Part shown: in pieces, positions 1 through 64,000 of the stretch
Layout of the letters: the number at the start of each line of letters is the position of its first letter
Numbering within the stretch: position 1 is the stretch's first letter
NCBI GenBank assembly: GCA_964425075.1
Contig: CAYRKM010000002.1
Location: 64,058-128,057 of the forward strand
Source of the DNA: an uncultured Gammaproteobacteria bacterium
Lineage (GTDB): Bacteria; Patescibacteriota; Microgenomatia; Levybacterales; GWA1-39-11
DNA length: 64,000 nucleotides
Reading direction: 5' to 3'
Made by a program: the position numbers and the translations under genes
Notes under the pieces: model-generated
Databases searched by the model: none
What the model was told of the DNA's origin: nothing
Seen by the model: the letters and a program-made list of their open reading frames with translations, nothing else

Positions 1-61
1 TTTCCCCTTGACCTCGTGTTGTTTTTTTGCATATAGTATAAGGAAGAGCGCTTAATCATTA

Positions 62-805
62 ATGAGTAAAACAGCCATTATTATTCTCGTTGTTGGAATC
101 CTTATTTTAGGTGGTATTGGAGCAACTATTTTTGTTTTGAATCAACCACAAGACACTCGTTCTAGAGCTTCAAATCCAACTCCCGCCCCAGTAATACCTA
201 CAACAACTACTGCACCATCAATTTCTCCATCACCAAGTACCCTTGTCACTCCAACTGGCGGAATTGGCGGAGGATCAGCGCAACAATCAACTTGCGCCAC
301 TCCTACTTCAGCTCAAAATGTTTTAGTAGAATACCCGGGATGTGAAGGGGATAATTGTCTATTTACTCAAGCAAGCTGTACTTGGGACCCAAATAATGAT
401 GCTACAACATACAATCTTACTGTTACTGAAGTTGAAACAGGAAGTGTCGTTAGAAATGAGTCAATTCCTAATTCTACTACCAAAGTTTTGTTTCCAGTTA
501 CCCAGGGGAGAACTTATAAATGTGATATAAGCGTTGCAAATTCCTGTGGTAACGTCAGCGCTGTATCATCTGACCAATTACTTTGTGAAGCCGACGCGAT
601 TATTCCTACAGCAACACCTACTGTTGCTACCACTCCAGCCCCTACAGCGTCCGCAACAGCAACTATTGCACCAACTACTGCTCCGACTGTAGTACCAACA
701 ATAACACCAACCCCACCAATAGTTGGAGGACTTACTCCAACACTTAGTGTCTTTGGTGTTGTTTTGATTTTAATTATTGGTGGGATAGTATTCTTAGCGC
801 TTTAA
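62..805 (+). CDS. hypothetical Pro/Thr-rich surface protein with a hydrophobic helix at each terminus
   Basis: 247-aa ORF. N-terminal TM-like IIILVVGILILGGIGATIFVL, P/T/A-rich linkers, a Cys-containing middle module, and C-terminal TM-like VFGVVLILIIGGIVFLAL. No family recognised. Confidence 0.6.
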   Translation: MSKTAIIILVVGILILGGIGATIFVLNQPQDTRSRASNPTPAPVIPTTTTAPSISPSPSTLVTPTGGIGGGSAQQSTCATPTSAQNVLVEYPGCEGDNCLFTQASCTWDPNNDATTYNLTVTEVETGSVVRNESIPNSTTKVLFPVTQGRTYKCDISVANSCGNVSAVSSDQLLCEADAIIPTATPTVATTPAPTASATATIAPTTAPTVVPTITPTPPIVGGLTPTLSVFGVVLILIIGGIVFLAL

Positions 806-820
806 CTAAATTAGTTTTTT

Positions 821-1747
821 ATGGACCCGCAAACACAACAACCAACTTTTCAGCAAACTAATGGGTCTTTTGTGGACCCGACACAAAGAGGCACAAGTTT
901 CTTTAAGAATAAATTATTAATTTTAGTAATAATCTTAATTGTCGCCTTGGGTGCCATTGGTGGACTTTGGTTCATTCTAAGGGGGCAGTCACAAAACACT
1001 GCTAAGACACCGTCGGAGGAACAAAATGTGGTACTTGCAACAATTGGAACGACTAAAATCACAAAGGATTATGTTAGAAACATTGCCCTTGAATCATACG
1101 TTCCTACCGCAATTACAAATGATGTAATAAAACAGCAATTAGATATTGCTATTGAGAGAGTTCTTCTTGAGAAAGAGGCTTTAAAGAAAAACATAGTTTT
1201 GCCAAAAAATGTAAGTAAGTCTGAATACTATAGCTTGCTAAAAAATAAGGTAACTGAGGGGCAAATTCTTTCTGTTGAGGAGCAGGATATTAGTTGGTGG
1301 ATTCCCCCAACACCTGACTACGAACAACGCCCTGAATTTGCAGAACAAAGGAGCGTGCAGCAAGAAATGGCAAATGAAATTGAAAGAAGACTTGCGAATG
1401 ACGATGATCCACTTACAGTGGCTAAAGATATGATCGTTAAGTATCCTGTTTTTGCAAATATTTTGGGTTATAACGGACAGATTGTAAAACAAATTGATCA
1501 GTCCACAACTTCAGCTTCAAGAACTGTACAATATGATGCAATTGATGCAGAAAAGCCCTTTTTTAACCTTTTATACTCAATGGGCTCTAATGAAATAAGA
1601 AGTGGTATCTGGGAAAATGGTTCAGGTGGAGCAGTAATAAAGACAGGCACTGTTACAAGTGGCGCAAAAATTGATTATGCCAAGTGGCTTGCTGACCAAA
1701 TAAAACTTCAAGTCAAATACAACACCGAGGAGATTTCAAAATTATGA
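821..1747 (+). CDS. hypothetical membrane-anchored extracytoplasmic protein (weak SurA/PrsA N-terminal-domain resemblance)
   Basis: 308-aa ORF with one N-terminal TM helix (LLILVIILIVALGAIGGLWFIL). It starts 16 nt after the upstream ORF. The resemblance is weak and by eye only. Confidence 0.55.
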   Translation: MDPQTQQPTFQQTNGSFVDPTQRGTSFFKNKLLILVIILIVALGAIGGLWFILRGQSQNTAKTPSEEQNVVLATIGTTKITKDYVRNIALESYVPTAITNDVIKQQLDIAIERVLLEKEALKKNIVLPKNVSKSEYYSLLKNKVTEGQILSVEEQDISWWIPPTPDYEQRPEFAEQRSVQQEMANEIERRLANDDDPLTVAKDMIVKYPVFANILGYNGQIVKQIDQSTTSASRTVQYDAIDAEKPFFNLLYSMGSNEIRSGIWENGSGGAVIKTGTVTSGAKIDYAKWLADQIKLQVKYNTEEISKL

Positions 1748-2988
1748 AAAAACTACTTTTCCTATCGTCAAGTTTTTTGTTCCTATTTCTGCTAATTGCG
1801 TTCCCGCCAAAAACCGACGCACAAAATTTGGCTAACTGCTTAAAGATGAATGTTAATATTCAGGCAACTAATTGGCCAGGAGGAACAGTGAATGTGAGTT
1901 GTGCTGGGGACAATGGACCAAGTGGTTGTGTGGGAAGCTCAAATAGTGGGACACCAGGACAAACAGTACCGCTGGATAAATGTAGCTGTCCACCTTATGC
2001 TGATGGTTGTCTTCAGGCTTCATTTCCTGCTCAATGCACAGAAGTGATTAGTGGACCACGATGTGGAACGAATGGAAATGTAATTGATCCAACAATTACC
2101 GTAAATTGTCCAGAACAAAAGAAAGAGGAACCCAAATGCACAGTTGGTGAAGTTTGTGGAGCTAACGAATGTAGTACTATAAATTGTAATAAAGCATACC
2201 AAAGAAAACGAGATAAGGACTGTAATTGTGTTATAGATCAAAGTACTCAAGTTGATGATAATTCATGCACTCAAGCAGTTACTTGCCCAACACCACCAAC
2301 AACAACACCGACAGTTACAACAACAACTACGCCTCCTGTTACTACAACAACTCCACCAGTGACTACTACAACGCCCCCTGTGAGCCCAACGCCACCATTT
2401 AATGAAACCATGTGTAAGTGCGAAAATATAGAATTTACTCCGATTACATTGGGGCAAAAAACAACAATAACAGCCTTTGGGAAAGTAGAGGGGACTGATA
2501 CTCAATTTGCTAAAATTCCGAGCTTTAATTTTATATTTTATGCAGGAACTGACACGAGCGCGACTGCAATACAGCGTCAAACAGTTGCCGCAACGCAAAT
2601 TGAAAATACTGTTACAAAAGCTCGCTATAAAGCTGTGTGGGAACTCTTAATTCCTTCCAATCTAGATGCTTCCAAAATTTATCGTATTCAAGCAAAGCCA
2701 ACTTGTGTCAAGAAAACTGCTGCAATTGCTCCACCAATTAACCCCACCTCAGCAGTTTTGGCTGCAAAGGATGAAAACACAGGATTTTTTGCTCAACTTG
2801 CAAGATTCTTTGCAAATCTTTTTGGAGGCTCAAAAGATAGCACTTCTGAAGAAGCAACAGTTCAGGATACAGCATCAATACAATCCCAACAATCAAATCT
2901 TCAGATAGGTACATTCCAACCCTTAATTGCAACAAAACAGTCGGACGCGAACAACTGTTCCTTCATTAGGCTAGAATTCGCAAAATAA
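1744..2988 (+). CDS. secreted Cys-rich protein with Thr/Pro-rich linker (hypothetical)
   Basis: ATGA start/stop overlap with the upstream ORF. Signal-peptide-like N-terminus ending KTDAQ, many Cys in the first 180 aa, and a TTTPPVTTTTPPV linker. Confidence 0.6.
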   Translation: MKKLLFLSSSFLFLFLLIAFPPKTDAQNLANCLKMNVNIQATNWPGGTVNVSCAGDNGPSGCVGSSNSGTPGQTVPLDKCSCPPYADGCLQASFPAQCTEVISGPRCGTNGNVIDPTITVNCPEQKKEEPKCTVGEVCGANECSTINCNKAYQRKRDKDCNCVIDQSTQVDDNSCTQAVTCPTPPTTTPTVTTTTTPPVTTTTPPVTTTTPPVSPTPPFNETMCKCENIEFTPITLGQKTTITAFGKVEGTDTQFAKIPSFNFIFYAGTDTSATAIQRQTVAATQIENTVTKARYKAVWELLIPSNLDASKIYRIQAKPTCVKKTAAIAPPINPTSAVLAAKDENTGFFAQLARFFANLFGGSKDSTSEEATVQDTASIQSQQSNLQIGTFQPLIATKQSDANNCSFIRLEFAK

Positions 2989-3043
2989 AACTTCTTGTAT
3001 TTGTTTAGTCTGTTAGTCGGTTGGGAAAACTAACCATAAATTT

Positions 3044-3982
3044 ATGTCATTTTTTAAAAAATATTCAGGTGTTTTGGCTCTTCTAGCAGCAACTCTTTGC
3101 TGGGGACCTGCTCCTGTTGTTACAAAATTAGCGCTTGAGGAAATTCCGCAAATGCAGTTTGCTTTTATAACACGAGGAATTGCTTTTGTTTTACTGTTTC
3201 TTATCTTTTTTAGGAAGGGCTATTTTAAAATTTCCAAAAAACATCTCCCTCTTCTTATAACAGCCGGCTTGTCCGGATCTTTCTTGAATTTCTCGCTTTT
3301 CCTTGGTGGAATAAAATTAACAAATGCAATGGATGCACAAGCAATTTTTACTGTAAGTCCTGTTATAACAGCGATATTTGCACACTATTTCTTAAGGGAA
3401 AGGATAAAGTCAGTGCAGATAATAGGCGTAATTATTGGTTTTTTGGGAGCAGTGCTAATTGCAACAAAGGATTATTGGGAAACGGGAAGTTTGGTAGTTG
3501 GGAATATGTTCGGAAATTTTCTTATTTTTTTGGCTGCTGTTTCGTGGGTCGGGTATATACTGGTTAGCAAAAAGCTTTCAAAAACCTATTCTCCAATTAC
3601 TATTACAATTTATTCCTTTATGATAGGCTTTATAACCTTTATTCCTTTTGCTTTCTATGAGGCTATGGGAAATACATCCTGGATCAACTCACTTAGCAAC
3701 TCAGCCCTAATTGGGCTTGTTTATCAAGGAATATTTTCGTCCGTTCTTGCATTTCTTTTTTACCAAATTGGCCTAAAACTAACAAGTGCTTTTGCAGCGG
3801 GGGTAATTTTATACCTCAATCCTGTCTTAACTTCTGTTTTTTCAATCCCAATTTTAGGAGAAAGATTATCTCTTACATTCCTTATTGGGGCTGCACTTAT
3901 AATAGCTGGCAGCTTTACTGCAACTCAATATGAAACAGTTCGAAAGAGAGTATCCTTCGGTTTTTTCAAACCAAAAGCATGA
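3044..3982 (+). CDS. EamA/DMT-family transporter
   Basis: 312 aa, about 10 predicted TM helices in two similar halves. The sequence style is typical of drug/metabolite transporter (EamA) proteins. Confidence 0.8.
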   Translation: MSFFKKYSGVLALLAATLCWGPAPVVTKLALEEIPQMQFAFITRGIAFVLLFLIFFRKGYFKISKKHLPLLITAGLSGSFLNFSLFLGGIKLTNAMDAQAIFTVSPVITAIFAHYFLRERIKSVQIIGVIIGFLGAVLIATKDYWETGSLVVGNMFGNFLIFLAAVSWVGYILVSKKLSKTYSPITITIYSFMIGFITFIPFAFYEAMGNTSWINSLSNSALIGLVYQGIFSSVLAFLFYQIGLKLTSAFAAGVILYLNPVLTSVFSIPILGERLSLTFLIGAALIIAGSFTATQYETVRKRVSFGFFKPKA

Positions 3983-3996
3983 TGTTTTTTTGACTT

Positions 3997-4560
3997 TTAA
4001 TTCGGTTCTTGAAGTGCCCAATTGTGCGATACGGAAGGTTCTGAACACAAATTTCTGTTAAAACAACAAGGCCTTCGCATGCCTTTGCTCAGTTTTGAAA
4101 TCATGATATCTACATGCTTTTTTCGGGTTTCCTCACTTTTTACTGCCCTTACCCAACGTACCCAATCCCAACGCGCAAGCGGTGTAATGTCATTCCACAA
4201 TTTATGAATTTCTTTATCTGCAACAAGAGCTTTTTTCATATCAGGTGGCACTACTGGATTAATCCATTCTTTTGTCGGTTCTAGTGAAACTTGTACTGTG
4301 TCTCCGACTTTAACACCTGCTTCATTAAGTAATTTTTTATCAGGAGAAAACCAATGGCTCGGTTTTAGCCCCGGTCCATATTTCCCATCTGGTTCAAGCA
4401 AAGTCTTAAAGGGAATGTTATTAAAAGTGCCTTTCACCATTAACATACCGCGAGTGGGAAGTTGTGAAGAAGATTCTTCAGGTAATCTGAGAATAATCCA
4501 ATTATTTATCTTATAAAGTTTTGTTTCAAATTTAATTACAGTCATTTTTATTGATAGCAC
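3997..4560 (-). CDS. DUF1905 plus YdeI/OmpD-associated family protein
   Basis: 187 aa. The N-terminal half resembles DUF1905 (GTFNNIPFKTLLEPDG). The C-terminal half resembles the YdeI family (WDWVRWVRAVKSEETRKKH). Confidence 0.65.
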   Translation of the reverse strand: MLSIKMTVIKFETKLYKINNWIILRLPEESSSQLPTRGMLMVKGTFNNIPFKTLLEPDGKYGPGLKPSHWFSPDKKLLNEAGVKVGDTVQVSLEPTKEWINPVVPPDMKKALVADKEIHKLWNDITPLARWDWVRWVRAVKSEETRKKHVDIMISKLSKGMRRPCCFNRNLCSEPSVSHNWALQEPN

Positions 4561-4938
4561 TTATTCATTCTCTATAGCTTGTTTAAGTTTTTCTAAAACT
4601 TTTTGTGTAAATGGCTGACTGACGTCTCCTGTTTCGACATATTCAAGTCGGGTAATATTTTGGTCCGTTGGTGTAAAAGTGTACCTTACATGATAATTTC
4701 CATCTTCAGTTTTCCATTCAACATATTCGTTTTCCTTATAATCAGATAATATTATATTAAAAGAAGTATCGTCATTTTTGTGTTCTGTATAAACCGTTCC
4801 AATCTTCACGGGCCACTCATTTGTTGTTTCGTTAATAATACCTGGTACCCACAATTTGGCTTTTGGGGGTGTAATACAAAATGCAAAAACTTCTGTAAGC
4901 GGTTTGTTTATTAAAATTGTAAGCTTATTCTGTACCAC
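4561..4938 (-). CDS. SRPBCC (START/AHSA1-like) family protein
   Basis: 125-aa ORF with a GTG start. Size and pattern fit small SRPBCC ligand-binding proteins. It abuts the downstream ORF with no gap. Confidence 0.5.
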   Translation of the reverse strand: MVQNKLTILINKPLTEVFAFCITPPKAKLWVPGIINETTNEWPVKIGTVYTEHKNDDTSFNIILSDYKENEYVEWKTEDGNYHVRYTFTPTDQNITRLEYVETGDVSQPFTQKVLEKLKQAIENE

Positions 4939-4970
4939 AAAAAGATTATATCAGAGGTTTGAGTTTGTTT

Positions 4971-5046
4971 TGGGGTGGCTGACCGGATTCGAACCGGCGA
5001 CGTCCAGCTCCACAAGCTGGCGCTCTACCACTGAGCTACAACCACC
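4971..5046 (-). tRNA. tRNA-His (GTG)
   Basis: Hand-folded cloverleaf. Anticodon loop TTGTGGA, G-1 paired with C73, T-loop GGTTCGAATCC. This is the only tRNA in the window with an encoded CCA. Confidence 0.9.
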
Positions 5047-5118
5047 ATTTAGTTCTAAATTAAAATTTAACTCTAACTTAGAAAATTCCTAATTACTAAT
5101 TGCTAAAAAATGACCGTG

Positions 5119-5191
5119 CGCCCTCGAAGGGACTCGAACCCCCAACCTAATCGTTAGAACCGATGTGCTCTATCCATTGAGCTACGAGGGC
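5119..5191 (-). tRNA. tRNA-Arg (TCT)
   Basis: Hand-folded. Acceptor GCCCTCG/CGAGGGC, anticodon loop GTTCTAA, T-loop TTCGAGT. There is one mismatch at the top of the anticodon stem. Confidence 0.8.
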
Positions 5192-5282
5192 GTATCTTCA
5201 GGAAGCACAACCTATATTTTACTAAAGTTTTGAGGTAAAGTAAAACAAACAGAAGAATTTTCGGAGGTTAAAATTTGCCTAC

Positions 5283-6206
5283 CTAGGTCATTTTGCCTTT
5301 TTCAATGCTGTGCTGACCAAATTGATTACGCATTCCAGTTAAAACTTTTCCTGTAAAACTTGGTGTTTTTTGTGAAGCTTTTCGAAATTTATAACTTCCC
5401 TCAATGATTTTTGCAGGAACTTTAAATTCTCTTGCTGTCTTTGCTGTCCACTCACCTTCACCCGTTGAGCCAACTGAACCCGAAACGTCCTTCAGGTCCT
5501 GACCATATACCTTAAAAGCATCTTGAAGCCAGCCAACAAGTCGAGAGGTAACAACGCTACCATGCTGATAAATTTCAGTCACGTCAATTAAATTAAGCCT
5601 GAAGGGGGATTTTTTCATGATTTCAAAGCCTTCAGCAATTGATTGCATCATTCCATATTCAATTCCGTTATGTACCATTTTTACAAAGTGACCCGCTCCA
5701 TATCCTTCAAAATGCATAACGCCTTTTGGAATTGAAACAGCTTCAAAAAGAGGTTTTAGATATTCAAAAGTAGCTTTCTCACCACCTACCATGCTGCATG
5801 CACCATTTCTAGCGCCTCCTGGTCCACCTGAAATACCTGCGTCCAGAAACTTTATGCCAAACTTTTTAAGCTTTCTAGCCCTAACTGCAGCTTCCTTATA
5901 GAAAGAATTACCCGCATCAATTATGATGTCTCCCTTTTGAAGATAAGTCGTAAGTCCTTTTTTTCCGAAAATAACCTCATCATTTGCTTTTCCGGCAGTT
6001 AACATAACCCAAACTACACGAGGAGCGGATAACTTATTTACTAATTCTTCCAACGAATATGCACCTTCCACGCCTTTCTTTTCAAAATTTTTAGTAACTT
6101 CTGAGGTTCTGTTGTATCCGACTACTTGCCACTTATGATCAATGAGGTTTAATGCAATGCCGCCACCCATGCGGCCCAGACCCACAACACCAATTCGTTT
6201 TTTCAT
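5283..6206 (-). CDS. gnd: 6-phosphogluconate dehydrogenase, decarboxylating (short, about 300-aa form)
   Basis: N-terminal Rossmann motif GVVGLGRMGGGIA, then DAGNS, GISGGPGGAR and HFVKMVHNGIEYGMMQ, all characteristic of 6PGDH. Confidence 0.85.
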   Translation of the reverse strand: MKKRIGVVGLGRMGGGIALNLIDHKWQVVGYNRTSEVTKNFEKKGVEGAYSLEELVNKLSAPRVVWVMLTAGKANDEVIFGKKGLTTYLQKGDIIIDAGNSFYKEAAVRARKLKKFGIKFLDAGISGGPGGARNGACSMVGGEKATFEYLKPLFEAVSIPKGVMHFEGYGAGHFVKMVHNGIEYGMMQSIAEGFEIMKKSPFRLNLIDVTEIYQHGSVVTSRLVGWLQDAFKVYGQDLKDVSGSVGSTGEGEWTAKTAREFKVPAKIIEGSYKFRKASQKTPSFTGKVLTGMRNQFGQHSIEKGKMT

Positions 6207-7660
6207 GTTTTAGATTGTAATATATTTTCCTCAATTATCATAGCGTCTTGTAATACTTTTTTAGAATTTGGCTTGTATTCCAAAAGTGGTTGAGCATTTT
6301 TCTCCCAAGAGTCAATTATCGGATCTATAAAATTCCACATTGCCTGAACTTCGTCCGTTGATACAAAGAGTAATTGGTTACCCAAAATACAATCTAAAAG
6401 TAATTTTTCATATTCTTCTACATACTGAGCGCGTTTTTTCCTTTCATCCCTATAAAGAAATGATAGGCGCTGAAGCTCCATCGAATATTCAAGCCCAGGT
6501 TTTTTTGACCAAAATTCAATTGCTATTCCTTCCCGAGGGTCAAGGGAGAATATAACTTTATTTTTAAAATGCATACCTGAAGGACAAAGGCATGGTTTAT
6601 TATGCTTAAAAGTGACTACAATCTCCTTGTTGTCGACAATCTTTTTCCCTGCCTCAATTATTATCGGAACATTTTTCCATTGAGATGATTTAAGCATTGC
6701 CACCAATTTAAAATATGTTTCTGTTTTTGAATTTTTACTAACTCCTTCCTCATTTTTATAACCCACAAACTGCGCCCGAAACGTCTTCTCGGTAACTTCA
6801 CGCATGGAAAGAGGTATCAGCTCTTCAAGAACTTTTGAACGAGCTTGCCTTACGTGTATGGGCGTCAGGTCTATGGGTTGCTCCATTGTAAGAAGAGCAA
6901 GCATCTGAAGCGCATGATTTTGCCCGACATCACGAAGAGCACCAATCCCATCATAAAATCCACCACGACTGTCAATTCCCATCTTTTCGAGAAGCCGGAT
7001 TTCTATTTTTTCTATATGCTCATTATTCCAAGTTTTTTCGAATAAATCATTCGAAAATCTAAAAGAAATAATATTTTGCATCATGTCTTTACCTAAATAA
7101 TGGTCAATTCTATAAATTTGCTCTTCCTTAAATAATTTACCCAATAATTCATCTAGTTCTTGGGCAGTATGAGCATCTTTTCCAAAAGGTTTCTCAACAA
7201 TAACCCGTGTCCATCCCTCTTCAGGACTACAGGGAAGAGTAAGACCTGATGAGTGAAGGTGTTCAAAAATGCTTTGGTAGTTACTTGGGGGAACAGCAAG
7301 ATAAAAAAGCTTGTTGGAGCAGGCTCTCCACTCATCATCCACCCGGCCTAAGTATGTTGCCATTTCGTTGTACGCATCTACTTCATCAAAATTTCCTTTT
7401 CTGTATTCAAAATATTTCAAAAAAGCATCAACATCACTTACTTTTATCCTTCTGTCTCGATTGTCTGAAAGAATTTTTCTAACATGCTCCTTGTATTCAT
7501 CCTGAGATATATCTCTTCTAGAAAATGCTATGATCTTGAAAAGATTAGGAAATTTACCACTTTTGTAGAGATGGAAGAGAGCAGGGGTAATTTTCTTGGC
7601 CATCAGATCCCCCGTGGCACCGAAAATGATAAATACTGTGGGGATATTTTTGTTTTCCAT
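6203..7660 (-). CDS. zwf: glucose-6-phosphate 1-dehydrogenase
   Basis: IFGATGDLMAKK dinucleotide motif, EKPFG, and the RIDHYLGK active-site motif. It overlaps gnd by 4 nt. Confidence 0.9.
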   Translation of the reverse strand: MENKNIPTVFIIFGATGDLMAKKITPALFHLYKSGKFPNLFKIIAFSRRDISQDEYKEHVRKILSDNRDRRIKVSDVDAFLKYFEYRKGNFDEVDAYNEMATYLGRVDDEWRACSNKLFYLAVPPSNYQSIFEHLHSSGLTLPCSPEEGWTRVIVEKPFGKDAHTAQELDELLGKLFKEEQIYRIDHYLGKDMMQNIISFRFSNDLFEKTWNNEHIEKIEIRLLEKMGIDSRGGFYDGIGALRDVGQNHALQMLALLTMEQPIDLTPIHVRQARSKVLEELIPLSMREVTEKTFRAQFVGYKNEEGVSKNSKTETYFKLVAMLKSSQWKNVPIIIEAGKKIVDNKEIVVTFKHNKPCLCPSGMHFKNKVIFSLDPREGIAIEFWSKKPGLEYSMELQRLSFLYRDERKKRAQYVEEYEKLLLDCILGNQLLFVSTDEVQAMWNFIDPIIDSWEKNAQPLLEYKPNSKKVLQDAMIIEENILQSKT

Positions 7661-7808
7661 CCGTATTCATTTTAAACAAGAACATCCCTTTATTTCAAGG
7701 AAATTTTGATATTATTATAAATACATCTAGCCAAGCATATCATTTGTGCTAAAATGTAACCTAATTTTAAGTGCTTTCTAAAAATAATGAAAATACGATT
7801 ATTACACC

Positions 7809-10800
7809 TTGAGTATTATGGAGACTTTACATTCCGGTTTTGATCATCCTCCCGTTGGTCCTGCTCCACATCCTGATTCTTCAGGTAGACCCGTCACCCA
7901 CCCACTTCCTGGCGAGCTAGATGGGGAAGGAATGCTTGATCCAACATCTTTGGATTTCTGGCGAAATCTTCATGCTAACCTTACAGGCTTTATAAGCAAG
8001 AACTATCCCTTTTCAGATTTCCTTAAGAATTTCGATAGTGAGAAAGGGAAAGTGGGTCGCACACATTCAAATGGCGATACAAACGCCACATACGCATACC
8101 TTAATGCAATTTATAAACAGCGTTCATTCTCGCATCCCGGCCATCCTACTCTTGAGCAGCATATCGTCTCGCAATTCACACCTCCTACAGATGACCCCGA
8201 CTTTGCTGAAATTGTTGAAGAAACCCGCTCTCTTATTAGACAGCGTTTTCCAGAACATCAGCTTCCTAGAACGACAAGTCTTGTCAAGCTCCAAGATCCG
8301 GAATTTTGGAGCGAATTTGAGGATGAGCTTTCAAAAACTCCTTCGAGTTCAATATTTGCGGATTTTTTAAAAGGAGGAGGTGGCCTTTCTGAAGACGGTA
8401 GTCAGATGCAGGGAAAGTATCATGATGTCTGGCTTGATATATACGATCCTCGGGGTAGAACTGAATTTAGAAATGCATATAAGGAACAAACAGGAAGAGA
8501 TATAGATACTGATTCTGCAAGAGACGCTCAGAGGATTTTCTTCGAAGTAGCACCAGCACGTATAAAAGCACAGCTTATTAAGAGATATCCGAGAATTTTT
8601 AGTGGATTTGCAGTAGAGTGGGTAGGAAATTCTCAATTACCAAAAGCTGCCCAGGCTGTCATTAACACTCTCGGGTGGTTAGGTGAAGATAACCGAAAAA
8701 AAATACTTGACGTACTTTCGAAATATGTGCATATAGAAACAAGTAGTACTTCGGGTTTTGATTTTTCTGCTGAAGATACTAGCATTATTCTTGGACAAGC
8801 AGCAGAACAATCAGAAGTTGTAGCAGCAGAAGTTGGTCCGCCAACACTCGAAACTATTATTCGAGACGCAACTAATACTTTTCAGCTTGTTGAACAAGAA
8901 AAGTTGGATAATGGGAATTCTGAAAATGAACAACTGTCAAGTGAGCTAACAGCTGCCCTTGAAACATCCTATCTTTACCCAACACTTCGTAATGTTTTAT
9001 ATAAACCTTTCGCACTTTTTTGGTCAAAATATCTGGAGACTCATGGTGGGTCCTCTGTTCCCGAAGATGAAATGAGAAGTTTTCTTGACACATATGCACA
9101 TAATGAAATTGCTCAAACATCTCTATCGCCCGAAGAGCAGCAAATGCTTGAGCGTCTTAAAAAAAATGTTTTTTCCACTATTTTTAGTGAATTTATAGAA
9201 ATTGCAAATTACTCTTCTCAAATTAATCACTTCAGGGAAAGAAGCATCGACGGGAAAGCAAAGCATCTGTTTTTTCATCAGGTTGAGGGAATTAAGCATC
9301 TTGTCGAAAAAGGCGCCGGAATTTTAGCTGATGAACCAGGAACCGGCAAAACAGTGACCCTTGCGCTCGCAGCATTAAATCGAGTTGACCAAAAATTTCG
9401 AGAACCTGGAAAAATAGCAAGGGTGCTAGTTGTTGGATCAAAAACTGTTAATAACAACTGGGAGGAAGAACTTGAAATGCATGTTGCGCCAGGTGATGTC
9501 GATACAGTAAATTTCAATTCTGACGAACTTGCACAGTTAAGCCAGGCAAAACGCCTTGAAATAATGGCACAAAGATTGAAAAATCCTACAGCGGATAGAC
9601 AAGTTTTGCTTGTCAATTACGATCTGTTTCGCAATTCATTTTTTCAGGAACTCCTTCATTCTGCAGGAATTGACTGTACAATAATTGATGAAGCTCATAA
9701 TGTAAAATCGCGTTTTATGGATTCTATTGCTGAGCATAACGACGACACGTCCCATAATGCTCGACTTGCAAAACGCACAACAAATCTTTATAGATTTCTT
9801 CTTTCCAACCCGAATATGGATGTTTATTTGGGTACTAGCACTCCCTTCGTCAAAGAATTAATAGAGCCGCTTATCATGGGTCACCTGGTCGATAGGTGGA
9901 GTCTTCCAATTGACCGGGTTTCAGCTTTAAGGGAGGATCCTGCTGGAGCAAATTTGGCACTTCGTGAAGTAATGATTCGGCGACGAAAGGATGCAATCAG
10001 CGATATCCCCCCAAAAGACACAGACTTTATACCAGTAGACTTAAGCCTACTTAGTGCTGCGGAACGCTCGGAGCTTGTTTCATTGGGCCTTGATATAGAA
10101 AGAGCCGATGAAAGCTCTTTCAGAAGATTTTTTTCCATGTTGTCTATTGAAGCTCAAGCAAAAATGCCCTGGCTTATTGAGAAAATAAACGAGTTAACAT
10201 CTGATGGAAGAAAGGTAGTTGTTTTTACTCCATTCGTTAATGACCAGGAAAGACTTACAGCCTCAATAAGTACGAAGGCTATTGCAAAGCGACTTATTGA
10301 TTCAGGAATTACCTCTGTTGGAGTTCTTGATGGAACTTTAAGTGAAAGCGAAAAACTTGCTGTTCAAAGAGATTTTCATGACCCGAATGGGGTAAGAGTT
10401 TTGGTAGGTAATTATCAAACGGCAGGCGAATCAATTACACTTAATTCGCCTTTCAATAGAGCAACTGAAGTAATTATACTCGTTGCACCAAACACAATAA
10501 GTAGATACATTCAAGCAATTGATAGAGTGCATAGAATCGGACAAGATGAGAAGGTTACTATTCACGTGCCTTTTCTTACGGAAGACCCTATCGCAAGGCC
10601 AGACGGAACATATGACAGACGAATTGTTAGTCGAATGCTTAGAGAACTTTCACTCTTTAATGCTGTTGTAGATGGTTTATTTTTTGTTGAAGCTGCAGAT
10701 TATTACGATGAAATTAGACGGGGAAAAAACGGAAACTCAGAACCAAGAACCGCTCTTGAAAGTGGACAAACAGTTCGTTTGGATACAGAACAGAAGCCTC

Positions 10801-12245
10801 CTGCTGCTACTAAAAAAAGGGGCTTAACTCGGGATGTTTTTGACCAAAACACTGACGGAGCAATAGTACTACCAACAAGCAGAGAGGTAAATTTAAACAG
10901 TATTGGCATAAATCACACACGACATCACCAAATAGACAGAGAGGAAGCTTTGGCAATTACAGATTACTTCGACTCAGTGAGTCAATACCCTCTCCTTACA
11001 GTTGAGCAAGAACGTATAGCATTTAGATATCTAACTGAGGGAAAATCTGTCGCACAACTTCGTGATGATGGAGCATTTCTTGCGGCAAATCCTCGTAGCA
11101 CTGCAAAAATGCTTGCTGTACTTTCCGATAGTCGCTCCGTTAGAGATGTACTTGTTGCCTGTAATTTGAGACTCGTTGCCTCAATAGCAAATAGGTACAA
11201 AGGAAGACTTCCTTACACTGACCTGCTCCAGGAGGGAAATATTGGATTAATTAAGGGAATTGACGATTTTGACCCTGAGCGTGGATTAAAGCTTTCAACA
11301 TATGCAACCTGGTGGATTAAGCAATCAATAAGGCGTGCTATTGCTAATACGTCCCGAACTATTGACTTGCCTGTACACATGCATGAAATGGTCACAAAAA
11401 TGGTGCGTGTTTCAAATGAATTTTTTAGTAAACACCAGCGCTATCCATCTATAGAGGAGCTGGTTTCAGAAGGGTTTACTATATCCCAAGTTAACACAGC
11501 TATGCGCATAGCACGACTTGGAATTTCCAACCCCTCATCTCTTGATAGAACAATAGACGATGATGGTGAAACCACAATCGGGTCATTTGTTTCGGACGAA
11601 GGTGATCTTGAAGAAGAAACTATAGCCGCGATGGAAGAGGCTGAGCAAAGTCATATCGTTGGGCGTGCACTTTTATCTTTAAGCGAACGGGAACAGTTGG
11701 TGCTTACTCTTAGATTCGGGCTTGATGGTTCTGGCACTAGAACCCTTGAACAGGTTGGTAAAGAAATTGGTGTGACAAGAGAAAGAGCACGACAAATAGA
11801 AGTTAGTGCCCTAAAAAGACTTCGAGTAAATACCGGGCTTAGGGAGGCATACGATGGAGATTCCCCAAGTTTGCTTTGGTCAAGGGAAGTCTTGCCTACA
11901 AACGTATTGCCTCTTAGACCAGGGCCAATAGACATTGAGAGGGTCTCAGCAATCTCACAAGCTCAAGAAGTAGAAAGGTTGGAGGAGGAGAAAAACAGTC
12001 TTGAATTTGGCAGACAAGTTGTGGAACAAATAAAAATGGTACCTGATATATGGAATGCTTTAACTGATAGAGAGAAGACGCTTTTGACTCTTTATTTTAA
12101 AGGCACATTTGACCACAACACTACTAAAAGTAGACTTTCAAAAATCTTTGGCATAACCGAACAAGAGCTGTCTGTTTACATCGAGTATTCTGTTGCTTCT
12201 CTAGCCAAACACGTTGGTATGACATCCTCTGAGCTTCCTTCTTGA
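7809..12245 (+). CDS. fusion protein: unknown N-terminal region + SNF2-family ATPase + complete sigma-70 + extra C-terminal region-4-like HTH
   Basis: Single 1478-codon ORF with no internal stop. The track start is TTG at 7809, and an ATG lies at 7818. SNF2 motifs: LADEPGTGKT, IIDEAHNVK, QAIDRVHRIGQ. Sigma motifs: YPLLTVEQE, LLQEGNIGLIKGIDDFD, TYATWWIKQSIRRAI, TIDLPVHMHE, VTRERARQIEVSALKRLR. Confidence 0.85.
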   Translation: MSIMETLHSGFDHPPVGPAPHPDSSGRPVTHPLPGELDGEGMLDPTSLDFWRNLHANLTGFISKNYPFSDFLKNFDSEKGKVGRTHSNGDTNATYAYLNAIYKQRSFSHPGHPTLEQHIVSQFTPPTDDPDFAEIVEETRSLIRQRFPEHQLPRTTSLVKLQDPEFWSEFEDELSKTPSSSIFADFLKGGGGLSEDGSQMQGKYHDVWLDIYDPRGRTEFRNAYKEQTGRDIDTDSARDAQRIFFEVAPARIKAQLIKRYPRIFSGFAVEWVGNSQLPKAAQAVINTLGWLGEDNRKKILDVLSKYVHIETSSTSGFDFSAEDTSIILGQAAEQSEVVAAEVGPPTLETIIRDATNTFQLVEQEKLDNGNSENEQLSSELTAALETSYLYPTLRNVLYKPFALFWSKYLETHGGSSVPEDEMRSFLDTYAHNEIAQTSLSPEEQQMLERLKKNVFSTIFSEFIEIANYSSQINHFRERSIDGKAKHLFFHQVEGIKHLVEKGAGILADEPGTGKTVTLALAALNRVDQKFREPGKIARVLVVGSKTVNNNWEEELEMHVAPGDVDTVNFNSDELAQLSQAKRLEIMAQRLKNPTADRQVLLVNYDLFRNSFFQELLHSAGIDCTIIDEAHNVKSRFMDSIAEHNDDTSHNARLAKRTTNLYRFLLSNPNMDVYLGTSTPFVKELIEPLIMGHLVDRWSLPIDRVSALREDPAGANLALREVMIRRRKDAISDIPPKDTDFIPVDLSLLSAAERSELVSLGLDIERADESSFRRFFSMLSIEAQAKMPWLIEKINELTSDGRKVVVFTPFVNDQERLTASISTKAIAKRLIDSGITSVGVLDGTLSESEKLAVQRDFHDPNGVRVLVGNYQTAGESITLNSPFNRATEVIILVAPNTISRYIQAIDRVHRIGQDEKVTIHVPFLTEDPIARPDGTYDRRIVSRMLRELSLFNAVVDGLFFVEAADYYDEIRRGKNGNSEPRTALESGQTVRLDTEQKPPAATKKRGLTRDVFDQNTDGAIVLPTSREVNLNSIGINHTRHHQIDREEALAITDYFDSVSQYPLLTVEQERIAFRYLTEGKSVAQLRDDGAFLAANPRSTAKMLAVLSDSRSVRDVLVACNLRLVASIANRYKGRLPYTDLLQEGNIGLIKGIDDFDPERGLKLSTYATWWIKQSIRRAIANTSRTIDLPVHMHEMVTKMVRVSNEFFSKHQRYPSIEELVSEGFTISQVNTAMRIARLGISNPSSLDRTIDDDGETTIGSFVSDEGDLEEETIAAMEEAEQSHIVGRALLSLSEREQLVLTLRFGLDGSGTRTLEQVGKEIGVTRERARQIEVSALKRLRVNTGLREAYDGDSPSLLWSREVLPTNVLPLRPGPIDIERVSAISQAQEVERLEEEKNSLEFGRQVVEQIKMVPDIWNALTDREKTLLTLYFKGTFDHNTTKSRLSKIFGITEQELSVYIEYSVASLAKHVGMTSSELPS
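9264..10583 (+). other. SNF2/Swi2-type helicase core (N-lobe plus Helicase_C lobe) inside the fusion ORF
   Basis: aa ~486-925. Walker A LADEPGTGKT (nt 9324-9353), DEAH box IIDEAHNVK (nt 9681-9707), motif III-like LGTSTPF, motif VI QAIDRVHRIGQ (nt 10512-10544). Confidence 0.8.
10938..11828 (+). other. sigma-70 regions 1.2, 2, 3 and 4 inside the fusion ORF
   Basis: aa ~1044-1340. By eye this aligns block for block with RpoD-type sigma factors, including the region 2.4 and 4.2 recognition helices. Confidence 0.85.
12036..12218 (+). other. second region-4-like HTH at the C-terminus of the fusion ORF
   Basis: aa ~1410-1470. LTDREKTLLTLYFKG...SRLSKIFGITEQELSVYIEYSVASLAKHV parallels the upstream LSEREQLVLTLRFGL...LEQVGKEIGVTRERARQIEVSALKRL. 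Confidence 0.55.
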
Positions 12246-12281
12246 ATAATTCTAGCCTAAGGTGTAATATTCTTCGATATA

Positions 12282-13505
12282 ATGGCTGTAGATTTTTTTA
12301 GATACTACGTAAATCAAGAATTAATAAAACAAGCATCCGAGCTTAGCTCCAAAATCTCACAACTCTCCCTTGGTGGTCAACAAGAAGAAGCAGTGAGAAG
12401 AATGAGAGAAGCGAGACTTATATTGGAGAAAGTAAGAGGAGTTGATGCTCTAACAAACCAATTTCTTGAAGGACTCGAAGGCTTAGGAATTGAGCAACCT
12501 CCAATCAGTATTTTCTCATCCCCACCGGTCTCGCTTGAGCCCGGGATACCTTCTACAATTCCTGAAGTCACAGAACCCGAAATCCCTTTAGCATCAGGCT
12601 TCGAGACACTTCCTGATGAAAAAAAACATGCGGCAGAACCTGAGACAGATAATGCACAACTAAAACTAGATGACTTGCCTTTAGTTAAAAATGAAAGAAG
12701 AGCTCGTCGTGATTTGGGTGAAATAGAAGAACGTGTTGCATTTGCGCTTTTTGCAATTAATAGAGAGGGTAGTAATTTTGCTTTTCCTACCTATAGAGAA
12801 GTTGCTGAAGCAGTTTATGAAGGCAACACCGTAAATACAAATTATGTCAAAATGTCCGTAGCCAGAATTTTTGAAAAATTTGAGACTTTTAGTAGAAATC
12901 CTGATAATTCTTTACCTGTGCTTCAGAATTTCTACGACTGGCTTGGAACCATTTCTCAATACTCACAGGGGGAAATTCCTATTGAGGTGTTTGAGTCTAT
13001 TGCCTTACGTAAAATATCTTTTGAAGAATTCGAGGCACTTCTGAAAAATGCAGCTCCCCAAGAACCCTCCGGAAGTGATGAGTCTTCATATTTAACTTTA
13101 CCAACAACCGACACGAAAGATAACGAAACTTGGGAAGAAGAGAACCCACAGCCGATTCTTAACTTTCCTGAGATAGACATGCTTTGTCAGGTTATGCTAA
13201 GTGTTCGCAAGGATTTACTTAAGGAAGCTGGACTTGGGTGGCAGGACAGTGACTTTATGGAAATTGAGGGCATTGCAGAAAGACTAGGAATACAGGAGGG
13301 AGGTTCTGATATGGAAGCGCTGTTGCAGTCACTTAGACAAAAATTGGCAATTTTCCTACAAGCAAAGGAGGCCACTCTTGTTGTAAATGCAGACAATGAA
13401 GCAGCTCTAGCGTTATTATTCTTACTTTCAGATATAAGCTCTCAAGAACATCTCGATAAACTATTTGCTTCATTTGTAGCTCAAGCTGCAATAAACATGC
13501 ATTAA
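12282..13505 (+). CDS. hypothetical acidic protein with a sigma4/LuxR-like HTH segment
   Basis: 407-aa ORF 36 nt downstream of the fusion gene on the same strand. aa ~146-201 (nt 12717-12884), GEIEERVAFALF...PTYREVAEAVYEGNTVNTNYVKMSVARIFEKF, fits an HTH pattern. The rest is unrecognised. Confidence 0.6.
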   Translation: MAVDFFRYYVNQELIKQASELSSKISQLSLGGQQEEAVRRMREARLILEKVRGVDALTNQFLEGLEGLGIEQPPISIFSSPPVSLEPGIPSTIPEVTEPEIPLASGFETLPDEKKHAAEPETDNAQLKLDDLPLVKNERRARRDLGEIEERVAFALFAINREGSNFAFPTYREVAEAVYEGNTVNTNYVKMSVARIFEKFETFSRNPDNSLPVLQNFYDWLGTISQYSQGEIPIEVFESIALRKISFEEFEALLKNAAPQEPSGSDESSYLTLPTTDTKDNETWEEENPQPILNFPEIDMLCQVMLSVRKDLLKEAGLGWQDSDFMEIEGIAERLGIQEGGSDMEALLQSLRQKLAIFLQAKEATLVVNADNEAALALLFLLSDISSQEHLDKLFASFVAQAAINMH

Positions 13506-13871
13506 CTAAGATATTATCTTAAAACCCAATACCAAAACTCTATCATCGTCTTTTACATTCTTACCATAATATTTTTCAAATACTTTTCTTTGCTCTTCTT
13601 TGGAAGAATAAACCTCATGACCATTTCTATCTATTAGTAATTCTTCGAAAATAGTCCAATATTTTTCAATGATTTTAACTTTCGCAAAAGGCTTTCCTGT
13701 TTGACTATCTTTTACCATGATTTCATCCTCAATATTTAGAAAGTCGTACTTGTTTCCTAAGCGGTAAGTGAGTGTTTTGGAGCCATTAAGAATGAGAGGA
13801 ATTAAGTCTGTAGCAAAACCTATAGCTGTATTTTTGAAAAACATAGAAGATTTATGCGTGACATTGCTCAA
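13506..13871 (-). CDS. ASCH-domain protein
   Basis: 121 aa. LILNGSKTLTYRL and the overall size and pattern fit the ASCH (PUA-like) fold. Confidence 0.65.
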   Translation of the reverse strand: MSNVTHKSSMFFKNTAIGFATDLIPLILNGSKTLTYRLGNKYDFLNIEDEIMVKDSQTGKPFAKVKIIEKYWTIFEELLIDRNGHEVYSSKEEQRKVFEKYYGKNVKDDDRVLVLGFKIIS

Positions 13872-13981
13872 GTATTACGTATTTTCTTGCCTCACTCATC
13901 CGTCCGAAGGTCGGATGAGCGGGATAAGAACACTTCGCCCTGCTCAGAACCTTGTCCCGTCAAAAAATCCTAGATTTTTTG

Positions 13982-14052
13982 AGCGGGATAGGAGAATCGA
14001 ACTCCTTACCTCAGATTGGAAATCTGATGTTTTACCGGTAAACTAATCCCGC
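13982..14052 (-). tRNA. tRNA-Gly (TCC)
   Basis: Hand-folded. Acceptor GCGGGAT/ATCCCGC, anticodon arm TCAGA-TTTCCAA-TCTGA, T-arm AGGAG-TTCGATT-CTCCT. Confidence 0.85.
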
Positions 14053-14163
14053 TAGTATTTTCAAAGGAAATTAGTTTGCTTATTCATTTCTGAAAACCAA
14101 ACTAATAACGCTTTTGCTTAAGCTAATTAAGCTTCAAAATTATACCAAAGGAAAAAGCAGTAA

Positions 14164-15333
14164 TCAACTTTTTTTCGTGCGTTTGAGTTCAACGAAGTAA
14201 AAAAGAGCAATTCCTATAAGTACTAAAAATGCGCTAATAAAAAATGGGGCTCTTAGGCCAAAACTTGCTATAGAGTAGCCTATCACAATAGGCCCTATGA
14301 CTCTTCCCAAGCTCTCAAATGAGAATGCAAGTCCCATTGTTACTCCCTGGCCCTCAGTTGTTTGCTTTGACAAAAAAGCATTTACTGATGGCCGAGTCAG
14401 TGAGCTCCCTACAACGTAGGATATTGAAAAAATAAGAAAAAATGGCAATAGTGGAACTAGCGTTGCTGCAATTAGTCCTCCGGCAAGCAAAATAATTCCT
14501 ATCAAAATTGCATATAGATCGCCCACCTTTTTCTCAAGTTTTGCAAGAATTACCCATTGCGTAAATGCTGCTGTAAATCCAGTACCTGAAAAAAGTAATC
14601 CATTTTGTAGAGCGCTAAACCCAAAAACTCCCTGTGTATAAAATGGAATAGAAATACTAAAATTTGTAACATAGAATCCCCACACAAGCGTAAGGTAAAA
14701 AAGTACTCCAAACTTACCCTTCAGCGCAAGATACAGTGGCTTTATATTAATTAAACCCTCCCTAATACTAATGGTTTTATCCCTCTCAGTTACTGTTTCT
14801 TGAAGGAAAAACGTAATAATAAGAAGATTGACAAGTCCCACTCCAAATGCGACAAAAAATGGTGTTTGGAGCGCATGACTTCCCAAAAAACCCCCAATTG
14901 CCGGTCCCACAATAAACCCAAGCGCAAATGTACCTGTAACGCGTGAAATGTACTTCGAGCGATTATCCCCCTTTGAAACATCGGCTACATAAGCAAGGGC
15001 TGCGGGCAAAACTCCCGAAGTTCCTATTCCTTGAAAAGCCATACCTACAAAAACCCAACCAAGTGAGGGCGCAAATCCCGTTACCAGGAAAGAGAAAGCA
15101 TTTGCTCCTATTGAAAATAGTAATACAGGTTTTCTACCATACCTGTCTGAGAATTTACCCATGAGAGGAGCAAGTAAAAATTGAACAATTGCAAGAGTTG
15201 AGGCGAGAAGTCCTACTTGAAAAGAAGTTGCATTAAAGTGTTGCGCAAATAAGGGCAATATTGGAAATATCATCCCGACTCCAATAATATTTATAAAAAC
15301 TGTTACATATAACCAATAAAATTTCTTTTCCAT
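14164..15333 (-). CDS. MFS transporter
   Basis: 389 aa, about 12 TM helices. The MFS loop 2-3 signature GKFSDRYGRKP is present. Confidence 0.85.
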   Translation of the reverse strand: MEKKFYWLYVTVFINIIGVGMIFPILPLFAQHFNATSFQVGLLASTLAIVQFLLAPLMGKFSDRYGRKPVLLFSIGANAFSFLVTGFAPSLGWVFVGMAFQGIGTSGVLPAALAYVADVSKGDNRSKYISRVTGTFALGFIVGPAIGGFLGSHALQTPFFVAFGVGLVNLLIITFFLQETVTERDKTISIREGLINIKPLYLALKGKFGVLFYLTLVWGFYVTNFSISIPFYTQGVFGFSALQNGLLFSGTGFTAAFTQWVILAKLEKKVGDLYAILIGIILLAGGLIAATLVPLLPFFLIFSISYVVGSSLTRPSVNAFLSKQTTEGQGVTMGLAFSFESLGRVIGPIVIGYSIASFGLRAPFFISAFLVLIGIALFYFVELKRTKKS

Positions 15334-15571
15334 AATCTATTAGTAAATATAGGAGCCCATTAAATACACATTTTCAAATTGGCTCAATGAAGATACTATC
15401 ATTCAAATTGAGGATGAGCAACACAAAAAAATTTCACTAAAAAACAACATCCAGTAAAGGATTTTAGAAATATCAATCTTTCACAAAACCTTCACCTTAT
15501 GTCTTTTCCGGAAATAGTATGTCTACCAATTTTGCAGACATAAGGCAGATAAATGAATCCTTACTACCAAC

Positions 15572-15787
15572 CTATTTCTTTCCACCCATTTGTTTTTCCC
15601 AGAGTAGCCAAAGACCAGATAACCCAACCAAAACGTACACTAACCATTCAACTGTTGGCCAAGCTCCAAGAAGCAAATTCACTACGTTGTAATTCGTTCC
15701 GCCCATAAATCCACCAAGTCCAACGAGCAACCAGTTAACCGCACCTACTATAACTAACCACCAAGCGAGAGTTTGTAATGTTTTCAT
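15572..15787 (-). CDS. DUF378-family small membrane protein
   Basis: 71 aa. WWLVIVGAVNWLLVGL...NVVNLLLG is typical of DUF378. A strong SD (AAGGAGGTGA) lies 5 nt upstream. Confidence 0.75.
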   Translation of the reverse strand: MKTLQTLAWWLVIVGAVNWLLVGLGGFMGGTNYNVVNLLLGAWPTVEWLVYVLVGLSGLWLLWEKQMGGKK

Positions 15788-15893
15788 TTTTTATCACCTC
15801 CTTTCGTATAGCCTAATTTAATAGTAGAACTGTTTTGGAATATTAGTCAAGGGGGTAAAATATCAGTACAAGAAGCCTTAAGGTGTACATTCC

Positions 15894-16114
15894 GTCGGGG
15901 ATAAAGCAAGTTTGTCCCCTTCTTCATTTCATTCAGTCGGGGATAAGGAAACCTTGTCCCCACCAAATTCTTCGAGTTTGTCGGGGATAGAGGACTCGTT
16001 CTGTGAAACAGCCTGCAAGACAATCCGACCTGCCGAAGGCAATAATGTCGGGGATAGAGGACTCGTTCTGTGAAACAGTCTGCAAGACAATCCGACCTGC
16101 CGAAGGCAATAATG
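15894..16114 (-). repeat. tandem truncated tRNA-Pro-derived repeats downstream of tRNA-Pro
   Basis: GTCGGGGATA recurs starting at 15894, 15936, 15980, 16047 and 16114. The last copy is the true tRNA 3' end. The two 67-nt units (15980-16046, 16047-16113) differ at 1 nt and carry 19 nt of the tRNA T-arm/acceptor 3' side. Confidence 0.85.
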
Positions 16115-16187
16115 TCGGGGATAGAGGACTCGAACCTCCGACCTCACGGTCCCAAACCGCGCGCTCTACCAACTGAGCTAATCCCCG
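16115..16187 (-). tRNA. tRNA-Pro (TGG)
   Basis: Hand-folded. Acceptor CGGGGAT/ATCCCCG, anticodon loop TTTGGGA, T-loop TTCGAGT. Confidence 0.9.
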
Positions 16188-16408
16188 AATTGTTTATATT
16201 GTAATTCCTCACCTCATCAAATACAAGATTTGAGTCTAAGTGGTGTAAAGTGTATCAAACCACATAATGACCATGTGGATAAGTTCAAATAGTACTTGAC
16301 AAACAGAGTTTGAACGTGCATATTAGTATGGTAAGTTCAAATGAGCTTAAATCATTCTAAAGAATATTTAGAAAGATTATTATAATTGAAAGGAGGTGAA
16401 GTAAAGAT

Positions 16409-16585
16409 ATGAAAATGCAATTTTATGATGTAAAGACTCGAAGCAAAGTTGACGCTGAAGTAACTGAAAAGACTACTTACCAAGTAAAGGGACAAACTAA
16501 ATACGCTGTAAAGGGAAAGACTTCAGACGGACGAAATTTGACTAGATTCGTAAGCAAAGATGCATACGACTCAGCAAACGTTTAG
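16409..16585 (+). CDS. 58-aa Lys-rich small protein (not in ORF track, below 60 aa)
   Basis: ATG preceded by AAGGAGGTGA. Translation: MKMQFYDVKTRSKVDAEVTEKTTYQVKGQTKYAVKGKTSDGRNLTRFVSKDAYDSANV. A TTGACA box lies at 16296-16301, and a 13-bp hairpin at 16621-16651 follows the gene. Confidence 0.6.
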   Translation: MKMQFYDVKTRSKVDAEVTEKTTYQVKGQTKYAVKGKTSDGRNLTRFVSKDAYDSANV

Positions 16586-16650
16586 TCAGCAGTGTGTTGT
16601 ACGCAATACACTACAAATTACATTAACAGGCCGCTTGACGGTCTGTTAAT

Positions 16651-17448
16651 GTGTATAAAAAACATATGGAAGTTTTAGTATATATTCTCTTATTTAACCT
16701 TTTTGGGAGCGTCATTTCACTTTTTGGTGGAGTACTTCTTCTCCTAAATAGAAATTTTTCACATAGTGTCTCTCATTATCTTTCCTCATTTGCTGCTGGA
16801 ACACTACTTGGAGCAGCTTTTTTTGACCTTTTACCTGAAGCATTGGGTGAGGGAGAGCATTCTGGGATAAAGATAATTACAATTTTTGCTTGGACACTAA
16901 CAGGTATTTTGTTTTTCTTTCTTATTGAAAGATTTTTGCATTGGTTTCATCATCATGGCTACGAAGACCATGAAGCTACCGGAAAACCCACAATTCCACT
17001 AATTGTAATAGGAGATACAATCCATAACTTCATTGATGGGATTGCAATTGCCGCAACATTTATGCTTAGTATTCCACTTGGAATAGTTACCACCTTTGCA
17101 GTTGCCGCTCATGAAATACCTCAAGAAATTGGTGACTTTGGTATTATGCTTAAGAATGGGCTAAGCCGAAGAAAGATACTGACAGTAAATATAGGCAGCG
17201 CATTAGCCTCCTTTATTGGAGCCATTCTTGCTTTTTATTTCATAGAGCAAGTAGAGGGTCTTACTGCAATATTTCTATCTCTAACCGCCGGCTTTTTCTT
17301 ATATATAGCACTTTCAGATCTTATTCCAGAGATTCATCACGAAAACAAAAAAGGGCTTGCTCTTTGGGAAACAACTTGCCTTTTAACTGGAGTAATTGTT
17401 ATGTACCTTGCTATTTTAATTCTGGAGAGTTCATTGGGGGGACACTAG
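16651..17448 (+). CDS. ZIP-family divalent metal transporter (ZupT-like)
   Basis: HNFIDGIAIAA and HEIPQEIGDFG signatures, plus a His-rich loop HWFHHHGYEDHE. The start is probably the ATG at 16666 rather than the GTG at 16651. Confidence 0.85.
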   Translation: MYKKHMEVLVYILLFNLFGSVISLFGGVLLLLNRNFSHSVSHYLSSFAAGTLLGAAFFDLLPEALGEGEHSGIKIITIFAWTLTGILFFFLIERFLHWFHHHGYEDHEATGKPTIPLIVIGDTIHNFIDGIAIAATFMLSIPLGIVTTFAVAAHEIPQEIGDFGIMLKNGLSRRKILTVNIGSALASFIGAILAFYFIEQVEGLTAIFLSLTAGFFLYIALSDLIPEIHHENKKGLALWETTCLLTGVIVMYLAILILESSLGGH

Positions 17449-17452
17449 AAGA

Positions 17453-17959
17453 TTATTGAACAATCAAAGTTCCTACCATTCCCATTGCTCGATGATTACC
17501 AACGCTACAGTAGTATTCGAAACTTCCTTTTTTAGTAGCCTTAAATTTAATAGTTTCAGAACTTCCGGCCTGTAAAACTTTGGTTCTTGCACTAAATTCA
17601 TCAATCACCCAGTCATGTGTACCCTGAGCATTAGTAAACACTATTTCAACAATATCTCCCTCATTTACCGTAATAGTTTTGGGATCAAACTTAAAAGCGC
17701 TTCCTGTAACTTTAAAGGATTTAACTTCACCCTCAGCCATATCTCCATTTGACTCAGACTGTAATTCTTGGGCAACTGTAGGCTCGGCTTGAATATCAGT
17801 TGTGGTTTGCGTAGAAGGTTTTTGTGTTAAAAAGTAGGCTATTATTCCAATGACTGCAACCGCAGCAACAATTCCAATAATGATAGTGGTGCTCATTCCT
17901 TTCTGTGAATTTCTGAATTTCATAATAATTAATATGCCATTCTTTGAAAAAAATGTCAA
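17453..17959 (-). CDS. membrane-anchored cupredoxin (type-1 blue copper protein)
   Basis: N-terminal TM helix, then a cupredoxin-like domain with ligand pattern GTHDW ... YYCSVGNHRAMGM (His, Cys-x4-His-x3-Met). Confidence 0.75.
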   Translation of the reverse strand: MTFFSKNGILIIMKFRNSQKGMSTTIIIGIVAAVAVIGIIAYFLTQKPSTQTTTDIQAEPTVAQELQSESNGDMAEGEVKSFKVTGSAFKFDPKTITVNEGDIVEIVFTNAQGTHDWVIDEFSARTKVLQAGSSETIKFKATKKGSFEYYCSVGNHRAMGMVGTLIVQ

Positions 17960-17961
17960 GC

Positions 17962-19482
17962 CTAGAACCCTGGGAAGTAGTCGGTTACAATGTTCTGCCT
18001 TGAAACACCAAGACCCAAAAGCATTTTTCTATATCCATCTACCATTGAGATAGGCCCTGATAAATAAAACGTTCTGTTTTTATAGTCATTTACATATTTC
18101 TTAAGGTTTTCTTTGTTTAATCTTCCCACCCCACCTTTCCAATCAGGAGGAATATTCTTTTCATCAGTCAAGCAATAAATAGTAGTTATTCCTAGTTTTT
18201 TTGCCTCATTAAATAATTCTTTATAAACAATTTCTTCTTCTCGCCCATTGGAATAGAGCAAAACAATATCTCTTTTCTCATTGGAGTCAACTAGATATTT
18301 AATAATGCTTCGAAAAGGGGTTATTCCAATTCCTCCTGCAATAAATACCAATTTCTTGTTCTTTTCACTTGGTAAAATAAAGTCTCCAGTCAATTGGTCC
18401 GCTGTTATTTTTTCCTTTTCCCTAAATTCAAAGAGCCTTTGCTTAAAACTACTAGACTTTTCACTATATCGTACACCCAGTCTTAAAATATCCTCAGTCG
18501 GAGATGATGCGATAGTAAAAAATCTTCTGTTACCCCTTATGTCAGTTTTTAATTGAGGAACCGTCCACTCAAAATACTGCCCAGCTTTAAAAACCAAATT
18601 TTTTGGCTTTTCAAAAACAAACTCATAAGTGTTCTTGGCAATCTCTTTTTTTTCAATAAACGGAACTATGTATTTTTGTCTTTTGCTAATCAAAAATGAA
18701 AACAAATTTCCTATTACAAGCGAAAGTTCAGGTGAGGAAGCAATGAAACCGAAGGAAAACGGAGTTGAATATAGCGCTCCTACAAAAACCCCATATAAAA
18801 TCTGTAACCTTCTTGTTGGAGGAGTCGTATATGGTTCGGTGAGCATAATTGTAGCAAAAAAAACAGTTGGTAAAGCCATAAAAAACTCCTGAGTGGAGTC
18901 GCCCACGCTATTTACGCGAAACAATCCAAACAGAATATAAAACAAAAGTGAAGGGAGTATAAAGGAAAATAAAAAAACAAATCTTCTAATCTTTCTAACA
19001 ACTAACAACCCTAAGACAATAGTTGGGAATAACAAAAATGGATGTGCCACCCACCAAATGCCGCCTCCCAAATTTAAAAGACTTAAAACAACCAAGGTGA
19101 ATGCAACTGGGTTGAAGATATGGTGTTTTTTGTATGCAAAAATGTATTTTGAACCCATAGCTATAACTATGGCCATTAGATAAACTTTAACGTCTAAAAG
19201 TGATTGAAGGGGAATGAGTAAGAAAAAGAGAATAAGCCCCGTTATGTAGGCAGACTCAGAATTTATTGTAGCTTTGAATAATTTTGCAAAAAGGAAATTC
19301 ACAAAAAAAGTTACCCCAAAAAGAAATATGAGAGAAAACAATAGAGAAATTCCACCATCAGGCAAAATTCCCAGAAAGCCCAAAATTATTGAATAGAATG
19401 CTAAAGCAAGAAGTCCATACATCACGAGCCTATACATCGTGATGGAGTTGAGCAACTGGTCAATGCGTTGAAGGACAAACAT
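17962..19482 (-). CDS. polytopic membrane domain (RnfD/NqrB-like, tentative) fused to an FNR-type FAD/NAD(P)-binding reductase
   Basis: 506 aa. The N-terminal ~270 aa is multi-TM with HIFNPVAF and MLTEPYTTPPT. The C-terminal half has RFFTIASSP (RxYS-type FAD motif) and LVFIAGGIGITPF (NAD(P) motif). It lies 2 nt upstream of the cupredoxin gene. Confidence 0.65.
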   Translation of the reverse strand: MFVLQRIDQLLNSITMYRLVMYGLLALAFYSIILGFLGILPDGGISLLFSLIFLFGVTFFVNFLFAKLFKATINSESAYITGLILFFLLIPLQSLLDVKVYLMAIVIAMGSKYIFAYKKHHIFNPVAFTLVVLSLLNLGGGIWWVAHPFLLFPTIVLGLLVVRKIRRFVFLFSFILPSLLFYILFGLFRVNSVGDSTQEFFMALPTVFFATIMLTEPYTTPPTRRLQILYGVFVGALYSTPFSFGFIASSPELSLVIGNLFSFLISKRQKYIVPFIEKKEIAKNTYEFVFEKPKNLVFKAGQYFEWTVPQLKTDIRGNRRFFTIASSPTEDILRLGVRYSEKSSSFKQRLFEFREKEKITADQLTGDFILPSEKNKKLVFIAGGIGITPFRSIIKYLVDSNEKRDIVLLYSNGREEEIVYKELFNEAKKLGITTIYCLTDEKNIPPDWKGGVGRLNKENLKKYVNDYKNRTFYLSGPISMVDGYRKMLLGLGVSRQNIVTDYFPGF

Positions 19483-19530
19483 AGATCTAGTTTATCAAAA
19501 AAACTTAACACGGAGGGTATTTTCTCTAAA

Positions 19531-19628
19531 GAACTCGCAAAGTGAACGAAACTAAAGTGCCTGCGCTGAATGAAGCTGAAGTGCTTGCACTGAGTGAAGC
19601 TGAAGTGCTTGCACTGAGTGAAGCGAAG
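19531..19628 (-). repeat. tRNA-trailer tandem repeats (24-nt unit with AGTGCWWGCACT box)
   Basis: Units GAAGTGCTTGCACTGAGTGAAGCT at 19578-19601 and 19602-19624. A variant unit sits at 19554-19577 and a degenerate unit at 19531-19553. The array abuts the 3' end of tRNA-Ala. Confidence 0.85.
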
Positions 19629-19699
19629 TGGACCCGAGGGGAATTGAACCCCTCCCTCATCCATGCCATGGATGCATTCTACCGATGAACTACGGGCCC
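19629..19699 (-). tRNA. tRNA-Ala (GGC)
   Basis: Hand-folded. Acceptor GGGCCCG with the G3:U70 identity pair, anticodon arm CATCC-ATGGCAT-GGATG, T-loop TTCAATT. Confidence 0.9.
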
Positions 19700-19735
19700 G
19701 CTGTTTCATATTCTACAAAACTTAATACTAGATTT

Positions 19736-19800
19736 GAAGTGCCTGTGCTGAGGAACGTAAAGACGAAGTGCCTGCACTGAGAAACGTAAAGACGAAGTGC
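19736..19800 (-). repeat. 29-nt tandem repeat (2.2 copies) of the same box family, upstream of tRNA-Ala
   Basis: GAAGTGCCTGTGCTGAGGAACGTAAAGAC (19736-19764) and GAAGTGCCTGCACTGAGAAACGTAAAGAC (19765-19793), then GAAGTGC. Confidence 0.8.
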
Positions 19801-19806
19801 TACAAT

Positions 19807-21018
19807 ATGGCTACTATGCACATACCCCTCGCTGAAAAATTACGACCTCTAACTTTGGATGATTTCGTGGGGCAGGAACATTTAGTTGGAAAAGGTAAAC
19901 CTATCAGAAGGATGATTGAAACTGGAAATATAACCTCAATGATGTTCTGGGGACCTCCAGGATGTGGCAAAACAACACTTGCAACTGTAATTGCAAATTC
20001 TCTGGACGCTGAGTTTGTCTTCTTCTCCGCTGTAACAAGTGGGGTAGAGGACGTAAGAAAAGTTATAAAGCACGCTTCAACTGTCCGTGAACAGGAAAAT
20101 AAAAAAACCATTCTTTTTGTTGACGAAATTCATAGGTTTAATAAATCGCAACAAGATGCTTTTTTACCTCACGTAGAAAATGGGACGATAATTTTAATTG
20201 GTGCTACAACAGAAAACCCTGGATTCCGAATAAATGCACCTCTATTGTCTCGTAGTCAGCTATTTGTTCTTAAGCCTTTAACTAACGAGAATATTGAGCA
20301 AGTAGTAAAAAGAGCTGTTTCCTTTTTTCCAAAACATTCAATAGAGAATGAGGCCGTTGAGCATATTACGCGTATGTCAAATGGGGACGCCAGATTTGCA
20401 ATTAACGCGATAGAAGTTGCTACGTCTTTGGCTAAAAAAATTACTTTAAAAGTGGTTGAAGAGGCTATGCAAAAAAGAGCTGTGTACTATGACAAAAAGG
20501 GGGATTATCATTACGACACAATTTCAGCCTTTATAAAATCCATGCGTGGAGGAGATCCTGACGCAACTCTTCATTATCTTGCCCGCATGCTAAAAGCAGG
20601 AGAAGACCCGATGTTTATAGCCAGACGTATGGTAATATTTGCCTCAGAAGACATAGGAAACGCTCAGCCAACAGCACTTGTGCTTGCAACAAGCGCAATG
20701 CAGGCGGTACATATGATAGGACTTCCCGAGGCACAACTTATTCTTGCCCAAACCGCAACGTATCTTTCAACGGCTCAGAAATCTATCGCTTCAACTATAG
20801 GAATAAGTGAGGCTATGCAAGACGTTGAGATAGATAATCTACCAGAAATTCCACTTCACTTAAGAAATGCCGCAAATAAAGTCATGAAGAATTTGAATTA
20901 TGGAAAAGGACATGTGAGATACGCCTGGAAGGAAGAAAGAGAAACAGGAAAAAAGGTTAACCAAGACTATTTACCAGATAAGCTTAAGGGCAAGAAGTAC
21001 TACAAACGCGATTGGTAA
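19807..21018 (+). CDS. rarA: replication-associated recombination protein A (AAA+ ATPase RarA/MgsA)
   Basis: LAEKLRP, Walker A GPPGCGKTT, Walker B LFVDEIHRF, and the conserved C-terminal MgsA block DPDATLHYLARML. I use the ATG at 19807 because the track start at 19768 lies inside the repeat array. Confidence 0.85.
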   Translation: MATMHIPLAEKLRPLTLDDFVGQEHLVGKGKPIRRMIETGNITSMMFWGPPGCGKTTLATVIANSLDAEFVFFSAVTSGVEDVRKVIKHASTVREQENKKTILFVDEIHRFNKSQQDAFLPHVENGTIILIGATTENPGFRINAPLLSRSQLFVLKPLTNENIEQVVKRAVSFFPKHSIENEAVEHITRMSNGDARFAINAIEVATSLAKKITLKVVEEAMQKRAVYYDKKGDYHYDTISAFIKSMRGGDPDATLHYLARMLKAGEDPMFIARRMVIFASEDIGNAQPTALVLATSAMQAVHMIGLPEAQLILAQTATYLSTAQKSIASTIGISEAMQDVEIDNLPEIPLHLRNAANKVMKNLNYGKGHVRYAWKEERETGKKVNQDYLPDKLKGKKYYKRDW

Positions 21019-21089
21019 AAGTGTTTCAAGCTTTACTTTAAAAAAGACTAGTAAAATATTCTCTTTTTCCTATAAACTAAAATTGACTT

Positions 21090-21668
21090 ATGACAGGTAG
21101 AACTCATGATCTTGCTGCATTTACAGCTCTAACCATAACTGTTGCTTTCTTTCCTCTTGAGAAAATGACCTTAGCAACTGCATTTGTGGCAGTGGGAAGC
21201 AATATGTTGGGAGGCCTTGCTCCTGACATAGATCAGTCAACCGGTGCATTATGGAAAAAAATACGATTCGGTGCGATTTTGGGAAAATTATTATACCCCA
21301 TTTTTGGAGGTCATAGACATATTTCTCATTCCTTTTTAGGACTTATTTTCTTTGGAATTTTGGCAAAATTTCTTTTGACATTAATTTCGAATGTTTTACT
21401 AGTTGATATAAATATTGTCTGGTGGTCATTTATGATAGGAGTCGTTTCGCATTTGGTAACAGACACATTTACTCATTCGGGTGTCCCTTGGTTATTCCCA
21501 ATTCCTACGAAATTTGGAATTCCTCCAATAAAAGCATTACGATTTCATACCGGAAGTTTTGTAGAGAAGGGTCTCGTCTTCCCTGGGTTAGTTTTGGTAA
21601 ATATGTATATTGTCTACAGCAATTACCCAAGATTTCTAGAATTTATTAGGGAATATATTGTTCGCTGA
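21090..21668 (+). CDS. membrane-bound metal-dependent hydrolase (DUF457/YdjM family)
   Basis: 192 aa. MTGRTHD start, PDIDQ, and a conserved His pattern (HRHISHS, SHLVTDTFTHSG) typical of DUF457. Confidence 0.7.
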   Translation: MTGRTHDLAAFTALTITVAFFPLEKMTLATAFVAVGSNMLGGLAPDIDQSTGALWKKIRFGAILGKLLYPIFGGHRHISHSFLGLIFFGILAKFLLTLISNVLLVDINIVWWSFMIGVVSHLVTDTFTHSGVPWLFPIPTKFGIPPIKALRFHTGSFVEKGLVFPGLVLVNMYIVYSNYPRFLEFIREYIVR

Positions 21669-21679
21669 GTCTATCAAGG

Positions 21680-21754
21680 TTTGCCTGCACTGAACAAAGC
21701 TGAATGTGCTTGCACTGAACAAAGCTGAATGTGCTTGCACTGAGTGAAACGAAG
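21680..21754 (-). repeat. tRNA-trailer tandem repeats (three 25-nt units)
   Basis: Units at 21680-21704, 21705-21729 and 21730-21754 (TGTGCTTGCACTGAACAAAGCTGAA and variants). The array abuts the 3' end of tRNA-Leu(TAA). Confidence 0.85.
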
Positions 21755-21835
21755 TGCCTGGAAAGGGACTCGAACCCTTATCCCCGAAGGGACACGCTCT
21801 TAAGGCGTGCGTGTATACCATTCCACCACCCAGGC
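21755..21835 (-). tRNA. tRNA-Leu (TAA)
   Basis: Hand-folded class II tRNA. Anticodon arm CACGC-CTTAAGA-GCGTG, long variable arm, T-loop TTCGAGT. Confidence 0.9.
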
Positions 21836-21871
21836 AACAAAAAGAATTATACCAAATAATGAGGTTAAAAC

Positions 21872-22846
21872 CTACGTGTGTGGTGGAGGATGCACTCCAA
21901 GTCTCTCAAGGCTATAGTCAAGCAAGTCTTTCATTTCTTGTCTTCTATTTTCACTATTTAGAAGTACGGCAATAATTCTGTGTCCCTTGTATTCTAAATA
22001 GGTTACCAAGCACATTCCTGCCTCATCTGTATAGCCTGTTTTTACGCCCTTAACACCTGGGTAGGTTGTTAATAAATTTGTCTGATTGGAAAGAAGGAAA
22101 TATTTATGATTTGATGTTTGTTCAATCTCATGAGTGACAGTTGAAGCAATGTTTACAAAATCTTTGTTTTGAAGAGCGAGGCGGGTTAAAACCAGCAGGT
22201 CTTTTGCAGTACTATATTGTTTCCCCTCACCCTCAAGCCCACTTGGGTTCGTGAAACGAGTATCGGAAAGACCTAAATCTTCAGCTTTTTTATTCATAAG
22301 ATGCACAAAGTCTTGTCTTTGAAATTGACTTCCCTGAGCTAGTGCCTCTGCTGCATCATTTCCTGAATGCAGGATCAATCCATATAGTAAATCCTCTACG
22401 CTTACCTTCTCACCTGCAGTTAACCCCATGGCATTTTCCCCAACTTCAGCAGCTGACTTACTAATCAAAAGTTCTTCATTCAAATTCATATTCTCAAGAA
22501 CTATTACAGCAGTCATTATCTTTGTAAGCGAGGCTATTGGTAGTTTTTCAGATACATTTTTTCCATAAATAAATGTATCTGTTGTAAGGTCATATGAAAG
22601 CGCTGCTCTTGAATTCAATTTGAGGTCATTTGTACCCTTTTCGTCTTCTGGAATCCTTGGAGTCCAAAAATCGGTTGCATCAGCTTCCTTGTAAAAAGAG
22701 TTTACTAATAGAGCGGGAAGAGGTGAAAGTATTTTTGCTGCATTCTGGAATCTTGATTCACTGAAATATGAAAGACTTGAAAGAACTGTTGTTACAACAA
22801 GAAACAAAACTACGCACCAAAACAAAAAGGAGCCTAAAGTTTTCAT
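21872..22846 (-). CDS. D-alanyl-D-alanine carboxypeptidase (serine-type, PBP5-like)
   Basis: Signal/TM N-terminus, SxxK motif ASLTKIMTA, SGN motif LHSGNDAA, KTG motif VKTGYT. Confidence 0.8.
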   Translation of the reverse strand: MKTLGSFLFWCVVLFLVVTTVLSSLSYFSESRFQNAAKILSPLPALLVNSFYKEADATDFWTPRIPEDEKGTNDLKLNSRAALSYDLTTDTFIYGKNVSEKLPIASLTKIMTAVIVLENMNLNEELLISKSAAEVGENAMGLTAGEKVSVEDLLYGLILHSGNDAAEALAQGSQFQRQDFVHLMNKKAEDLGLSDTRFTNPSGLEGEGKQYSTAKDLLVLTRLALQNKDFVNIASTVTHEIEQTSNHKYFLLSNQTNLLTTYPGVKGVKTGYTDEAGMCLVTYLEYKGHRIIAVLLNSENRRQEMKDLLDYSLERLGVHPPPHT

Positions 22847-22958
22847 AGAGTTTTTAGTATATCCTTATTGGATAGTTCGTTTCAATCTTTTTGTACGTTG
22901 TAAATCCCTTCGTTTTTTTATAATCGAAGATTGCATTTCTAAGTGATATAATTAGGAA

Positions 22959-23552
22959 ATGTCTTCGACCACAAATTATCAGAAACACATCAACCAAAAT
23001 CCAATCCAACGCCTCCTTATACAAAATTTTTATAACTCATTTTTCAAAGTCATAAAACCCTTAAGAGCAAAGAGTGTGCTTGATGTAGGTTGTGGGGAGG
23101 GATTTACGCTTAAAAAGCTTGAGGAAAAAAAGATTGGACAAAACAATGTTGGAGTAGATTATTCAAATACTGCCATAAAGTTGGGTAAAAAAATGTACCC
23201 AAACCTTAAACTTCAAACCGGAAGTGTATATGATATGGATTTTAAAGATAATTCATTTGACCTTATTATTTGCACAGAAGTCCTAGAGCATCTTGATGAC
23301 CCAAATAAGGCTATTGAAGAGATGAAAAGAGTAGGAAGTAAATATTTATTGTTCTCAGTACCAAATGAACCTTTTTTTATTGGAGCTAATTTACTGAGAG
23401 GCAAATATTTAAAAACTTTTGGAAATCATCCAGAACATATTAATCATTGGACATTTTGGAGTTTCGAAAAACTACTAAGAAAGCATGGGCTAAAAATAAT
23501 GAAAAAAAGATATCCCTTTGCTTGGACGATGATTTTGGCAAAAAAAGTGTGA
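22959..23552 (+). CDS. class I SAM-dependent methyltransferase
   Basis: Motif I VLDVGCGEG and the post-I/II pattern DLIICTEVLEHL. TGATATAAT ends 6 nt before the ATG. Confidence 0.8.
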   Translation: MSSTTNYQKHINQNPIQRLLIQNFYNSFFKVIKPLRAKSVLDVGCGEGFTLKKLEEKKIGQNNVGVDYSNTAIKLGKKMYPNLKLQTGSVYDMDFKDNSFDLIICTEVLEHLDDPNKAIEEMKRVGSKYLLFSVPNEPFFIGANLLRGKYLKTFGNHPEHINHWTFWSFEKLLRKHGLKIMKKRYPFAWTMILAKKV

Positions 23553-23553
23553 A

Positions 23554-24708
23554 CTAACGACCAATAAACCTTCTGAAGTATACAAATAAAACTCCTAGTC
23601 CAAGCGTCATCGCTACAAATGATATTAACCAACCAATTATTGGAATCCAAGTTATTACCCACAACACAGGAACTCCAACAAAAGAGGCTAGTGGTAGAGA
23701 GACTTTGTATGTCTTTTTTTTATTGTAAGAAAGAATCTCGTGTCCTAAGTAAATACCTGCAAGCATTTTACTAAGCATTAATGCAATAATCCAAATAAGT
23801 CCCAATAAAACAGCAATGGGGATACCTATGAGTGTGAATAGAAGAAATATCACCAAAATTGGAGTAAGGAAAAGCACAACAAGTCCCCAACCAAAAAGAG
23901 ATATTTTATCATGCTTAATACCCTCAACTAACTCTTGAATTAGTTTTGGAAGGAAAAATGCCAACAGTATCGCAAAAAGAGTAAACGAAACCAAGGACAT
24001 GATTTGTCCCACTAACCATACTAAAGTAAAAAACTTGGCGAATTCAGAAGCTTGCTTGTTCTGTGTCTGCAACTCAATCTGCTTATAGTTAGTCCTTCCT
24101 GAAACCGTAGCGTTGTCTAAAATTTCTGCTTTTTGTGGTGAACGATAGGAGAAATTCCCTTTTATAAGTGCGTCATCAGCAAGAGTCACTTTTTGAGACT
24201 CTACATCTACTTTTCCATTAACAGTGCCTGTTACATATAAATCTTGCATGACACCTGATATGTCTCTGGAAACAACACCCATAATGTTTACAGATTGTCC
24301 CGCAGACATAATCTCACCATTTATTCTTCCGTTTTTCTCTATGATTAACTCTTGCCCCAAAAAAGCAACATTTCTTTCAACAGTACCGGCAATAATTAGT
24401 GTTTGCCCAGCAAATCTAACATCACCATTGACCGTTCCCTCAATTCGTAAAGTTTGCCCAGCACATAGTACGTCCCCTTGGACAACGCCTACAACCTTTA
24501 AACTTTGCCCGGCACAAAACACGTCGCTTGCTACATTTCCATTAACTGTTACATTTTGTCCCGTACCAATAAGAGTCTCATTGATAATTACGTCTCGTGG
24601 AACAGTAATATTGTCACCAGAACGTACGGAAATGGCATGCGAGGTTGAAGGAAAAAAAACAAAAAGGAGAACAAACGTTATCACAAAATACTGAATCAAA
24701 CGTTTCAT
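23554..24708 (-). CDS. membrane protein with bactofilin-like beta-helical repeats (hypothetical)
   Basis: Signal-like N-terminus. About 8 tandem ~19-aa repeats of the form V.G.V.GDV..AGQ.L.I.G, then a C-terminal block of about 4 TM helices. Confidence 0.55.
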   Translation of the reverse strand: MKRLIQYFVITFVLLFVFFPSTSHAISVRSGDNITVPRDVIINETLIGTGQNVTVNGNVASDVFCAGQSLKVVGVVQGDVLCAGQTLRIEGTVNGDVRFAGQTLIIAGTVERNVAFLGQELIIEKNGRINGEIMSAGQSVNIMGVVSRDISGVMQDLYVTGTVNGKVDVESQKVTLADDALIKGNFSYRSPQKAEILDNATVSGRTNYKQIELQTQNKQASEFAKFFTLVWLVGQIMSLVSFTLFAILLAFFLPKLIQELVEGIKHDKISLFGWGLVVLFLTPILVIFLLFTLIGIPIAVLLGLIWIIALMLSKMLAGIYLGHEILSYNKKKTYKVSLPLASFVGVPVLWVITWIPIIGWLISFVAMTLGLGVLFVYFRRFIGR

Positions 24709-24935
24709 AAGAGAAGATTATTACAAAGTGGTAAAGAAGTCAACCAAACAGACGACAACCCATCCCCCGTAGTTTTTAATTTGCCAGAGCGATGGGTTGT
24801 ATTTATCTTAAGTTGCCTTAAGACTCGGTAGCCCAAAACAATTCTATAATAGAATGATTTGTAACACGTGTCAACAACAGCAATACTATAAGAAACAAAT
24901 TCTTTTCATAAATAGGCTTTGCTGTTTAAAACATA

Positions 24936-24957
24936 CTGATTTAACAACCTAAATCAG
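24936..24957 (-). terminator. hairpin downstream of corA
   Basis: On the minus strand, CTGATTTA-GGTTGT-TAAATCAG is followed by TATGTTTT. The U-tract is weak. Confidence 0.35.
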
Positions 24958-24985
24958 AAAGTGGGGGGCATTAAAAAGGGATATC

Positions 24986-25927
24986 CTAGAGCCACTTTTT
25001 GTAGAAAAATATAAGAAGTATGCCAACTACTGAAATAGCCATTATCCACAATATAAAAATAAAAGCTGAAGGATTGGATGCAATGGGAAGTGATATGTTC
25101 ATTCCATAAAATCCTGTAATTATATTGGGTATTGTTACAACAATCGTAAGAGCAGTAAGAAGTTTTATTATTTTATTTAAGTTGTTTGTATAAATTACCT
25201 GATATGAGTCCCTAATTCCACGAATGCTCTTAAGACTTACAGTACAAATATCAGCAGACTGCTTAATACCAATTAAAAGGTCTTGTAGCAAATCTCTATC
25301 TTCTTCATAAACCTGTAAATACTTCTTGCTTGAAAGAGTTTCAACAACATTGTTTAGTGGCACGAGTGCCGAAAGGTATTGATTTAACAATTCTTCGCTT
25401 TCACTTAATATCAAAAAGTCCTCAGCGTTAATTTTCTTCATTTCGCGCCTTCCGTGTGGAACTCTGGCTGCAGCATTTTTAATATCAAGAGTGAATTGTT
25501 GGGCAATTTTAAGAAGTAATTTTATAAGAAGCTTCGTTTTCTGAGTAGTTGCAAGCATCGTATTTTGCTCCAAGATTTTCTGAACAAGTTGGTTTTTGGT
25601 AGGACATATTGTCACCAAATATTTATCAGTAATTACAACTGTTAGAAGTTCAGTATAAAGCTCGTCACCCTCATCAGAAGGAAATCTAAGATAAATAAGA
25701 ACACCTTCCTCTTGGCGTTCGATACGCGGAATTTCATAGATATCAAGCGCATCTTGCAAATCAAGATATTGAAGACCAGTAAGTTCACTGACTTTTTCAA
25801 GATCTTCGCGTTTTGCATTCTCAACATTCATCCAGCTTCCTGGCTTATATTTGTCCGTTTCCTTAAACTTTTTGTCTTTAAGTGTTTTGTAATAAATTGA
25901 AATCATAATTAATATTAATTGTAACAA
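24986..25927 (-). CDS. corA: CorA-family Mg2+/Co2+ transporter
   Basis: C-terminal two TM helices with the YGMN signature (FYGMNISLP). The true start is probably a downstream ATG (MISIYYK...). Confidence 0.85.
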   Translation of the reverse strand: MLQLILIMISIYYKTLKDKKFKETDKYKPGSWMNVENAKREDLEKVSELTGLQYLDLQDALDIYEIPRIERQEEGVLIYLRFPSDEGDELYTELLTVVITDKYLVTICPTKNQLVQKILEQNTMLATTQKTKLLIKLLLKIAQQFTLDIKNAAARVPHGRREMKKINAEDFLILSESEELLNQYLSALVPLNNVVETLSSKKYLQVYEEDRDLLQDLLIGIKQSADICTVSLKSIRGIRDSYQVIYTNNLNKIIKLLTALTIVVTIPNIITGFYGMNISLPIASNPSAFIFILWIMAISVVGILLIFFYKKWL

Positions 25928-25983
25928 TACTTTTCACTAAAGAACAAGAAGACACTCGTGCATTGTGGAAACATAAAAAAACA

Positions 25984-25991
25984 TGTATAAT
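25984..25991 (+). promoter_or_regulatory. extended -10 element (TGTATAAT) upstream of the RRM-protein gene
   Basis: Exact TGnTATAAT about 100 nt upstream of the ATG at 26094, which implies a long 5' UTR. Confidence 0.45.
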
Positions 25992-26093
25992 ACAAGTTGA
26001 GCAATGAAAGTAATCCCTCGGGAACTATTTCTTCTCTTTTTACTATCGATATATACATAATTTAATCCTCAGAATGAAAGGCGGTGAAATCAA

Positions 26094-26459
26094 ATGACAA
26101 AACTTTACATAGGAAATCTTCCTTATTCTGTAACCAATGATGATCTTACAAATCTTTTTGGAGAATATGGAACTGTTACCTCAGCATCCGTTGTGACCGA
26201 CAGGGAAACCGGTCGAAGCAAGGGATTTGGATTCGTAGAAATCGAAGAAGATGATAAAGCTCTTGAAGCTATCGAAAAACTCGATAAATCATCTTTCCAA
26301 GAAAGAACAATCTTTGTTTCTGTTGCTAGACCTCGCGAAGATAGACCATCAAACGGTGGTGGATATTCAGGCGGAGGCGGAGGCAGAAGCTTTGGGAATG
26401 ACAGACGTGGTGGTGGAGGAAGTGGCGGATTTAGACGCGACGACCGACGCGGTCACTAA
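26094..26459 (+). CDS. RRM-type RNA-binding protein with Gly/Arg-rich tail
   Basis: RNP2 LYIGNL and RNP1 KGFGFVE motifs, with a C-terminal GGGGRSFGNDRRGGGGSGGFRRDDRRGH tail. Confidence 0.85.
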   Translation: MTKLYIGNLPYSVTNDDLTNLFGEYGTVTSASVVTDRETGRSKGFGFVEIEEDDKALEAIEKLDKSSFQERTIFVSVARPREDRPSNGGGYSGGGGGRSFGNDRRGGGGSGGFRRDDRRGH

Positions 26460-26463
26460 ACAA

Positions 26464-26527
26464 AATACCACAAGAAAGATAGTTTTTTAAATGATATTTA
26501 ATTGACGTGACTTGTGGTATTTTTTTG
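26464..26527 (+). terminator. long-loop hairpin plus T-run after the RRM gene
   Basis: AATACCACAAG (26464-26474) pairs with CTTGTGGTATT (26511-26521), followed by TTTTTT. The loop is large. Confidence 0.45.
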
Positions 26528-26533
26528 GCAAAA

Positions 26534-27040
26534 TTAGCCCTTATTAGCTGCACCCAAATTAGCATCCGGCGCAAATACTTGCGCTACAATTTTTACCTCC
26601 GGTCTTTGCAAATGCCAATCTCTTGCTTGCCTCTCTCTTTGTAGGCCTCGCAAGTCCCCTACAGTAACTTCAATTGATTGGTGATCAATAGACAAACCAC
26701 CAGCGGGTAGCACTCCTGTCTTTGCATATTCACGATATCTATCTTGAATCATTCTGAAAGCTTTCGCTTTTTGTATTGAACCCTCTGTTACCAATAAGGC
26801 GTCCACTAAAGCACCACTTTGACTCTTAAACATAATTGCAAGGTAACCCTCCCATTCCTCGATAACCCTTCTTTCTTCAACCGTTAGGCCATCAATAGTG
26901 CCAGGAATTCTTCCACAATAAACATCAACTATGGGGGTCTCGTCGGAAAGAATAACTGCCTTAGCCCTAACACCAGTCAGAAACTCTGGAGTTAAAACTT
27001 CCATGTCTGGAGTTGTACCGACAACTTCTGCTCGTTGCAT
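26534..27040 (-). CDS. hypothetical protein (compositionally G+C-richer than its neighbours)
   Basis: 168-aa ORF, no family recognised. Hand count over 26581-26640 gives 27 G+C in 60 nt. Confidence 0.5.
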   Translation of the reverse strand: MQRAEVVGTTPDMEVLTPEFLTGVRAKAVILSDETPIVDVYCGRIPGTIDGLTVEERRVIEEWEGYLAIMFKSQSGALVDALLVTEGSIQKAKAFRMIQDRYREYAKTGVLPAGGLSIDHQSIEVTVGDLRGLQRERQARDWHLQRPEVKIVAQVFAPDANLGAANKG

Positions 27041-27089
27041 AATATAAATTGTTTGAGGGATTTTGAGGGAGATTTTTTTAAGAGAAGTA

Positions 27090-27551
27090 TTATTGTTTCC
27101 TACGAAGCTTTGCTACGTATACAATTTCCTGAACTGTCCCGTCAGCTGCTTCAAAATAATTTTGTCCAGAAAGCTGACTATATTCCTGTATATAATTAGA
27201 AAGTTCACCCTGCGTTTCTTTCAAATTTTCTTTTACTTCATTAAGTTTTTCAACAACGTGTTTTACGTCTGACCTCTTAAATATTTCTTTTTTAGTGTTT
27301 CCTTTTACTCTTGCTGCTTCCTTTGCTTTTTCCGCGTGATCCTTATATGTTGCATCATTTGCAAGTACGCTGTCAAGCATTTCCTTATGCTTTAAAGCCT
27401 CTTGGCGAAGATTTTCTATTTCACCGAGATTAGAATTTATAAGATTAGTAAGACTTATTATTGTTTGGGCCGTATTTTCTCCATCAGACACTGGAGTTTC
27501 GTTAATTACTTCTGCTTCAATTACTTCATTTTGAGGTGAATTGTCGTCCAT
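27090..27551 (-). CDS. hypothetical acidic coiled-coil-like protein
   Basis: 153-aa ORF on the same strand, 49 nt upstream of the previous ORF. No family recognised. Confidence 0.5.
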   Translation of the reverse strand: MDDNSPQNEVIEAEVINETPVSDGENTAQTIISLTNLINSNLGEIENLRQEALKHKEMLDSVLANDATYKDHAEKAKEAARVKGNTKKEIFKRSDVKHVVEKLNEVKENLKETQGELSNYIQEYSQLSGQNYFEAADGTVQEIVYVAKLRRKQ

Positions 27552-27642
27552 AGATTACCAATATACTCTAAATTAAAGTGCCAAATCAAGAGGGAAAAGA
27601 CAAAATGGGGTATAATATATTGTTTGCTTAAGCATTATTTCT

Positions 27643-29013
27643 ATGCGAAATTATTTGATCTGGAGAGTGCTATTGTATCTTCGTTTTTGGGCCAAGGTTG
27701 CATTGTTTATTGGTCGACCATATGTGATTGGAATTGCTGGTTCCGTCGGAAAATCATCCACCAGAAACGCGCTTGCTGCAGTATTGAGTGAACACTTCAA
27801 AACAAAAGTGGTTGCAGGAAATTCAGAGACCGGGGTCCCCCTTGGTATTTTAGGATTGGAACTTTCAAGCTACAGCAATAAAGAGTGGCTTTCACTTATT
27901 TATAAAGCACCACGCGCTATTTTAAATCTAAGAAAAACACAATATCTTATTGTTGAAATGGGAATAGATGATCCTTATCCACCAAAAAATATGTCATATT
28001 TACTGACAATAGTAAAACCACATATGGCAATTGACCTAAACGCAACCGCAACCCATACAATGCAGTTTGAAAAACTTTTGTCGCGTCATACAAAGGACAG
28101 TTTGGAGTTTATTTTGGGCAAAATTGCAGATGAAGACAGCAAAATCATTACGAACGGATTTACAAAGGTTGGAATATATAATAAAGACGACTTAAGACTT
28201 AAGGAAAGAATTGAGAAGAAAACGACCAAGGCAAGGCTTTTAACTTTTGGGGCCGATAACTCTAGTTCTATTTATTATAAGGATTACATCCTAACGACAA
28301 AAAAAACTAAGTTTTCTTATTTGTTTACCACAGAAAAAGGGGACAAGGAAATTGAAATATCTTTTCGTGGAATGCTTTTGCCTCCAGCATCTCGCGAGAG
28401 CTTTGCTGCAGTTATGCTTGCAGGAATAGAATTAGGATTAAAGCCAATACAAATTAAAGCGTCGCTAGAAGCAAATTTCACAATTCCAAATGGACGCTCA
28501 TCATACTTAACAGGCATTAAAAATTCACTTATTATTGACTCCTCTTATAATTCTTCAAAAAGCACAGTGCTCTCATTCCTTGACATGTTAAAGCTTTTAA
28601 AAGACCGAACTCGTAGACCAATTGTATTTGTAATGGGAGATATGCGTGAACTTGGAGCCCAGGCAAAAGAAGAGCACGAAGAAATAGCACAAAAAATCCT
28701 AAATATTGTTGATGAATTACATTGCGTTGGACCTCTAACTCAAGAGTTTGTAGTTCCCATTGTAAGGAAGGGTATGGGAAAAAAGGGAAAAACTAAAAGA
28801 GTAGAGTGGTATAAAAATGCTATTCAGGCAGGACTTCATATAAAAGAAGAGTTAAAAAAGGATTCAATTATTCTTTTTAAGGGTTCTCAAAATGAAATTT
28901 TCCTTGAGGAGGCCATCAAATTTTTACTGGAAAACCCAAATGATACGAAATTTCTATGCCGCCAGGATGAATTTTGGATGAATAAAAAATCAGAATTCTT
29001 TGATTTCTCTTAG
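27643..29013 (+). CDS. Mur-ligase-family protein (MurF-like)
   Basis: P-loop IGIAGSVGKSSTRN near the N-terminus. The central and C-terminal Mur ligase layout ends in FKGSQNEIFLEE-type sequence. The substrate assignment is tentative. Confidence 0.65.
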   Translation: MRNYLIWRVLLYLRFWAKVALFIGRPYVIGIAGSVGKSSTRNALAAVLSEHFKTKVVAGNSETGVPLGILGLELSSYSNKEWLSLIYKAPRAILNLRKTQYLIVEMGIDDPYPPKNMSYLLTIVKPHMAIDLNATATHTMQFEKLLSRHTKDSLEFILGKIADEDSKIITNGFTKVGIYNKDDLRLKERIEKKTTKARLLTFGADNSSSIYYKDYILTTKKTKFSYLFTTEKGDKEIEISFRGMLLPPASRESFAAVMLAGIELGLKPIQIKASLEANFTIPNGRSSYLTGIKNSLIIDSSYNSSKSTVLSFLDMLKLLKDRTRRPIVFVMGDMRELGAQAKEEHEEIAQKILNIVDELHCVGPLTQEFVVPIVRKGMGKKGKTKRVEWYKNAIQAGLHIKEELKKDSIILFKGSQNEIFLEEAIKFLLENPNDTKFLCRQDEFWMNKKSEFFDFS

Positions 29014-29028
29014 AAAATAGACGGCAAC

Positions 29029-29298
29029 TTAGCGTGTCTTAGATTTCTTTTTTCCACCCCAATTCCAGTAAGGCTTCTCGCCAGTTAAATAGCAAATTCC
29101 AATTAAAACAACACTTAGAATTATTACATTTGGAACAAAATTTATAATAGTATCAGTTACTGAATGGGAATTTGAATCAATTGAAAAAAACAACATTATT
29201 ACAACTAATACATACAAAATAATTACACTCCAGCCTTCCCAGGTAGCTGGAGTCCATCCCCAACCATATTTTTTGGCCTTAAACCATTTTTCTTTCAT
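29029..29298 (-). CDS. small membrane protein (hypothetical)
   Basis: 89 aa, two predicted TM helices, Trp-rich N-terminus. Confidence 0.5.
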   Translation of the reverse strand: MKEKWFKAKKYGWGWTPATWEGWSVIILYVLVVIMLFFSIDSNSHSVTDTIINFVPNVIILSVVLIGICYLTGEKPYWNWGGKKKSKTR

Positions 29299-29420
29299 AT
29301 ATTTATATTAACCAATACGCTTGTTGTATTCAATCTTCATGTATCCAATGAAGCTATGCCTTTAGAAAAACATCAGGCACTATTGAGGAATTTAAATTTT
29401 GCTGATAAGCTAAATTTAAG

Positions 29421-30080
29421 ATGTTAAGGCAACTAAGTGATAGAATTCTTCGACTTAGAATTAAAAGAGACGAGAAGGAAGTAAAAATAGGTTTTCTAAT
29501 TACTGGATTAATAATAATCTTACTTTTTGCAAATGTATTCTATCTAAATTTTATAGTCATCAAAACCAATTCCAAACCATCATATTCAGCCTCCAATCCA
29601 CAATTCCCCTCCCCAACAGAAACAATTCAACAAAAAACTGAATCTCTTACTCAAACCCCCACCCAAATTCCTGTGCAACAACCAAAGCAGAGTACTGAAA
29701 CCTACAATATTGTTTATAAAGACTATTATTTTAATTTGGGTTCAGGCTCCAATCAATCAAGCGACTGGGCAGACGTTCCAGGCGCAATTGCAACCTTTAA
29801 TATCGCTTCATATAAAAATATTAAAGAAGTTAGACTTGAAACGACTACGAATGTTCCAACAGCAAATGGAACAATATCTGTAAGACTTTTTAACAAAACG
29901 GATGGTTACGCGGTTTGGAATTCAGAACGTACTGTTCAAGCTGAATCTCAAGGAAGTCTTTTAATTTCCGAGAAAATTAATTACGATTATGGACCAAAAA
30001 TGTATCAAGTGCAGATGAAGTCGCAGCTTAATGTTCCTGCCACTCTAACTCAGGCTAGAGTACATGTTGTTGCAGAGTAA
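29421..30080 (+). CDS. hypothetical membrane-anchored protein
   Basis: 219 aa, one N-terminal TM helix, a Q/P/T-rich linker, then a beta-rich domain. Unrecognised. Confidence 0.5.
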   Translation: MLRQLSDRILRLRIKRDEKEVKIGFLITGLIIILLFANVFYLNFIVIKTNSKPSYSASNPQFPSPTETIQQKTESLTQTPTQIPVQQPKQSTETYNIVYKDYYFNLGSGSNQSSDWADVPGAIATFNIASYKNIKEVRLETTTNVPTANGTISVRLFNKTDGYAVWNSERTVQAESQGSLLISEKINYDYGPKMYQVQMKSQLNVPATLTQARVHVVAE

Positions 30081-30231
30081 TGAATTTCCCGCGGGCATCT
30101 GCCCGGGGCACTTCTCTCACTGCTTCTTCGGGAGTAAAATCCCTCGAAGCAGAAAATTTCTTCGCATTCATTCTCGGACTTGCGTCCGAGGCTTTCTGCG
30201 AAGTAAGATAAAGAAATTTACAATAAAATAA

Positions 30232-31074
30232 ATGAAAATACTTTTACTAATTCTTGTTTTATTGCTAATTCCACCCTCCGTTTTTGCACATGGAGGAAAT
30301 GATACCCCCTTTGAAATAAATGGGGAAGAGGTACTAGTTAATCCTGCACAGATAACTCGAAACGACCTTTTTGATCTTCCTCCAGATAGTGATCTTGGCC
30401 CCAAAAATTATTTAGTAAATCAAACTTTAACTTTTTCTATCGATACATCAGAACTACCTTATGAAGACAAGGAAGTCCACGATGCAAATTTTATCTGGGA
30501 CTTTGGAGACGGCACTAAACTTAATAAAAAAGGGGCAACAACTTATACATATACTTACAAAAAACCTGGAACTTATAACCTCGTTGTGTATTCAGATTAC
30601 GCGGGTGACGGAAAGCAACTCGTTAAATCTGTACTTATTAACGTCATTCCAAACCTAAATTACAAGCTTCCAATTGCTAAAATCGCTATCAATGGAATTG
30701 AACTAAAAGAGAACAAATTATCGTTACCACTTGGAAAAAACAACACTTTTGATGGATTAAGCTCAAGTGCCGCCTCATCGAAAATTGTTTCATACGAATG
30801 GGATTTTGATGATGGATCAACAAGCAAAGAGAAGACAGTCACGCACAAATATAAATTACCTCAATATTCTGCTTCTGTTGCGCTCAGAGTAACCGATGAA
30901 AATGGGTTTTATTCAGACGCCGTAGTAAACCTTACAAACAATGGAAGCAACGAACCAAGCATTTTTGATAACTTGGGAATTACTAAGAAGTTATTTGCGA
31001 TAATAATCCTAGGGGTATTAAGTTCTATTTTTCTTGTATTTATTTTAAGAAAAAGGTTATTCAACAAAAGTTAA
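30232..31074 (+). CDS. PKD-repeat surface protein with C-terminal TM anchor
   Basis: Signal peptide. Two PKD-like modules (WDFGDGT...Y.Y..PG.Y.V and WDFDDGSTS...H.Y), then a C-terminal TM helix and a basic tail. Confidence 0.7.
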   Translation: MKILLLILVLLLIPPSVFAHGGNDTPFEINGEEVLVNPAQITRNDLFDLPPDSDLGPKNYLVNQTLTFSIDTSELPYEDKEVHDANFIWDFGDGTKLNKKGATTYTYTYKKPGTYNLVVYSDYAGDGKQLVKSVLINVIPNLNYKLPIAKIAINGIELKENKLSLPLGKNNTFDGLSSSAASSKIVSYEWDFDDGSTSKEKTVTHKYKLPQYSASVALRVTDENGFYSDAVVNLTNNGSNEPSIFDNLGITKKLFAIIILGVLSSIFLVFILRKRLFNKS

Positions 31075-32256
31075 AGCAACACCTTTTTTACCGGCTCTTC
31101 CAGTTCTTCCAATTCTGTGAATATAGTCCTCGTATGAAGTTGGTGCGTCGTAATTTATAACGTGAGTTACATCTTCTACATCTATTCCACGAGACACAAC
31201 GTCAGTTGCTATAAGAACTTGTAATCTATCTGTTTTGAAGTCCTCAAGAGCCCTCTGGCGCTGATTTTGTGACTTATTACCATGAATTGCTGCTACCCTA
31301 AAACCTCTATCCGCTAAAACCTTACTAAGCTTTTCCATTCCCCATTTAGTGCGTCCAAATATAAGGACTTTATCAAAACCTGGCTGAATAAGAAGATCAT
31401 GAAGAACATCAATTTTTGCTTGTCTTCCATTAATTTTTATAATGTCCTGATCGATATTTTCAGCCGTATCATTTTGCTTTACAGAAACAGTTACGGGATC
31501 ATTTACAAAACTTTGAAGAATTTCGTTTGTTTTTCCGTCAACTGTAGCTGAGAAGAATAATGATTGACGTTTTTTGGGCAAAAGAGAAATAAGATATCGA
31601 ATTTCGCGAATAAATCCTATATCAACCATTCTATCTACCTCATCGAGCACAATGTTATTAAACAAAGCCAAGTTGAGTTTTCGTCTTTCTATCAAATCCT
31701 TAAGTCTACCTGGAGTACCTATAACAAAATGGGGGCTGTGGCGTAACTCATGCATTTGGCCTTTAATGTTAACCCCACCAATTGCTGCTACGGCTTCCAA
31801 ACCGGTTCCTTTTGCAAATATTCTAAATTCATCGGCTATTTGAACGACCAATTCACGTGTTGGTGCCACAATGAGCACGCGCTGGGTTCTGTCAAGAAAA
31901 GCCTTATTGATAAGGGTTATAAGAAAAGCTGCGGTTTTGCCTGTTCCTGTGTTGGCTATGCCAATGATATCTCGACCTGAAAGTATTTCTGGAATTGCCT
32001 TTATTTGAATTGCTGTTGGGGTGGTGTATCCGTGATCTGCAATATTTCTCTTTAATTTTTCGTCAATAGCATAATCATTGAACGAAACAGAACTATCTAC
32101 TATTTCCAAGGGTTGTGTAACTTCAGTATTTGCTTTTCTTATGAAAAGCTTTGGATCAAGTTTTTTTCCCATTCCACGACCACCACCACGTCCATTAAAT
32201 GGAGTAGGGCGACCATTATGCCTGCTATGTCCGTTATTGTTTCTTTGTTTATACAT
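31057..32256 (-). CDS. DEAD-box ATP-dependent RNA helicase
   Basis: Q-motif region, ANTGTGKTAAF, PTRELVVQ, DEVD (a DEAD variant), SAT, HRIGRTGRAG, and an N-terminal RGG-rich tail. Confidence 0.9.
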   Translation of the reverse strand: MYKQRNNNGHSRHNGRPTPFNGRGGGRGMGKKLDPKLFIRKANTEVTQPLEIVDSSVSFNDYAIDEKLKRNIADHGYTTPTAIQIKAIPEILSGRDIIGIANTGTGKTAAFLITLINKAFLDRTQRVLIVAPTRELVVQIADEFRIFAKGTGLEAVAAIGGVNIKGQMHELRHSPHFVIGTPGRLKDLIERRKLNLALFNNIVLDEVDRMVDIGFIREIRYLISLLPKKRQSLFFSATVDGKTNEILQSFVNDPVTVSVKQNDTAENIDQDIIKINGRQAKIDVLHDLLIQPGFDKVLIFGRTKWGMEKLSKVLADRGFRVAAIHGNKSQNQRQRALEDFKTDRLQVLIATDVVSRGIDVEDVTHVINYDAPTSYEDYIHRIGRTGRAGKKGVALTFVE

Positions 32257-32475
32257 ATTATTAGTTTATCTTTATAATACACAAATACGTCTGCTCCAAA
32301 ATGAAATCGTTAGAATGATAGATGATACAAGTGGAAAATGAGGTATCTTTTATCTTTTCAAAAACTAATCATCGAAAGCAGAAGTACTTATGTACTATCT
32401 GCGACTAAATGAATTATACCATAACAAAACCATCAAATCAAACTATAGGGTAATTTTTGGCTGAATTTAGCCTAG

Positions 32476-32661
32476 TTATTTCGATTTTTCTGGCAGGTAC
32501 CAAAGGAGAAATCCGCCAACCAAGAGAATTGATGAAACAATACGGCCGTCCCCAGCTGTTACATCAAATGAAGGTGCAAAAAGAAATCCATTCCAATGAG
32601 GGAAAAACCAAATAATTCCGCTCAAGACAAACAATAATATTGAATTATTCCTTTTGTTCAT
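32476..32661 (-). CDS. small membrane protein (hypothetical)
   Basis: 61-aa ORF with two hydrophobic segments. No other support. Confidence 0.4.
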   Translation of the reverse strand: MNKRNNSILLFVLSGIIWFFPHWNGFLFAPSFDVTAGDGRIVSSILLVGGFLLWYLPEKSK

Positions 32662-32688
32662 GAAGAGATTATAGCACGGCCTTAATAG

Positions 32689-33141
32689 CTACATCGAAAG
32701 TCTTTCAATTGAGGTCTGGTTATCTGAGAAGAATAGTTTTGTTGAAGGTTGAATTCTTAATTTTTTCAATTCATTAAGCCCAAAAAACTGCAATATGCGT
32801 CCTTCAGCTCTTTGCATGTTATTAACATGCTTATCGCTTAATCTTGCATGGAATAAATATTGGACTACGTCATTATGAACGACACTTGAAAGGAAAGTAA
32901 CTCTATCTAGTTTTATTTTAGTTTCACGCTCAACCTCTTGAAGAATTGTTTTTTCAGCCGATGTATCTTTAAGCTTGAATTTTTTAATAAAATGCCACGC
33001 ATCACTATTTTGTGGCTCAAGGATATTTTCTTGCTGCAAAAGAAGAACTTTACCCTTATATGTAAGAAGAATGAGGCATAAGCCTATTGTGGATGACACT
33101 AAAGATAGTATAGCACTGTGGGAGACTAAAAATTTGAGCAA
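32689..33141 (-). CDS. hypothetical protein (possible degenerate Nudix fold)
   Basis: 150 aa. N-terminal hydrophobic helix. QEVERETKI weakly recalls the Nudix-box REVxEETG. Confidence 0.4.
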   Translation of the reverse strand: MLKFLVSHSAILSLVSSTIGLCLILLTYKGKVLLLQQENILEPQNSDAWHFIKKFKLKDTSAEKTILQEVERETKIKLDRVTFLSSVVHNDVVQYLFHARLSDKHVNNMQRAEGRILQFFGLNELKKLRIQPSTKLFFSDNQTSIERLSM

Positions 33142-33210
33142 TCTGGACTGAGCTGCTTTAGTATTTTTGCTTTCCTTGTCTCCATTTTAAAAGACTCTTC
33201 CTAATTAACT

Positions 33211-33987
33211 CTAATACATACCACTGACATCACAATTTGTACCAGAAATGGGGGAACTGGTATTCCCTAAGAGCGAAAGGAATTCTGATCGAATTGGTTG
33301 GACAAATTGGTCATATGGACATACAGCTTGCTTGTCTACAAAAATACCAAAGTCAAAGTTGTGTGCGGAAGGAGTACCCGTAGTTGTTCCAATTTGTTGA
33401 CCAGCTTTTACATATATATTGTTTTTTGGTCTTGCATCCCTATCATCAAAGCCGGATCCGGGTTTTAACTCAAGTGGTTCAGATATTGGCTTTTGAGATG
33501 TGATCTCGTCAATTGGATCCGTAATATGGTTTATTCGATACATCGTATGGCAATCCACGAAGAAAACAAGGTCATAATCTGGTTTTGACAAATCTGATGA
33601 TAAATCTGCTCGCGTTTTATAAAAAATTTGTACTAACACCCCATCTGCTGGAGCAAATACTGGTATGCTTTGCCTATTTTTTATCCAAAGGTAAGTAAAG
33701 CGTGCGTCTCCAACCAACTTCCCTGGAGAGATAACGCGAATTGAGCTTGCAGTAGTAACTGCCGAAGTGAATGCACCATTCGCAGTGGATCGTGGCGCAT
33801 CAATTATTCCATAATCTGTTGAACAAGTATTCTGACTACTATCCGAATCATTTGAGGTTCCATATTTACCATCCTGGTTAGCTTTATTTTGATTATTTAC
33901 CTGTTTGTAAATATTGTTATACAGCGCCCCTCCAACCAATACCAAAACTACTATTCCTAAAGCAACAAATAAGAGTTTCCTATTCAT
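33211..33987 (-). CDS. hypothetical secreted protein (possible degenerate M23/LytM-like C-terminus)
   Basis: I use the ATG at 33987 (MNRKLLFVALGIVVLVLV...). VKAGQQIGTTTGTPSAHNFDFGIFV resembles the M23 G..IG..G.TG...HLHF block, but the catalytic residues are changed. Confidence 0.5.
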   Translation of the reverse strand: MNRKLLFVALGIVVLVLVGGALYNNIYKQVNNQNKANQDGKYGTSNDSDSSQNTCSTDYGIIDAPRSTANGAFTSAVTTASSIRVISPGKLVGDARFTYLWIKNRQSIPVFAPADGVLVQIFYKTRADLSSDLSKPDYDLVFFVDCHTMYRINHITDPIDEITSQKPISEPLELKPGSGFDDRDARPKNNIYVKAGQQIGTTTGTPSAHNFDFGIFVDKQAVCPYDQFVQPIRSEFLSLLGNTSSPISGTNCDVSGMY

Positions 33988-34128
33988 TTTTATATATTTT
34001 TTTTCAAGTTTTAGTATTACATCCTCCCAAAAAATAATCAATATGTACAAGGCTAGCGGTTAGAATTAAACAGAGCTTAAGGTGTTTTCAAAGAATTGTC
34101 GAGGCTAAAATAAGAGCAAAAACCCTTG

Positions 34129-34199
34129 CTGCCGGTCCTGGATTCGAACCAGAATAAACGGATCCAAAGTCCGTTGTCCTACCGTTAGACGAACCGGCA
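34129..34199 (-). tRNA. tRNA-Gln (TTG)
   Basis: Hand-folded. U1:A72 acceptor, anticodon arm ACGGA-CTTTGGA-TCCGT, T-loop TTCGAAT. Confidence 0.9.
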
Positions 34200-34345
34200 A
34201 AAAATAAACTCGGGCAAATCACTTCACCAGAGCCTACCAATTATATACCTGTTTTGGGATATTTTCACCTTTTGCAAAGCAAAATCGAAATCTTTTTAAG
34301 ACAAAAGTCGTGCTCTTTTTGAAGGAAAAGTTCTATGACTAAGAA

Positions 34346-34786
34346 TTATTCGCGAGTATACAAACCCAATAGTTCGGCTTTATCGATTACATGATGCTCC
34401 ATCATCTCTTCCAATTCCTGCCTAGTGATATCCTCATTTGCATCAAGCATTGTGTTAAGAGCATAAAGTCTGAAAAAATACCTATGTGGACCAGTTGGAG
34501 GACAGGGACCCCCATATCCAGCATGTCCAAAATCAGTTACGCCCTCAACACTGTCTTCAGGAACAGAATCCTCCCCAATTCCTCGGGTATGCGGATCTAT
34601 ATTAAAAACAACCCAATGAACCCAAACTTTACCAGGAGCATCAGGATCATCAACTATAAGAACAAGACTTTGGGCATCTTCTGGTACATCCTGAAACACT
34701 AACGGAGGATTTATGTCCTCTCCATCGCATGTATATTGAGTTGGAATGTTTTGGTTATGTGTAAAAGCTGGACTTGTTATTCTCAC
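34346..34786 (-). CDS. YbhB/YbcL-family PEBP (Raf-kinase-inhibitor-like) protein
   Basis: DDPDAP, HWVVFNI and GYGGPCPPTGPHRYFFRLYAL signatures. GTG start. Confidence 0.85.
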   Translation of the reverse strand: MRITSPAFTHNQNIPTQYTCDGEDINPPLVFQDVPEDAQSLVLIVDDPDAPGKVWVHWVVFNIDPHTRGIGEDSVPEDSVEGVTDFGHAGYGGPCPPTGPHRYFFRLYALNTMLDANEDITRQELEEMMEHHVIDKAELLGLYTRE

Positions 34787-34854
34787 ATATTAACTCTACC
34801 AAAAGAGTTAAATAGACACAATAATATAATTTTGGTAGAATATGTAACACGTTT

Positions 34855-34938
34855 GGGCTTGTGCTGAAATTGGTATACAGGCATGCTTGAGGTGCATGTG
34901 TCAGTAATGGCGTGGAGGTTCGAGTCCTCTCAGGCCCA
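34855..34938 (+). tRNA. tRNA-Leu (GAG)
   Basis: Hand-folded class II tRNA. Anticodon arm CATGC-TTGAGGT-GCATG, long variable arm, T-loop TTCGAGT. Confidence 0.9.
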
Positions 34939-34975
34939 CACAGAAAGGTTTGGATAGGACTCGGATTTTGTCAAA

Positions 34976-35029
34976 GAGTCCTCTCAGGCCCACTTCGTCC
35001 GCCTACCGGCGGACTCAGTGCGGGCACTT
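34976..35029 (+). repeat. displaced duplicate of the tRNA-Leu(GAG) 3' end carrying the CTTC...AGTGCGGGCACT trailer
   Basis: The 17 nt GAGTCCTCTCAGGCCCA at 34976-34992 equals 34922-34938, and the trailer-family sequence follows it. A 5'-end fragment TTTGGGCTTGTCCTGA at 35056-35071 matches 34852-34867 at 15 of 16 positions. Confidence 0.8.
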
Positions 35030-35089
35030 TTATAAATATAGAATAGGTTTTCCTTTTTGGGCTTGTCCTGAGAAGGCAAAGCCGACGAA

Positions 35090-35162
35090 GGGCGATTAGC
35101 TCAGTTGGTAGAGCGCTTCGTTTACACCGAAGATGTCAGGGGTTCGAGCCCTCTATCGCCCA
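35090..35162 (+). tRNA. tRNA-Val (TAC)
   Basis: Hand-folded. Acceptor GGGCGAT/ATCGCCC, anticodon arm CTTCG-TTTACAC-CGAAG, T-loop TTCGAGC. Confidence 0.9.
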
Positions 35163-35186
35163 CAAAGATATGACCAAGTGAGATTT

Positions 35187-35259
35187 GCCAAGATTGCCAA
35201 GTTGGTCAAGGCGCGTGTCTGAAGAACACGTTATCCGGGTTCGATTCCTGGTCTTGGCA
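35187..35259 (+). tRNA. tRNA-Phe (GAA)
   Basis: Hand-folded. Acceptor GCCAAGA/TCTTGGC, anticodon arm CGTGT-CTGAAGA-ACACG, T-loop TTCGATT. Confidence 0.85.
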
Positions 35260-35264
35260 CAAAA

Positions 35265-35519
35265 ATGCAATATTTTGTGTACATTCTTGAATGCAGTGAT
35301 GGTTCGCTTTATACAGGCTATACAACTGATATAGAGCGAAGGGTGAAAGAGCACAACAAAGGAAAGAGCGGAGCTAAGTCTGTACGAGGGAAATTACCTG
35401 CCGAATTAGTTTACTCCGAAACCTTTGTAACTCTTTCAGAGGCATTGAAACGAGAAGCTGAAATCAAAAGTTGGAAGAGATACGAAAAACAAATGTTAAT
35501 AGCGACGAAGCGGGCGTAA
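35265..35519 (+). CDS. GIY-YIG nuclease-superfamily protein (stand-alone URI domain)
   Basis: 84 aa. YVYILECSDGSLYTGYTTDIERRVKEHN is the canonical GIY-YIG block. It starts 6 nt after tRNA-Phe. Confidence 0.85.
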   Translation: MQYFVYILECSDGSLYTGYTTDIERRVKEHNKGKSGAKSVRGKLPAELVYSETFVTLSEALKREAEIKSWKRYEKQMLIATKRA

Positions 35520-35567
35520 GAACCTTTCAATTTCATTGAAAGAACCTTGACCCCGCTCACTACGTTC

Positions 35568-35639
35568 GCGGGGGTAGTTCAGTGGTAGAACGCTTCCTTG
35601 CCAAGGAAGAGGTCGCCGGTTCGAATCCGGTTCCCCGCT
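35568..35639 (+). tRNA. tRNA-Gly (GCC)
   Basis: Hand-folded. Acceptor GCGGGGG/TCCCCGC, anticodon arm CTTCC-TTGCCAA-GGAAG, T-loop TTCGAAT. Confidence 0.9.
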
Positions 35640-35668
35640 CATAAACGATTTCTTTAGTACCTCAAAAC

Positions 35669-36076
35669 CTACATTGCAGCCAAAACTGCACCCATCAAAA
35701 CCAATGTTACCAATTGATAACTTGCATTTATCCAATACAAATTCAATGATTTTCCCTCATAAAGAACTGAGCTAATCATGATTGTTGCAACAAATCCAAG
35801 CCACACCCAAAATCCAACTATAGCACCGCTCATTATGTCCATTGCACCCGCAAATGAAATAATGTTTGAGAGAACATAGGCAGTAATTATAGAGGCAACA
35901 GCTTGTACTCCATAAATCATTGGCATATTAGTCTTTGAACCATTCATTTTTTTTCGACTTATACCAGTTAACTTCATCCATTGTTTACCAAATCCAGCTG
36001 GAGAGTACCAAAAAGTTCCAAGCGCCATAGCAATCACTGCAGAAATAATAACAGCAACCCAATTTGTGTCCATCAT
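35669..36076 (-). CDS. DUF1761-family membrane protein
   Basis: 135 aa, 4 TM helices. The N-terminal WVAVIISAVIAMALGTFWYSP..FGKQW is typical of DUF1761. Confidence 0.65.
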   Translation of the reverse strand: MMDTNWVAVIISAVIAMALGTFWYSPAGFGKQWMKLTGISRKKMNGSKTNMPMIYGVQAVASIITAYVLSNIISFAGAMDIMSGAIVGFWVWLGFVATIMISSVLYEGKSLNLYWINASYQLVTLVLMGAVLAAM

Positions 36077-36207
36077 ATAACTTCACCTCCCCTCACATTT
36101 CAGATACTTTTAAAGTATCACCATAAGAGTTATGAAGTCAAATGCCTAAAACATGAGTAGATACTTCAATTTATGTTAAAAAACAATAACTCTGATATAA
36201 TGCTGCA

Positions 36208-36699
36208 ATGACTGAATTTGACCCTAAAAGAACTGGACCTGACCAAACTCCGCACTCACTTACACCAGAAAAGGTGAAAAGACTATTACCTCAAGGCGAT
36301 AGATTTAGATTTGTGAGTGAAGTTTTAGAGTATGAACCAGGGAAGCGGATCCTTGCAAGATTGGCAGATTTGGAAGGGCCTGAATTTGACTACCTAAAGG
36401 ATCACATGCCCGGAAACCCATTTATTCCAGGAACCATTCTCCAAGAAGCACTGGAACAAGCAGGAAGTTTGATTATAGCTGACTCTATTCCAGAAAATAG
36501 TTTTGCATTTCTCCGAGGAATTGATAAGTTTAGATGGTATGGATTTGTTGGGCTCGATGAGGAAGTGCTACTTGAAGCCAAAATAATCACGTTGAGATCC
36601 AATGCCGGGAAGGCTTCGCTAACAGCAACGAGGAGTGGTGAAATTGTGGCTTCAGGGCGAGTAATATTTGGTATTGGAGAAAAACCTCAGCTTGCTTAA
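36208..36699 (+). CDS. FabZ/FabA-like hotdog-fold dehydratase
   Basis: LPQGDRFRFVSEV and DHMPGNPFIPGTILQEALEQAG match the FabZ active-site region pattern (H...P..PG....E). TGATATAAT ends 6 nt before the ATG. Confidence 0.7.
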   Translation: MTEFDPKRTGPDQTPHSLTPEKVKRLLPQGDRFRFVSEVLEYEPGKRILARLADLEGPEFDYLKDHMPGNPFIPGTILQEALEQAGSLIIADSIPENSFAFLRGIDKFRWYGFVGLDEEVLLEAKIITLRSNAGKASLTATRSGEIVASGRVIFGIGEKPQLA

Positions 36700-36803
36700 G
36701 ACTTTTTTTAACATATTTGACCTTAAGTCTTCTAGACTGAGATTTTCAACAAAATCTTGCTACATAATTTTTTTCTAAGGATTAAAAATAAAGCCTATAA
36801 TAC

Positions 36804-36832
36804 TTGACATTTTGAACATCTCGTGCTAATAT
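36804..36832 (+). promoter_or_regulatory. near-consensus sigma-70 promoter for the G+C-rich RNA island
   Basis: TTGACA (36804-36809), a 17-nt spacer ending in TGC, then TAATAT (36827-36832), giving an extended -10. Confidence 0.65.
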
Positions 36833-36838
36833 GCGCCT

Positions 36839-37310
36839 ATTCTGACTGATGGAAGTTTGAAGTGGTCAGCACTTATGTGTCTGAGCAGGGAGAACCTCCA
36901 AAGGTCTAGGAAGGACGGTTCGTTGAAACAGGTGGATAGCTAGCCGGCTTCGGCCGGATCCGGTGAAGGACCGGAAATGCAGCATGCTTGTGGAAGTCGG
37001 TCCCGGAAGGGATGACAACCACGCAGCCCGGGTGAAACCGGGTACGGAAAGGAGCAAGCCACATATGCTTGCGACCAGCACCGGACGGATGCTAAAGTTC
37101 GACGCGATCGACACCGCCGACCCGAACGACGTCATCGTCGGCTACTCGCCCACCCCGGATGGGGTCAACGGCACGTAGCTCGCCGCGACCGTCCCGAACG
37201 CTGCTAGACCGCTAGCCTAGAGAGGGAAACCTTTCTTTGCTAGCCAAAGCTAGCGCCACGTTCACCGCCCCCCGTCTTGGCACTGCCAAGTCGGGGGGCA
37301 ACTCTTTTCC
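36839..37310 (+). ncRNA. unclassified G+C-rich, hairpin-dense RNA candidate (~470 nt)
   Basis: It lies between a consensus promoter and a terminator. At least 9 local hairpins are present, including C(UUCG)G at 36944-36957, a GGAA loop at 37001-37012, a GUGAAA loop at 37027-37042 and a GAAA loop at 37221-37234. Long-range complementarity links 36903-36918 with 37189-37210. No downstream same-strand gene follows. Confidence 0.55.
37268..37310 (+). terminator. intrinsic-terminator-like hairpin ending the G+C-rich island
   Basis: CCCCCCGTCTTGGC/GCCAAGTCGGGGGG stem (13 bp, 1 mismatch, 3-nt loop), followed by a CTCTTTTCC T-tract. Confidence 0.55.
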
Positions 37311-37350
37311 TCTCCAAAAAAAATTCTTGAGAAATTAAATTAGAGACAAT

Positions 37351-37491
37351 GATGTGCCTGCACTGTGCAAGAAGTGTTACGTTGTGAAACAAAGTCTCGA
37401 AGTGCTTTCATCGATCAAGAAGTGCTTGCGCTGAACGAAATGGAAGCCTGCACTGAATGAAGTTGAGGTGCTTGCACTGAACGTAGTGAAG
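37351..37491 (-). repeat. tRNA-trailer repeat array downstream of tRNA-Leu(CAG)
   Basis: On the minus strand it reads CTTCACTACGTTCAGTGCAAGCACCTCAACTTCATTCAGTGCAGGC..., with 4-5 boxes of the AGTGCWWGCACT family that degenerate with distance. Confidence 0.8.
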
Positions 37492-37574
37492 TGCCCGAAA
37501 AAGGAGTCGAACCTTCACACCCATAAGGGCACAGCGTTCTGAACACTGCGTGTCTACCATTCCACCATTCGGGC
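37492..37574 (-). tRNA. tRNA-Leu (CAG)
   Basis: Hand-folded class II tRNA. Anticodon arm CAGTG-TTCAGAA-CGCTG, long variable arm, T-loop TTCGACT. Confidence 0.9.
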
Positions 37575-37718
37575 AACAAACATATTGTAACAGAGACAAT
37601 TTATATCATAATTACTCAATTTCAAAGAAAAAAATTTGCCTGTAAATATTACCTTTAGACTATCTTATCAATCCAAACAGCACTTGACCAGAATTTTTTT
37701 TTATGGTTCTATAGAAAG

Positions 37719-38351
37719 ATGCAAGACAGGGTAAACACTAATTCCTCTAATTTTGAAAGCAAAAGCAATTCATCTCTTAAAAAGGTTTTGTTAGTAAGCA
37801 TTTATTTATCAGCCATTCCAATATTTATCGTTTTTGTAATGCTGTTTTCTCTTTACGCAAAGTACGACGTCAATGGATATATTTCTCGTCAGAATATTTC
37901 CCTTAATTACCGAGCTTTACCTGAAAATAGTAATAATAGTACTGTTTCTCTTGAAGCAGACGACGCTAGAATTCAAGCTCTCGAGGAGTTATTTGATACT
38001 TATGACTCACCTCTAGTTGGTCATGCAGCAAAAATAGTAGAAGAGGCTGATAAGCACAATATAGACTATAGACTTTTACCCTCAATCGCTATGCAAGAAA
38101 GCACTTTGTGTAAAAAAATTATAAAAGACTCTCATAATTGCTGGGGTTTTGGAATTTATGGAGGAAAAGTAACAAAATTTGATAACTATAATGAGGCAAT
38201 AGAAACTGTAACAAGAACATTATCCAAAAAATATGTTCAAGCTGGACTTGAAGAACCACATGAAATTGTAGAGAAATATACGCCATCTGATGACGGAAAA
38301 TGGGCAAATGTAGTCAATATGATGATGGAAACTATCAAAAACTCACTTTAA
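37719..38351 (+). CDS. membrane-anchored lysozyme-superfamily peptidoglycan hydrolase-like protein (paralog 1)
   Basis: 210 aa, N-terminal TM. IVEEADKHNIDYRLLPSIAMQEST...HNCWGFG resembles the SLT/glucosaminidase catalytic-Glu region. It is a paralog of the next CDS. Confidence 0.55.
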   Translation: MQDRVNTNSSNFESKSNSSLKKVLLVSIYLSAIPIFIVFVMLFSLYAKYDVNGYISRQNISLNYRALPENSNNSTVSLEADDARIQALEELFDTYDSPLVGHAAKIVEEADKHNIDYRLLPSIAMQESTLCKKIIKDSHNCWGFGIYGGKVTKFDNYNEAIETVTRTLSKKYVQAGLEEPHEIVEKYTPSDDGKWANVVNMMMETIKNSL

Positions 38352-38427
38352 TAGCCTCAAAAGCACATTTGCATCCCGTAGTATACCCCTTGACAAACCC
38401 ATAGTGTAATGATATACTTCGTACTAG

Positions 38428-38465
38428 ATCCTAAGGTAGCCCAAAACTACTTTAGGATTTTTTTT
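38428..38465 (+). terminator. intrinsic terminator between the two hydrolase-like paralogs
   Basis: 12-bp stem (38428-38439 with 38447-38458, one G-U pair), 7-nt loop, then a run of 8 T. Confidence 0.7.
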
Positions 38466-38538
38466 GCCTAAAAAACTTAGGTAATTCTTCTCATTAATTT
38501 CCCCAAATCGGCCGAGAGTAAGACTCGACCCATATCTA

Positions 38539-39129
38539 ATGCAACTTATAAAGGTTACATTAAATATGAAAAGATATATTTTACCTATTATACTTTTGGC
38601 TTTTGCCAACGCAGCTATGCCATGGGCCCTTATGCCTAGGGTGTATCAAGCCTACGCGAAAGATACTGCATATACAAATGCGGAACTTTCTGTGGCTTTA
38701 AAAAATACTTCAGGAAATGACATGCGTGTTGATGCTTTGAGAATTATTTTTGAAAAGCGCAACTCTCCTTTAGTGCCTTATGCTAAGGCATATGTAGAAC
38801 TTGCTGATAAGCACGGTGTTGACTGGAAACTTTTACCTGCTATTTCAGGTCTTGAATCCTCATTTGGTATTCATTTAATGCCTGGCTCCCACAATGGTTA
38901 TGGGTGGGGTGGTGGACATATCTACTTCTCGTCTTGGGAAGAGGGTATTGATACTATTAACAAGGCTCTTGCTGAAAAGTATTATGGCCGTGGGGCAAAT
39001 ACTGTATGGAAAATTGGTCCTATTTATGCTGAGTCGCCTACTTGGGCTGTGAGAGTAAATAGCTTTATGGAGCAAATTGAGGCCGAGCATAACAAATTGC
39101 AAAACTCTAAGCTTGCCTTGACTATTTAA
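38539..39129 (+). CDS. secreted lysozyme-superfamily peptidoglycan hydrolase-like protein (paralog 2)
   Basis: YVELADKHGVDWKLLPAISGLESSFG...HNGYGWGG parallels paralog 1. The start is probably the ATG at 38566 (MKRYILPIILLAFANA signal peptide). Confidence 0.55.
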   Translation: MQLIKVTLNMKRYILPIILLAFANAAMPWALMPRVYQAYAKDTAYTNAELSVALKNTSGNDMRVDALRIIFEKRNSPLVPYAKAYVELADKHGVDWKLLPAISGLESSFGIHLMPGSHNGYGWGGGHIYFSSWEEGIDTINKALAEKYYGRGANTVWKIGPIYAESPTWAVRVNSFMEQIEAEHNKLQNSKLALTI

Positions 39130-39170
39130 GGATAGCCTCAAACCCTCTTTTAGAGTATAATTGCCATATT

Positions 39171-39253
39171 GCCCGAGTGGTGAAATGGTATACACGCTAG
39201 TTTTAGGAACTAGTACCCTTACAGGTGTGGAGGTTCGAGTCCTCTCTCGGGCA
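39171..39253 (+). tRNA. tRNA-Leu (TAG)
   Basis: Hand-folded class II tRNA. Anticodon arm CTAGT-TTTAGGA-ACTAG, long variable arm, T-loop TTCGAGT. Confidence 0.9.
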
Positions 39254-39352
39254 CTTCACTACGTTCAGTGCAAGCACCTCAACTTCATTCAGTGCAGGCT
39301 TCCATTTCGTTCAGTGCAAGTACTTCGGGGCCTTGTTTCTCAGCGCTTGCAC
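39254..39352 (+). repeat. tRNA-trailer repeat array downstream of tRNA-Leu(TAG)
   Basis: The first 72 nt (39254-39325) match the reverse complement of 37420-37491 at all but 2 positions. Four boxes of the AGTGCWWGCACT family are present. Confidence 0.85.
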
Positions 39353-39387
39353 AAAAAATACCTATTCTCTTGCACCCATAATTTCGC

Positions 39388-40341
39388 TTGTGTTACGCTA
39401 AATACATGGTATTTCTTCAGGCTTTAGTGCTGCTTGGCTCTTTTGTAACCATTTGGTATGGGGCAGGACTTATTGTTGCTTCTGCGAATAAATTTGCGCA
39501 CAAAATACGAATTTCATCATTTGCTTTTTCTTTCCTTGTATTAGGAATTCTTACGTCAACACCTGAGTTTGGTGTCGGCGTAACTGCTGTTGCTGAAAAT
39601 AGCCCCGAAATATTTATCGGAAACCTAATCGGAGGAATACCCGTGCTTTTTCTCTTTGTAATACCAATCCTTGCTATCTTTGGGAGGGGAATAAACCTCA
39701 AAAATAAAATTAATCCCAAAAATCTTTTCTTCTCATTTATTGTTATGCTTCTGCCTGCTTTTTTTATAATCGATAAAGAGGTTACAAATTTTGAGGCTAT
39801 TATTATGATAGGTGCATACTTAGCCCTAGCTTATTCTATTCAGAAAAGTCACGGTTTTCTGGATGCAAATAATAGAAATATTCTTCACATAAAGTCATAC
39901 TCAACACAGGATATTTTAAAGATTCTCTATGGGGTTGGACTTGTTTTTGTTGCAAGTCACTATATTGTTGACGGGACTCGATTTTTTGCGGATCAATTAC
40001 AGGTATCGACATTTTATATCAGCCTTATTTTGCTCTCGATTGGTACTAATTTGCCAGAATTATCGCTTGCAATAAGAAGTATCATCTCGGGCAACAAAGA
40101 TGTAGCATTTGGAGACTATGTAGGCTCTGGAGCTGCTAATACCGTGCTCTTTGGGATATTTACACTTTTAACGCATGGTAACGTCTTGACGGTTAATCAT
40201 TTTCTTCCAGCCTTTATCCTGATGGGTGTAGGGCTTGGACTATTTTATGTATTCGCACGCTCAAAAGACATTATTTCTCAAAAGGAGGGGCTAGCTCTTT
40301 TTGCAGTATATATACTTTTTCTTATTCTTGAATTAAGTTAA
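39388..40341 (+). CDS. CaCA-family cation/Ca2+ exchanger (YrbG-like)
   Basis: About 10 TM helices. Two alpha-repeat motifs (GILTSTPEF and SIGTNLPEL) are followed by GNLIGG and GSGAANT. Confidence 0.8.
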   Translation: MCYAKYMVFLQALVLLGSFVTIWYGAGLIVASANKFAHKIRISSFAFSFLVLGILTSTPEFGVGVTAVAENSPEIFIGNLIGGIPVLFLFVIPILAIFGRGINLKNKINPKNLFFSFIVMLLPAFFIIDKEVTNFEAIIMIGAYLALAYSIQKSHGFLDANNRNILHIKSYSTQDILKILYGVGLVFVASHYIVDGTRFFADQLQVSTFYISLILLSIGTNLPELSLAIRSIISGNKDVAFGDYVGSGAANTVLFGIFTLLTHGNVLTVNHFLPAFILMGVGLGLFYVFARSKDIISQKEGLALFAVYILFLILELS

Positions 40342-40383
40342 TATTCTTTACAAACTTATCAATCCCCCCTATAATATCAACTT

Positions 40384-41244
40384 ATGGCTGAAACAAAAGC
40401 ACCCAAAACTACAAAACCAACCGAGGGAATTACAAGAAAACCCGATGGAACTATCGAGCTTACTGTTGTTATTCCTTGGTCAACGGCTTTAAAGGCACGA
40501 GAGGAAATAGAGGAGGATCTTCTTAAACACGTACAAGTTGCAGGCTTTAGAAAAGGTGCCGCTCCCAAAAATATTGCTAAAGGAAAACTAAATCCGGAGT
40601 TGGTTAGGGAAGAAATGCTTAAAAAGCTTATCGGAAAAGCATATAACGAAGCAGTAGAAAAGGAAAAACTTGTTCCTATTATTTCCCCAAGAATTCATAT
40701 AGACGTCTTTGAGGAAGGAACTGATATTGTATTTACAGCGGAAACTTGCGAAGAGCCTCAGGTTGAGCTTGGCAAATATAAAGACGACATACAGAAAGTG
40801 ACAGCGAAAGGTAAAATTATTGTACCCGGAAAAGAAGAAGAAAAGCCCTCCGTAGACGAGATACTTACCGCAGGTATTTCAGGAACAAAAATACAAATTC
40901 CCAATGTATTGGTAGAAAATGAAATCTCAAGACTTTTATCTCAAATGCTTGATGAGCTGAAGAAAATTGGCCTTACGCTTGATCAATATTTAGAATCTCG
41001 CAAACTTAATCCTGAACAACTTAGAGAAGAGTATAAAAATAAAGCTGAAAATGACCTTAAATTAGAATTCTTTTTAAGAAAAGTTGCAGATAGTGAGAAA
41101 ATAACTGTTGAAAAAGAGGATATTGAAAAGGCCCTAAACACTATAGAAAATCCAAAAGAACGTGAAGAAATTATGAAAAACCCATATCTTGTCGCCTCAA
41201 TTATAAGACAGCAAAAAACCCTCGATTTTCTTACGAAACTTTAG
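40384..41244 (+). CDS. tig: trigger factor, short form lacking a recognisable PPIase domain
   Basis: The ribosome-binding signature GFRKGAAP sits in the N-terminal domain. The protein is 286 aa in total and goes straight into the helical C-terminal arm region. Confidence 0.75.
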   Translation: MAETKAPKTTKPTEGITRKPDGTIELTVVIPWSTALKAREEIEEDLLKHVQVAGFRKGAAPKNIAKGKLNPELVREEMLKKLIGKAYNEAVEKEKLVPIISPRIHIDVFEEGTDIVFTAETCEEPQVELGKYKDDIQKVTAKGKIIVPGKEEEKPSVDEILTAGISGTKIQIPNVLVENEISRLLSQMLDELKKIGLTLDQYLESRKLNPEQLREEYKNKAENDLKLEFFLRKVADSEKITVEKEDIEKALNTIENPKEREEIMKNPYLVASIIRQQKTLDFLTKL

Positions 41245-41365
41245 ATTCTTGCATAATTCTGTCTTTTTTATTTAAGAATTTCTGATACAATTGAGAAAAG
41301 TACTGCCACTTAGAATAAATTAATATAGGTTGATTTTTGAGCTTAAATCACATATAATTTAGGTT

Positions 41366-42028
41366 ATGAAACGGCAGGGGACAACCCCAAAATTTAAATA
41401 CACTGGTGAAGAAAGGGTTCGCTCTGAGGGAAGTGACTTGCTTGAGAGATTTTTCAAAACCGCAAAAACCGCAACTGAGGCTAAGAAAGTAGTAAGCGGT
41501 GTTCAGTCTGAGGCTAAAAAAAGCTTAGAAACCGCAGCTTTTCAGCTTTTTGGTGTATCTAGAGAGCTTAAGTCTGGACAAGAAGTAAAACTTCAACACG
41601 ACAATGAGGGAAAAGCCCCACATGAAGCAAAACCACAAGTAACTGAGGCTTTTCTTGAATATAGAGCTTCTCTTAGCAAACCAGAGTCCAGAAAGGACAG
41701 AGAGGCTCAGACTGAAATAAGTCAGCAAATTGAAATGGTTTTGGCCGAACTTCGCAACCTAAAAGAATCTTCCGACGAACTAAATGCCGCTTTTAAAGAT
41801 GTTGTTGTGGATGAAGTTCCTGAAAAACCAGGTATTTACCACCTAAGATTCTTTGAGGGATTTTTGAAAATGATAATGAAATTAAGAGAAAAAGTAGACG
41901 ATGCATCCATCTTTGCTAAGCTTTTTAGAAGCCGAAAGCAGGAAAGAAGATACTCATCTATGGCCAAAAAGAGTGGCACAAGCTTTACGCTTCACCACGA
42001 TAGAGCTGTAGCAACCCAAAGCGGATAA
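41366..42028 (+). CDS. hypothetical protein
   Basis: 220-aa ORF. TATAAT (41353-41358) ends 7 nt before the ATG. No family recognised. Confidence 0.55.
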   Translation: MKRQGTTPKFKYTGEERVRSEGSDLLERFFKTAKTATEAKKVVSGVQSEAKKSLETAAFQLFGVSRELKSGQEVKLQHDNEGKAPHEAKPQVTEAFLEYRASLSKPESRKDREAQTEISQQIEMVLAELRNLKESSDELNAAFKDVVVDEVPEKPGIYHLRFFEGFLKMIMKLREKVDDASIFAKLFRSRKQERRYSSMAKKSGTSFTLHHDRAVATQSG

Positions 42029-42180
42029 CTTCCCCAATAATATTGACAAGCAGGCAGTTTCGTTGTTAAATATAATTTATTCTATGAATAAAAACCTTTA
42101 CCACATTGCTATGGTGCTCCTTCTAGGAGTGTAGTAGTGTGGGAGGAAGAGTGATCTAAAACACAAAAAATATTTATAAA

Positions 42181-42204
42181 CCTCCCACCAGGGGAGGTTT
42201 TTTT
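42181..42204 (+). terminator. intrinsic terminator (possibly bidirectional) in the leader of the micro-ORF cluster
   Basis: CCTCCC-ACCAG-GGGAGG followed by T7. An upstream A-run (ACACAAAAAA) complements the T-run. GTGGGAGG at 42139-42146 can alternatively pair with CCTCCCAC at 42181-42188. Confidence 0.6.
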
Positions 42205-42228
42205 GTGTGTAAAAAGGAGGTGAAAAAT

Positions 42229-42351
42229 ATGAGAGAAAATAAATTTACAGATGTATCTGAGACAGTGCAGGCTTTGCCTGTCATATTTAAAGTGCAAGAA
42301 AACTCTCAATTCAAAACATGTTTGAACGAAATAATTTTCCTAAAAATTTAG
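42229..42351 (+). CDS. 40-aa micro-ORF with perfect SD (not in ORF track)
   Basis: AAAGGAGGTGA lies 6 nt upstream of the ATG. Translation: MRENKFTDVSETVQALPVIFKVQENSQFKTCLNEIIFLKI. It overlaps the next ORF in a different frame. Confidence 0.4.
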   Translation: MRENKFTDVSETVQALPVIFKVQENSQFKTCLNEIIFLKI

Positions 42352-42533
42352 ACTTTCTCCCGTTGGAAGAAAGAGAAGCGTTGAGAGCATGCGGACGACT
42401 AGTTGAAGGAGATTTTGGTGGTGAGGAACCTATAAGAGTATTTGAAAGCTCAACCAATTCTTGGGAAACTAGAGAGGTTACACGTTTCGTAGCGCTGGAA
42501 AACGGTGTGCCAGTTACAATTTTTTCCTTATGA
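42318..42533 (+). CDS. 71-aa hypothetical ORF (no SD of its own)
   Basis: Track ORF. Its frame is open from 42291 and overlaps the 42229 ORF by 34 nt. It may be the 3' part of one frameshifted gene. Confidence 0.4.
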   Translation: MFERNNFPKNLDFLPLEEREALRACGRLVEGDFGGEEPIRVFESSTNSWETREVTRFVALENGVPVTIFSL

Positions 42534-42536
42534 TAC

Positions 42537-42565
42537 TTGACATAGTATTCGGAAGTTATTAGAAT
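42537..42565 (+). promoter_or_regulatory. sigma-70-type promoter
   Basis: TTGACA (42537-42542), 17-nt spacer, TAGAAT (42560-42565). Confidence 0.55.
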
Positions 42566-42616
42566 AGATTTTATGCAAAACCAGGTAAAACTATTTTCGT
42601 TTTACTTTACCTTCGC

Positions 42617-42693
42617 CTAGCGGAGGTTGGTTTTCATTGTAAAAATTAACCTCCGAAGACTCGAACAGTCGAGTCGCTAGCGGAGGTTTTTTT
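42617..42693 (+). promoter_or_regulatory. terminator/antiterminator-like leader
   Basis: CTAGCGGAGGTT occurs twice (42617-42628 and 42677-42688). Either copy can pair with AACCTCCG (42648-42655). The second pairing encloses hairpin 42658-42675 and is followed by a T-run. Confidence 0.55.
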
Positions 42694-42759
42694 GTGGATT
42701 AATGGAAAAAATTGGCTTGCCCAGAGGAAGTAAAGCCAACGAAAGGAGGTGAATTATTT

Positions 42760-42972
42760 ATGGTTATAGAAACAAGACAACAAATGAAAGCTGGTGTTAT
42801 GGACACTATGGCTATGCCAGGGCCTACAGCTAAGGGATCGAACTCTCTGTGGCTTGAAAAGGCTATTGCGTTTAATAAACTTGCACGCGAAGGAGCTGAG
42901 CATGATGCCCAAGTAATTGCTTTTGCTGAACTAGCTGCAAATGTTCCTTACACATTAAAGGTAATCCGCTAG
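42760..42972 (+). CDS. 70-aa hypothetical small protein
   Basis: ATG at 42760 preceded by GAAAGGAGGTGA. The track start (TTG at 42712) is less likely. Translation begins MVIETRQQMKAGVMDTMAMPGPTAKGS... Confidence 0.6.
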   Translation: MVIETRQQMKAGVMDTMAMPGPTAKGSNSLWLEKAIAFNKLAREGAEHDAQVIAFAELAANVPYTLKVIR

Positions 42973-43010
42973 CTAGCACACAAAATTTTAAAAGAAAGGA
43001 GGAAAAAAAT

Positions 43011-43241
43011 ATGAGCGAAATATTAAGAAGAGCAGGTTATCATAGCACTCTTGCAGACGTTGGTACTCTACGTGAAGCAAGACCAGCTAACCATCACACC
43101 ACTAATATGCCAGATGGTGATTTGCCTGTTTTTGATCAGGAACAAGCCGAATTTGGATATCCTGCGCAATCAGCATTACCAAAAGAAACGCCTATGCCAG
43201 AGTCCTTGCTTCATGCAGGAGAACCTTTGAAGATTTTATAA
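43011..43241 (+). CDS. 76-aa hypothetical small protein
   Basis: ATG preceded by AAAGGAGGAAAAAAAT. No family recognised. Confidence 0.6.
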   Translation: MSEILRRAGYHSTLADVGTLREARPANHHTTNMPDGDLPVFDQEQAEFGYPAQSALPKETPMPESLLHAGEPLKIL

Positions 43242-43299
43242 TATTAAGAGTTTCTTGATTTGAGGCAAAAAATACATTACACTACGGAAAAGTGAACAA

Positions 43300-43451
43300 T
43301 TGGTTCAGTTGGTTGCGATGAATTCATTCATCGAGCGATGTTAGAAGTGTGGAGTTGTAACTCAGTTGGGGTTCGACTTTTGAAAAATGGACTCATAAGC
43401 AGAGTTTGCTTTTTGTTTTCGAAAAGTAGCTCAGTTGGTTACATTTTGTGT
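43300..43451 (+). repeat. tRNA-fragment debris (D-arm-like pieces) upstream of tRNA-Val(GAC)
   Basis: CAGTTGG-containing D-arm-like strings at about 43302-43315, 43358-43377 (with GGTTCGAC) and 43427-43441. The last, TAGCTCAGTTGGTTA, is identical to 43459-43473 inside the tRNA. Confidence 0.7.
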
Positions 43452-43525
43452 GGACGATTAGCTCAGTTGGTTAGAGCGTTGCATTGACATTGCAAAGGTC
43501 ACAAGTTCGAATCTTGTATCGTCCA
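43452..43525 (+). tRNA. tRNA-Val (GAC)
   Basis: Hand-folded. Acceptor GGACGAT/ATCGTCC, anticodon arm TTGCA-TTGACAT-TGCAA, T-loop TTCGAAT. The flanks 43442-43451 and 43525-43534 extend the acceptor helix to 17 bp. Confidence 0.9.
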
Positions 43526-43534
43526 CACAAAATG

Positions 43535-43623
43535 CGCTGAAGCGTTGCATTGACATTGCAGAGGCCAGAGAAGGAATTTCATTAATGAAATTCGACTGTC
43601 GTCAGCGAATCCTCTTGGGTCCA
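43535..43623 (+). pseudogene. decayed tRNA-Val-like remnant
   Basis: 20 nt at 43541-43560 are identical to the anticodon arm at 43475-43494. The remnant ends in ...GGGTCCA directly followed by the CTTCACTTCGTTCAGTGCA trailer. No intact T-arm or acceptor is present. Confidence 0.45.
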
Positions 43624-43690
43624 CTTCACTTCGTTCAGTGCAGGCACTTCAGTTTCGTTCAGCACGGGTACTTCGTTACACTCAGCACAG
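43624..43690 (+). repeat. tRNA-trailer repeat array
   Basis: CTTCACTTCGTTCAGTGCAGGCACTTCAGTTTCGTTCAGCACGGGTACTTCGTTACACTCAGCACAGACAC, i.e. three progressively degenerate units. Confidence 0.8.
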
Positions 43691-43702
43691 ACACATTTTC
43701 CC

Positions 43703-43751
43703 ATACTTGATACATACTTCAAAATACTTAATACTTAATACTAAATACTTA
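43703..43751 (+). repeat. ATACTTA heptamer microsatellite just upstream of the HD-domain gene
   Basis: ATACTTA/ATACTTA/ATACTAA/ATACTTA in tandem at 43724-43751, plus ATACTTG at 43703-43709. It ends 10 nt before the ATG at 43762. Confidence 0.7.
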
Positions 43752-43761
43752 ATTCTTTCTT

Positions 43762-44340
43762 ATGACCCGGCAAGAGGCATATCAAACACTACAGCTATAT
43801 ACAAAGTCTCAAACTCTAATTCGCCATCATTTGGCAGTTGAGGCAGCCATGCGTGCTGTTGCAAAAAAACTCATTTCTAAAGGTATTGAAAACATTGATA
43901 TTGAGCTTTGGGGGTTAACTGGACTGTTGCATGACGCAGACTACGAGATTACACGCAAAAATCCTGAAAGACATACTCTTTATCTCGAAGAAAAACTAGG
44001 CAAAACCCTTCCCCCAGGCGTAATTCAAGCAATAAAATCTCATAACAGCAAACACACAAACACTCAGCCCCAAACACCTATGGACTGGGCACTTTTCTGC
44101 GTAGATGAGCTTACAGGATTTGTTATCAAAACTGCGATGCTTACGAATGACAAGAGAATAGCAAGCCTTTCCTCGGACGGAGTGATATTACAGATAAACG
44201 ATAAATCAAATGCGAAATATGTAAAAAAAGAGCAAATTCTCGCATGCGAAACTCAACTTCACATTCCACTAAAAGAATTTGTAGAGCTCGTCCTTAACTC
44301 GATGAAGACTGTTGCAAACCAGCTTGGATTTACTCAATAA
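43762..44340 (+). CDS. HD-domain phosphohydrolase
   Basis: HHLAVEAAMRAVA ... LTGLLHDADYE (H...HD...D pattern). Confidence 0.75.
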   Translation: MTRQEAYQTLQLYTKSQTLIRHHLAVEAAMRAVAKKLISKGIENIDIELWGLTGLLHDADYEITRKNPERHTLYLEEKLGKTLPPGVIQAIKSHNSKHTNTQPQTPMDWALFCVDELTGFVIKTAMLTNDKRIASLSSDGVILQINDKSNAKYVKKEQILACETQLHIPLKEFVELVLNSMKTVANQLGFTQ

Positions 44341-44347
44341 TAGAAAT

Positions 44348-44569
44348 ATGGAACCTGTTGAAAAAATACACCGCTCTAGGGGGAAAATGATGTTTGAAAA
44401 TTTCCTGGGTGGTATTGCTTGGTCGCTTGGGGTTACATTTGGATGGGCTATAATAATTGCGATAATTGCTATAGTCCTTTCAAAAATCAACTATGTGCCC
44501 GTAGTTGGCGATTTTATTTTAAATATAATAAATTATGTTGCAAAACATCAAAGCCCTTTTTCTTTTTAA
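44348..44569 (+). CDS. small membrane protein (DUF5665-like)
   Basis: I use the ATG at 44348. FLGGIAWSLGVTFGWAIIIAIIAIVL...VPVVGDFILNII resembles DUF5665 from memory. Confidence 0.55.
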   Translation: MEPVEKIHRSRGKMMFENFLGGIAWSLGVTFGWAIIIAIIAIVLSKINYVPVVGDFILNIINYVAKHQSPFSF

Positions 44570-44618
44570 AAATGCTTTCCATCTTCAATCTTGAGGCTAT
44601 TTCTGTTAGAATACATAC

Positions 44619-45869
44619 ATGGATGATTTAGCACCAAATGACCACAAAAGACTTGGCCGCGAACTTGGTCTTTTTACGTTTTCCGACACTGTAGGAAAAG
44701 GACTGCCACTTTTTACCCCAAAAGGCTCAGTTATTAGACGCGAGTTAGAGCGTTTTATTGTTGACGAGGAGTTAAAGCGAGGCTACCAACACGTATATAC
44801 CCCTGACATTGCAAAGCTTGAATTGTATAAAAAATCAGGACATTATCCCTACTACAAAGACTCTATGTATGCCCCAATCACTATAGAGGATGAGGAATTT
44901 ATGCTTCGTCCCATGACTTGCCCTCATCATTTTGAGCTTTATCTTACTCGTCCACATAGCTACAAAGAACTTCCAATGAGAATCGCAGAGCTTGCAAAAC
45001 TGTATAGATTTGAGCAATCAGGTGAGCTAATGGGCCTGCAACGCGTACGGACATTTTGCCTAGCTGATGCCCATATTATTACCTCGCTTATAAATGTTGA
45101 AGAGGAAATCCAAAGCGTCCTTGATCTTATTGAATTTATTGCAAATACATTCAAACTCGAACAAGGAAAAGACTATCGTTATCGATTATCTTTGGGGGAC
45201 AGGAAGGACAGTAAGAAATACTTTAAAGATGATGCTTCTTGGGATATGGCAGAGAAAACTTTAAAAAAGGTATTAACCGACAGAAAAGCTCACTTTGTTG
45301 AAGCTGAAAATGAAGCAGCGTTTTATGGTCCAAAAATTGATATTCAAATGAAAAACACTAATGGTAAAGAGGATACAGCCTTTACTGTCCAGCATGACTT
45401 TGTTATGCCAAAACGTTTTGAATTAAGATATATAAATGAAAAAGGAGAAGAAGAGCAACCTGTTGTCATACACCGCTCATCAATTGGTGCAATTGAGCGT
45501 GTGATGGCTTTTTTAATAGAACACTATAAAGGCGCTTTCCCAATGTGGTTATCCCCTGTCCAGGCGGTTGTAATGGCAGTTTCTGATAAGTTTGATGCAT
45601 ACGCAAAAGAAGTATTTGAGGAGTTAAAAAGCAATGGGATTAGGGTTGAATTCGACAATTCTAATAACACGCTTGGTAACAAAATCCGTGAGGCTACTTT
45701 ACAAAAAGTACCCTACATGTGTATAATAGGCGGTCAGGAAGAACAAGAGTTTAAAGAAAGTGGAAAAAGAGTAATTACAGTAAGAACCCGAGAAGGAAAG
45801 GATCTGGGCAAGAAAGAACTTGACGAATTTATCAAGGGATTAAAAAAAGAAATTGAGACCAAACAATAA
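44619..45869 (+). CDS. thrS: threonyl-tRNA synthetase, catalytic core plus anticodon-binding domain only
   Basis: The protein starts at the DHKRLGRELGLF motif. It has FMLRPMTCPHH and class II motifs and is 416 aa, with no TGS or editing domains. TGTTAGAAT ends 6 nt before the ATG. Confidence 0.85.
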   Translation: MDDLAPNDHKRLGRELGLFTFSDTVGKGLPLFTPKGSVIRRELERFIVDEELKRGYQHVYTPDIAKLELYKKSGHYPYYKDSMYAPITIEDEEFMLRPMTCPHHFELYLTRPHSYKELPMRIAELAKLYRFEQSGELMGLQRVRTFCLADAHIITSLINVEEEIQSVLDLIEFIANTFKLEQGKDYRYRLSLGDRKDSKKYFKDDASWDMAEKTLKKVLTDRKAHFVEAENEAAFYGPKIDIQMKNTNGKEDTAFTVQHDFVMPKRFELRYINEKGEEEQPVVIHRSSIGAIERVMAFLIEHYKGAFPMWLSPVQAVVMAVSDKFDAYAKEVFEELKSNGIRVEFDNSNNTLGNKIREATLQKVPYMCIIGGQEEQEFKESGKRVITVRTREGKDLGKKELDEFIKGLKKEIETKQ

Positions 45870-46386
45870 ATTTCAAAAAAAAGAGTTTTACAGACGCAAT
45901 CACCAGATCCGGGCTGTAACAGTACGAGTAATTGATGCTGAGGCAAAGCAGGTTGGAGTAATGGCACTTTCTGAAGCCTTAAAAATGGCTGAGGAACAAG
46001 AACTTGACCTAGTTGAGGTTGCGCCGCTTGCTCAACCGCCAGTTGCAAAGCTAATTGATTACTCGAAATTTTTGTATCAACTCAAAAAAAAGAAACAAGA
46101 GGAGAAAAAGGGAGCAAAGACTTCCGAAACCAAACAAATCAGATTTGGTCCCTTTATCGGAGAACATGATTTGGATATAAAAATTAAGAAGGCGAAAGAA
46201 TTTTTGACTGACGGAGATAAAGTGAAATTTACAGTAAGATACACGGGACGGCAGATGGCACATCAAGAAGTGGGAAGAAAAGTATTAGAGCAGGTTATAG
46301 AGAAGCTAGGCGACCTTGCGAAAATCGAGAGAGAAATGAAAATGGAGGGCAGACAGTTAAATATGTTTGTCACTAAAAATAAATAA
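45853..46386 (+). CDS. infC: translation initiation factor IF-3
   Basis: QIRAVTVRVIDAEAKQVGVM...ALKMAEEQELDLVEV and the C-terminal domain. TTG start that overlaps the thrS 3' end by 17 nt. Confidence 0.85.
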   Translation: MRPNNKFQKKEFYRRNHQIRAVTVRVIDAEAKQVGVMALSEALKMAEEQELDLVEVAPLAQPPVAKLIDYSKFLYQLKKKKQEEKKGAKTSETKQIRFGPFIGEHDLDIKIKKAKEFLTDGDKVKFTVRYTGRQMAHQEVGRKVLEQVIEKLGDLAKIEREMKMEGRQLNMFVTKNK

Positions 46387-46470
46387 AGTAAAAGTCAGCT
46401 AACAACTAATATATGCCAAAATTAAACAAAGTTTGGTTTTGTCATATATCATTAGATTAAATAATTGAAT

Positions 46471-46668
46471 ATGCCAAAATTAAAAACTAAAAGAAGCGTT
46501 TCGAGAAGATTCAAGGTTACCAAAACCGGAAAAGTTCTGCGTGGATCTCAAATGAGAAGTCATTTACGTTCTAAAAAATCTAAAGGAACACAAAGAGCAT
46601 CCAAAGAGCAAAAATTTGTAACAGGAAAATTTGCGAAAAAAGTGAGACAAATGCTTGGAGAAGCATAA
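46471..46668 (+). CDS. rpmI: ribosomal protein L35
   Basis: MPKLKTKRSVSRRFKVTKTGKV is the canonical L35 N-terminus. I use the ATG at 46471. Confidence 0.9.
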   Translation: MPKLKTKRSVSRRFKVTKTGKVLRGSQMRSHLRSKKSKGTQRASKEQKFVTGKFAKKVRQMLGEA

Positions 46669-46736
46669 AATCAGTTATTAGTTCTCAGGAGCAGTTGAGA
46701 ACAATAACTAATTACTAAAAACTAACAACTAAATTT

Positions 46737-47090
46737 ATGGCAAGAGTTAAAAGGGGAGTTGTTTCCCACAGAAAGCACAATAAAGTTCTAAACCTTACAA
46801 AAGGATATAGAGGAACTCGTTCAAAACTTATAAAAGTCGCGAAAGAGGCCTTACTGCACTCTGATGCATATGCTTATCATGGACGAAAGCGTCGAAAACG
46901 CGATATGCGAAGACTTTGGATTACGAGAATCGGGGAAGCAGTAAAGAAAGATGGCTACTCATACAGCGTGTTTATGAACGCATTGAAAACCAAAAAAATC
47001 GAAATTGATAGAAAGATCTTGTCACAACTTGTAACTGATGATCCTGACGCATTTACAATGGTTGTAAAAAAGGCTTTCGAGGGGAAGTAA
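46737..47090 (+). CDS. rplT: ribosomal protein L20
   Basis: MARVKRGVVSHRKHNKVL...GYRG is canonical L20. Confidence 0.9.
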   Translation: MARVKRGVVSHRKHNKVLNLTKGYRGTRSKLIKVAKEALLHSDAYAYHGRKRRKRDMRRLWITRIGEAVKKDGYSYSVFMNALKTKKIEIDRKILSQLVTDDPDAFTMVVKKAFEGK

Positions 47091-47115
47091 ATTTAGACTG
47101 AAATATACCTGAAGG

Positions 47116-47138
47116 CCTCCCAAACGGGAGGTTTTTTT
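47116..47138 (+). terminator. intrinsic terminator after rplT
   Basis: CCTCCC-AAAC-GGGAGG followed by T7. Confidence 0.8.
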
Positions 47139-47148
47139 GTTTTCAAAC

Positions 47149-47553
47149 ATGAAGCATATTGAAGAAGTCGCAGTTGTGGTTATCGTAAACAGTAATGGAG
47201 AAGTGCTTGTAACTCAAAGGGATGATCCATCTACCCCTATAATTCATCTGAAGTGGCAACTACCAGGTGGAGGCAAAGAGAAAAACGAAACGCTTGAGGA
47301 AACATGCATCAGAGAGGCAAAAGAGGAAACTGGATTAACAGTTAAACTTGTTACAAAAACTCCTCATAAAATTACTCAAGAGCTTCCAAGAAGAAATTTG
47401 TTGCTTTGTGGTTTTAAGGCCATACCAACTTCTGGTACAATTAATACTGAACTTGATAAAGAAACGAGGGACGCAAAGTGGTTATCTCGAGATGAGATAA
47501 ATAAACTCGATTTGCTACCAAAAACAATTGAAATGATTGATGCGTGTTATTAA
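47149..47553 (+). CDS. Nudix hydrolase
   Basis: Nudix box GGGKEKNETLEETCIREAKEETG. I use the ATG at 47149 because the track start lies inside the terminator. Confidence 0.8.
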   Translation: MKHIEEVAVVVIVNSNGEVLVTQRDDPSTPIIHLKWQLPGGGKEKNETLEETCIREAKEETGLTVKLVTKTPHKITQELPRRNLLLCGFKAIPTSGTINTELDKETRDAKWLSRDEINKLDLLPKTIEMIDACY

Positions 47554-47555
47554 CT

Positions 47556-48593
47556 ATGGAAGAAGAATTAATTAAAATCAAAAATGATGCTGTAGGGCTC
47601 TTGATGCATGAGACTGAGGATGGAATTGATGAAATTGCTCTGGATTTTTTGGGAAAACAAGGAAGGCTTACTACGATTATGAAAGAAATTCCAAAACTTC
47701 CTCCAGAGAAAAGACCAGAACTTGGAAAACTCGCAAATGAAATAAAAAAAACAATTGAGAGTCTGATAGAGGATAAAAGAAATGAGAAAAAAGCATCATC
47801 TTCAAGAGGTGCCAGGATAACTGGTGCAATTGATGTAACACAACCCGGTGTAAAACCTCCTCTTGGAACTCTCCATTTAGTAACACAGGCAATTAGTGAA
47901 ATTACAGCAATATTTGAGAAAATTGGATTTACTCGTGTCCGCTATCCTGAAGTAGAATTTGATTGGTACGCATTTGGCTCACTTAATTTTCCCGATAATC
48001 ATCCGGCACGGGATGACTGGGAAACTTTCTTTGTTGAACTTCCAACTGATTCACAGAAAGGTCCGATTTTACTTACTCCTCACACCTCGTCTGGTCAAGT
48101 TAGAGAGCTTGAAAAGGGTAATATGCCTGTAAAAATGCTTAACATTGCAAAATGTTATAGAAGACAAAGTGACGTTTCCCACACTCAAATGTTTCATCAA
48201 TTTGAAGGCCTTGTTGTTGCTGAAGGAATAAATATTTCTCATCTCAAAGGAGTGTTGGATTACTTTGTAAAGTCCTACTTTGGAGAGAAAAGAACGTTTC
48301 GTATTCGCCCATATCATTTCCAATTTACTGAACCATCATTTGAAATAGATATTTCCTGCGGTGTTTGTAATGGTAAGGGATGCAAGCTGTGTAAGGAAGG
48401 TTGGCTTGAATTGGGAGGAGCAGGAATGGTTCATCCTGAAGTTCTAAAAGCAGGAAAAGTAGATCCTAAGAAATATACTGGGTTTGCTTTTGGTTGGGGA
48501 GTTGAACGAGTTTTAATGATGAAAGAAGGACTTAGTATTGATGACCTTAGAATTCTTTATTCAAATGATCTTAATTTCCTAGAGCAATTCTAG
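47556..48593 (+). CDS. pheS: phenylalanyl-tRNA synthetase alpha subunit
   Basis: Class II core with HPARD..ETFF, LLTPHTSSGQVR and FGWGVERVLM. The ATG lies 2 nt after the Nudix stop. Confidence 0.9.
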   Translation: MEEELIKIKNDAVGLLMHETEDGIDEIALDFLGKQGRLTTIMKEIPKLPPEKRPELGKLANEIKKTIESLIEDKRNEKKASSSRGARITGAIDVTQPGVKPPLGTLHLVTQAISEITAIFEKIGFTRVRYPEVEFDWYAFGSLNFPDNHPARDDWETFFVELPTDSQKGPILLTPHTSSGQVRELEKGNMPVKMLNIAKCYRRQSDVSHTQMFHQFEGLVVAEGINISHLKGVLDYFVKSYFGEKRTFRIRPYHFQFTEPSFEIDISCGVCNGKGCKLCKEGWLELGGAGMVHPEVLKAGKVDPKKYTGFAFGWGVERVLMMKEGLSIDDLRILYSNDLNFLEQF

Positions 48594-48669
48594 ACTAGTC
48601 TATAGTCTTTAGTTCATGGTTTATAGTTAAAAAACTAAGGACTAAAAACTAATAACTAAAAACTGGATT

Positions 48670-50622
48670 ATGAATATTTTAATACCAAACAGTTGGCTAC
48701 AAGACCATCTTAAAACAAATGCAACTCCTGAGGAGTTTGCACGAGAAATGAGTCTTACAAGTGTCTCAATTGAGAGAATTGAGAAGGTTGGTGATGACTC
48801 TGTCTTTGATATAGAAATTACAACAAACAGACCTGACCTAATGTCTATTCAAGGAATTGCAAAGGAAGCTTCTGCTATACTTCCCCAAGCAGGTTTCAAC
48901 GCTAAATATATACCCCATGAATATAGTAAGACTTTAAAAACTGTTGAAAAAAATGACTTGTTGACAATATCTTATGACAAATCATTTATTAATCGCATTA
49001 TGGCAGTTGTAATAGACGTAAACCTTCATGATTCGTTAGATATTATTCGTGACAGACTTGAAAAAACCGGCATTCGAAGTATTAACAATATAGTTGATGT
49101 TACCAATTACATAATGCGCGAACTTGGTCATCCAACTCATGCATTTGATTATGACAAATTACAAACCCATACACTAAACATCCGAGAGTCAAAAAAAGGT
49201 GAAAAACTTACAACCTTGGACGGAAAAGAATATATTCTTCCTGGGGGAGACATAATAGCTGACAATGGAAAGGGTGAAATAGTTGATCTCTTGGGCATAA
49301 TGGGAACTGATAATATCGCAATAACTACAGACACAAAACGAATTGTACTTTTTATTAATAACAGTGACAGACATAAAATAAGAAAAACTTCTATGGCCCT
49401 TGGAATCCGTAGTGAAGCTGCGGTTTTGAACGAAAAAGGGGTCGACCCAGAGCTTGCCTTTCCTACGTTACTTAGGGGGGTAGAGCTTTACAAAGAGATA
49501 GCAAATGGAAATGTAGTTGGAGAAATTATTGATATTTATCCAAATCCCTTGAAAACAAAAAGGGTAAATATCGAAAAAGAAAAAATAAACTCAGTAATTG
49601 GAGTAGAGATAAAAGACGTAGTCATAAAAGACATATTAACCAATTTGGGGTTTGGTGTTTCTCAAAAAAATAATAGCTTCGAAATCACGGTTCCATCAAC
49701 AAGAGTTGCTGATATAGATATTCCTGAGGATATAATTGAGGAAGTTGCAAGAGTATATGGATATACAAAAATTCCAAATTTGCTCCCAACATTACCACAA
49801 CAAGCATATTATCATCAAGATAAAAATGAATTTTATTGGATTTCCAAACTTAAAGACGCATTTCAATTTTGGGGTTTTAATGAGGTGTATACATATTCAA
49901 TGGTCGCTGAAGAATTATTTGATGGTCCAATAAGTAATGCCGTTAAACTTAAGAATCCATTAACCGAAGATAGAACTTATCTTAGAAATACTATCACGCC
50001 AAGCATACTTGAAGTTGTAAGGATTAATAAGAACCGAGAATTCCTAAAGCTTTTTGAAATTGCGAATGTATACGTAAAACAAGCCAAAGGACTTCCAAAC
50101 GAGGTGCTTCATCTTGCGGGAGTTATTAAACATTCAAACATCACTTTTTATGAAATCAAAGGAATTGTTGAGCAAATTTTCTATATTCTGGGTATTGATT
50201 CCTACTCATTTAAAAAACGCACTGACGGGCTAAATGGAGCTTTCATTGTTTATGATAAAACACATATAGGTGGAATTGAAATCGAGGATGGTGAAGCGAC
50301 ATTTGAGATTGATATCCAAGAGCTAATAAAAAACGCAACAACTCACAAAAAATACAGTGAACCTACAAAATTTCCACCGGCGATTGAAGATGTAAGAATA
50401 GAAGTTTCTCAGCATTATACTTTTAAAGAAATTGCAGATATTATTTCTTCTCAAGACGATAGAATAAAAGATGTTAGCTTGCTTGATGTATATCAAAACA
50501 AAAAGACTTTCCGTGTGATTTTTATGGACAGAACAAAAAATTTAACAGCGGAAGATATAACCCCCATGAGAGAGAGAATTTATAAAGCATTAGAGTCCAA
50601 TTTTAAAGCTAAAATAGGCTGA
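48670..50622 (+). CDS. pheT: phenylalanyl-tRNA synthetase beta subunit, short form
   Basis: Contains the B3/4, B5, FDX-ACB-like C-terminus and ITTNRPDLMS motif. At 650 aa it appears to lack the OB-fold tRNA-binding insert near the N-terminus. Confidence 0.85.
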   Translation: MNILIPNSWLQDHLKTNATPEEFAREMSLTSVSIERIEKVGDDSVFDIEITTNRPDLMSIQGIAKEASAILPQAGFNAKYIPHEYSKTLKTVEKNDLLTISYDKSFINRIMAVVIDVNLHDSLDIIRDRLEKTGIRSINNIVDVTNYIMRELGHPTHAFDYDKLQTHTLNIRESKKGEKLTTLDGKEYILPGGDIIADNGKGEIVDLLGIMGTDNIAITTDTKRIVLFINNSDRHKIRKTSMALGIRSEAAVLNEKGVDPELAFPTLLRGVELYKEIANGNVVGEIIDIYPNPLKTKRVNIEKEKINSVIGVEIKDVVIKDILTNLGFGVSQKNNSFEITVPSTRVADIDIPEDIIEEVARVYGYTKIPNLLPTLPQQAYYHQDKNEFYWISKLKDAFQFWGFNEVYTYSMVAEELFDGPISNAVKLKNPLTEDRTYLRNTITPSILEVVRINKNREFLKLFEIANVYVKQAKGLPNEVLHLAGVIKHSNITFYEIKGIVEQIFYILGIDSYSFKKRTDGLNGAFIVYDKTHIGGIEIEDGEATFEIDIQELIKNATTHKKYSEPTKFPPAIEDVRIEVSQHYTFKEIADIISSQDDRIKDVSLLDVYQNKKTFRVIFMDRTKNLTAEDITPMRERIYKALESNFKAKIG

Positions 50623-51083
50623 TGGCAGTTCTTGCAACACTTTGTTATCTTCAACAAAACGGTAAGACGTTAATGATATTTCCAACTGGTAAAAAAGATT
50701 CCCATTATAATGAAAAGTGGAATGGAGTAGGGGGGAAATTTAAGAGTGGTGAAACCCCTGAAGAATGCGCAATTCGCGAAATAAAAGAGGAAACAAGCCT
50801 TGCTGCAAAAAATCCCCAATTAGCAGGCATTCTTACTTTTCCTAAAATGACAGGAGGAGAAGATTGGTATGTCTTTGTATTTGTAATAAAAGAATTTTCT
50901 GGCAAACTAAAAGCATCAAAGGAAGGAAAACTTCAGTGGTTTGCGAACGAAGAAATTTTAAAACTTAATTTATGGGAGGGGGATTATATTTTCCTTCCAT
51001 GGTTATTTGCAGGTAAATTCTTCTTAGGGGAGTTTGTTTATGACGACGGCAAACTAAAAAACCATTCAGTTACCTTTTATTAG
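50622..51083 (+). CDS. Nudix hydrolase (MutT-like)
   Basis: Nudix box GGKFKSGETPEECAIREIKEETS. The ATG overlaps the pheT TGA by 1 nt (TGATG). Confidence 0.8.
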   Translation: MAVLATLCYLQQNGKTLMIFPTGKKDSHYNEKWNGVGGKFKSGETPEECAIREIKEETSLAAKNPQLAGILTFPKMTGGEDWYVFVFVIKEFSGKLKASKEGKLQWFANEEILKLNLWEGDYIFLPWLFAGKFFLGEFVYDDGKLKNHSVTFY

Positions 51084-51099
51084 TTCGGGAAACAATCTA

Positions 51100-51348
51100 T
51101 TATTCCCCCAAAGCAAGTTTTTCTAAGCCCTCCTTTAATTGTTCGGGAGTCACCTGAAATTCATCACTAATAGTTCCGTTAACTTTATCCATAAACGACT
51201 CGTAATGTTGTCTTCTTTCCTCCAACGGAAAACTATCCATTTCTATTGGATCGGGACCTTCAAAAGTTCTGAGATAAAAAGTGTATTCTGTGTGTCCATT
51301 AAGCATTACGCTTGCTGCCACAATATTTTCTCTGTCAGGAGGCTTCAT
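51100..51348 (-). CDS. hypothetical small protein
   Basis: 82-aa ORF, no family recognised. Confidence 0.45.
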   Translation of the reverse strand: MKPPDRENIVAASVMLNGHTEYTFYLRTFEGPDPIEMDSFPLEERRQHYESFMDKVNGTISDEFQVTPEQLKEGLEKLALGE

Positions 51349-51363
51349 GTGATATACAAGACC

Positions 51364-51489
51364 TTATCCTATCTCACTGCTCACCCACCAAGAAGGTGTA
51401 TCTCCATCGTTATTAAGTGCAAGAGCATTAGCAACATCACTCCCAACAATTCCTAATGGTCCGAATATTATTCCTCGCTCATGTTGCAT
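51364..51489 (-). CDS. 41-aa candidate leaderless micro-ORF (not in ORF track)
   Basis: MQHERGIIFGPLGIVGSDVANALALNNDGDTPSWWVSSEIG. TGATATAAT on the minus strand (hexamer 51501-51496) ends 6 nt before the ATG. It lies 15 nt upstream of the 82-aa ORF. Confidence 0.3.
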   Translation of the reverse strand: MQHERGIIFGPLGIVGSDVANALALNNDGDTPSWWVSSEIG

Positions 51490-51545
51490 AGCGGCATTAT
51501 ATCAAACTCAGTGAGAGAAAGATGAAACTTTTTTATATGACGAAT

Positions 51546-53831
51546 TTACTGTTTGTAGTCTGATTTTTCTGTAATTCTCCTATATTTATCATCATCTTTA
51601 TAGTGCTCTGCTACCCACGCATCGATTGCCTCTTGCCAACGATTTTTTCCATCTGTTGAAACTGGATCGCTTTCTTCAAAATTTATGACGTCTTTTGTGT
51701 CATAATCATTTCGCGACACCTCGTCGTCTGATGCTAATTTACCTCCGTCGTGCTTTGACATTTTTAACGTTTTGTATATTGCAGCCTTTGTTGTAGGCTC
51801 TGTTCCTTTTACAAAATACTCAGTTCTTCGCGCCTGACCGTCAACAGGAAGTCCCCCACCAAGAGAATCAATCTCCATTGCAATTACATTTGATGGAACC
51901 TTAAATTCTTCATTCTTTTTACCCTTAAGGGCAGCCTGCATCACTCGATTCCATATAGGAGAAGCACCTGTTACACCCGAGGCAATGCGAGGGTCGAGTG
52001 GGGTATTGTCGTTGTTACCCACCCAAACTCCAACCACATATGATGGGGTGTATCCAACCGTCCAGTTATCCCTCTTTTGATCAGTAGTACCTGTCTTTAC
52101 AGCAACTGTCTTACCAGGAACGACAAGATAAGATCGGGTTCCAAATACATCCGCTCGTGCATTATTATCAAGAAGTATGTGGGAAATAATAAATGAAACC
52201 TCAGGGCTTAAAACTTGTTCTTCGCCTTCGTCTTTGTGCTTATATAATGTTTTTCCTTTTCTGTCTTTTACCTCAATAATCGAGAATGGTTCTTTTCTCT
52301 TGCCTTCCCTTGCAAAAACAGAATATGCAGACGTAATCTGAGTAAGGGACGCCTCGCGTCCTCCAAGAACAAGAGAAAGTCCCACGTTTTGCATATTTTT
52401 CGTTGTTGGCTCCCAATTTTCAATTCCCATTTCATACCCCTTTTGCATGACAGGTTTTATCCCAACTCGCGCAAGCATCTTAACAGCAGGCAAATTAAGA
52501 GAATTTCCTAATGCAAAACGTACCTGAACAGGACCGCGATACTTTCCATCGTAATTCACGGGTTTATAGGTCGGCTGTCCATCGATAGGAAATTCTGTAC
52601 CGACATCCATCAGGAGAGTAGAAGCTGTGTATCCCTTTTCAAGAGCTACAGCATATGTGATTGGCTTTAAAGAAGAACCCGGCTGTCTTAGAGCATTTGC
52701 TGCATTAAAATTTCCATCGTTATCAATATCAAAATAATCTTTACTTCCAACCATAGCCAAAATTCCACCACTTTTAACATCCTCCACAACTACTGCTGCA
52801 TTATTCACTTTGAAATTCTTGAACTTTTCAAACTCACTGGTGACTACCTCTTCTGCATCTGCCTGCAACTCATCATCAAGCGTTGTTGTAATACTAAGAT
52901 TACCATTCTCGACTAAATTCTCGTCGAACATGTTTACCAATTGCTGTCTTACGTACATTACGAAATGTGGTGCTTTAATACTTTCTGTTCTGCGCTCTTT
53001 AAATTGAAGTTTCTTAACTTCTTCAAGAGACTTTTCCTCCTGCTGCTTTGAAATGTATCCATCTTCCCGCATGCGTCTAAGTACTGCCTCAGTTCTTCCA
53101 ATATAAGCTTTGTCCTTGTTCTGATATGGTGAGTAATAAGATGGGAGCTGTGGAAGACCTGCTAGAAACGCGCTTTCGGCAAGAGTGAGTTCTTTTGCTT
53201 TTTTTGCAAAGTATAGGTTACTTGCAGCCTCAACGCCAACAGCTGTACCTCCATATGGAATATTATTCAAATACATTTCAAGAATTTCATCTTTTTTATA
53301 CCGGCTGTCTACCTGAATTGCGAGTATCAGTTCTTTAAGTTTTCTCGTGGCACTACGCTCAGGAGACAATAAAGCATTTTTCACTAACTGCTGAGTTATT
53401 GTTGAACCACCACTTGCGCGACCCTTAAATATGGGGTCTAACACCAAACCACGAATCGTTCCCGTAATGGAAAATCCTTGATTGGAGTAAAAATTTTTAT
53501 CTTCAATTGCGATTGTTGCATGCTTAAGATTATCGGGAATATCTTTAAGAGGAACATAAATCCTGTTGTAGTCTTTATAAAAAGAGTATAGAAGGTCTCC
53601 ATCCTTATCAAGAATTCTTGTTGAGTCCTTAATGTCTCCATTGGCAAGTTTTCCCGGCTCTGGAATATCGCGACTAACCCACAATATATAGAAAAAACCC
53701 AAAACAATAAACCCAATGAGTCCAAAAAAAGCAAATTTTGCAGCTCTATTTGCAAGAAAAGCTCTGTGTGAAGAAAGGAGTAGGCCTCGTTTTATAGCAT
53801 TGCGCTTCAGCCTACTACTATAATGTCGCAT
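51546..53831 (-). CDS. bifunctional class A penicillin-binding protein (glycosyltransferase GT51 plus transpeptidase)
   Basis: N-terminal TM. GT51 motifs EDKNFYSNQG and GGSTITQQLVKN. Transpeptidase motifs SSLKP (SxxK), SLN (SxN) and KTGTT. Confidence 0.9.
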   Translation of the reverse strand: MRHYSSRLKRNAIKRGLLLSSHRAFLANRAAKFAFFGLIGFIVLGFFYILWVSRDIPEPGKLANGDIKDSTRILDKDGDLLYSFYKDYNRIYVPLKDIPDNLKHATIAIEDKNFYSNQGFSITGTIRGLVLDPIFKGRASGGSTITQQLVKNALLSPERSATRKLKELILAIQVDSRYKKDEILEMYLNNIPYGGTAVGVEAASNLYFAKKAKELTLAESAFLAGLPQLPSYYSPYQNKDKAYIGRTEAVLRRMREDGYISKQQEEKSLEEVKKLQFKERRTESIKAPHFVMYVRQQLVNMFDENLVENGNLSITTTLDDELQADAEEVVTSEFEKFKNFKVNNAAVVVEDVKSGGILAMVGSKDYFDIDNDGNFNAANALRQPGSSLKPITYAVALEKGYTASTLLMDVGTEFPIDGQPTYKPVNYDGKYRGPVQVRFALGNSLNLPAVKMLARVGIKPVMQKGYEMGIENWEPTTKNMQNVGLSLVLGGREASLTQITSAYSVFAREGKRKEPFSIIEVKDRKGKTLYKHKDEGEEQVLSPEVSFIISHILLDNNARADVFGTRSYLVVPGKTVAVKTGTTDQKRDNWTVGYTPSYVVGVWVGNNDNTPLDPRIASGVTGASPIWNRVMQAALKGKKNEEFKVPSNVIAMEIDSLGGGLPVDGQARRTEYFVKGTEPTTKAAIYKTLKMSKHDGGKLASDDEVSRNDYDTKDVINFEESDPVSTDGKNRWQEAIDAWVAEHYKDDDKYRRITEKSDYKQ

Positions 53832-54036
53832 AAGATATATTATAGCAGTTTTCGCTTTGAGGGCGAAAACTGATACAAGCTGTGCTTAAAGCAGTTTTCG
53901 CTTTGCGCAGATTTCAATAAAAATTATTTCAGCGTTTTATTGTTGAAATAAGGTTCAAATTCAGCGTATAATGTAGTTATTATATAAACAAACCCATGAA
54001 TTTCATCTTGAAGAGTTTGCGAAATATAATTATCAC

Positions 54037-55215
54037 ATGAATGAGATCACTGAATTATTGACACGAGGTGTTGCAAACATAATCCCATCCAAAGAGAAGC
54101 TAGAAGAACTTCTTAAATCTGGGAAAAAGCTTAATATTTATATGGGTATTGACCCGACTGCAGTAAATATCCATCTTGGACATGCTGTAACGCTTCGCAA
54201 ACTGCAAAAGTTTGCAGATCTTGGCCACAATGTAACATTTCTAGTTGGGGACTTTACAGCAAGAATTGGAGATACTTCTGATAAAGAAACTGAACGTCCA
54301 CAATTAACTACAGAGGAGATAGCGCAAAATCTTGCAACTTATAAAGAGCAGGCATCTAAAATCCTGGACTTTTCAAAAGTTACGGTTAAATTCAATAGTG
54401 AATGGTTACAAGAATTGAAGTTTGGTGAAGTTTTAAAACTCGTCAAGCATTTCACATTAAATGATTTTATTTCTCGAGAACTTATTAAAAAGCGCTTAAC
54501 TGAAGGCAAAAGCGTAGGGCTTTTGGAAACAATGTATCCCTTAATGCAAGGCTATGACAGTTATATGCTTGATACTGATATACAACTTGGTGGAACTGAT
54601 CAGACATTTAACATGCAGGCGGGGAGAACTTTAATAAAAAACTTAAAAGGGAAAGAATCCTTTATTATCACTAATGAATTTTTATCGGGAACTGATGGGC
54701 GAAAGATGAGTAAAACATGGGGAAATGCAATTTGGCTTACGGATACCGCTTCTGATATGTATGGAAAAGTGATGTCCTTAAAGGATGAATTAATTATTGA
54801 GTATTTTACCCTTGCGACGAATGTATTACTTGATGAAATAAAGGAGATTGGGAACAGAGTAAAAACTGCTCCAATGGAGGAAAAGAAGAAATTAGCATAT
54901 ATTATTGTGTCCCAGTTTTATGGAGAGAAAACTGCTGATAAAGCACAGGAAGAATTTGAAAAAGTAGTACAGCACAAGGAAACGCCTGAAGATATTGAAA
55001 GTCTAGAGTTTAAAGAAAATCAACCTCTTTCAAAGTTTATTATAGAAAGTGGTCATGTCTCGTCAATATCTGAATGGAAGCGCCTCATAGAGCAGCATGG
55101 TGTAGAATATAACGACGAAAAGATCGATAATCCTTTTATAAATACTAATGAACTTGAAAATGAAGGCATTTTAAAAATAGGCAAAAGAACATTTTTAAAA
55201 TTAAAGAAAGGATAA
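54037..55215 (+). CDS. tyrS: tyrosyl-tRNA synthetase
   Basis: HIGH-type HLGH, KMSKT, and a C-terminal S4-like domain. TATAAT (54025-54030) ends 6 nt before the ATG. Confidence 0.9.
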   Translation: MNEITELLTRGVANIIPSKEKLEELLKSGKKLNIYMGIDPTAVNIHLGHAVTLRKLQKFADLGHNVTFLVGDFTARIGDTSDKETERPQLTTEEIAQNLATYKEQASKILDFSKVTVKFNSEWLQELKFGEVLKLVKHFTLNDFISRELIKKRLTEGKSVGLLETMYPLMQGYDSYMLDTDIQLGGTDQTFNMQAGRTLIKNLKGKESFIITNEFLSGTDGRKMSKTWGNAIWLTDTASDMYGKVMSLKDELIIEYFTLATNVLLDEIKEIGNRVKTAPMEEKKKLAYIIVSQFYGEKTADKAQEEFEKVVQHKETPEDIESLEFKENQPLSKFIIESGHVSSISEWKRLIEQHGVEYNDEKIDNPFINTNELENEGILKIGKRTFLKLKKG

Positions 55216-55221
55216 ACTAAC

Positions 55222-55329
55222 TTGGATTTTATTCGCAAAAATAAATGGATTTGGAGGATACTTATCATTATTGTGGTTATCTCCATGATAACAACTGCAG
55301 TACTTCCATACTTACTAGGACTTTACTAA
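55222..55329 (+). CDS. 35-aa candidate single-TM micro-ORF (not in ORF track)
   Basis: TTG-initiated LDFIRKNKWIWRILIIIVVISMITTAVLPYLLGLY between tyrS and recG. The only support is the hydrophobic helix and its tight fit in the intergenic gap. Confidence 0.25.
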   Translation: MDFIRKNKWIWRILIIIVVISMITTAVLPYLLGLY

Positions 55330-55339
55330 GTATTTTTCA

Positions 55340-57370
55340 ATGGCACAACTTTCAACTCCCATCAAAGAGGCGGGCTTTGTTTATAGGGTGAAAAGTGCAC
55401 CCCTTGCGCGTCTTGGCATATTAACGCTTAATGACCTTCTGTCCCATATTCCCTTTCGATATGAGGATTATTCCAAAAGCTCTAAAATATCTGACCTTCC
55501 CATTGGAGAACTTACAACGATAAAAGCTACTGTAATCGATATAAAAAACGAGTACACAAGAAGAAAATTTGTCCTTCAAAAAGCCCATGTTAAAGATGAG
55601 ACGGGAGAAATTGAGTGCTTGTGGTTCAATCAAAGTTATATCACAAGAGTTATACACCCAGGAGATGTAGTCGGTCTTGTTGGGAAACTTGAACCCTCAG
55701 GCAGAAGGTATACTTTTCAAGTAAAAGACTATGAAGTCCTTTCTGGAAAAGAGGCGCTACATACATCTGGACTTGTACCAGTATATAGTGAAACTTACGG
55801 TATCTCATCAAAATGGATAAGGAGCAGAATATATGAAGTGTTAAATGAAAATAAAGATGATCTTGAGGACTTCATACCACCTGATACCATAAAAAGACTT
55901 TCACTTCCGACTCTTAAAGAAGCTCTTTCAACAGTTCACTTCCCAAATTCTATTGAAAATGCTATCTCTGCAAGAAAAAGAATTTCTTTTGACGAGCTTC
56001 TTCTTGCACATTTAAGCGCACTTGTTAGGCGAGATGAGTGGAAACAAAAGAAAAACGGAATACCAATGATTGTTGATAAATACGAAAAAGAGCTTTCAGA
56101 ATTTATAACCTCCCTTCCATTCACATTAACTAATGCTCAAAAAAAAGCCGTTGAAGACTTAAAAAAAGACCTTCAGAAGGATACCCCCATGAATAGACTT
56201 TTGGAGGGAGATGTCGGAAGCGGAAAAACGGTAATTGCTGCAATTGGCATGTATATAGCGTACCTTAATGGCTATCAATCTGTATTAATGGCACCAACTG
56301 AAATACTTGCACAGCAACATTTTGCTTCAATTTCAGCTTTGTTTTCAAAACACAATATGGAAATTGCACTTTTCACTTCAAGTAAAAAAACACATGAGAA
56401 TAATTACTACAATATTGCAATTGGCACTCACGCACTTCTCCAAAAAAGAGTAGCCCCCGAAAAATTGGGATTTGTTGTAATTGATGAACAGCAACGATTT
56501 GGTGTAGAACAACGTGCAATTTTGCGCGATAAGGGAAGTAACCCACACTTCCTTACAATGACTGCTACTCCTATTCCAAGAACGGTTCTTTTAGCAGTTT
56601 ATAAGGATCTTGACGTATCAGTTCTTGATGAGATGCCAAAGGGAAGAAGAACAATCAAGACATGGCTGGTTCCGCCACAAAAAAGAGAAGCTGCCTATGC
56701 GTGGGTCAAAAAACAGATTGAGGAAAGCAAATTTACAAATCAAGCATTTATTGTTTGCCCATTTATTGAAGAGTCTGAAAGCCTAACAACTGTAAAAGCT
56801 GCAAAAAGTGAGTTTGAAAGACTACAAAAAGAGGAATTTAGGGGTTTATCTTTGGGACTATTGCACGGAAAATTAAAACCAAAAGAAAAAGAAGAGGTGC
56901 TTAAAAAGTTTAGAGAAAAGGAATTTCAAATTTTAGTATCCACTCCTGTAGTTGAAGTTGGGATAGATATTCCTGATGCAACAATAATGGTGATTGAAGC
57001 TTCAGATAGATTTGGGCTTGCACAACTTCATCAATTACGTGGAAGGGTTGGAAGAAGCGAAAAAGAATCATACTGTCTCCTTTTTACTGAATCCCAAAGC
57101 GAAATTACCATAAAACGTCTTAAATATATGGAAGAGGCGCACACCGGTTTTGAATTGGCTGAATTTGACCTAAAATTACGAGGTGGAGGAGATATTTTTG
57201 GAAGAATGCAACATGGTGTTGTTGGCCTTAAAACAGCCGATTTTTCTGACTTTGAACTAGTAGATAAGGCAAAAAAAGAGGCGGAGATTATATTTCCCAA
57301 ACTATCAGCCTACAAAGAGTTGCGCGCGAGGGTAAAATCTACTATAATAGCAAGCATTACACCGGACTAA
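55340..57370 (+). CDS. recG: ATP-dependent DNA helicase RecG
   Basis: N-terminal wedge/OB region, GDVGSGKT, VIDEQQRFGV, TATPIPRT, QLRGRVGRS. Confidence 0.9.
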   Translation: MAQLSTPIKEAGFVYRVKSAPLARLGILTLNDLLSHIPFRYEDYSKSSKISDLPIGELTTIKATVIDIKNEYTRRKFVLQKAHVKDETGEIECLWFNQSYITRVIHPGDVVGLVGKLEPSGRRYTFQVKDYEVLSGKEALHTSGLVPVYSETYGISSKWIRSRIYEVLNENKDDLEDFIPPDTIKRLSLPTLKEALSTVHFPNSIENAISARKRISFDELLLAHLSALVRRDEWKQKKNGIPMIVDKYEKELSEFITSLPFTLTNAQKKAVEDLKKDLQKDTPMNRLLEGDVGSGKTVIAAIGMYIAYLNGYQSVLMAPTEILAQQHFASISALFSKHNMEIALFTSSKKTHENNYYNIAIGTHALLQKRVAPEKLGFVVIDEQQRFGVEQRAILRDKGSNPHFLTMTATPIPRTVLLAVYKDLDVSVLDEMPKGRRTIKTWLVPPQKREAAYAWVKKQIEESKFTNQAFIVCPFIEESESLTTVKAAKSEFERLQKEEFRGLSLGLLHGKLKPKEKEEVLKKFREKEFQILVSTPVVEVGIDIPDATIMVIEASDRFGLAQLHQLRGRVGRSEKESYCLLFTESQSEITIKRLKYMEEAHTGFELAEFDLKLRGGGDIFGRMQHGVVGLKTADFSDFELVDKAKKEAEIIFPKLSAYKELRARVKSTIIASITPD

Positions 57371-57392
57371 GTGTCCTGTGTTTTTTGATGTT

Positions 57393-57563
57393 ATGCCACA
57401 AGAACCAAAAAGAAGACATTCAAAACAGAGAAAGGGAAAGAGGCGCTCCTCAATCTCTTTAGCTGGAATTTCTACCTCAGTTTGTAGTAACTGTGGTTCA
57501 GTAGTTGTTCCACACACAATTTGTAAAGCATGCGGATTTTATAAAGGAAGAAAAACCATTTAA
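57393..57563 (+). CDS. rpmF: ribosomal protein L32
   Basis: MPQEPKRRHSKQRKGKRR and a CxxC...CxxC zinc ribbon. I use the ATG at 57393. Confidence 0.85.
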   Translation: MPQEPKRRHSKQRKGKRRSSISLAGISTSVCSNCGSVVVPHTICKACGFYKGRKTI

Positions 57564-57596
57564 CCTTCTTTTTTAAAAAGCGTGTCATAAACAAAT

Positions 57597-57959
57597 ATGA
57601 AAACCGCTTTTGACCCCCGGCACAAAAAAAGACAAGAGATTGTAAAACTTCTTTTTTCATTTAGTTTCCATGATCAAAACATACAAGATTCCAAAGCCAG
57701 AGAAATTATTGCCAACATCTCCAAAATCGACAAAAAAATAGAGGAGGTTGCACCAGAATTTCCAATTGATAAAATAAATAAAGTAGATCTTGCTATACTT
57801 AGACTTGCTATTTTTGAATTAGAAAATGAGAAAAAAGAACCTCCGAAAGTCGTAGTGGATGAAGCAATTGAACTTGCTAAAGAATTTGGAGGAGATACAT
57901 CCCCAGCATTTATTAATGGGGCCTTGGGAAAAGTAATTTTAAAAGTAAATAAAATTTAA
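57597..57959 (+). CDS. nusB: transcription antitermination factor NusB
   Basis: 120 aa. RHKKRQEIVKLLF, DLAILRLAIFEL and VVDEAIELAKEFG follow the NusB pattern. Confidence 0.8.
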   Translation: MKTAFDPRHKKRQEIVKLLFSFSFHDQNIQDSKAREIIANISKIDKKIEEVAPEFPIDKINKVDLAILRLAIFELENEKKEPPKVVVDEAIELAKEFGGDTSPAFINGALGKVILKVNKI

Positions 57960-57964
57960 TAAAA

Positions 57965-58630
57965 ATGCAGCTACCAACATTTAACGATTTGGCAATTAGA
58001 CAACTAGCTTTTACGCATCGTTCCTATCTAAACGAGAACAAAAATGCAACTCAATCCAACGAACGATTGGAATTTTTGGGCGATAGCATCCTTTCTTTTA
58101 TAGTCTCTTCGAACATTTACAAAACGTACACCAATCTTCCGGAGGGAGAATTAACCAGTCTTCGCTCGGTTCTCACAAACACTCAAACATTATATGAGGT
58201 TGCGAAATCACTAAATCTTGGTCAAGAACTTCTTATGTCAAAAGGGGAAGAAGAGGGTGGAGGACGAAGCAGCAAAACAATTTTGGCAAACACATACGAG
58301 GCGGTAGTTGGTGGGATTTACTTGGACCAAGGGCTTGAAGCAGCGACCACTTTTGTAACCAATACAATCCTTGATAATGCAGATAAGTTTGTTGACTCCC
58401 AAGGCCTAAAGGACCCCAAAAGCAAACTACAAGAATATATGCAAGAAAAATTTAAAACATCCCCTGATTATGAAATTCTCGAGGAAACTGGCCCAGATCA
58501 CAATAAAATATATACTTCGGGTGTTATGTATAATGGAGAACTTGTTGCAAAAGGCTCAGGACATTCAAAACAAGAAGCCGAAAAAGACGCTGCACAAAGG
58601 GCACTTGAGACTTTGACATCTTCTGCTTGA
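57965..58630 (+). CDS. rnc: ribonuclease III
   Basis: Signature ERLEFLGDS, plus a C-terminal dsRBD (DPKSKLQEY...GSGHSKQEAEKDAA). Confidence 0.9.
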   Translation: MQLPTFNDLAIRQLAFTHRSYLNENKNATQSNERLEFLGDSILSFIVSSNIYKTYTNLPEGELTSLRSVLTNTQTLYEVAKSLNLGQELLMSKGEEEGGGRSSKTILANTYEAVVGGIYLDQGLEAATTFVTNTILDNADKFVDSQGLKDPKSKLQEYMQEKFKTSPDYEILEETGPDHNKIYTSGVMYNGELVAKGSGHSKQEAEKDAAQRALETLTSSA

Positions 58631-58662
58631 TATTAAGCCTCAAAACTAGTAAAATATACCTT

Positions 58663-58932
58663 ATGCTAATTATAAGATTTACAAGAACTGGAAGAAAGGG
58701 TGAAAGAAAATTTCGTCTGGTTGTAAAAGAGAAGCGCAGCAAGCGTGACGGCAAACCAGTGGATACGCTTGGTTTTTATGAAAAAACTGCAGTTTCTGAA
58801 GTTAAAAATTTTGATAATGATAAAATCAAGTACTGGCTTTCAAAGGGAGCTCGGCTTACACCTTCAGTAAAGGATATTTTAGATGGAAAGAAAAAAGAAA
58901 AAAAACTTCCAAAAGTAAAAAATTCCAACTAA
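58663..58932 (+). CDS. rpsP: ribosomal protein S16
   Basis: MLIIRFTRTGRKGERKFRLVV is a canonical S16 N-terminus. I use the ATG at 58663. Confidence 0.9.
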   Translation: MLIIRFTRTGRKGERKFRLVVKEKRSKRDGKPVDTLGFYEKTAVSEVKNFDNDKIKYWLSKGARLTPSVKDILDGKKKEKKLPKVKNSN

Positions 58933-58933
58933 C

Positions 58934-59170
58934 ATGAAAGAACTTCTCGAGTATATTTTAGATTCTCTTTTTGCAAATCCAGCAATAACCGTAACTGAGG
59001 AGGTTGAAGACGAATATATTAACCTTATCATTAATGCACCTCAGGATGAAATTGGGAGAATAATCGGTAAAAAGGGCAAAGTTATTAATGCAATAAAACA
59101 GCTTATAAAAATTCAGGCAATTAAGGATAATAAAAGAGTAGAAATTCAGGTTTCTGAAACCGAATCTTAA
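58934..59170 (+). CDS. KH-domain RNA-binding protein (YlqC/UPF0109)
   Basis: GRIIGKKGKVINAI is a GxxG KH motif. The position between rpsP and trmD is the conserved one. Confidence 0.8.
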   Translation: MKELLEYILDSLFANPAITVTEEVEDEYINLIINAPQDEIGRIIGKKGKVINAIKQLIKIQAIKDNKRVEIQVSETES

Positions 59171-59853
59171 TGCTTATTTCTATAATCACTCTTTTTCCTG
59201 AGATATTTCCCCAAATCTTAGGACATTCAATTCTCAAACGAGCCGAGGAAAAAGGCTTGGTAAAATTCAATCTAGTTAATCATAGAGAGTTCGGTATTGG
59301 AAAACACAAAGTCGTTGATGATAGACCATATGGTGGAGGCGCTGGAATGGTCCTAAGAGTAGACGTATTGGAAAAGGCTATTTTGTCAACAAAAAAAGGG
59401 CTTAAAGACGAAATAGTAATTTTACTTGATCCAAAAGGAATTCCTTACACACAACAAGTCGCAGAAAATCTCTCAAAATATGCGCATATAATACTTGTTT
59501 GTGGACATTACGAAGGGTTTGATGAGAGAATAAGAAATCTTGTAGACCTGGAAATCTCTATTGGAGACTACGTATTAACCGGAGGAGAGATTCCTGCCAT
59601 GACGATAGTTGATAGCGTAACTAGACTTGTTCCTGGGGTTTTGAAAGACGAGACAGCTACTCAATTTGAGTCACATTCAAAAAGTGGTGACAAACGGATT
59701 CTGGAAGGTCCTCATTATACTCGCCCCGAAGAATACAACGGACAAAAAGTTCCTGAAATTCTATTGTCTGGGGATCCAAAAAAAGTACAAAAATTCAGGG
59801 CGGAGGAGGCAAGAAAAATTACAAAAAGTAGACGCCCCGAACTCCTGGACTAG
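59170..59853 (+). CDS. trmD: tRNA (guanine37-N1)-methyltransferase
   Basis: ITLFPEIF, DDRPYGGGAGMV, CGHYEGFDER, GDYVLTGGE. Confidence 0.9.
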   Translation: MLISIITLFPEIFPQILGHSILKRAEEKGLVKFNLVNHREFGIGKHKVVDDRPYGGGAGMVLRVDVLEKAILSTKKGLKDEIVILLDPKGIPYTQQVAENLSKYAHIILVCGHYEGFDERIRNLVDLEISIGDYVLTGGEIPAMTIVDSVTRLVPGVLKDETATQFESHSKSGDKRILEGPHYTRPEEYNGQKVPEILLSGDPKKVQKFRAEEARKITKSRRPELLD

Positions 59854-60507
59854 TTATTGGGTCATCCATCCGTCAAGTTGATTTAGTAAATTAGCCTCAC
59901 TTGGTGTTAATGCTTTCACGTCATTAAGAAGCGCAGTAGGCAATACGTCGTAGGGTTTAAAAAAGAATTTTACATCATAACTTCCCAGTCCTTTATCGAT
60001 TCCTATTCTTGTTAACTCTACAAGAGGCAAACTTTGATAAAGATTTTCAGCGAATTTTTTTAAATTATTATTACTACCTTCCGCCTGAATTGTAACTGTC
60101 AAATAAGGTAATCCCTCAATGGATTTATTTGAACCAATTTTCTTACCTGTATCATAAATGTCACCAACGCGAAGACTAAATCCTTGAAGCCTAACATCTG
60201 CCCTGTTTGCAGCACTATTTAGCATCGTGAACATCAGCGCTACATCTTTTTGTGGTGGAAGTGCAGTTGTTGCTACAGTAAAATTTCTATCTAATACTTC
60301 TTTTGGAGTGGTTTGGATAAGTGTTAAAGAGTTTTGTAAATTTCCTACTGCTCCTGATTTTTTTTCAATTTGCTGATTGATTAATGATATTTCAGATAAT
60401 TGTGGAAGTGCAATTCTAAATAATATAAAAAACGAAGCAAAAATTAAGGCCACAGGCAATAACTGTTCTTTATATTTTTTATAAATCTGTCTTAATTCCT
60501 TCTCCAT
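59854..60507 (-). CDS. pilO: type IV pilus assembly protein PilO-like
   Basis: 217 aa, single N-terminal TM. It sits immediately downstream of pilM-pilN. The family call rests on context and architecture. Confidence 0.5.
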   Translation of the reverse strand: MEKELRQIYKKYKEQLLPVALIFASFFILFRIALPQLSEISLINQQIEKKSGAVGNLQNSLTLIQTTPKEVLDRNFTVATTALPPQKDVALMFTMLNSAANRADVRLQGFSLRVGDIYDTGKKIGSNKSIEGLPYLTVTIQAEGSNNNLKKFAENLYQSLPLVELTRIGIDKGLGSYDVKFFFKPYDVLPTALLNDVKALTPSEANLLNQLDGWMTQ

Positions 60508-60509
60508 TT

Positions 60510-61046
60510 TTAATTATAAGTTATCCCAAATATAACACTGTAAACTTTTGTAGTAGGGTTCAGCATAAAATTCTTCATTTCAATTTTCTTTATTCCTCTT
60601 TTTTTGTCTGTGGTTAAAGTTGAGATTTTTTCATTGATAAGCTCACCAAGAGAATCGAGACTATCCGACTCAACTTGCAACTCAATTTCTTCATCGGTCC
60701 CCGTAAATGTCTCAAGAGTAGCTTTTTGAGGGATTATGGTTGCCAATTCGTCAAATTTTGATGTTATATTAAGTCTTTTTCCTATTATTCTTTGGGACTC
60801 TTCGAGACGTTCTTTTATTGTTAGCATTTTGTCCCTCTGTTCTCTAAGTGAATTCAACTGAATTATTAAAGTCTCCTCATTATTAGACAAACTCGAAAGT
60901 TTTGTGCTTAAAACTAGTCTATACGACAGTATTCCAATCGAAATTATAACTACAACACTAAAAAGAACAGAAGCACCAAGAAGAACCCTTTTGGAAAGAG
61001 TGCTTTCCTTTTTTCTTCCAAGGGTAAGATTGATTTCTTTTTTCAT
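60510..61046 (-). CDS. pilN: type IV pilus assembly protein PilN-like
   Basis: 178 aa. Short cytoplasmic N-terminus (KKEINLTLG), one TM, then a coiled-coil region. It follows pilM. Confidence 0.6.
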   Translation of the reverse strand: MKKEINLTLGRKKESTLSKRVLLGASVLFSVVVIISIGILSYRLVLSTKLSSLSNNEETLIIQLNSLREQRDKMLTIKERLEESQRIIGKRLNITSKFDELATIIPQKATLETFTGTDEEIELQVESDSLDSLGELINEKISTLTTDKKRGIKKIEMKNFMLNPTTKVYSVIFGITYN

Positions 61047-61054
61047 TTCGCATT

Positions 61055-62077
61055 TTAAAGCAAATCTTTTAAAGCAAGCCCTACAACAACATTAAAGCTT
61101 AAAGCCTCTGGGGCAATTTCCGGTGGAACATTTTGCATATCATATACCTGAAATGAGTTACCCAATACTACTTGAATATTTAATTGGTTTGTAAAATAAA
61201 TATCGATACCTGGAAGTTGCGCTGAACCCCCAGAAAGAATTACTTGATTAACCTGCTCTTCGGGAAACTTTTCTTTGAATAGCAATAAAGTTTTTCGTAT
61301 ATCGCCTAGAATTGACTCCAAAATTGGAAATAACGATTTTCCTATTTTTCCTTCAAATGCTTCCTTATTAAGTCCATATGCTTTTTTGTATGATTCCGCC
61401 TGCGTAAGATCAATTCCTAGATCAAGAGATATCGCGCGAGTTATTGCTAATCCACCTTTGTCCACAGTGAAAACAGTTAGAATTTCTCCATCTTTGATAA
61501 CTGCAATTGTGGTTGTTATTGCCCCCATATGCACGATAATGCTTGCAGTTGGAACATTTACCAAAGGAAATAACGCCCTAACAACTGAAAGAATTTCCGT
61601 TTCAATAGTTACTACCGTAAAACCCGCTTGCTCTATAACACCTTCGTACTTTTCAAGCAATGCGTTGGGTGCTGCAACAATAAAAACACTGGTTGTGCCC
61701 TTATTATTACTATTGGAACCCAATATTTGCCAATCTGTTTTAACTTGATCTAGTGGAAGAGGGACGTACTGTTCCATTTCGTATTTAAGGGCAGCAGCTA
61801 ATTCTTTTTCGGACAATAACGGCATCTCCACAATTTTTGTGTAAACCTGATTCTCTGGAAGCGAAAGATTAACGTTTTTCTCCTTTATGTTTGCGCCTTC
61901 AACAGCCTTTTTAATTGCATCTGCGGATTCCATTAAGTCATCAGGAGCCTCAGAGAGAATTCCTTTTGTGGGTGCGATACCAACACCCAAATTTTCCACA
62001 GCGAGACTATTCCCATTTTTTTTAAGGGATAATGCTTTAATAGATGTCGTACCGATATCAAGTCCGAATGCGCTCAT
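61055..62077 (-). CDS. pilM: type IV pilus assembly ATPase-fold protein PilM
   Basis: Actin-like fold motifs GLDIGTTSIK and ILSGGSAQLPG. 340 aa. Confidence 0.8.
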   Translation of the reverse strand: MSAFGLDIGTTSIKALSLKKNGNSLAVENLGVGIAPTKGILSEAPDDLMESADAIKKAVEGANIKEKNVNLSLPENQVYTKIVEMPLLSEKELAAALKYEMEQYVPLPLDQVKTDWQILGSNSNNKGTTSVFIVAAPNALLEKYEGVIEQAGFTVVTIETEILSVVRALFPLVNVPTASIIVHMGAITTTIAVIKDGEILTVFTVDKGGLAITRAISLDLGIDLTQAESYKKAYGLNKEAFEGKIGKSLFPILESILGDIRKTLLLFKEKFPEEQVNQVILSGGSAQLPGIDIYFTNQLNIQVVLGNSFQVYDMQNVPPEIAPEALSFNVVVGLALKDLL

Positions 62078-62922
62078 TGAGAGAGTAGAGAATATGGAAA
62101 TACTTCAAGTGGCAATTGTGGAAATGATCTAAAATAAGTAACCTTTCTTACGGTGTTTCCTGCGGTTCCTGTAGACTCAACAACCGATCCCTGGGCTGGA
62201 AACGCAATAGGCGTTCCTCCGCTTACAGCGGTAACACCAATAAGCCCGGAATTAAAAACTGGTATTACCTTCATTATAAGACCATTGGTAACAGAAATAG
62301 TTGCTGAATTTCGAAATTCTTCGCTATTTTCACCAATTGTATAGTTTCCACTCGTACCCTGAGTGGCCCCGGTTATCCTACTGCACCCGCTTGCTTCAAA
62401 TACATACCTTGCCATTGAAGGAGAATTTTTGGAGCCCTGCAATACTGCTACTTCAATTGCAGGTGAGGTAGTATCACCACTGTTTGGCAAGCATGATATC
62501 TGCGAAGGACTTCGCCAATAAATTGTCACCAAAACAGGAGCTCCTGCTCCCATAGGATTATTAAATACTTCAGATTGAGTAGTCGAATAATCTGAAAGCC
62601 ATATATCAGCTCCTACGGCTTGATCAACCTCTTGACCATTATTAATAAGAAGTGATGCTCCGCTTTCAGCAGTGAATGAGGTAGTAAATGATGCATTGTT
62701 TTCATCAAAATTTAACGAGCTTGAGATAGACTGCTCTTGCTTTAAAGTTTGTTCTATTCCAGCTTCTGCAGCCTGAAATGCTCTTTGTGATTCTTCATTC
62801 TGGCGTGAAAGTCTAAGTTCCGTTACGATTCTTGAGGCAATAGAGAGACCAACAGTAAGCGCTACAATCATAGTCAAAACAACTATAAGAAGTATTTGGC
62901 CATTCTGGCGTTTTAAATTCAT
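62074..62922 (-). CDS. PilX-like minor pilin / pilus-associated protein
   Basis: The N-terminal RQNGQILLIVVLTMIVALTVGLSIASR helix is followed by a QNEESQRAFQAAEAGIE pattern typical of PilX N-terminal domains. Confidence 0.5.
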   Translation of the reverse strand: MNLKRQNGQILLIVVLTMIVALTVGLSIASRIVTELRLSRQNEESQRAFQAAEAGIEQTLKQEQSISSSLNFDENNASFTTSFTAESGASLLINNGQEVDQAVGADIWLSDYSTTQSEVFNNPMGAGAPVLVTIYWRSPSQISCLPNSGDTTSPAIEVAVLQGSKNSPSMARYVFEASGCSRITGATQGTSGNYTIGENSEEFRNSATISVTNGLIMKVIPVFNSGLIGVTAVSGGTPIAFPAQGSVVESTGTAGNTVRKVTYFRSFPQLPLEVFPYSLLSQ

Positions 62923-62978
62923 GCTGCTTTAATAATAGGGTCAAATGGGCAATTATGTCAAGCTCACTTGGCTAAAAA

Positions 62979-63575
62979 TTACTTAGGATTAAAATTGCGC
63001 ATCGTAGTTGATGTGGTAAAGACAGCAGTTGAACTGTTTTCTACAGTAGCATTTGCGTTTAGCTGAGAAAGTGTAAAAGTAATGTTAATTATGGGTATTG
63101 AATAAGGATTATTATCGCTTTGCTTACAGACAAAACTACAAGTAGCACTATCTGCCTTAACCGTGTTGTTGTCAATTAAATATGTTGTTGAAGATGCACT
63201 TGTTGATGCTATTGTGTCGTTCTGGCAAGCAAAAGTTATTAGGGACCCAGTTGATTGCTTTAGCTCTATACTACTTCCACTAGGATTTGCTGTACAATCG
63301 GTTATGGATACTCCTCCAATTTGTGTTACTGATTCTGAAAGGAGAATAGTATTTGAAATGACTGATAGGGCATAATTGCCGTTTTGCGCAACTTCATTTG
63401 TAACTTTTGATTTATTCCCACCCCTTAATGTTGAATACAATATTCCTGCAATAAGACTTGCAACGATTACGATAATTGTTGTAACTGCCAAAAGCTCAAT
63501 AAGGGTATACCCCCTATTGTCTATTGAGCATTTGACTGGATTATTAAATAAATTAAAATTTGAGATAGTTTTCAT
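62979..63575 (-). CDS. prepilin-type N-terminal cleavage/methylation-domain protein (pseudopilin)
   Basis: Class III signal RGYTLIELLAVTTIIVIVASLIAG. Confidence 0.75.
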   Translation of the reverse strand: MKTISNFNLFNNPVKCSIDNRGYTLIELLAVTTIIVIVASLIAGILYSTLRGGNKSKVTNEVAQNGNYALSVISNTILLSESVTQIGGVSITDCTANPSGSSIELKQSTGSLITFACQNDTIASTSASSTTYLIDNNTVKADSATCSFVCKQSDNNPYSIPIINITFTLSQLNANATVENSSTAVFTTSTTMRNFNPK

Positions 63576-63601
63576 TATTTTAGTATAGAATAATTTGTTA
63601 T

Positions 63602-64000
63602 TTAGGGTGTGGCATTACCAGCATAGGGAAAACACGACGAAAGGATGGAAGAATGGCAAAACGAATTGGAACTAGGACATTTACTTGAGGACCATTTACT
63701 TGTTACGGTTACCCGCGTTTCTCCATCTCTACATGGTGAAACATCTTTATTTAATTGGATAGTTCTAACATGAGTACCCCCTACGTTTACACTTGTGCAA
63801 TTTTCGGTTGTAAGGGTGGATGTATTTTCGTCAATACATGTTGTAATAAGATCATAGGACGCAAATTGCTGAATATCGTTTTGCTGCATGTTTCTTACAA
63901 ATTCCATGCCTTGCTGAGAATATTTGTTGGCAAGATTTTGATTTCTAATAAATTGGGAATTATAAATACTACTAACAACAACAATTGAAATTGCCGATAA
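63602..64000 (-). CDS. pilin-like protein, 5'-truncated by the window edge
   Basis: The reading frame stays open to nt 64000 (..LSAISIVVVSSIYNSQFIRNQNLANKYSQQGMEF..). This looks like the tail of a pilin N-terminal helix, so the track ATG at 63907 is probably internal. Confidence 0.5.
   Translation of the reverse strand, partial: LSAISIVVVSSIYNSQFIRNQNLANKYSQQGMEFVRNMQQNDIQQFASYDLITTCIDENTSTLTTENCTSVNVGGTHVRTIQLNKDVSPCRDGETRVTVTSKWSSSKCPSSNSFCHSSILSSCFPYAGNATP

Follow-up and report, generated by a model that had tools for sequence, protein, structure and literature searches.

Introduction

A two-subunit Nqr/Rnf-like system of extracytosolic electron transfer has already been described, and it is common in CPR, Actinobacteria, Chloroflexota and Rhizobiales (PMC8238504; Meheust 2021; PMC10979944; Huang 2024). 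The membrane subunit of this system is a polypeptide of ~505 aa in which an NqrB/RnfD-like domain is joined to a PF00175 module and the flavinylated Thr has been lost. The system further contains ApbE and an NqrC/RnfG-like FMN_bind subunit, and in the model of the canonical complex the covalent FMN of this partner occupies the outer flavin site of the membrane subunit (PMC10979944). The fusion family is proposed to supply an extracytosolic acceptor with electrons taken from NAD(P)H (PMC8238504; PMC10979944). Extracytosolic flavinylation is reported to be strikingly under-represented in CPR overall (PMC8238504). The single-domain cupredoxin of CPR is the presumed donor to NirK, and its reductant has been called unknown (PMC5581439; PMC12931201).

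The present study deals with a 64-kb stretch of DNA (the window, by which the whole stretch analysed is meant), in which the gene for a fusion of the same architecture adjoins one for a tethered blue-copper protein. The usual picture of CPR/Patescibacteria is that of fermenters lacking electron-transport chains, yet a single-domain cupredoxin ('plastocyanin') is encoded by many of them and NirK by some. The fusion is the membrane subunit of the Nqr/Rnf-like system and not a new protein. Canonical members share 33-54% identity with it, and the proposed direction of transfer, outward from NAD(P)H, is common to that system and to the window pair. An earlier note on this DNA had regarded such a module as unusual for the lineage, but the fusion belongs to a large, already described family that is prominent in CPR. 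What differs here is the partner: a cupredoxin stands beside the fusion, and neither FMN_bind nor ApbE was found in the 64-kb window.

Results

The three ORFs that had been proposed for this region were confirmed in position and strand, and profile searches bore out all of the domain calls made for them (RnfD/NqrB-like, FNR, cupredoxin and ZIP). The fusion is encoded at 17962-19482 on the minus strand and is 506 aa long. Its N-terminal membrane domain takes up aa 1 to ~270 (18673..19482, minus strand), and the remainder, aa ~271-506 with the stop codon (17962..18672, minus strand), is an FNR/NqrF-type module binding FAD and NAD(P)H. Residues 155-267 matched Pfam NQR2_RnfD_RnfE with 29.7 bits against a cut-off of 27.7, NAD_binding_1 of Pfam matched with E = 2e-15, and the NCBIfam matches were of FNR type, NqrF among them. 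When the membrane domain was compared with PDB chains by sequence only, just a weak match to RnfD was obtained (E = 0.16) and a fold comparison was therefore needed; it revealed 10 helices in the RnfD/NqrB fold. The motifs quoted for the fusion in the earlier note, HIFNPVAF, MLTEPYTTPPT, RFFTIASSP and VFIAGGIGITPF, were all found, and their columns in the family alignment are invariant or near-invariant. The flavinylated-Thr motif [S/T]GA[T/S] is absent from the first 280 aa of all 77 family members, among them the window protein, in agreement with PMC10979944 (Fig. 3F-G). No match to Ferric_reduct (PF01794) was found in the window fusion protein with Pfam, and its resemblance to NOX is confined to the FNR half. 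The N- and C-termini of the membrane domain are both predicted to be cytoplasmic. The order of the helices and the positive-inside rule would place the FNR module in the cytoplasm.

The cupredoxin is a membrane-tethered type-1 copper protein of 156 aa (17453..17923, minus strand), identified by Pfam, by its invariant ligands and by the public gene call. Both Cupredoxin_1 (46.2 bits) and Copper-bind (45.8 bits) exceeded their Pfam cut-offs. Across 36 homologues the copper ligands H103 (in GTHDW), C139, H144 and M149 do not vary, and their spacing is C-x4-H-x4-M. Thus the His, Cys, His and 'GM' Met of the ligand set suggested previously stand, the last as the axial ligand, whereas the Met of 'RAM', listed along with them, is variable. 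The mechanical ORF runs to a TTG at 17959. The true start, however, is probably the ATG at 17923, since this codon is used by the public gene call and is conserved in homologues. The protein has a single hydrophobic helix as N-terminal anchor (nt 17828-17884), preceded by a K/R-rich N-terminus, and a Thr/Gln/Glu-rich linker of ~30 aa connects the anchor to the copper domain (nt 17456-17734). Because of the K/R-rich N-terminus and the single TM helix the copper domain is predicted to lie outside the cytoplasm, and the topology so derived for both proteins is the one that the proposal of a transmembrane module called for.

With the ATG at 17923 the gap between the stop codon of the fusion gene and the cupredoxin start becomes 38 nt (17924..17961, minus strand), instead of the 2 nt reported before. 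No terminator-like site is present in this spacer. Judged from the common strand, the short gap and the lack of a terminator-like site, the two genes are most likely transcribed together as an operon. There is one promoter-like match in the spacer, but it carries little weight as the count for the region (11 vs 9.6 expected) is at chance level. The fusion gene is preceded, at a distance of 146 nt, by a tRNA-Ala(GGC) gene of like orientation (19628..19699, minus strand), which may share a promoter with the operon; its synteny with the fusion is retained in one relative (L164). A search for riboswitches and regulatory RNAs upstream of the operon returned tRNAs only. The interval between tRNA-Ala and the fusion gene contains a 24-nt tandem repeat, which was considered as an operator of the operon and rejected, the motif being found beside tRNAs throughout the window.

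On the other side of the pair a ZIP-family divalent-metal transporter is encoded convergently (16651..17448, plus strand; Pfam Zip, PF02535, 152.9 bits), with its gene end 4 nt from the cupredoxin stop. The NCBIfam match of this gene to ZupT is below the cut-off. Among the ~50 window ORFs annotated with Pfam there were otherwise housekeeping and transport genes only, with no NqrA/C/D/E-like or RnfA/B/C/E/G-like subunit. NirK, a multicopper oxidase, a cytochrome or another terminal acceptor was likewise not found in the window. HMMs for ApbE and FMN_bind were built from the genes of 53-54 relatives; when all ORFs of 40 aa or more in the 64 kb were scanned with them, neither gave a match even at E <= 10.

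Gene neighbourhoods of the fusion were compared in 80 species-representative loci of relatives. An FMN_bind gene was present in 70 of these loci and ApbE in 68, mostly just upstream of the fusion, and the order FMN_bind-ApbE-fusion on one strand was the commonest (54 loci). The FMN_bind neighbour has the consensus YKDGxYTG...D-x-VSGAT-x-TS. Pfam did not recognise one sampled member of this conserved 174-aa neighbour family (L023) as FMN_bind, and the identity of the family rests on the consensus and on the literature. Some fusions are orphans lacking ApbE or FMN_bind locally (for example L016, L035, L048, L060 and L165). The earlier note had held that its proposal would fail if the two genes did not occur together in relatives. 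Largely they do not, as in ~88% of the relatives the partners of the fusion are FMN_bind and ApbE; the cupredoxin is its neighbour in close relatives and in a few independent lineages.

The fusion-cupredoxin arrangement is kept in L164 (71% identity of the fusion) and in L162 and L163 (91-98%). Elsewhere, the fusion comes after two cupredoxin-like genes that share its strand (L057), a cupredoxin-like gene whose product has no Cys ligand abuts it (L043), or cupredoxin and fusion are convergent and 247 nt apart (L123). In one further locus (L022) the set FMN_bind-ApbE-fusion is followed, 4 kb downstream, by a cupredoxin gene. Few fusion loci show cupredoxin adjacency (2-3 of 77), with a binomial P of ~0.01 for chance association in this set, and the fusions concerned occupy at least four distinct places in a neighbour-joining tree. 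The adjacency recurs independently in at least 3 lineages besides the close relatives of the window. Locally, cupredoxin adjacency and FMN_bind/ApbE are mutually exclusive: the latter occurred in the locus in none of 4 cupredoxin-adjacent lineages vs 71 of 76 others (Fisher p = 8e-5). Position 152 (P152) alone differs between the cupredoxin-linked and the FMN_bind-linked fusions, in 3 of 4 lineages, a difference too weak for interpretation, and no residue pattern that clearly splits the two groups was found.

The cupredoxin family was examined in the same way in 80 metagenome loci. A NOX/ferric-reductase-type NAD(P)H membrane reductase directly abuts the cupredoxin in 11 of them (~14%); ten of these reductases are fused forms with Ferric_reduct, FAD_binding_8 and NAD_binding_1 and one is a split form. 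The probability of such adjacency arising by chance is < 1e-7 (binomial). The RnfD-type fusion was present in one of the 80 loci, and neither FMN_bind nor ApbE in any.

Discussion

The present study points to a two-gene variant of the Nqr/Rnf-like system, in which a tethered type-1 copper protein replaces the ApbE-flavinylated FMN_bind output subunit. We favour this reading, though by no great measure. The definition of Meheust 2021 demands a flavinylation-associated gene cluster; none was found within the 64-kb window, so a locus like this one would have gone uncounted, although the two other features of the definition are present. In the place of the NqrC/RnfG-like FMN_bind partner described by Huang 2024 the neighbouring gene codes for a cupredoxin. 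The locus also differs from Na+-NQR (NqrB, NqrF) and Rnf (RnfD), where the domains are separate subunits, while in the window they make up a single polypeptide that has no covalent-FMN threonine, 2Fe-2S domain, quinone partner or ferredoxin partner. Enzymes of the NOX/ferric-reductase type such as SpNOX follow the same logic, an NAD(P)H/FAD module being joined to a membrane domain through which electrons move outward. Their membrane domain, however, is a six-helix bis-haem domain unrelated to the 10-helix RnfD/NqrB fold of the window fusion; in CPR they directly adjoin the same cupredoxin family. The window cupredoxin belongs to the family annotated as 'plastocyanin' in CPR genomes. Like pseudoazurin and azurin (donors to NirK), halocyanin, sulfocyanin and CPR 'pcy', it is a single cupredoxin domain with His-Cys-His-Met ligands, and it is anchored N-terminally as in organisms without an outer membrane. 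The known blue-copper carriers are reduced by bc1, cytochrome c or quinol-linked complexes, whereas the reductant proposed here is an NAD(P)H-dependent membrane flavoprotein, with no NirK nearby.

In the proposed mechanism, cytoplasmic NAD(P)H would reduce the FAD of the C-terminal FNR/NqrF-like module, and the RnfD/NqrB-fold domain would then conduct the electrons across the membrane, presumably with one or more non-covalently bound flavins as carriers. On the outer face the electrons would reduce Cu(II) of the cupredoxin, which the N-terminal anchor and flexible linker would hold there. Reduced cupredoxin could in turn pass single electrons to an extracytoplasmic acceptor encoded elsewhere than in the window, the candidates being a NirK-type nitrite reductase (as proposed for CPR), other periplasmic oxidoreductases, O2 and metal chelates. 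In net terms NAD(P)H would be re-oxidised and reducing power exported from the cell in the absence of a classical respiratory chain. The earlier proposal of a compact module leading from NAD(P)H to the outside is supported, as this role is already proposed for the fusion family (PMC8238504, PMC10979944) and members of the cupredoxin family recur beside NAD(P)H-dependent membrane reductases.

It could be argued that the fusion still uses a flavinylated FMN_bind subunit and ApbE from elsewhere in the genome, the cupredoxin being a downstream acceptor or merely co-regulated. The 64 kb is only part of the genome, and both partners may be encoded outside it; the same may hold for the orphan fusions, and the locus with all four genes (L022) would fit such an arrangement. 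Moreover, in the canonical complex the FMN of the partner is modelled in the flavin site of the membrane subunit (PMC10979944), and in the absence of this partner the copper may lie too far from any inner flavin for transfer. Against this, all the cupredoxin-adjacent lineages do without local FMN_bind/ApbE while ~93% of the others keep them beside the fusion, the 80 cupredoxin loci are devoid of both genes, and CPR are reported to be poor in extracytosolic flavinylation (PMC8238504). This explanation is rather unlikely. It is quite unlikely that the two genes serve unrelated processes and stand together by chance, the arrangement being shared by common descent. Most relatives do not pair the fusion with a cupredoxin, conservation at 71-98% identity could be inherited synteny alone, and in two of the 'independent' cases the genes converge and so are not co-transcribed. 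But the pairing recurs in at least 4 lineages in differing arrangements, it excludes FMN_bind and ApbE, and both binomial tests as well as the operon-like spacing in the window speak against chance.

Two other explanations give the metal a central role. The earlier note had linked the pair to metal uptake, such that extracellular Fe(III) or Cu(II) would be reduced by the pair and the reduced ion imported by the ZIP transporter. ZIP ends next to the cupredoxin gene, L162 and L163 keep this arrangement, a ZIP gene convergent with the cupredoxin lies within a few kb in L022 and L099, and some Nqr/Rnf-like clusters contain a VIT1 iron transporter (PMC8238504). However, the relatives that retain the adjacency are near-identical, with ZIP itself ~97% identical, and elsewhere ZIP is seldom present (1 of 80 fusion loci, 3 of 80 cupredoxin loci). 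Being convergent, ZIP is not co-transcribed with the redox pair. In addition, type-1 copper sites are buried and coordinatively saturated and serve electron carriage, not metal reduction. On the neighbourhood counts ZIP was rejected as an unsupported part of the module, and the uptake reading looks very unlikely. Still more remote is the idea that the cupredoxin serves copper binding or resistance, in the manner of CopI/CupA, and does not carry electrons. A weak NCBIfam match to CopI (24 bits) and the metal transporter gene next door are what recommend it; the score is far under the cut-off of 280 bits, the type-1 ligand set is complete and invariant, and CopI-type copper resistance was rejected on these grounds. 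The cupredoxin sequence contains no extra His/Met-rich copper-binding segments, and its family repeatedly adjoins NAD(P)H reductases, not CopA or CopZ.

The locus hints at how CPR reduce their 'plastocyanin', and single-polypeptide NAD(P)H-dependent membrane reductases, both the RnfD-FNR fusion and the NOX/FRE type, become candidates for its direct reductants. It also suggests that a copper protein can substitute for the flavinylated output subunit of Nqr/Rnf-like systems, which would extend the interchangeability of flavins and cytochromes noted for extracytosolic electron transfer.

The potential changes from roughly -320 mV for NAD(P)H to about +300 mV for cupredoxin. Reverse flow from cupredoxin to NAD(P)+ was considered and rejected on thermodynamic grounds, since with established potentials it would run ~0.6 V uphill. 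The RnfD/NqrB-type domain is homologous to the subunit proposed to hold the Na+ channel of Na+-NQR. There is a slim chance that the pair is a minimal, self-contained respiratory chain: it would act as an NAD(P)H:cupredoxin oxidoreductase, and its RnfD/NqrB-type domain would exploit the large fall in potential to move Na+ or H+ across the membrane. If so, the membrane and an F-type ATP synthase would be energised in a CPR cell without a classical electron-transport chain. The conserved acidic residue of the T-D/E-P motif is retained in the membrane domain of the fusion, where E216 aligns with the Asp of the RnfD TDPVTSP motif and may be the counterpart of NqrB-D397, a Na+-site residue.

Locus and gene content

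The three open reading frames reported in the earlier note were recovered exactly at its coordinates. The fusion protein (17962-19482, minus strand, 506 aa) matches Pfam NQR2_RnfD_RnfE at 29.7 bits (gathering threshold 27.7) over aa 155-267, and its C-terminal FNR module matches NAD_binding_1 (E = 2e-15) and a series of NCBIfam FNR-type reductases, NqrF among them. The cupredoxin ORF (17453-17959, minus strand, 168 aa) matches Cupredoxin_1 and Copper-bind at about 46 bits each, and the convergent ZIP metal transporter (16651-17448, plus strand) scores 153 bits. The same-strand adjacency of the fusion and cupredoxin genes stands, but the 2-nt spacing given for them probably does not. The cupredoxin start is probably the ATG at 17923 (156 aa, N-terminus MKFRNSQKG), which is used in the public gene call and conserved in homologues; the gap after the fusion stop codon would therefore be 38 nt. 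No terminator-like site lies inside this spacer.

The window has a GC content of about 38% and 14 tRNA genes. Pfam annotation covered about 50 ORFs, which are housekeeping genes (aminoacyl-tRNA synthetases, PBP1, RecG, PilM, trigger factor, RNase III, TrmD) or transport genes (MFS, EamA, CorA, Na/Ca-exchanger). Among them no NirK, multicopper oxidase, cytochrome, Rnf/Nqr subunit or other respiratory enzyme was found. G6PD and 6PGD, which form NADPH in the pentose-phosphate pathway, are encoded at 5283-7660 (minus strand, 4-nt overlap), some 10 kb away from the redox pair. These are NADPH sources for which a re-oxidation route would be needed.

The fusion protein and its family

The earlier note had based the likeness to RnfD/NqrB on two motifs; it was found to extend over the entire 270-aa membrane domain. 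An AlphaFold2 model of the whole fusion, built with 30 homologues, was confident (pLDDT 87, pTM 0.77), and that of the membrane domain alone scored higher still (pLDDT 89.5, pTM 0.87). By sequence only, the membrane domain matches PDB chains weakly (E = 0.16), in an alignment that places the invariant M-L-T-E-P-x-T-T-P-P opposite A-T-D-P-V-T-S-P of RnfD. The RnfD/NqrB flavinylation motif [S/T]GA[T/S] was present in the membrane domain of none of 77 family members. An N-in/C-in topology is predicted, and we infer a cytoplasmic FNR module because of the ten-helix order and the K/R-rich loops (YKKHH, RKIRRF, TRR). The invariant polar residues S77, K112, H121, N124, P125, E216 and T219 lie together at helix ends predicted to be cytoplasmic, and W143 and W144 lie at the outer face of this inferred topology. 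Such a layout fits a membrane domain with two sites, an inner one for non-covalent flavin and an outer one.

The best matches of both the fusion and the cupredoxin are in Patescibacteria/CPR, including Levybacteria, Daviesbacteria and Gottesmanbacteria. The fusion belongs to an already described family, the NQR/RNF-like systems defined by Meheust et al. 2021 (PMC8238504), and is ordinary by itself; with CPR among the known hosts, the idea that it is an oddity of this lineage was not borne out. Huang et al. 2024 modelled the two-subunit complex and proposed that the covalent FMN of an NqrC/RnfG-like partner docks into the non-covalent flavin site of the membrane subunit (PMC10979944). Homologues run to thousands, the best 120 being 47-73% identical over 96-100% of the query. 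At one genome per species there are 425 fusion loci, spanning CPR, Ktedonobacteria and other Chloroflexota, Rhizobiales, Microbacteriaceae, Micrococcaceae and Spirochaetota.

Neighbouring genes were clustered in the best 80 of the 425 loci. Directly upstream of the fusion in relatives lies a family of about 257 aa, ApbE (Pfam, 137 bits), preceded by a membrane-anchored family of about 174 aa with the consensus YKDGxYTG...D-x-VSGAT-x-TS, a predicted classic FMN_bind domain whose flavinylation motif is present in 49 of 54 members. HMMs of these neighbour families detected FMN_bind in 70/80 and ApbE in 68/80 loci; in 54/80 the order was FMN_bind-ApbE-fusion on a single strand. Neither HMM has a match within the 64-kb window, which is therefore an exception to the defining context of the family.

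The cupredoxin and its pairing with the fusion

The cupredoxin call and its copper ligands, both put forward in the earlier note, are upheld by the Pfam matches and by an alignment of 36 homologues, in which H103, C139, H144 and M149 (156-aa numbering; C-x4-H-x4-M) are invariant. The axial ligand is assigned to the methionine of 'GM' because that of 'RAM' varies. A K/R-rich N-terminus and a single hydrophobic helix are followed by some 30 residues of Thr/Gln/Glu-rich linker and then by the copper domain, the layout expected of a carrier tethered to the outer face of the membrane in a cell without an outer membrane. The family is publicly named 'plastocyanin' or 'cupredoxin domain-containing protein' in many CPR genomes.

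The fusion-then-cupredoxin order is kept in the close relatives L162 and L163 (fusion identity 91-98%) and in L164 (fusion 71%, cupredoxin 83%). At about 50% fusion identity, locus L167 is canonical and L165 an 'orphan'. Of the 80 species-level loci, six that have an intact upstream flank lack both ApbE and FMN_bind. In L057 a bona fide cupredoxin and a second cupredoxin-like gene directly adjoin the fusion upstream on the same strand; in L043 a cupredoxin-like gene without the Cys ligand abuts its 3' end; L016, L035 and L060 have no obvious partner beside it. Downstream of the orphan fusion of L048 (L048:7977-10731), which has no ApbE/FMN_bind near, genes for a DsbA-like thioredoxin and a VKOR homologue lie on the same strand, which hints at a possible role of some members of the family in supplying electrons to disulfide or thiol redox systems outside the cytoplasm. 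In the reverse test, 80 metagenome loci with close relatives of the window cupredoxin contained one true fusion orthologue (L123, convergent, 247 nt away). Neighbourhood conservation thus holds for close relatives and a few others, but the pairing is rare among relatives' loci and the FMN_bind/ApbE context is usual among the 80.

A local FMN_bind/ApbE pair and an adjacent cupredoxin exclude each other: the pair was found in 0/4 cupredoxin-adjacent versus 71/76 other loci (Fisher p = 8e-5). The cupredoxin-linked fusions (window with L164, L057, L043, L123) occupy at least four separate positions among FMN_bind-linked ones in a neighbour-joining tree which, though crude, suggests repeated partner exchange. 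As judged from the 64-kb window searched, the locus is new in that it has a putative type-1 copper protein in the place usually taken by the flavinylated subunit and ApbE.

Cupredoxins beside NOX-type reductases

Among functionally suggestive neighbours in the 80 cupredoxin loci, the commonest is about 443 aa long, is encoded on the same strand at a gap of -7 to 93 nt, and has Ferric_reduct, FAD_binding_8 and NAD_binding_1 domains; it is a predicted NOX/ferric-reductase-type NAD(P)H-dependent transmembrane electron carrier. A dedicated HMM found the fused form in ten loci (L093, L095, L102, L111, L118, L122, L125, L135, L150, L152), and in CPR metagenome contigs the gene lies directly 5' or 3' of the cupredoxin. 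A split form (L116:1620-3548) has the cupredoxin, a Ferric_reduct membrane protein and a stand-alone FNR in this order. With L116 and L123, an FNR-module membrane reductase lies beside the cupredoxin in 12/80 loci, none of which contains ApbE/FMN_bind. For eight such cases in 60 loci, P = 6e-13 to 2e-7 at an assumed chance rate of 0.002-0.01 per locus.

The RnfD fold and the bis-haem FRD are non-homologous membrane domains. Each comes with an FNR-type NAD(P)H module, and each is linked to one and the same tethered cupredoxin. No other observation argues as strongly that such reductases use the cupredoxin as their extracytoplasmic acceptor. The conserved operon of cupredoxin and NOX-type reductase appears undescribed in the searchable (open-access) literature.

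A small membrane-anchored DUF5666 protein (L008:9583-10041, L119:488-928 and relatives) recurs in 6 fusion and 5 cupredoxin loci. An OmpR-type two-component system is likewise recurrent, with a His kinase in 16 fusion and 5 cupredoxin loci and a response regulator in 14 fusion loci. Near both genes there are also recurrent MacB-type ABC transporters; together these features suggest a shared envelope-stress or redox neighbourhood.

Proposed electron transfer

The comparative data tip the balance slightly in favour of a functional NAD(P)H-to-cupredoxin link. NAD(P)H would reduce the FAD of the FNR module, a step supported by the R-x-F-T, GGIG-x-TP and SGP motifs and a C-terminal aromatic residue, all invariant in the family alignment. 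Electrons would then traverse the RnfD-fold membrane domain. In canonical complexes the covalent FMN of the partner enters the outer site of the membrane subunit (PMC10979944); here that site could be served by a non-covalent flavin, or the copper centre could approach directly, and this is the least secure step. Reduced cupredoxin would finally pass electrons to an acceptor that the window does not encode. Reverse flow from cupredoxin to NAD(P)+ was rejected, being about 0.6 V uphill.

According to Danczak et al. 2017, every CPR bin with NirK also had a cupredoxin, which electrons reach 'by an unknown means' (PMC5581439), and a survey of 2025 likewise put forward plastocyanin (pcy) as donor to NirK, its reductant being 'as-yet unidentified' (PMC12931201). 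Moreira et al. 2021 described a different protein, with membrane, rubredoxin and FNR parts, in Absconditabacteria. No paper tying CPR cupredoxins to RnfD-FNR or NOX-type reductases was found in open-access full texts, which does not in itself prove novelty.

The earlier note had read the locus as a module carrying electrons from NAD(P)H to the outside or reducing metal for uptake. Its observation is confirmed and its interpretation is supported in part. Inclusion of the ZIP transporter in a reduction-for-uptake module was not supported, the convergent gene being kept in L162 and L163, only where ZIP is 97% identical, and found elsewhere in 1/80 fusion and 3/80 cupredoxin loci. In L022 and L099 ZIP is convergent with a cupredoxin, so there may be a loose association.

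Other features of the window

The ORF at 7809-12245 (plus strand, 1478 aa) fuses an SNF2-family helicase (SNF2-rel_dom and Helicase_C, aa ~490-911) to a complete sigma-70 part (regions 2, 3 and 4, aa ~1115-1339), an unusual architecture. In the protein at 23554-24708 (minus strand, 384 aa), bactofilin repeats lie in the N-terminal half and the C-terminal half is a polytopic membrane part.

The repeat TCAGTGCARGCACTT, with palindromic core AGTGCAAGCACT, occurs in 14 copies in the window against 0.24 expected by chance, at 19543-19630, 19736-19800, 21704-21743, 35015-35029, 37352-37480, 39265-39325 and 43635-43649. The interval from tRNA-Ala to the fusion gene holds a 24-nt tandem array of it (3.7 copies). 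An element specific to the redox operon was ruled out, as copies flank tRNA genes across the window: all adjoin tRNA genes (Ala, Leu x4, Val) in the orientation of the tRNA, mostly at the 3' flank. The repeat may serve in tRNA processing, in termination or in protein binding, and a similar motif follows the tRNA of L164.

Follow-up and report, generated by a model that had tools for sequence, protein, structure and literature searches.

Short repeat arrays at tRNA 3' ends in a Candidatus Levybacteria contig are probable relics of GIY-YIG nuclease cassettes

The tRNA-linked repeats (TLRs) of E. coli were reportedly described by Egan and Landy in 1978 and by Rudd in 1999. The small dispersed repeats (SDRs) of cyanobacteria, from Elhai et al. 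(2008), are said to be 21-27-nt insertions in otherwise conserved sequence that encode no protein, and they have reportedly been found only in Nostocaceae and not as tRNA-linked elements. TLRs lie immediately 3' of tRNA or rRNA genes, are often tandem, have no known function in tRNA operons, and each end with 18-19 bp copied from the 3' end of the gene upstream (PMC8144298). A different kind of tRNA-associated element is found in phages T4 and T6, where SegB, a free-standing GIY-YIG endonuclease encoded in the tRNA cluster, cuts the tRNA region, promotes the inheritance of its flanks, and drives tandem segmental amplification via microhomology and recombination (PMC2330249; PMC13096335).

The DNA analysed here (the window) is a 64-kb stretch from Candidatus Levybacteria, in which ARAGORN and Rfam place 14 tRNA genes, at the positions already given in an initial annotation made from the sequence alone. 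Tandem Repeats Finder detected arrays at 19543-19630 (period 24, 3.7 copies), 19736-19800 (period 29, 2.2 copies), 21682-21743 (period 25, 2.5 copies), and 43622-43694 (period 23, 3.1 copies), recovering both the tandem short units at tRNA ends and the 2.2-copy, 29-nt variant that had been annotated. The core regular expression TCAG[CT][GA]C..G.. matched 18 times in 64 kb, in seven clusters; all 18 boxes are no further than 135 nt from a tRNA gene, whose strand they share, in keeping with the annotated count of roughly twenty boxes, all adjacent to tRNAs. Four arrays start directly after the tRNA, as also annotated: for tRNA-Ala, Leu-UAA, Leu-CAG, and Leu-UAG, the first unit has an offset of 0 from the 3' end called by ARAGORN (junction N73-C/TTCG). 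Self-BLAST of the window yielded the tRNAs and these arrays as dispersed repeats, and no others. The repeat arrays at the tRNA ends are confirmed as real.

We call the repeat unit L (consensus (CA)CTTCGGCAAGCTCAGTGCAAGC). Its conserved core is asymmetric, CTTCR-N-YTCAGTGCARGCAC, with YTCAGTGCARGCAC preceded by CTTC and 7-14 variable bases. The claim that every unit contains AGTGC-WW-GCACT was overstated, since the palindrome AGTGCWWGCACT has only two exact occurrences in the window (0.02 expected), but looser forms are enriched, with 22 occurrences at up to two mismatches against 7.0 ± 2.8 expected, a number reached in 0 of 100 shuffles. Common unit variants (AGCAC, GCTTC, GCACC, and GCACA) spoil the symmetry without compensation; the palindrome is partial only and is not what is conserved. 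A profile HMM built from independent metagenomic copies matched eight window units at E < 0.01 (best 9e-6), and across the whole window nothing outside the arrays scored below this threshold. The 23-29-nt units have only CAC or GCAC (3-7 nt) in common with the tRNA end, the longest match being CAGGCAC (7 nt) at Leu-UAA. Folding of the arrays showed no excess RNA structure over shuffles (z = -1.4, +0.6, -0.9, and +0.2), and only the tRNA and tmRNA models of Rfam 15 matched, whether in the window at gathering thresholds or in eight related loci at E ≤ 1. Two further identities were rejected: a degenerate copy of the tRNA T-arm and acceptor, because the invariant G53 and C61 do not fit, and a type III toxin-antitoxin RNA array or CRISPR array, because the units are contiguous, have no spacers, and are followed by genes for products such as an oxidoreductase, a Na/Ca exchanger, and an HD protein.

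The locus of rarA and tRNA-Ala is kept in four relatives with RarA proteins 92%, 91%, 83%, and 82% identical, with no L on either side; the relatives lacking L at the orthologous tRNA-Ala site are L122, L124, L125, and L127. Aligned to relatives, the window has an extra segment of 58 nt (2 x 29 nt), bounded by CACTTC, upstream of tRNA-Ala. The array-free locus in close relatives indicates that the arrays at tRNA ends in this organism are recent insertions, not conserved regulators, and the absence of L from orthologous tRNAs of close relatives argues that L is dispensable for tRNA maturation.

Elsewhere, L lies directly 3' of tRNA-Glu (loci L020 and L067) and of tRNA-Gly and tmRNA (L108 and L112) in named genomes of ultra-small CPR bacteria. 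We defined cassette-type L as CTTCR-N3-18-YTCAGTGCARGC starting at N73, N73-CA, or N73-CCA of a tRNA; the window arrays have this form, and their eight HMM-matched units (E < 0.01) all stand at tRNA ends. Metagenomes were scanned for a T loop followed by 11-14 nt and then L; this returned at least 120 loci, where a rough estimate predicts a handful by chance, and the frequencies given here are conditional on this selection. Among the matches listed, ARAGORN recognized at least 104 tRNAs with L, of 34 anticodon types; L is single-copy at 99 of 104, and 51 of 101 evaluable junctions have solo L, more than any other state. The metagenome junctions read N73, N73-CA, or N73-CCA, followed by CTTCG. 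Solo L is often joined straight to the terminator of the tRNA operon, and L often makes up the entire spacer between two tRNAs and must then be both transcribed and processed. Covarying hairpins (ATCGTC/GACGAT, TCCGCC/GGCGGA, and GCGAGT/ACTCGC) occur in its variable middle. A 16-mer scan of genomes gave mostly chance matches, as the size of the collection would predict, with the extended motif in only about 33 of 129. A search of 50,697 phage genomes found no L, and IMG/VR gave a single match. In Chloroflexota, Bacteroidota, and cyanobacterial plasmids (of Gloeothece and Anabaena), tandem arrays resembling L are present with neither tRNA nor GIY-YIG nearby, and no recurrent neighbour gene was found at these non-CPR loci.

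Many copies of L are accompanied by a gene for a GIY-YIG nuclease. These genes were called by HMM; a strict regular expression missed true genes. About a third of the L junctions, among the matches listed, have a small UPF0213-type GIY-YIG gene 5-60 nt further on. Conversely, for 40 of the 62 GIY-YIG genes at the listed metagenome loci, L stands on the same strand no more than 300 nt upstream (about 3% expected), mostly at a distance of 5-60 nt. A GIY-YIG gene lies within 400 nt downstream of 29 of 91 tRNAs with L vs. 29 of 185 without (Fisher p = 0.003; among the matches listed), and genome loci of the true family contain four such genes in 162 kb vs. none in 673 kb of chance-hit control loci. 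To our knowledge, UPF0213 (YhbQ/Slx1-like) is a near-universal bacterial family without an assigned function, and we know of no demonstrated site-specific activity for its proteins.

Alignment of 17 cassettes revealed a discrete unit of about 400 bp in which L, the ORF, and two inverted arms, R1 and R2, are conserved. The 3' part of the tRNA (T loop G57 to N73) serves as the left direct repeat and is followed by CA, L, 10-60 nt of variable sequence, and the small UPF0213-type GIY-YIG ORF, the C-terminal tail of which is encoded by an inverted L copy (R1). At the right end comes R2, another inverted arm similar to L, which has CCGAAG as its last bases and is followed by 17 nt that directly repeat the tRNA 3' end. 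CTTCGG at one terminus and CCGAAG at the other are inverted relative to each other, and for the different tRNAs in the 17-cassette alignment the right boundary falls between positions 56 and 57 of the T loop. Among the matches listed, a copy of the last 15 nt of the tRNA (≤2 mismatches) is present at 17 of 36 L-plus-GIY loci, 322-414 nt from the start of L (one at 537), and at nine ORF-less loci, at 78-148 nt. An antisense target copy stands ahead of GAGAAGTT at 7 of 26 right ends, vs. 4% in shuffles.

ORF-less minis of about 80-150 bp consist of L, a spacer, R, and a tRNA-end copy, and minis and solo L are commoner than the full cassette. Solo L is hard to derive from a full cassette by simple recombination, which counts against the cassette reading developed below. 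Two cassettes carry an older L 3' of them, and tandem L lies between tRNA and ORF at loci L140, L173, L195, and L206. At only 31-56% identity, the GIY-YIG paralogues inside one locus look like long-resident, possibly domesticated genes and not like the products of recent bursts. Conservation is far stronger in L than in the ORF: the DNA of L is near-identical between phyla and between cassettes with proteins of about 40% identity, which suggests that L has a sequence-specific function of its own. Lying inside a segment bounded by direct tRNA 3'-end copies, L behaves as part of the inserted unit. From these alignments, L is best read as the conserved left-end module of a family of cassettes of about 400 bp at tRNA and tmRNA 3' flanks.

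In the window, solo and tandem L are accompanied by one mini, by right-end footprints, and by a single GIY-YIG gene (Table 1).

Table 1. Features of the window that bear on the L arrays and the cassette family.
Feature	Position	Strand	Details
Right-end footprint 3' of tRNA-Gly(UCC)	13917..13958	-	Layout as in cassette right ends
TLR-like repeats 3' of tRNA-Pro(UGG)	15900..16113	-	Two 67-nt units, then hairpin remnant GGGGACAAGGTTTCCTTATCCCCGAC
L array directly 3' of tRNA-Ala(GGC)	19533..19628	-	Three 23-24-nt units (CTTCGCTTCACTCAGTGCAAGCA and variants) and one degenerate unit
tRNA-Ala(GGC) gene	19629..19699	-	CCA not encoded; A73-C common to first unit
Two 29-nt L-variant units (CACTTCGTCTTTACGTTYCTCAGYRCAGG)	19736..19800	-	Between rarA start and -35 box
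L array 3' of tRNA-Leu(UAA)	21682..21754	-	Three 25-nt units; nhmmer E = 7e-5, 2e-3, 7e-3
TLR-like insertion 3' of tRNA-Leu(GAG)	34940..34993	+	36 nt, then exact 18-nt tRNA 3'-end copy
ORF-less mini element	34993..35090	+	Hairpin-subtype L (34993-35030), AT-rich spacer, inverted R arm
GIY-YIG nuclease gene, 84 aa, UPF0213 type	35265..35519	+	Pfam PF01541 E = 4.9e-18
Putative right-flank remnant, abutting tRNA-Gly(GCC)	35520..35567	+	...AGCGACGAAG, collapsed pseudo-tRNA-Gly ending CCCCGCTC, partial L piece ACTACGTTC
L array 3' of tRNA-Leu(CAG)	37351..37491	-	Three clear units, then about three degenerate
L array 3' of tRNA-Leu(UAG)	39254..39353	+	Sequence, core regex, self-BLAST, L HMM
Pseudo-tRNA remnant (43527-43624, ending GGGTCCAC) and three-unit L array (43624-43694)	43527..43694	+	

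The array directly 3' of tRNA-Ala is matched by nhmmer at E = 1e-5 and 4e-5, and the array 3' of tRNA-Val(GAC), which follows the pseudo-tRNA remnant, at E = 5e-5. The 29-nt variant units sit exactly at CACTTC of the tRNA-Ala promoter region, with a promoter-like site (TTCAAA-17-TAGAAT) at 19738-19710. Inverted, the Leu(UAG) tRNA and its array match the Leu(CAG) array over 103 nt at 94% identity. Beside the Ala, Leu-UAA, Leu-CAG, and Leu-UAG arrays, an inverted R arm and tRNA 3'-end copy are not present, and a relaxed HMM search found no GIY-YIG ORF or pseudogene beside any window array, so the arrays are classed as ORF-less remnants and not as intact cassettes.

An inverted R arm or a tRNA-end copy starting in the T loop is found at the mini (L and R), the tRNA-Gly(UCC) footprint, and the tRNA-Pro(UGG) repeats. 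The R arm of the mini (35062-35090, ...CCTGAG...GACGAAG) adjoins tRNA-Val(UAC), and the mini folds with z = -3.4; its layout recurs between tRNA-Leu(GAG) and the next tRNA at L188 and L215, and in Parcubacteria at L108, where the mini-type element folds with z = -4.65. The Leu(GAG) copy (34976-34993) begins in the T loop (GAGTCCTCTCAGGCCCAC), at the boundary of the right direct repeat of full cassettes. The Gly(UCC) footprint is made up of the antisense copy GGGACAAGG, L in inverted orientation (TTCTGAGCAGGGCGAAGTG), and TTCTTATCCCGCTC, a sense copy of the tRNA 3' end that has diverged, and each 67-nt Pro unit ends in the 18-nt tRNA 3' end GAGTCCTCTATCCCCGAC (Tandem Repeats Finder: period 67, 2.3 copies, 98% matches). 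Inserts are 54-67 nt long in the window and 80-410 nt elsewhere.

The nuclease gene starts 4 nt past tRNA-Phe and has tRNA-Gly(GCC) on its 3' side; the PDB relatives of its product, 1zg2 and 1ywl, are both UPF0213 proteins. At the equivalent position, loci L133 and L188 have the order tRNA-Phe, L, GIY-YIG, tRNA-Gly. This single GIY-YIG gene of the window has no L ahead of it, an observation that, like the lack of a GIY-YIG pseudogene next to the arrays, counts against the cassette reading. Among about 30 flanking window ORFs scanned there is no integrase, transposase, or RAYT/Y1 transposase. A REP/REPIN system with RAYT was rejected, as the arrays fold like shuffles and those ORFs include no Y1 transposase.

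We consider it probable, if well short of certain, that the arrays are locally multiplied end-piece relics of GIY-YIG cassettes at tRNA flanks in CPR/Patescibacteria, all parts of which are found in the window. We infer that the cassettes are mobile and that the candidate nuclease has a role in this. The nuclease, in cis or in trans, would make breaks at tRNA genes. An occupied locus would then be copied, fully or abortively, and joining via CA/CAC(TTC) microhomology would produce whole cassettes, minis, or L alone. At most sites in the window the ORF has disappeared, leaving solo L seeded at tRNA ends reading CAC and once at CACTTC of the tRNA-Ala promoter region, and slippage or unequal exchange would have expanded the seeded L locally to 2-6 tandem units. 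The resulting arrays may be selfish or neutral relics, possibly cleavage-resistant alleles, and would be transcribed and then trimmed off as tRNA trailers.

Among the alternatives, the one that survives best, though we judge it unlikely, is that L is an independent very small repeat ('nano-element') or a host-selected RNA or DNA signal, e.g., for tRNA-trailer or 5'-UTR processing, that seeds itself at CA/CAC, with GIY-YIG genes sharing its niche or using it as a landing or expression site. The covarying hairpins in its variable middle, and its use as a whole inter-tRNA spacer that is transcribed and processed, would suit such a signal, but array structure is no better than chance and the orthologous tRNAs of close relatives lack L. 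An independent repeat would have a precedent in cyanobacterial SDRs, described as mobile 21-27-nt repeats where PMC5861425 and PMC3116915 cite Elhai 2008. It would also fit the predominance of solo L among the matches listed, the near-identity of L where the proteins have diverged and across phyla, and the insertion at CACTTC away from any tRNA 3' end. Against it, L lies within a segment bounded by direct tRNA 3'-end copies and has inverted partners, R1 and R2, at the opposite end. The L-like arrays that lie apart from tRNA and GIY-YIG in other phyla speak for an independent L and count against the cassette reading.

Dimeric-protein binding, tRNA regulation or a transcription roadblock, tRNA-trailer processing, and a recombination target had been the four roles offered in the initial annotation, and only the last comes near the evidence. 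We regard it as highly improbable that a dimeric DNA-binding protein recognizes the near-palindromic boxes and thereby regulates, blocks, or terminates transcription of the tRNAs. A symmetric site would not need a fixed orientation, but every copy points the same way as its tRNA, and although AGTGCAAGCACT is a 5+5 palindrome in some units, exact palindromes number two and the frequent variants break the symmetry. The boxes are strictly tRNA-proximal, and one array abuts the tRNA-Ala promoter and supplies a promoter-like hexamer towards rarA; yet no terminator-like site follows the arrays, close relatives lack them, including at the orthologous tRNA-Ala, and most tRNAs elsewhere carry a single copy (among the matches listed). 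A trailer-processing element is likewise disfavoured by the absence of the arrays from relatives, of excess RNA structure, and of an Rfam family. Absence from relatives had been named as a sign of local slippage; it is indeed seen in close relatives, but a slippage artefact is not indicated, because many other CPR genomes carry L at the 3' ends of tRNA and tmRNA genes.

Direct repeats from the T loop to the tRNA 3' end are a hallmark of tRNA-targeting integrases. Such repeats are present here, and relative L127 has a serine recombinase close to tRNA-His, but we give very little credence to the arrays and tRNA 3'-end copies being att-site scars of integrase-mediated prophage or genomic-island integration unrelated to GIY-YIG: the inserts are just 80-150 or about 400 bp and carry a GIY-YIG ORF, never an integrase, L occurs at 34 different tRNA species (among the matches listed), so that a fixed attP cannot serve, phage genomes and IMG/VR yielded next to no matches, and no integrase is encoded among the window ORFs examined.

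The literature searched on repeat peptide read-outs, tRNA-linked repeats, and GIY-YIG genes with tRNA or CPR yielded no description of the element, and the GIY-YIG cassette of about 400 bp with L ends is apparently undescribed. If the cassette reading is true, the repeats are the trace of a compact selfish element at Patescibacteria tRNA flanks that combines a minimal GIY-YIG nuclease with inverted arms and a duplication of the tRNA end. It would provide a first candidate role for the widespread UPF0213 nuclease family and a testable origin for E. coli tRNA-linked repeats, unexplained since 1978, and would account for 'junk' ORFs and assembly breaks beside tRNAs in CPR metagenome bins. For annotation, L arrays should not be called genes or regulatory sites. 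Much more tentatively, and with doubt outweighing confidence, UPF0213 proteins may be the nucleases of pan-bacterial mobile cassettes that target tRNA 3' ends, with E. coli TLRs, the CPR L and R elements, and the ubiquitous 'CACTTCGACAAGCTCAG...' intergenic repeats of Chloroflexota, Bacteroidota, and cyanobacteria as relics. Were that so, insertion would seem to proceed by a new structure-specific mechanism on tRNA-gene DNA, to judge from the in-situ antisense copy and from the 17 nt that are duplicated from the T loop onwards.

Among known systems, the window arrays resemble TLRs in lying directly 3' of tRNAs in the same orientation, but their 23-29-nt units carry no 18-19-bp tRNA-end copy. 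The duplications at Pro (15979-16132), Leu-GAG (34976-34993), and Gly(UCC) do fit the TLR definition. The right end of the K-12 tyrT/tyrV TLR is built as in CPR cassettes, with antisense GGGGAAGGAT, GAGAAG, and a sense copy from the T loop, whereas no nuclease gene is associated with TLRs. A CPR right-end profile did not detect the E. coli tyrT TLR (E = 2.5), so the likeness is architectural only and homology is unproven. In one E. coli strain examined, the TLR was missing altogether.

SDRs are similar by description: L too is a small repeat inserted in conserved sequence, but it is tRNA-linked, which has not been reported of SDRs. Like MITEs and REPINs (PMC3116915, PMC3184786), CPR minis are short and ORF-less, with inverted arms that fold to a hairpin, and CPR copies are dispersed with presence/absence polymorphism. 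They differ in having no DDE or RAYT transposase, in their strict placement at tRNA 3' ends, and in a flanking duplication that is 17 nt of tRNA; moreover, the window arrays are head-to-tail copies of one arm and do not fold. As with SegB, the CPR cassettes place a GIY-YIG gene between tRNA genes. Seg proteins are larger and have DNA-binding modules, whereas the cassette proteins are 84-100-aa UPF0213 catalytic domains without a DNA-binding domain, and the CPR elements are chromosomal, with inverted terminal arms, a 17-nt target duplication, and ORF-less minis. By this analogy, SegB may serve as the experimental counterpart of the cassette nuclease.

Inspection of each tRNA 3′ flank in the window revealed one short unit type (L) immediately 3′ of tRNA-Ala and of three tRNA-Leu genes (UAA, CAG, UAG), as well as 3′ of a displaced Leu(GAG) 3′-end copy and of a pseudo-tRNA remnant by Val(GAC). 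A core regular expression gave 18 boxes in the window, each no more than 135 nt from a tRNA and on its strand, which is far beyond chance and bears out the tRNA-adjacent repeat family of the initial annotation. Dispersed repeats in this bacterial sequence (37.8% G+C) are confined to tRNAs and L arrays, and an HMM from independent metagenomic L copies recovered eight window units at E < 0.01, with no match outside the window's units over 64 kb. The description of the unit as a palindromic box holds in part: 22 sites match when as many as two mismatches are tolerated, vs. 7 expected, but the strict form AGTGCWWGCACT has only two exact copies in the window. The conserved sequence is asymmetric (CTTC, 7-14 variable bases, then YTCAGTGCARGCAC), and the palindromic box is a by-product of this asymmetric core.

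Repeat, cassette and GIY-YIG features in the window and in other loci (locus numbers precede coordinates outside the window)
Feature	Position	Remarks
Array, period 23-29	19543-19630	Tandem Repeats Finder
Array, period 23-29	19736-19800	Tandem Repeats Finder
Array, period 23-29	21682-21743	Tandem Repeats Finder
Array, period 23-29	43622-43694	Tandem Repeats Finder
Solo or tandem L		Ala, Leu(UAA), Leu(CAG), Leu(UAG), Val(GAC) remnant
ORF-less mini (L, spacer, R)	34993-35090	Spans displaced Leu(GAG) end to tRNA-Val(UAC) exactly; z = -3.4
Right-end footprints with tRNA 3′-end copies		After Gly(UCC), Pro (two 67-nt units), Leu(GAG)
GIY-YIG ORF, UPF0213 type	35265-35519	Between tRNA-Phe and tRNA-Gly; Pfam E = 4.9e-18; PDB 1zg2, 1ywl
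Dense UPF0213 GIY-YIG example among metagenome loci L131-L250	L188 4891-8576	
Non-CPR tandem arrays	L004 6432-6521; L087 5-123; L042 4938-4983; L002 332-429; L128 2455-2565	

None of the 14 tRNA genes in the window encodes the full CCA, tRNA-His possibly excepted. Position 74 is C in all 14 (e.g. 5118-5191, 34128-34199, 35187-35260); nine read N73-C-A, where N73 is the discriminator base, and the remaining five read N73-C-TTC, the last bases being the start of L. Metagenomic junctions also favor N73-CA ahead of L. Leu(CAG) with its array (37419-37521) and Leu(UAG) with its array (39224-39326) form an inverted duplication of 103 nt, 94% identical, that flanks two paralogous glucosaminidase-like ORFs (37719-38351 and 38539-39129). 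Elsewhere, a 1478-aa sigma-70 family ORF (7809-12245, +) has RpoD-like regions at residues ~1050-1340 and an N-terminal extension of ~1000 aa with no match in NCBIfam.

RarA homologues place the lineage in Candidatus Levybacteria, within the CPR/Microgenomates group, and the orthologous rarA/tRNA-Ala loci of four relatives (RarA 92%, 91%, 83% and 82% identical) were compared with the window. tRNA-Ala(GGC) is divergent from rarA in all four; none has an array 5′ or 3′ of tRNA-Ala, or an L unit anywhere in its locus (up to 21 kb). At the site of the window's upstream array, the relatives read ATTGTAC directly followed by CACTTCAAATCTAG, the latter part of which is the promoter -35 region, and the window insert at that CACTTC is exactly two 29-nt units. 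Gene order 3′ of tRNA-Ala also varies: a cupredoxin gene follows directly in L125 and L127, small ORFs and ApbE follow in L122 and L124, and the window (17453-19628) has a 506-aa NAD-binding oxidoreductase, so the L array occupies a rearrangement junction. Because the arrays are absent at the orthologous loci and the flanking gene order is variable, alignment identifies them as insertions that are recent, specific to this lineage and located at a tRNA flank prone to rearrangement. At 19777-19806 (+), the 29-nt unit provides a promoter-like -35 hexamer, accompanied by a TG-extended -10 (TACAAT) just 5′ of the rarA start; judged by this consensus match, the insertion may have altered rarA transcription.

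A genome-wide search with a 16-mer, covering one genome per species, returned mostly chance matches, as expected at the collection's size. About 33 matches carry the extended motif (A)CACTTCG[AG]C-N3-5-GCTCAGTGCA[AG]GC, and the CPR ones lie at tRNA or tmRNA ends: in named CPR genomes L begins at the very 3′ end of tRNA-Glu (L020, L067) and of tRNA-Gly and tmRNA (L108, L112). Anaerolineales, Chitinophagales, Dokdonia and cyanobacterial plasmids (Gloeothece plasmid) contain near-identical 23-31-nt tandem arrays (CACTTCG[AG]C...GCTCAGTGCA[AG]GC) that lack a nearby tRNA or GIY-YIG gene and share no neighbor gene. A ~21-mer is kept across phyla. The phage genome collection gave no match to L, and IMG/VR almost none.

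A metagenome scan for L placed 11-14 nt past a T loop gave at least 120 loci, with chance matches roughly estimated at a handful. Among the loci listed, ARAGORN called at least 104 tRNAs of 34 anticodon types with L at the 3′ end, a minimum, as tRNA-Asn and tRNA-Asp genes with introns, which occur in Patescibacteria (PMC13011429), are missed. In five loci (L160, L189, L192, L195, L165), the region 5′ of a GIY-YIG gene shows an evident T arm and acceptor 3′ end ahead of L, yet has no ARAGORN call, which fits such intron-containing genes. The junction is N73, N73-CA or N73-CCA followed by CTTCG. A single unit is present at 99 of the 104 tRNAs, making the 3-6-unit arrays of the window unusual. 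The next tRNA often starts 2-5 nt past L, which is therefore transcribed as an operon spacer; at other metagenome loci an operon terminator lies directly 3′ of L. The variable middle of L frequently holds a covarying hairpin in these loci.

The window contains only one GIY-YIG ORF, an intact UPF0213 gene, whose relatives directly follow L in L067, L108 and L112; 673 kb of chance-hit control loci contained none. GIY-YIG matches are very dense in CPR tRNA clusters, with 70 in 50 of the 120 metagenome loci listed (about 700 kb) and up to five genes in a single 13-kb locus. For 40 of 62 GIY-YIG genes (~3% expected), a same-strand L lies no more than 300 nt upstream, mostly 5-60 nt before the ORF. 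Within the same loci, a GIY-YIG gene follows tRNAs with L twice as often as those without (29/91 vs. 29/185, p = 0.003), and another same-strand tRNA follows 27 of 60 of these genes. No GIY-YIG pseudogene was found beside the window arrays, and no integrase or transposase among the ~30 window ORFs examined.

From the metagenome set, selected by T loop and L pattern, 115 non-redundant junctions were obtained, of which 101 were evaluable. The GIY-YIG ORF follows L at 36, and a near-exact copy of the tRNA's last 15 nt was found in 17 of these, 322-414 nt from the L start (one at 537). Nine ORF-less junctions have the copy at 78-148 nt, and 51 of the 101 have a solo L. Alignment of the 17 full units gave the order tRNA 3′ end (GGTTC|GAATCC...N73), CA, L, a short variable stretch, ATG and ORF (MWYVYMLLCDQKTFYVGIT...KGWSRAKKQML), an ORF C-terminal tail (NTCTELAEV) encoded by an inverted L copy (R1), a second inverted arm (R2, GGATGAGAAGTTTAYCCTGAGC...CCGAAGG), and a repeat of tRNA positions 57-73. 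The termini are inverted (CTTCGG/CCGAAG), and the right boundary lies between T-loop positions 56 and 57 in many different tRNAs. At least 7 nt antisense to the repeat start precede GAGAAGTT in 7 of 26 right ends, vs. 4% in shuffles. An older L follows two cassettes, some cassettes have 2-4 tandem L units between tRNA and ORF, and the arrangement of the window's mini recurs in L188 and L215. In its fixed size, inverted arms, target duplication, enclosed nuclease gene, minis lacking the ORF and polymorphic insertion, the cassette has the hallmark traits of an insertion element accompanied by non-autonomous derivatives.

The window arrays are probably relics of this tRNA-flank GIY-YIG nuclease cassette, and are themselves most likely inert. 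Building on the observed anatomy, associations and insertion polymorphism, we propose that the nuclease would break DNA at tRNA genes, that repair would copy from an occupied locus, and that aborted copying rejoined via CA/CAC(TTC) microhomology would capture L alone. Abortive copying would account for solo L joined to N73 or N73-CA, for the CACTTC-bounded insert in the promoter region, for truncated terminal units and, helped by slippage, for tandem growth. By analogy, SegB offers an experimental precedent for GIY-YIG cutting at tRNA clusters: this free-standing phage endonuclease of a tRNA cluster cuts there and drives tandem amplification dependent on microhomology and recombination (PMC2330249; PMC13096335).

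A substantial alternative makes L a nano-repeat or processing signal in its own right, one that nuclease genes exploit. GIY-YIG paralogues from a single locus share only 31-56% identity, while the L next to them is almost invariant in DNA; this counts against the proposed mechanism, since L may itself serve a sequence-specific function and the genes may be long-standing residents. UPF0213 proteins are, to our knowledge, bare catalytic domains of no known specificity, which also counts against it. We retain the alternative because of these two points and a third, the L arrays in other phyla that have neither a tRNA nor the nuclease gene.

The regulatory roles suggested in the initial annotation find no support, as the arrays are missing from close relatives, their symmetry is broken and no terminator-like site follows them; a recombination target comes nearest to the evidence. 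By sequence comparison, the arrays are not a conserved component of tRNA expression. Array folding was no better than in dinucleotide shuffles (z = -1.4, +0.6, -0.9, +0.2), Rfam gave no match even at E ≤ 1 on related loci, and common box variants lose the symmetry of an operator with no compensating changes.

The limited literature collection searched yielded no description of L or of a tRNA-flank UPF0213 cassette, and the compact element family exposed by the arrays is apparently undescribed. Seg-type homing endonuclease genes, MITEs and REPINs, and cyanobacterial SDRs, the last as presented in papers citing them, resemble the element in part. The closest described objects are E. coli tRNA-linked repeats (TLRs), which are found 3′ of tRNA and rRNA operons, terminate in 18-19 bp copied from the 3′ end of the gene upstream, and have lacked an assigned function since 1978 (PMC8144298). 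In the window, the repeats at Pro, Leu(GAG) and Gly(UCC) fall within this definition; the 23-29-nt L units fall outside it because they have only CAC or GCAC in common with the tRNA end. In each unit of the K-12 tyrT/tyrV TLR (NC_000913.3, 1286650-1287630), GGGGAAGGAT, antisense to the tRNA-Tyr 3′ part, is followed by GAGAAG and, ~100 nt later, by a sense 19-nt copy from the T loop (AATCCTTCCCCCACCACCA), the same unit layout as CPR cassette right ends. A profile search of CPR right ends against the tyrT TLR found no significant sequence similarity, so the shared layout is a lead only. The arrays also point to a possible origin of tRNA-linked repeats.

Follow-up and report, generated by a model that had tools for sequence, protein, structure and literature searches.

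The window analysed here, the whole stretch of 64,000 nucleotides, has a G+C content of 37.8% and contains 14 tRNA genes, in none of which the CCA end is encoded. In the cluster described below, tRNA-Leu(GAG) (34855-34938), tRNA-Val(TAC) (35090-35162), tRNA-Phe(GAA) (35187-35259) and tRNA-Gly(GCC) (35568-35639) all lie on the plus strand and were called by both Rfam and ARAGORN, and an 84-aa open reading frame of the GIY-YIG (UPF0213) type (35265-35519, plus strand) is embedded between the last two. Genes for a PBP, a DUF1761 protein and a FabA-like protein neighbour the cluster. A promoter-like site, TAGACA-17 nt-TAGAAT with a TG extension (34813-34841, plus strand), lies 13 nt upstream of tRNA-Leu and was the sole such site on the plus strand between 34700 and 35750; in the same interval the GIY-YIG frame had no promoter-like site of its own and no terminator-like site was found in the cluster. 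With one promoter-like site in front and nothing resembling a terminator inside, the region probably forms a single transcription unit, running from the promoter through tRNA-Leu(GAG), tRNA-Val, tRNA-Phe and the GIY-YIG mRNA to tRNA-Gly. The GIY-YIG gene would then be co-transcribed with the cluster, and its mRNA would be freed by the RNase Z and RNase P cuts that excise the neighbouring tRNAs.

A preliminary description of this region had reported displaced tRNA end-fragments in the cluster, and we found all of its elements, at or within 1-2 nt of where it had placed them. The tRNA-Leu(GAG) gene is intact (Rfam 48.4 bits), and an exact repeat of its end, GAGTCCTCTCAGGCCCAC, occurs at 34922-34939 and again at 34976-34993 on the plus strand. 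The second copy consists of the 17 terminal nt of the tRNA and the C that follows them, so the exact repeat is 18 nt and not 17 nt as first described. Between the two lies a 37-nt insert (34939-34975, plus strand) holding GGTTTGGATAGGACTC, which pairs with the tRNA 3'-end sequence. As had been proposed, the insert is capable of pairing; it can do so with either copy of the tRNA-Leu end (inverted repeats I12 and I14), and insert and second copy together fold at -17.9 kcal/mol, with a modest z-score of -1.9. The insert is unique within the window and among all fetched loci, and with the 18-nt copy it makes up one 54-nt unit of the tRNA-linked repeat (TLR) type discussed below. The sequence CTTCGTCC..ACTCAGTGCGGGCACT follows the second copy and not the first, and likewise CTTCGTCCGCCTACCGGCGGACTCAGTGCGGGCAC stands directly 3' of the second copy alone; the family trailer is therefore carried by the displaced end and not by the functional one, as originally noticed. 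The same layout of tRNA-Leu, insert and copy was found in three independent assemblies (L112, L113 and L114), which excludes an assembly artefact. An intron in the T-loop of tRNA-Leu was also considered and is unneeded, since the first copy already completes a normal tRNA.

The trailer after the second copy (34991-35028, plus strand) folds into the hairpin CACU-UC-GUCCGCC/GGCGGAC-UC-AGUG followed by CGGGCAC (z -3.1), and this hairpin begins within the last nucleotides of the tRNA-end copy. Farther downstream, at 35056-35071 (plus strand), a copy of the tRNA-Leu leader TTT and first 13 nt is identical to 34852-34867 at 15 of 16 positions (direct repeat D4), in agreement with the first reading of the locus. 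Overlapping it is a leader hairpin, GUCCU-GA-...-GA-AGGGC (35066-35093, plus strand; inverted repeat I15), whose 3' strand coincides with nt 1-4 of tRNA-Val and whose GACGAAG is complementary to CTTCGTC in the Leu trailer. A generic search for GA-tandem hairpins was abandoned as unspecific: its 10 matches, against 3.6 ± 2.0 expected, were not clearly enriched, and it missed the real instance.

Directly before tRNA-Gly(GCC), CCCCGCT+CACTACGTTC occupies 35551-35567. It had been read as a tRNA-Gly 3' end plus 10 nt of the trailer motif, and of these two matches the first extends over 9 nt (CCCCGCTCA, 35551-35559) and the second over 11 nt (TCACTACGTTC, 35557-35567, plus strand). The latter is identical to the start of the trailer of tRNA-Leu(CAG)/tRNA-Leu(TAG) and also to the tRNA-Arg trailer in L110, a contig of the Candidate Phyla Radiation (CPR). 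In addition, GCGGGCGTAA at the end of the GIY-YIG frame (35510-35519) pairs with CCCCGCTCA to form a hairpin like a collapsed tRNA-Gly (35509-35559, plus strand; inverted repeat I1); the pairing of CCCCGCT with AGCGGG at the end of the frame gives -19.4 kcal/mol and z -4.65, and none of 200 shuffles folded as well.

Fragments at other tRNA genes and the trailer family

The preliminary description called for a search for other duplicates of tRNA ends, and within the window they were found at tRNA-Pro, tRNA-Val(GAC) and tRNA-Gly(TCC). Counting as own-sequence copies only exact sense-strand matches of at least 12 nt within 300 nt of a tRNA, we detected five fragments at 3 of the 14 tRNAs and none in 30 shuffles of the flanks. 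At tRNA-Pro (16114-16187, minus strand) the gene is followed by two 67-nt units (15979-16113), and the tandem repeat as a whole spans 2.3 units with 98% identity (15979-16132, minus strand). The terminus of each unit is the last 18 nt of the tRNA plus CA, and beyond the units lies a small hairpin, GGGGACAAGGTTTCCTTATCCCC-GAC (z -3.0). A CRISPR-like reading of these repeats was rejected, the two "spacers" being identical at 46 of 47 positions. At tRNA-Val(GAC) (fragments within 43427-43622, plus strand) a D-arm copy lies upstream and an exact 20-nt copy of the anticodon arm downstream, and farther downstream a different tRNA-like 3' end bears the family trailer. About 50 nt downstream of tRNA-Gly(TCC) is CTTATCCCGCTCA, a copy that folds no better than shuffled sequences (z -0.36); the relative L021 has a similar copy after tRNA-Gly(GCC).

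Rfam returned tRNAs only, whether the whole window was scanned with the gathering threshold or the interval 33500-36500 with hits allowed up to E 1. A BLAST search of the 37-nt and 47-nt inserts and the spacers against the window and the fetched loci gave no further copies, and a dispersed element of the MITE kind was dropped because the inserts have no other copies.

The trailer itself belongs to a family. The 16-mer motif of the preliminary description has 7 matches in the window at up to 3 mismatches (0.17 expected), and a looser pattern has 15 (0.54 expected), of which 13 follow a same-strand tRNA at a distance of 11-133 nt; at several sites the trailer is repeated in tandem, with units of 23-30 nt. 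We collected instances after tRNA-Leu and tRNA-Phe in L018 and in L019, after tRNA-Phe in L112, after tRNA-Gln in L063 and after tRNA-Arg and tRNA-Phe in L021, besides the window's Leu copy. An outer helix (G)CACU/AGUG(C), beginning in the last 3-4 nt of the tRNA, encloses an inner stem whose sequence is different in every instance. When nine trailers of relatives were folded one by one, the z-scores ranged from -1.6 to -6.9 and eight of the nine took the fold of outer helix and inner stem, the same as that of the window's Leu-copy trailer. Single-sequence folds replaced an attempt with MAFFT and RNAalifold, which aligned the outer helix alone because the inner stems are not homologous. Our literature search on tRNA trailers of CPR bacteria found no description of this hairpin motif.

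The cluster in relatives

Contigs of relatives were fetched via GIY-YIG proteins that exactly match or are related to that of the window. In all sampled lineages (L018, L019/L020 and L022-L024; n=3), whose GIY-YIG proteins are 70-73% identical to the window protein, the order tRNA-Phe, GIY-YIG, tRNA-Gly(GCC) is kept, and a DUF1761 gene is close by in most of them. In L018 and L019, tRNA-Leu(GAG) and tRNA-Val(TAC) are also present upstream, the trailer stands directly after tRNA-Leu(GAG), the 54-nt unit is absent and the Leu-Val spacer measures 77 nt versus 151 nt in the window; the 54-nt block is therefore derived. Strain L112 is 98% identical to the window over 34222-35260 and has the Leu unit unchanged.

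Differences of another kind are seen at tRNA-Phe. In L018, L019 and L112 a family trailer of 41-47 nt follows this gene (46-47 nt in L018/L019), versus only 5 nt in the window; in L112 it occupies the place where the window has the start of the GIY-YIG frame, and that contig ends 41 nt after tRNA-Phe. The window has lost the family trailer at this position. Its tRNA-Phe has T9/T16, and those of L001, L018 and L019 have the canonical A9/G16. Starting at roughly position 17 of tRNA-Phe, contig L001 is identical to the window (99.87% over 2278 nt), and upstream of tRNA-Phe it carries an unrelated ORF with no homologue in the window or the relatives and no Pfam domain, although this contig was built from a k-mer (de Bruijn) graph and may be a chimera fused at the conserved tRNA. 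Between Val and Phe the window has a spacer of 23 nt, L018 one of 916 nt with one gene and L019 one of 2.6 kb with two genes. tRNA boundaries are thus where the window and its relatives differ, the strain-level breakpoints at tRNA-Phe resting on short metagenomic contigs. Pfam scans revealed no integrase domain in the variable Val-Phe genes of the relatives and none in the genes adjoining the cluster. A contig search with the FabA-like neighbour gave distant matches only (23-35% identity, Acidobacteriota and others) and no orthologous loci, and an exact search with the DUF1761 neighbour had no match besides L001.

At the other boundary of the GIY-YIG gene, the stop codon of the L018 frame lies within the 5' end of tRNA-Gly, so that the last codons are the first 10 nt of the tRNA (..CGCACGCGGGCGTAG). 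The window frame ends in ..ACGAAGCGGGCGTAA, and GCGGGCGTAA, a relic of the tRNA-Gly 5' end, is 48 nt apart from the real tRNA-Gly. One interpretation is that the hairpin before tRNA-Gly represents a collapsed upstream copy of the gene, retaining its 5' strand, its 3' strand and the start of its trailer, and that the working tRNA-Gly would be the downstream copy.

Origin of the tRNA-end repeats

Repeats of this form have been described in E. coli. [quoted passage not shown] The 178-bp repeats of tyrT/tyrV and RttR go back to Egan & Landy 1978 and Rudd 1999, as cited in PMC8144298. We checked E. coli tyrV and found a 178-nt unit three times downstream, the last copy overlapping the final 19 nt of the tRNA.

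The Leu unit (34939-34993) and the Pro units (15979-16113, minus strand) agree with the E. coli TLRs in lying directly downstream of a tRNA in the same orientation, in occurring as one to several tandem units (one at Leu, two at Pro) and in sharing ~18-20 nt with the tRNA end, the identity being exact in both (17 nt + 1 for Leu, 18 nt + 2 for Pro). They differ in size (54 and 67 nt versus ~100-180 nt in E. coli) and in folding into hairpins against their own tRNA-end copy; moreover, the window also holds 5'-end and anticodon-arm fragments and its host is probably a member of the Patescibacteria (CPR). Rfam, which holds an RtT model, found no similarity beyond tRNAs. Since position and end identity agree and a relationship in Rfam is absent, the Leu and Pro units, judged by sequence, can be classed as the same kind of feature as TLRs, now in a new lineage, but do not belong to the sequence family of E. 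coli. In that species such repeats have been on record since 1978 without an accepted origin or general function; that a reduced and distantly related CPR genome has repeats built alike suggests that they reflect something general about the ends of tRNA genes rather than an enterobacterial oddity. The window repeats offer compact, sequence-diverse cases for asking whether such repeats are mutational scars or processing signals.

How did the repeats arise? We lean towards a model in which local duplications took the tRNA end as their anchor, deletions came next, and the remnants able to form hairpins persisted. Short local duplications would have been anchored on the T-arm and the acceptor 3' end of the tRNA, and internal deletions would have come after them. 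At tRNA-Leu a duplicated block would have been added between the tRNA and its ancestral trailer; an insertion at this point would leave the family trailer with the distal copy, as observed. The upstream copy at tRNA-Gly would instead have collapsed into a hairpin. The remnants that persist would be those that fold into hairpins resembling the acceptor/T-arm helix; as processing sites, such hairpins would be tolerated in the precursor RNA or might even be of use there. The comparison with L018, L019 and L112 supports the suggestion that tRNA ends have undergone insertion, deletion or duplication and that the fragments are the record of it. There is no signature of a mobile element, the inserts being single-copy and no integrase being detected. 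The 37-nt insert is unlike the trailer, so a simple tandem duplication of the tRNA end plus trailer fails as an explanation, and this weighs against local duplication in its simplest form. The second copy is identical at 18 of 18 positions with unrelated flanks, which needs a recent event, gene conversion or selection. The ability to form hairpins hints at function and weighs against neutral scarring, the clearest case being the Gly-like hairpin (z -4.65).

A rival view is that the tRNA-end hairpins and the trailer are not scars at all but selected RNA signals. They would act as minihelix-like decoys of RNase P, RNase Z or the CCA-adding enzyme or be cleaved by them, or they would be hairpins for termination or insulation. 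We consider it unlikely, though it is compatible with local duplication and the two are not exclusive. The z-scores of the insert with its copy, the Gly-like hairpin and the Pro-distal hairpin (-1.9, -4.65 and -3.0) point in this direction, as does the trailer architecture, which recurs in other CPR lineages with an inner stem that varies from case to case; and in E. coli, TLR repeats have been proposed as sites of RNase E, with three of the repeats being sRNAs (PMC8144298). However, the Leu unit lacks conservation, being missing from L018 and L019, its hairpin has a modest z-score, and the copy at tRNA-Gly(TCC) has a z-score of only -0.36.

A direct repeat of the 3' part of a tRNA, whose displaced copy keeps the native downstream sequence, is also the classical geometry of att sites. 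The repeats could accordingly be attL/attR scars of integrase insertion at T-loop or anticodon-loop sites, from which the elements were almost wholly deleted. The blocks of identity indeed extend in the 3' direction from a start in the T-loop for Leu and Pro and in the anticodon stem for Val-GAC, the native trailer stays with the displaced copy, and the gene content beside the tRNAs varies, as the Val-Phe spacers of 23 nt, 916 nt and 2.6 kb and the unrelated ORF of L001 illustrate. Against this, just 37, 47 or 15 nt separate the repeats, and neither an integrase nor cargo was found in the 37-47 nt between repeats or nearby, including the adjacent and variable genes scanned with Pfam. The two tRNA-Pro inserts are nearly identical and tandem, unlike what att-site duplications leave, and the inserts have no other copies. 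An origin from att sites therefore seems improbable to us, and we retain local duplication as the preferred reading.

The GIY-YIG gene beside tRNA genes

Counted from the Rfam end of tRNA-Phe (35259), the GIY-YIG frame begins 5 nt downstream; the preliminary description was right about the 84-aa frame and gave the distance as 6 nt. Pfam assigned residues 2-73 to PF01541 with 65.7 bits against a cut-off of 22.6 (E 4.9e-18), so that the catalytic domain covers nearly all of the protein, and found neither a second domain nor a DNA-binding domain. The protein matches the UPF0213 structures PDB 1ZG2 (BH0048; E 1.5e-20) and 1YWL (E 2.1e-15), and Y6, Y16, R26, H30 and E64, residues of the catalytic type, are invariant across the family and present in the window protein. 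NCBIfam gave no named family for it, and its closest named homologues are from Candidatus Levybacteria, the Patescibacteria group and Candidatus Paceibacterota, which is why the genome is taken as a probable CPR member. UPF0213 proteins belong to the YhbQ/YazA/SLX1 URI-domain family (PMC7017083); our literature search on UPF0213/YhbQ function found nothing relevant. The window protein resembles the nucleases of this family in being a single GIY-YIG domain within ~80-100 aa, and it differs from UPF0213 nucleases generally in that its gene is embedded in a tRNA operon. It also differs from eukaryotic SLX1 in being without a partner protein or zinc finger (PMC7017083).

Homologues also neighbour other tRNA genes. 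In L021 a homologue lies between tRNA-Arg(CCG) and tRNA-Ala(CGC), with Phe and Gly adjacent to each other and no GIY-YIG gene between them; in L110 one lies between tRNA-Arg(GCG) and tRNA-Ser(CGA), and in L108 one lies 145 nt after tRNA-Gln(TTG). Among 80 metagenome loci of the wider family, nine have a tRNA at most 300 nt upstream, versus ~0.8 expected from the tRNA density of the loci, and ~89% have none. Eight of these nine fall into a single subfamily with mutual identities of 66-82% and are therefore not independent events. On the strength of gene neighbourhoods, the link between UPF0213 and tRNA genes is recurrent in CPR-like lineages and not a property of the whole family. The preliminary description had reasoned that a protein grouping with UPF0213-type proteins unlinked to tRNA loci would count against its proposal of a nuclease acting at tRNA ends: the protein does group with UPF0213, but its CPR homologues are repeatedly linked to tRNAs (Arg/Ala, Arg/Ser, Gln). 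A methyltransferase with an NPPY motif, found beside some family members, fell below every NCBIfam cut-off and was left unnamed. The repeated placement of UPF0213 genes beside tRNA genes in CPR contigs provides a modest functional lead for a widespread family.

The stable position of the gene and the occurrence of fragments at distant tRNAs argue against its protein as the agent, and the data fit a gene that is an old resident of the tRNA neighbourhood and not the creator of the fragments. A more speculative idea, to which we give little credence, is that CPR bacteria use an undescribed set of RNA signals, comprising the trailer hairpin, its reverse GA/GA relative in the leader and the tRNA-end mimics, on whose hairpins the UPF0213 nuclease would act as a structure-specific enzyme at the RNA or DNA level. 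As for the arrangement of these components, the trailer has its start within the tRNA, in its final nucleotides, and finishes with a motif of the CAGUGC type, and the GA/GA relative precedes the next gene.

The nuclease had also been put forward, speculatively, as a candidate agent or passenger of the rearrangements. As an agent it would cut tRNA-gene ends or trailer hairpins in a homing-like or SegB-like manner and leave the fragments as repair products; despite homologues in different CPR tRNA clusters (Arg/Ala in L021, Arg/Ser in L110, Gln in L108 and eight metagenome loci), this is very improbable, because the 84-aa UPF0213-type protein is a single catalytic domain with no targeting or DNA-binding module, is encoded once in the window, keeps the same slot in three lineages with proteins 70-73% identical, mostly lacks a nearby tRNA in the wider family, and cannot readily account for the fragments at Pro, Gly(TCC) and Val(GAC), which lie at distances of 8-21 kb. 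Seg proteins are larger, have DNA-binding regions and are variably present. T4 SegB, a GIY-YIG homing endonuclease acting in a tRNA gene region according to PMC13096335, is a precedent in that it too is encoded among tRNA genes, whereas the window protein is the catalytic domain only and the position of its gene is conserved.

Trailer units 3′ of tRNAs

The tRNA trailer family, a recurrent hairpin motif found 3′ of tRNAs, is conserved across CPR lineages. In the window it lies at 19543-19630, 21682-21743 and 37400-37490 on the minus strand and at 39255-39345 and 43622-43694 on the plus strand; beyond the window we found it in the relatives L018 and L019, the 98% identical strain L112, the CPR contigs L021 and L110, and L063. 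The motif has the form C(T/A)TTC(G), followed by an optional inner stem and TCAGTGC(A/G)(A/G)GCA. Its outer helix begins within the last nucleotides of the tRNA, and each unit is closed by ..GCA, resembling a tRNA 3′ end. Tandem arrays are frequent, with units of 23-30 nt.

Two trailer-type units of 29-30 nt were also seen upstream of tRNA-Ala with no tRNA ahead of them (19736-19800), and read on the + strand the same two units are GA/GA-type hairpins preceding a 416-aa ORF (19768-21018). On L021, tRNA-Phe and tRNA-Gly are neighbours without a GIY-YIG gene between them, and the 114-nt spacer (7726-7839) consists of three trailer hairpins in tandem, of the CTGAA..TTCAGTA type.

Leader hairpins and genes upstream of GIY-YIG

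The leader hairpin has the form YCCYGA-(stem-loop)-GARGGR, contains tandem G·A pairs and has a closing helix that covaries (UCCU/AGGG, CCCC/GGGG, CUCC/GGAG); its layout is that of the trailer hairpin reverse-complemented. It was observed in the window (35066-35093), in L018 (4868-4897), in L021 (about 6290-6352), after the GIY-YIG gene of L110, and ahead of the GIY-YIG genes of L025, L036, L043, L047, L063 and L079. Two placements were seen: directly 5′ of an operon-internal tRNA, whose first nucleotides form the 3′ strand of the hairpin, and 10-25 nt ahead of GIY-YIG start codons.

In 6 of the 80 UPF0213 loci from metagenomes (L060, 4209-4973, and five others), a small NPPY methyltransferase gene (PF05175) lies upstream of the GIY-YIG gene, at a gap of 28 nt. 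Its matches to TrmN and PrmC were weak and under the cut-offs; the arrangement recalls the yabB-yazA gene pair of B. subtilis.

Differences and repeats next to tRNAs

When tRNA-Phe of the window (35187-35211) was compared with L001 (725-749), a contig matching from about position 17 of this tRNA onward, all three differences were confined to its first 25 nt. The window and L112 carry T9 and T16, L001, L018 and L019 carry A9 and G16, and the T9/T16 changes give rise to a direct repeat, TTGCCAAG, shared with the leader. For four 98%-strain contigs (L112, L114, L115, L116), the match to the window ends at 34222, 22 nt before tRNA-Gln(TTG) begins, and this position is a further breakpoint adjoining a tRNA.

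The tRNA-Val(GAC) gene lies between the two arms of an inverted repeat, 10 nt long and perfect (CATTTTGTGT / ACACAAAATG; 43442-43536); pairing of these arms would lengthen the acceptor stem of the precursor by 10 bp. Fragments of an apparent older tRNA-Val copy lie on either side of the gene.
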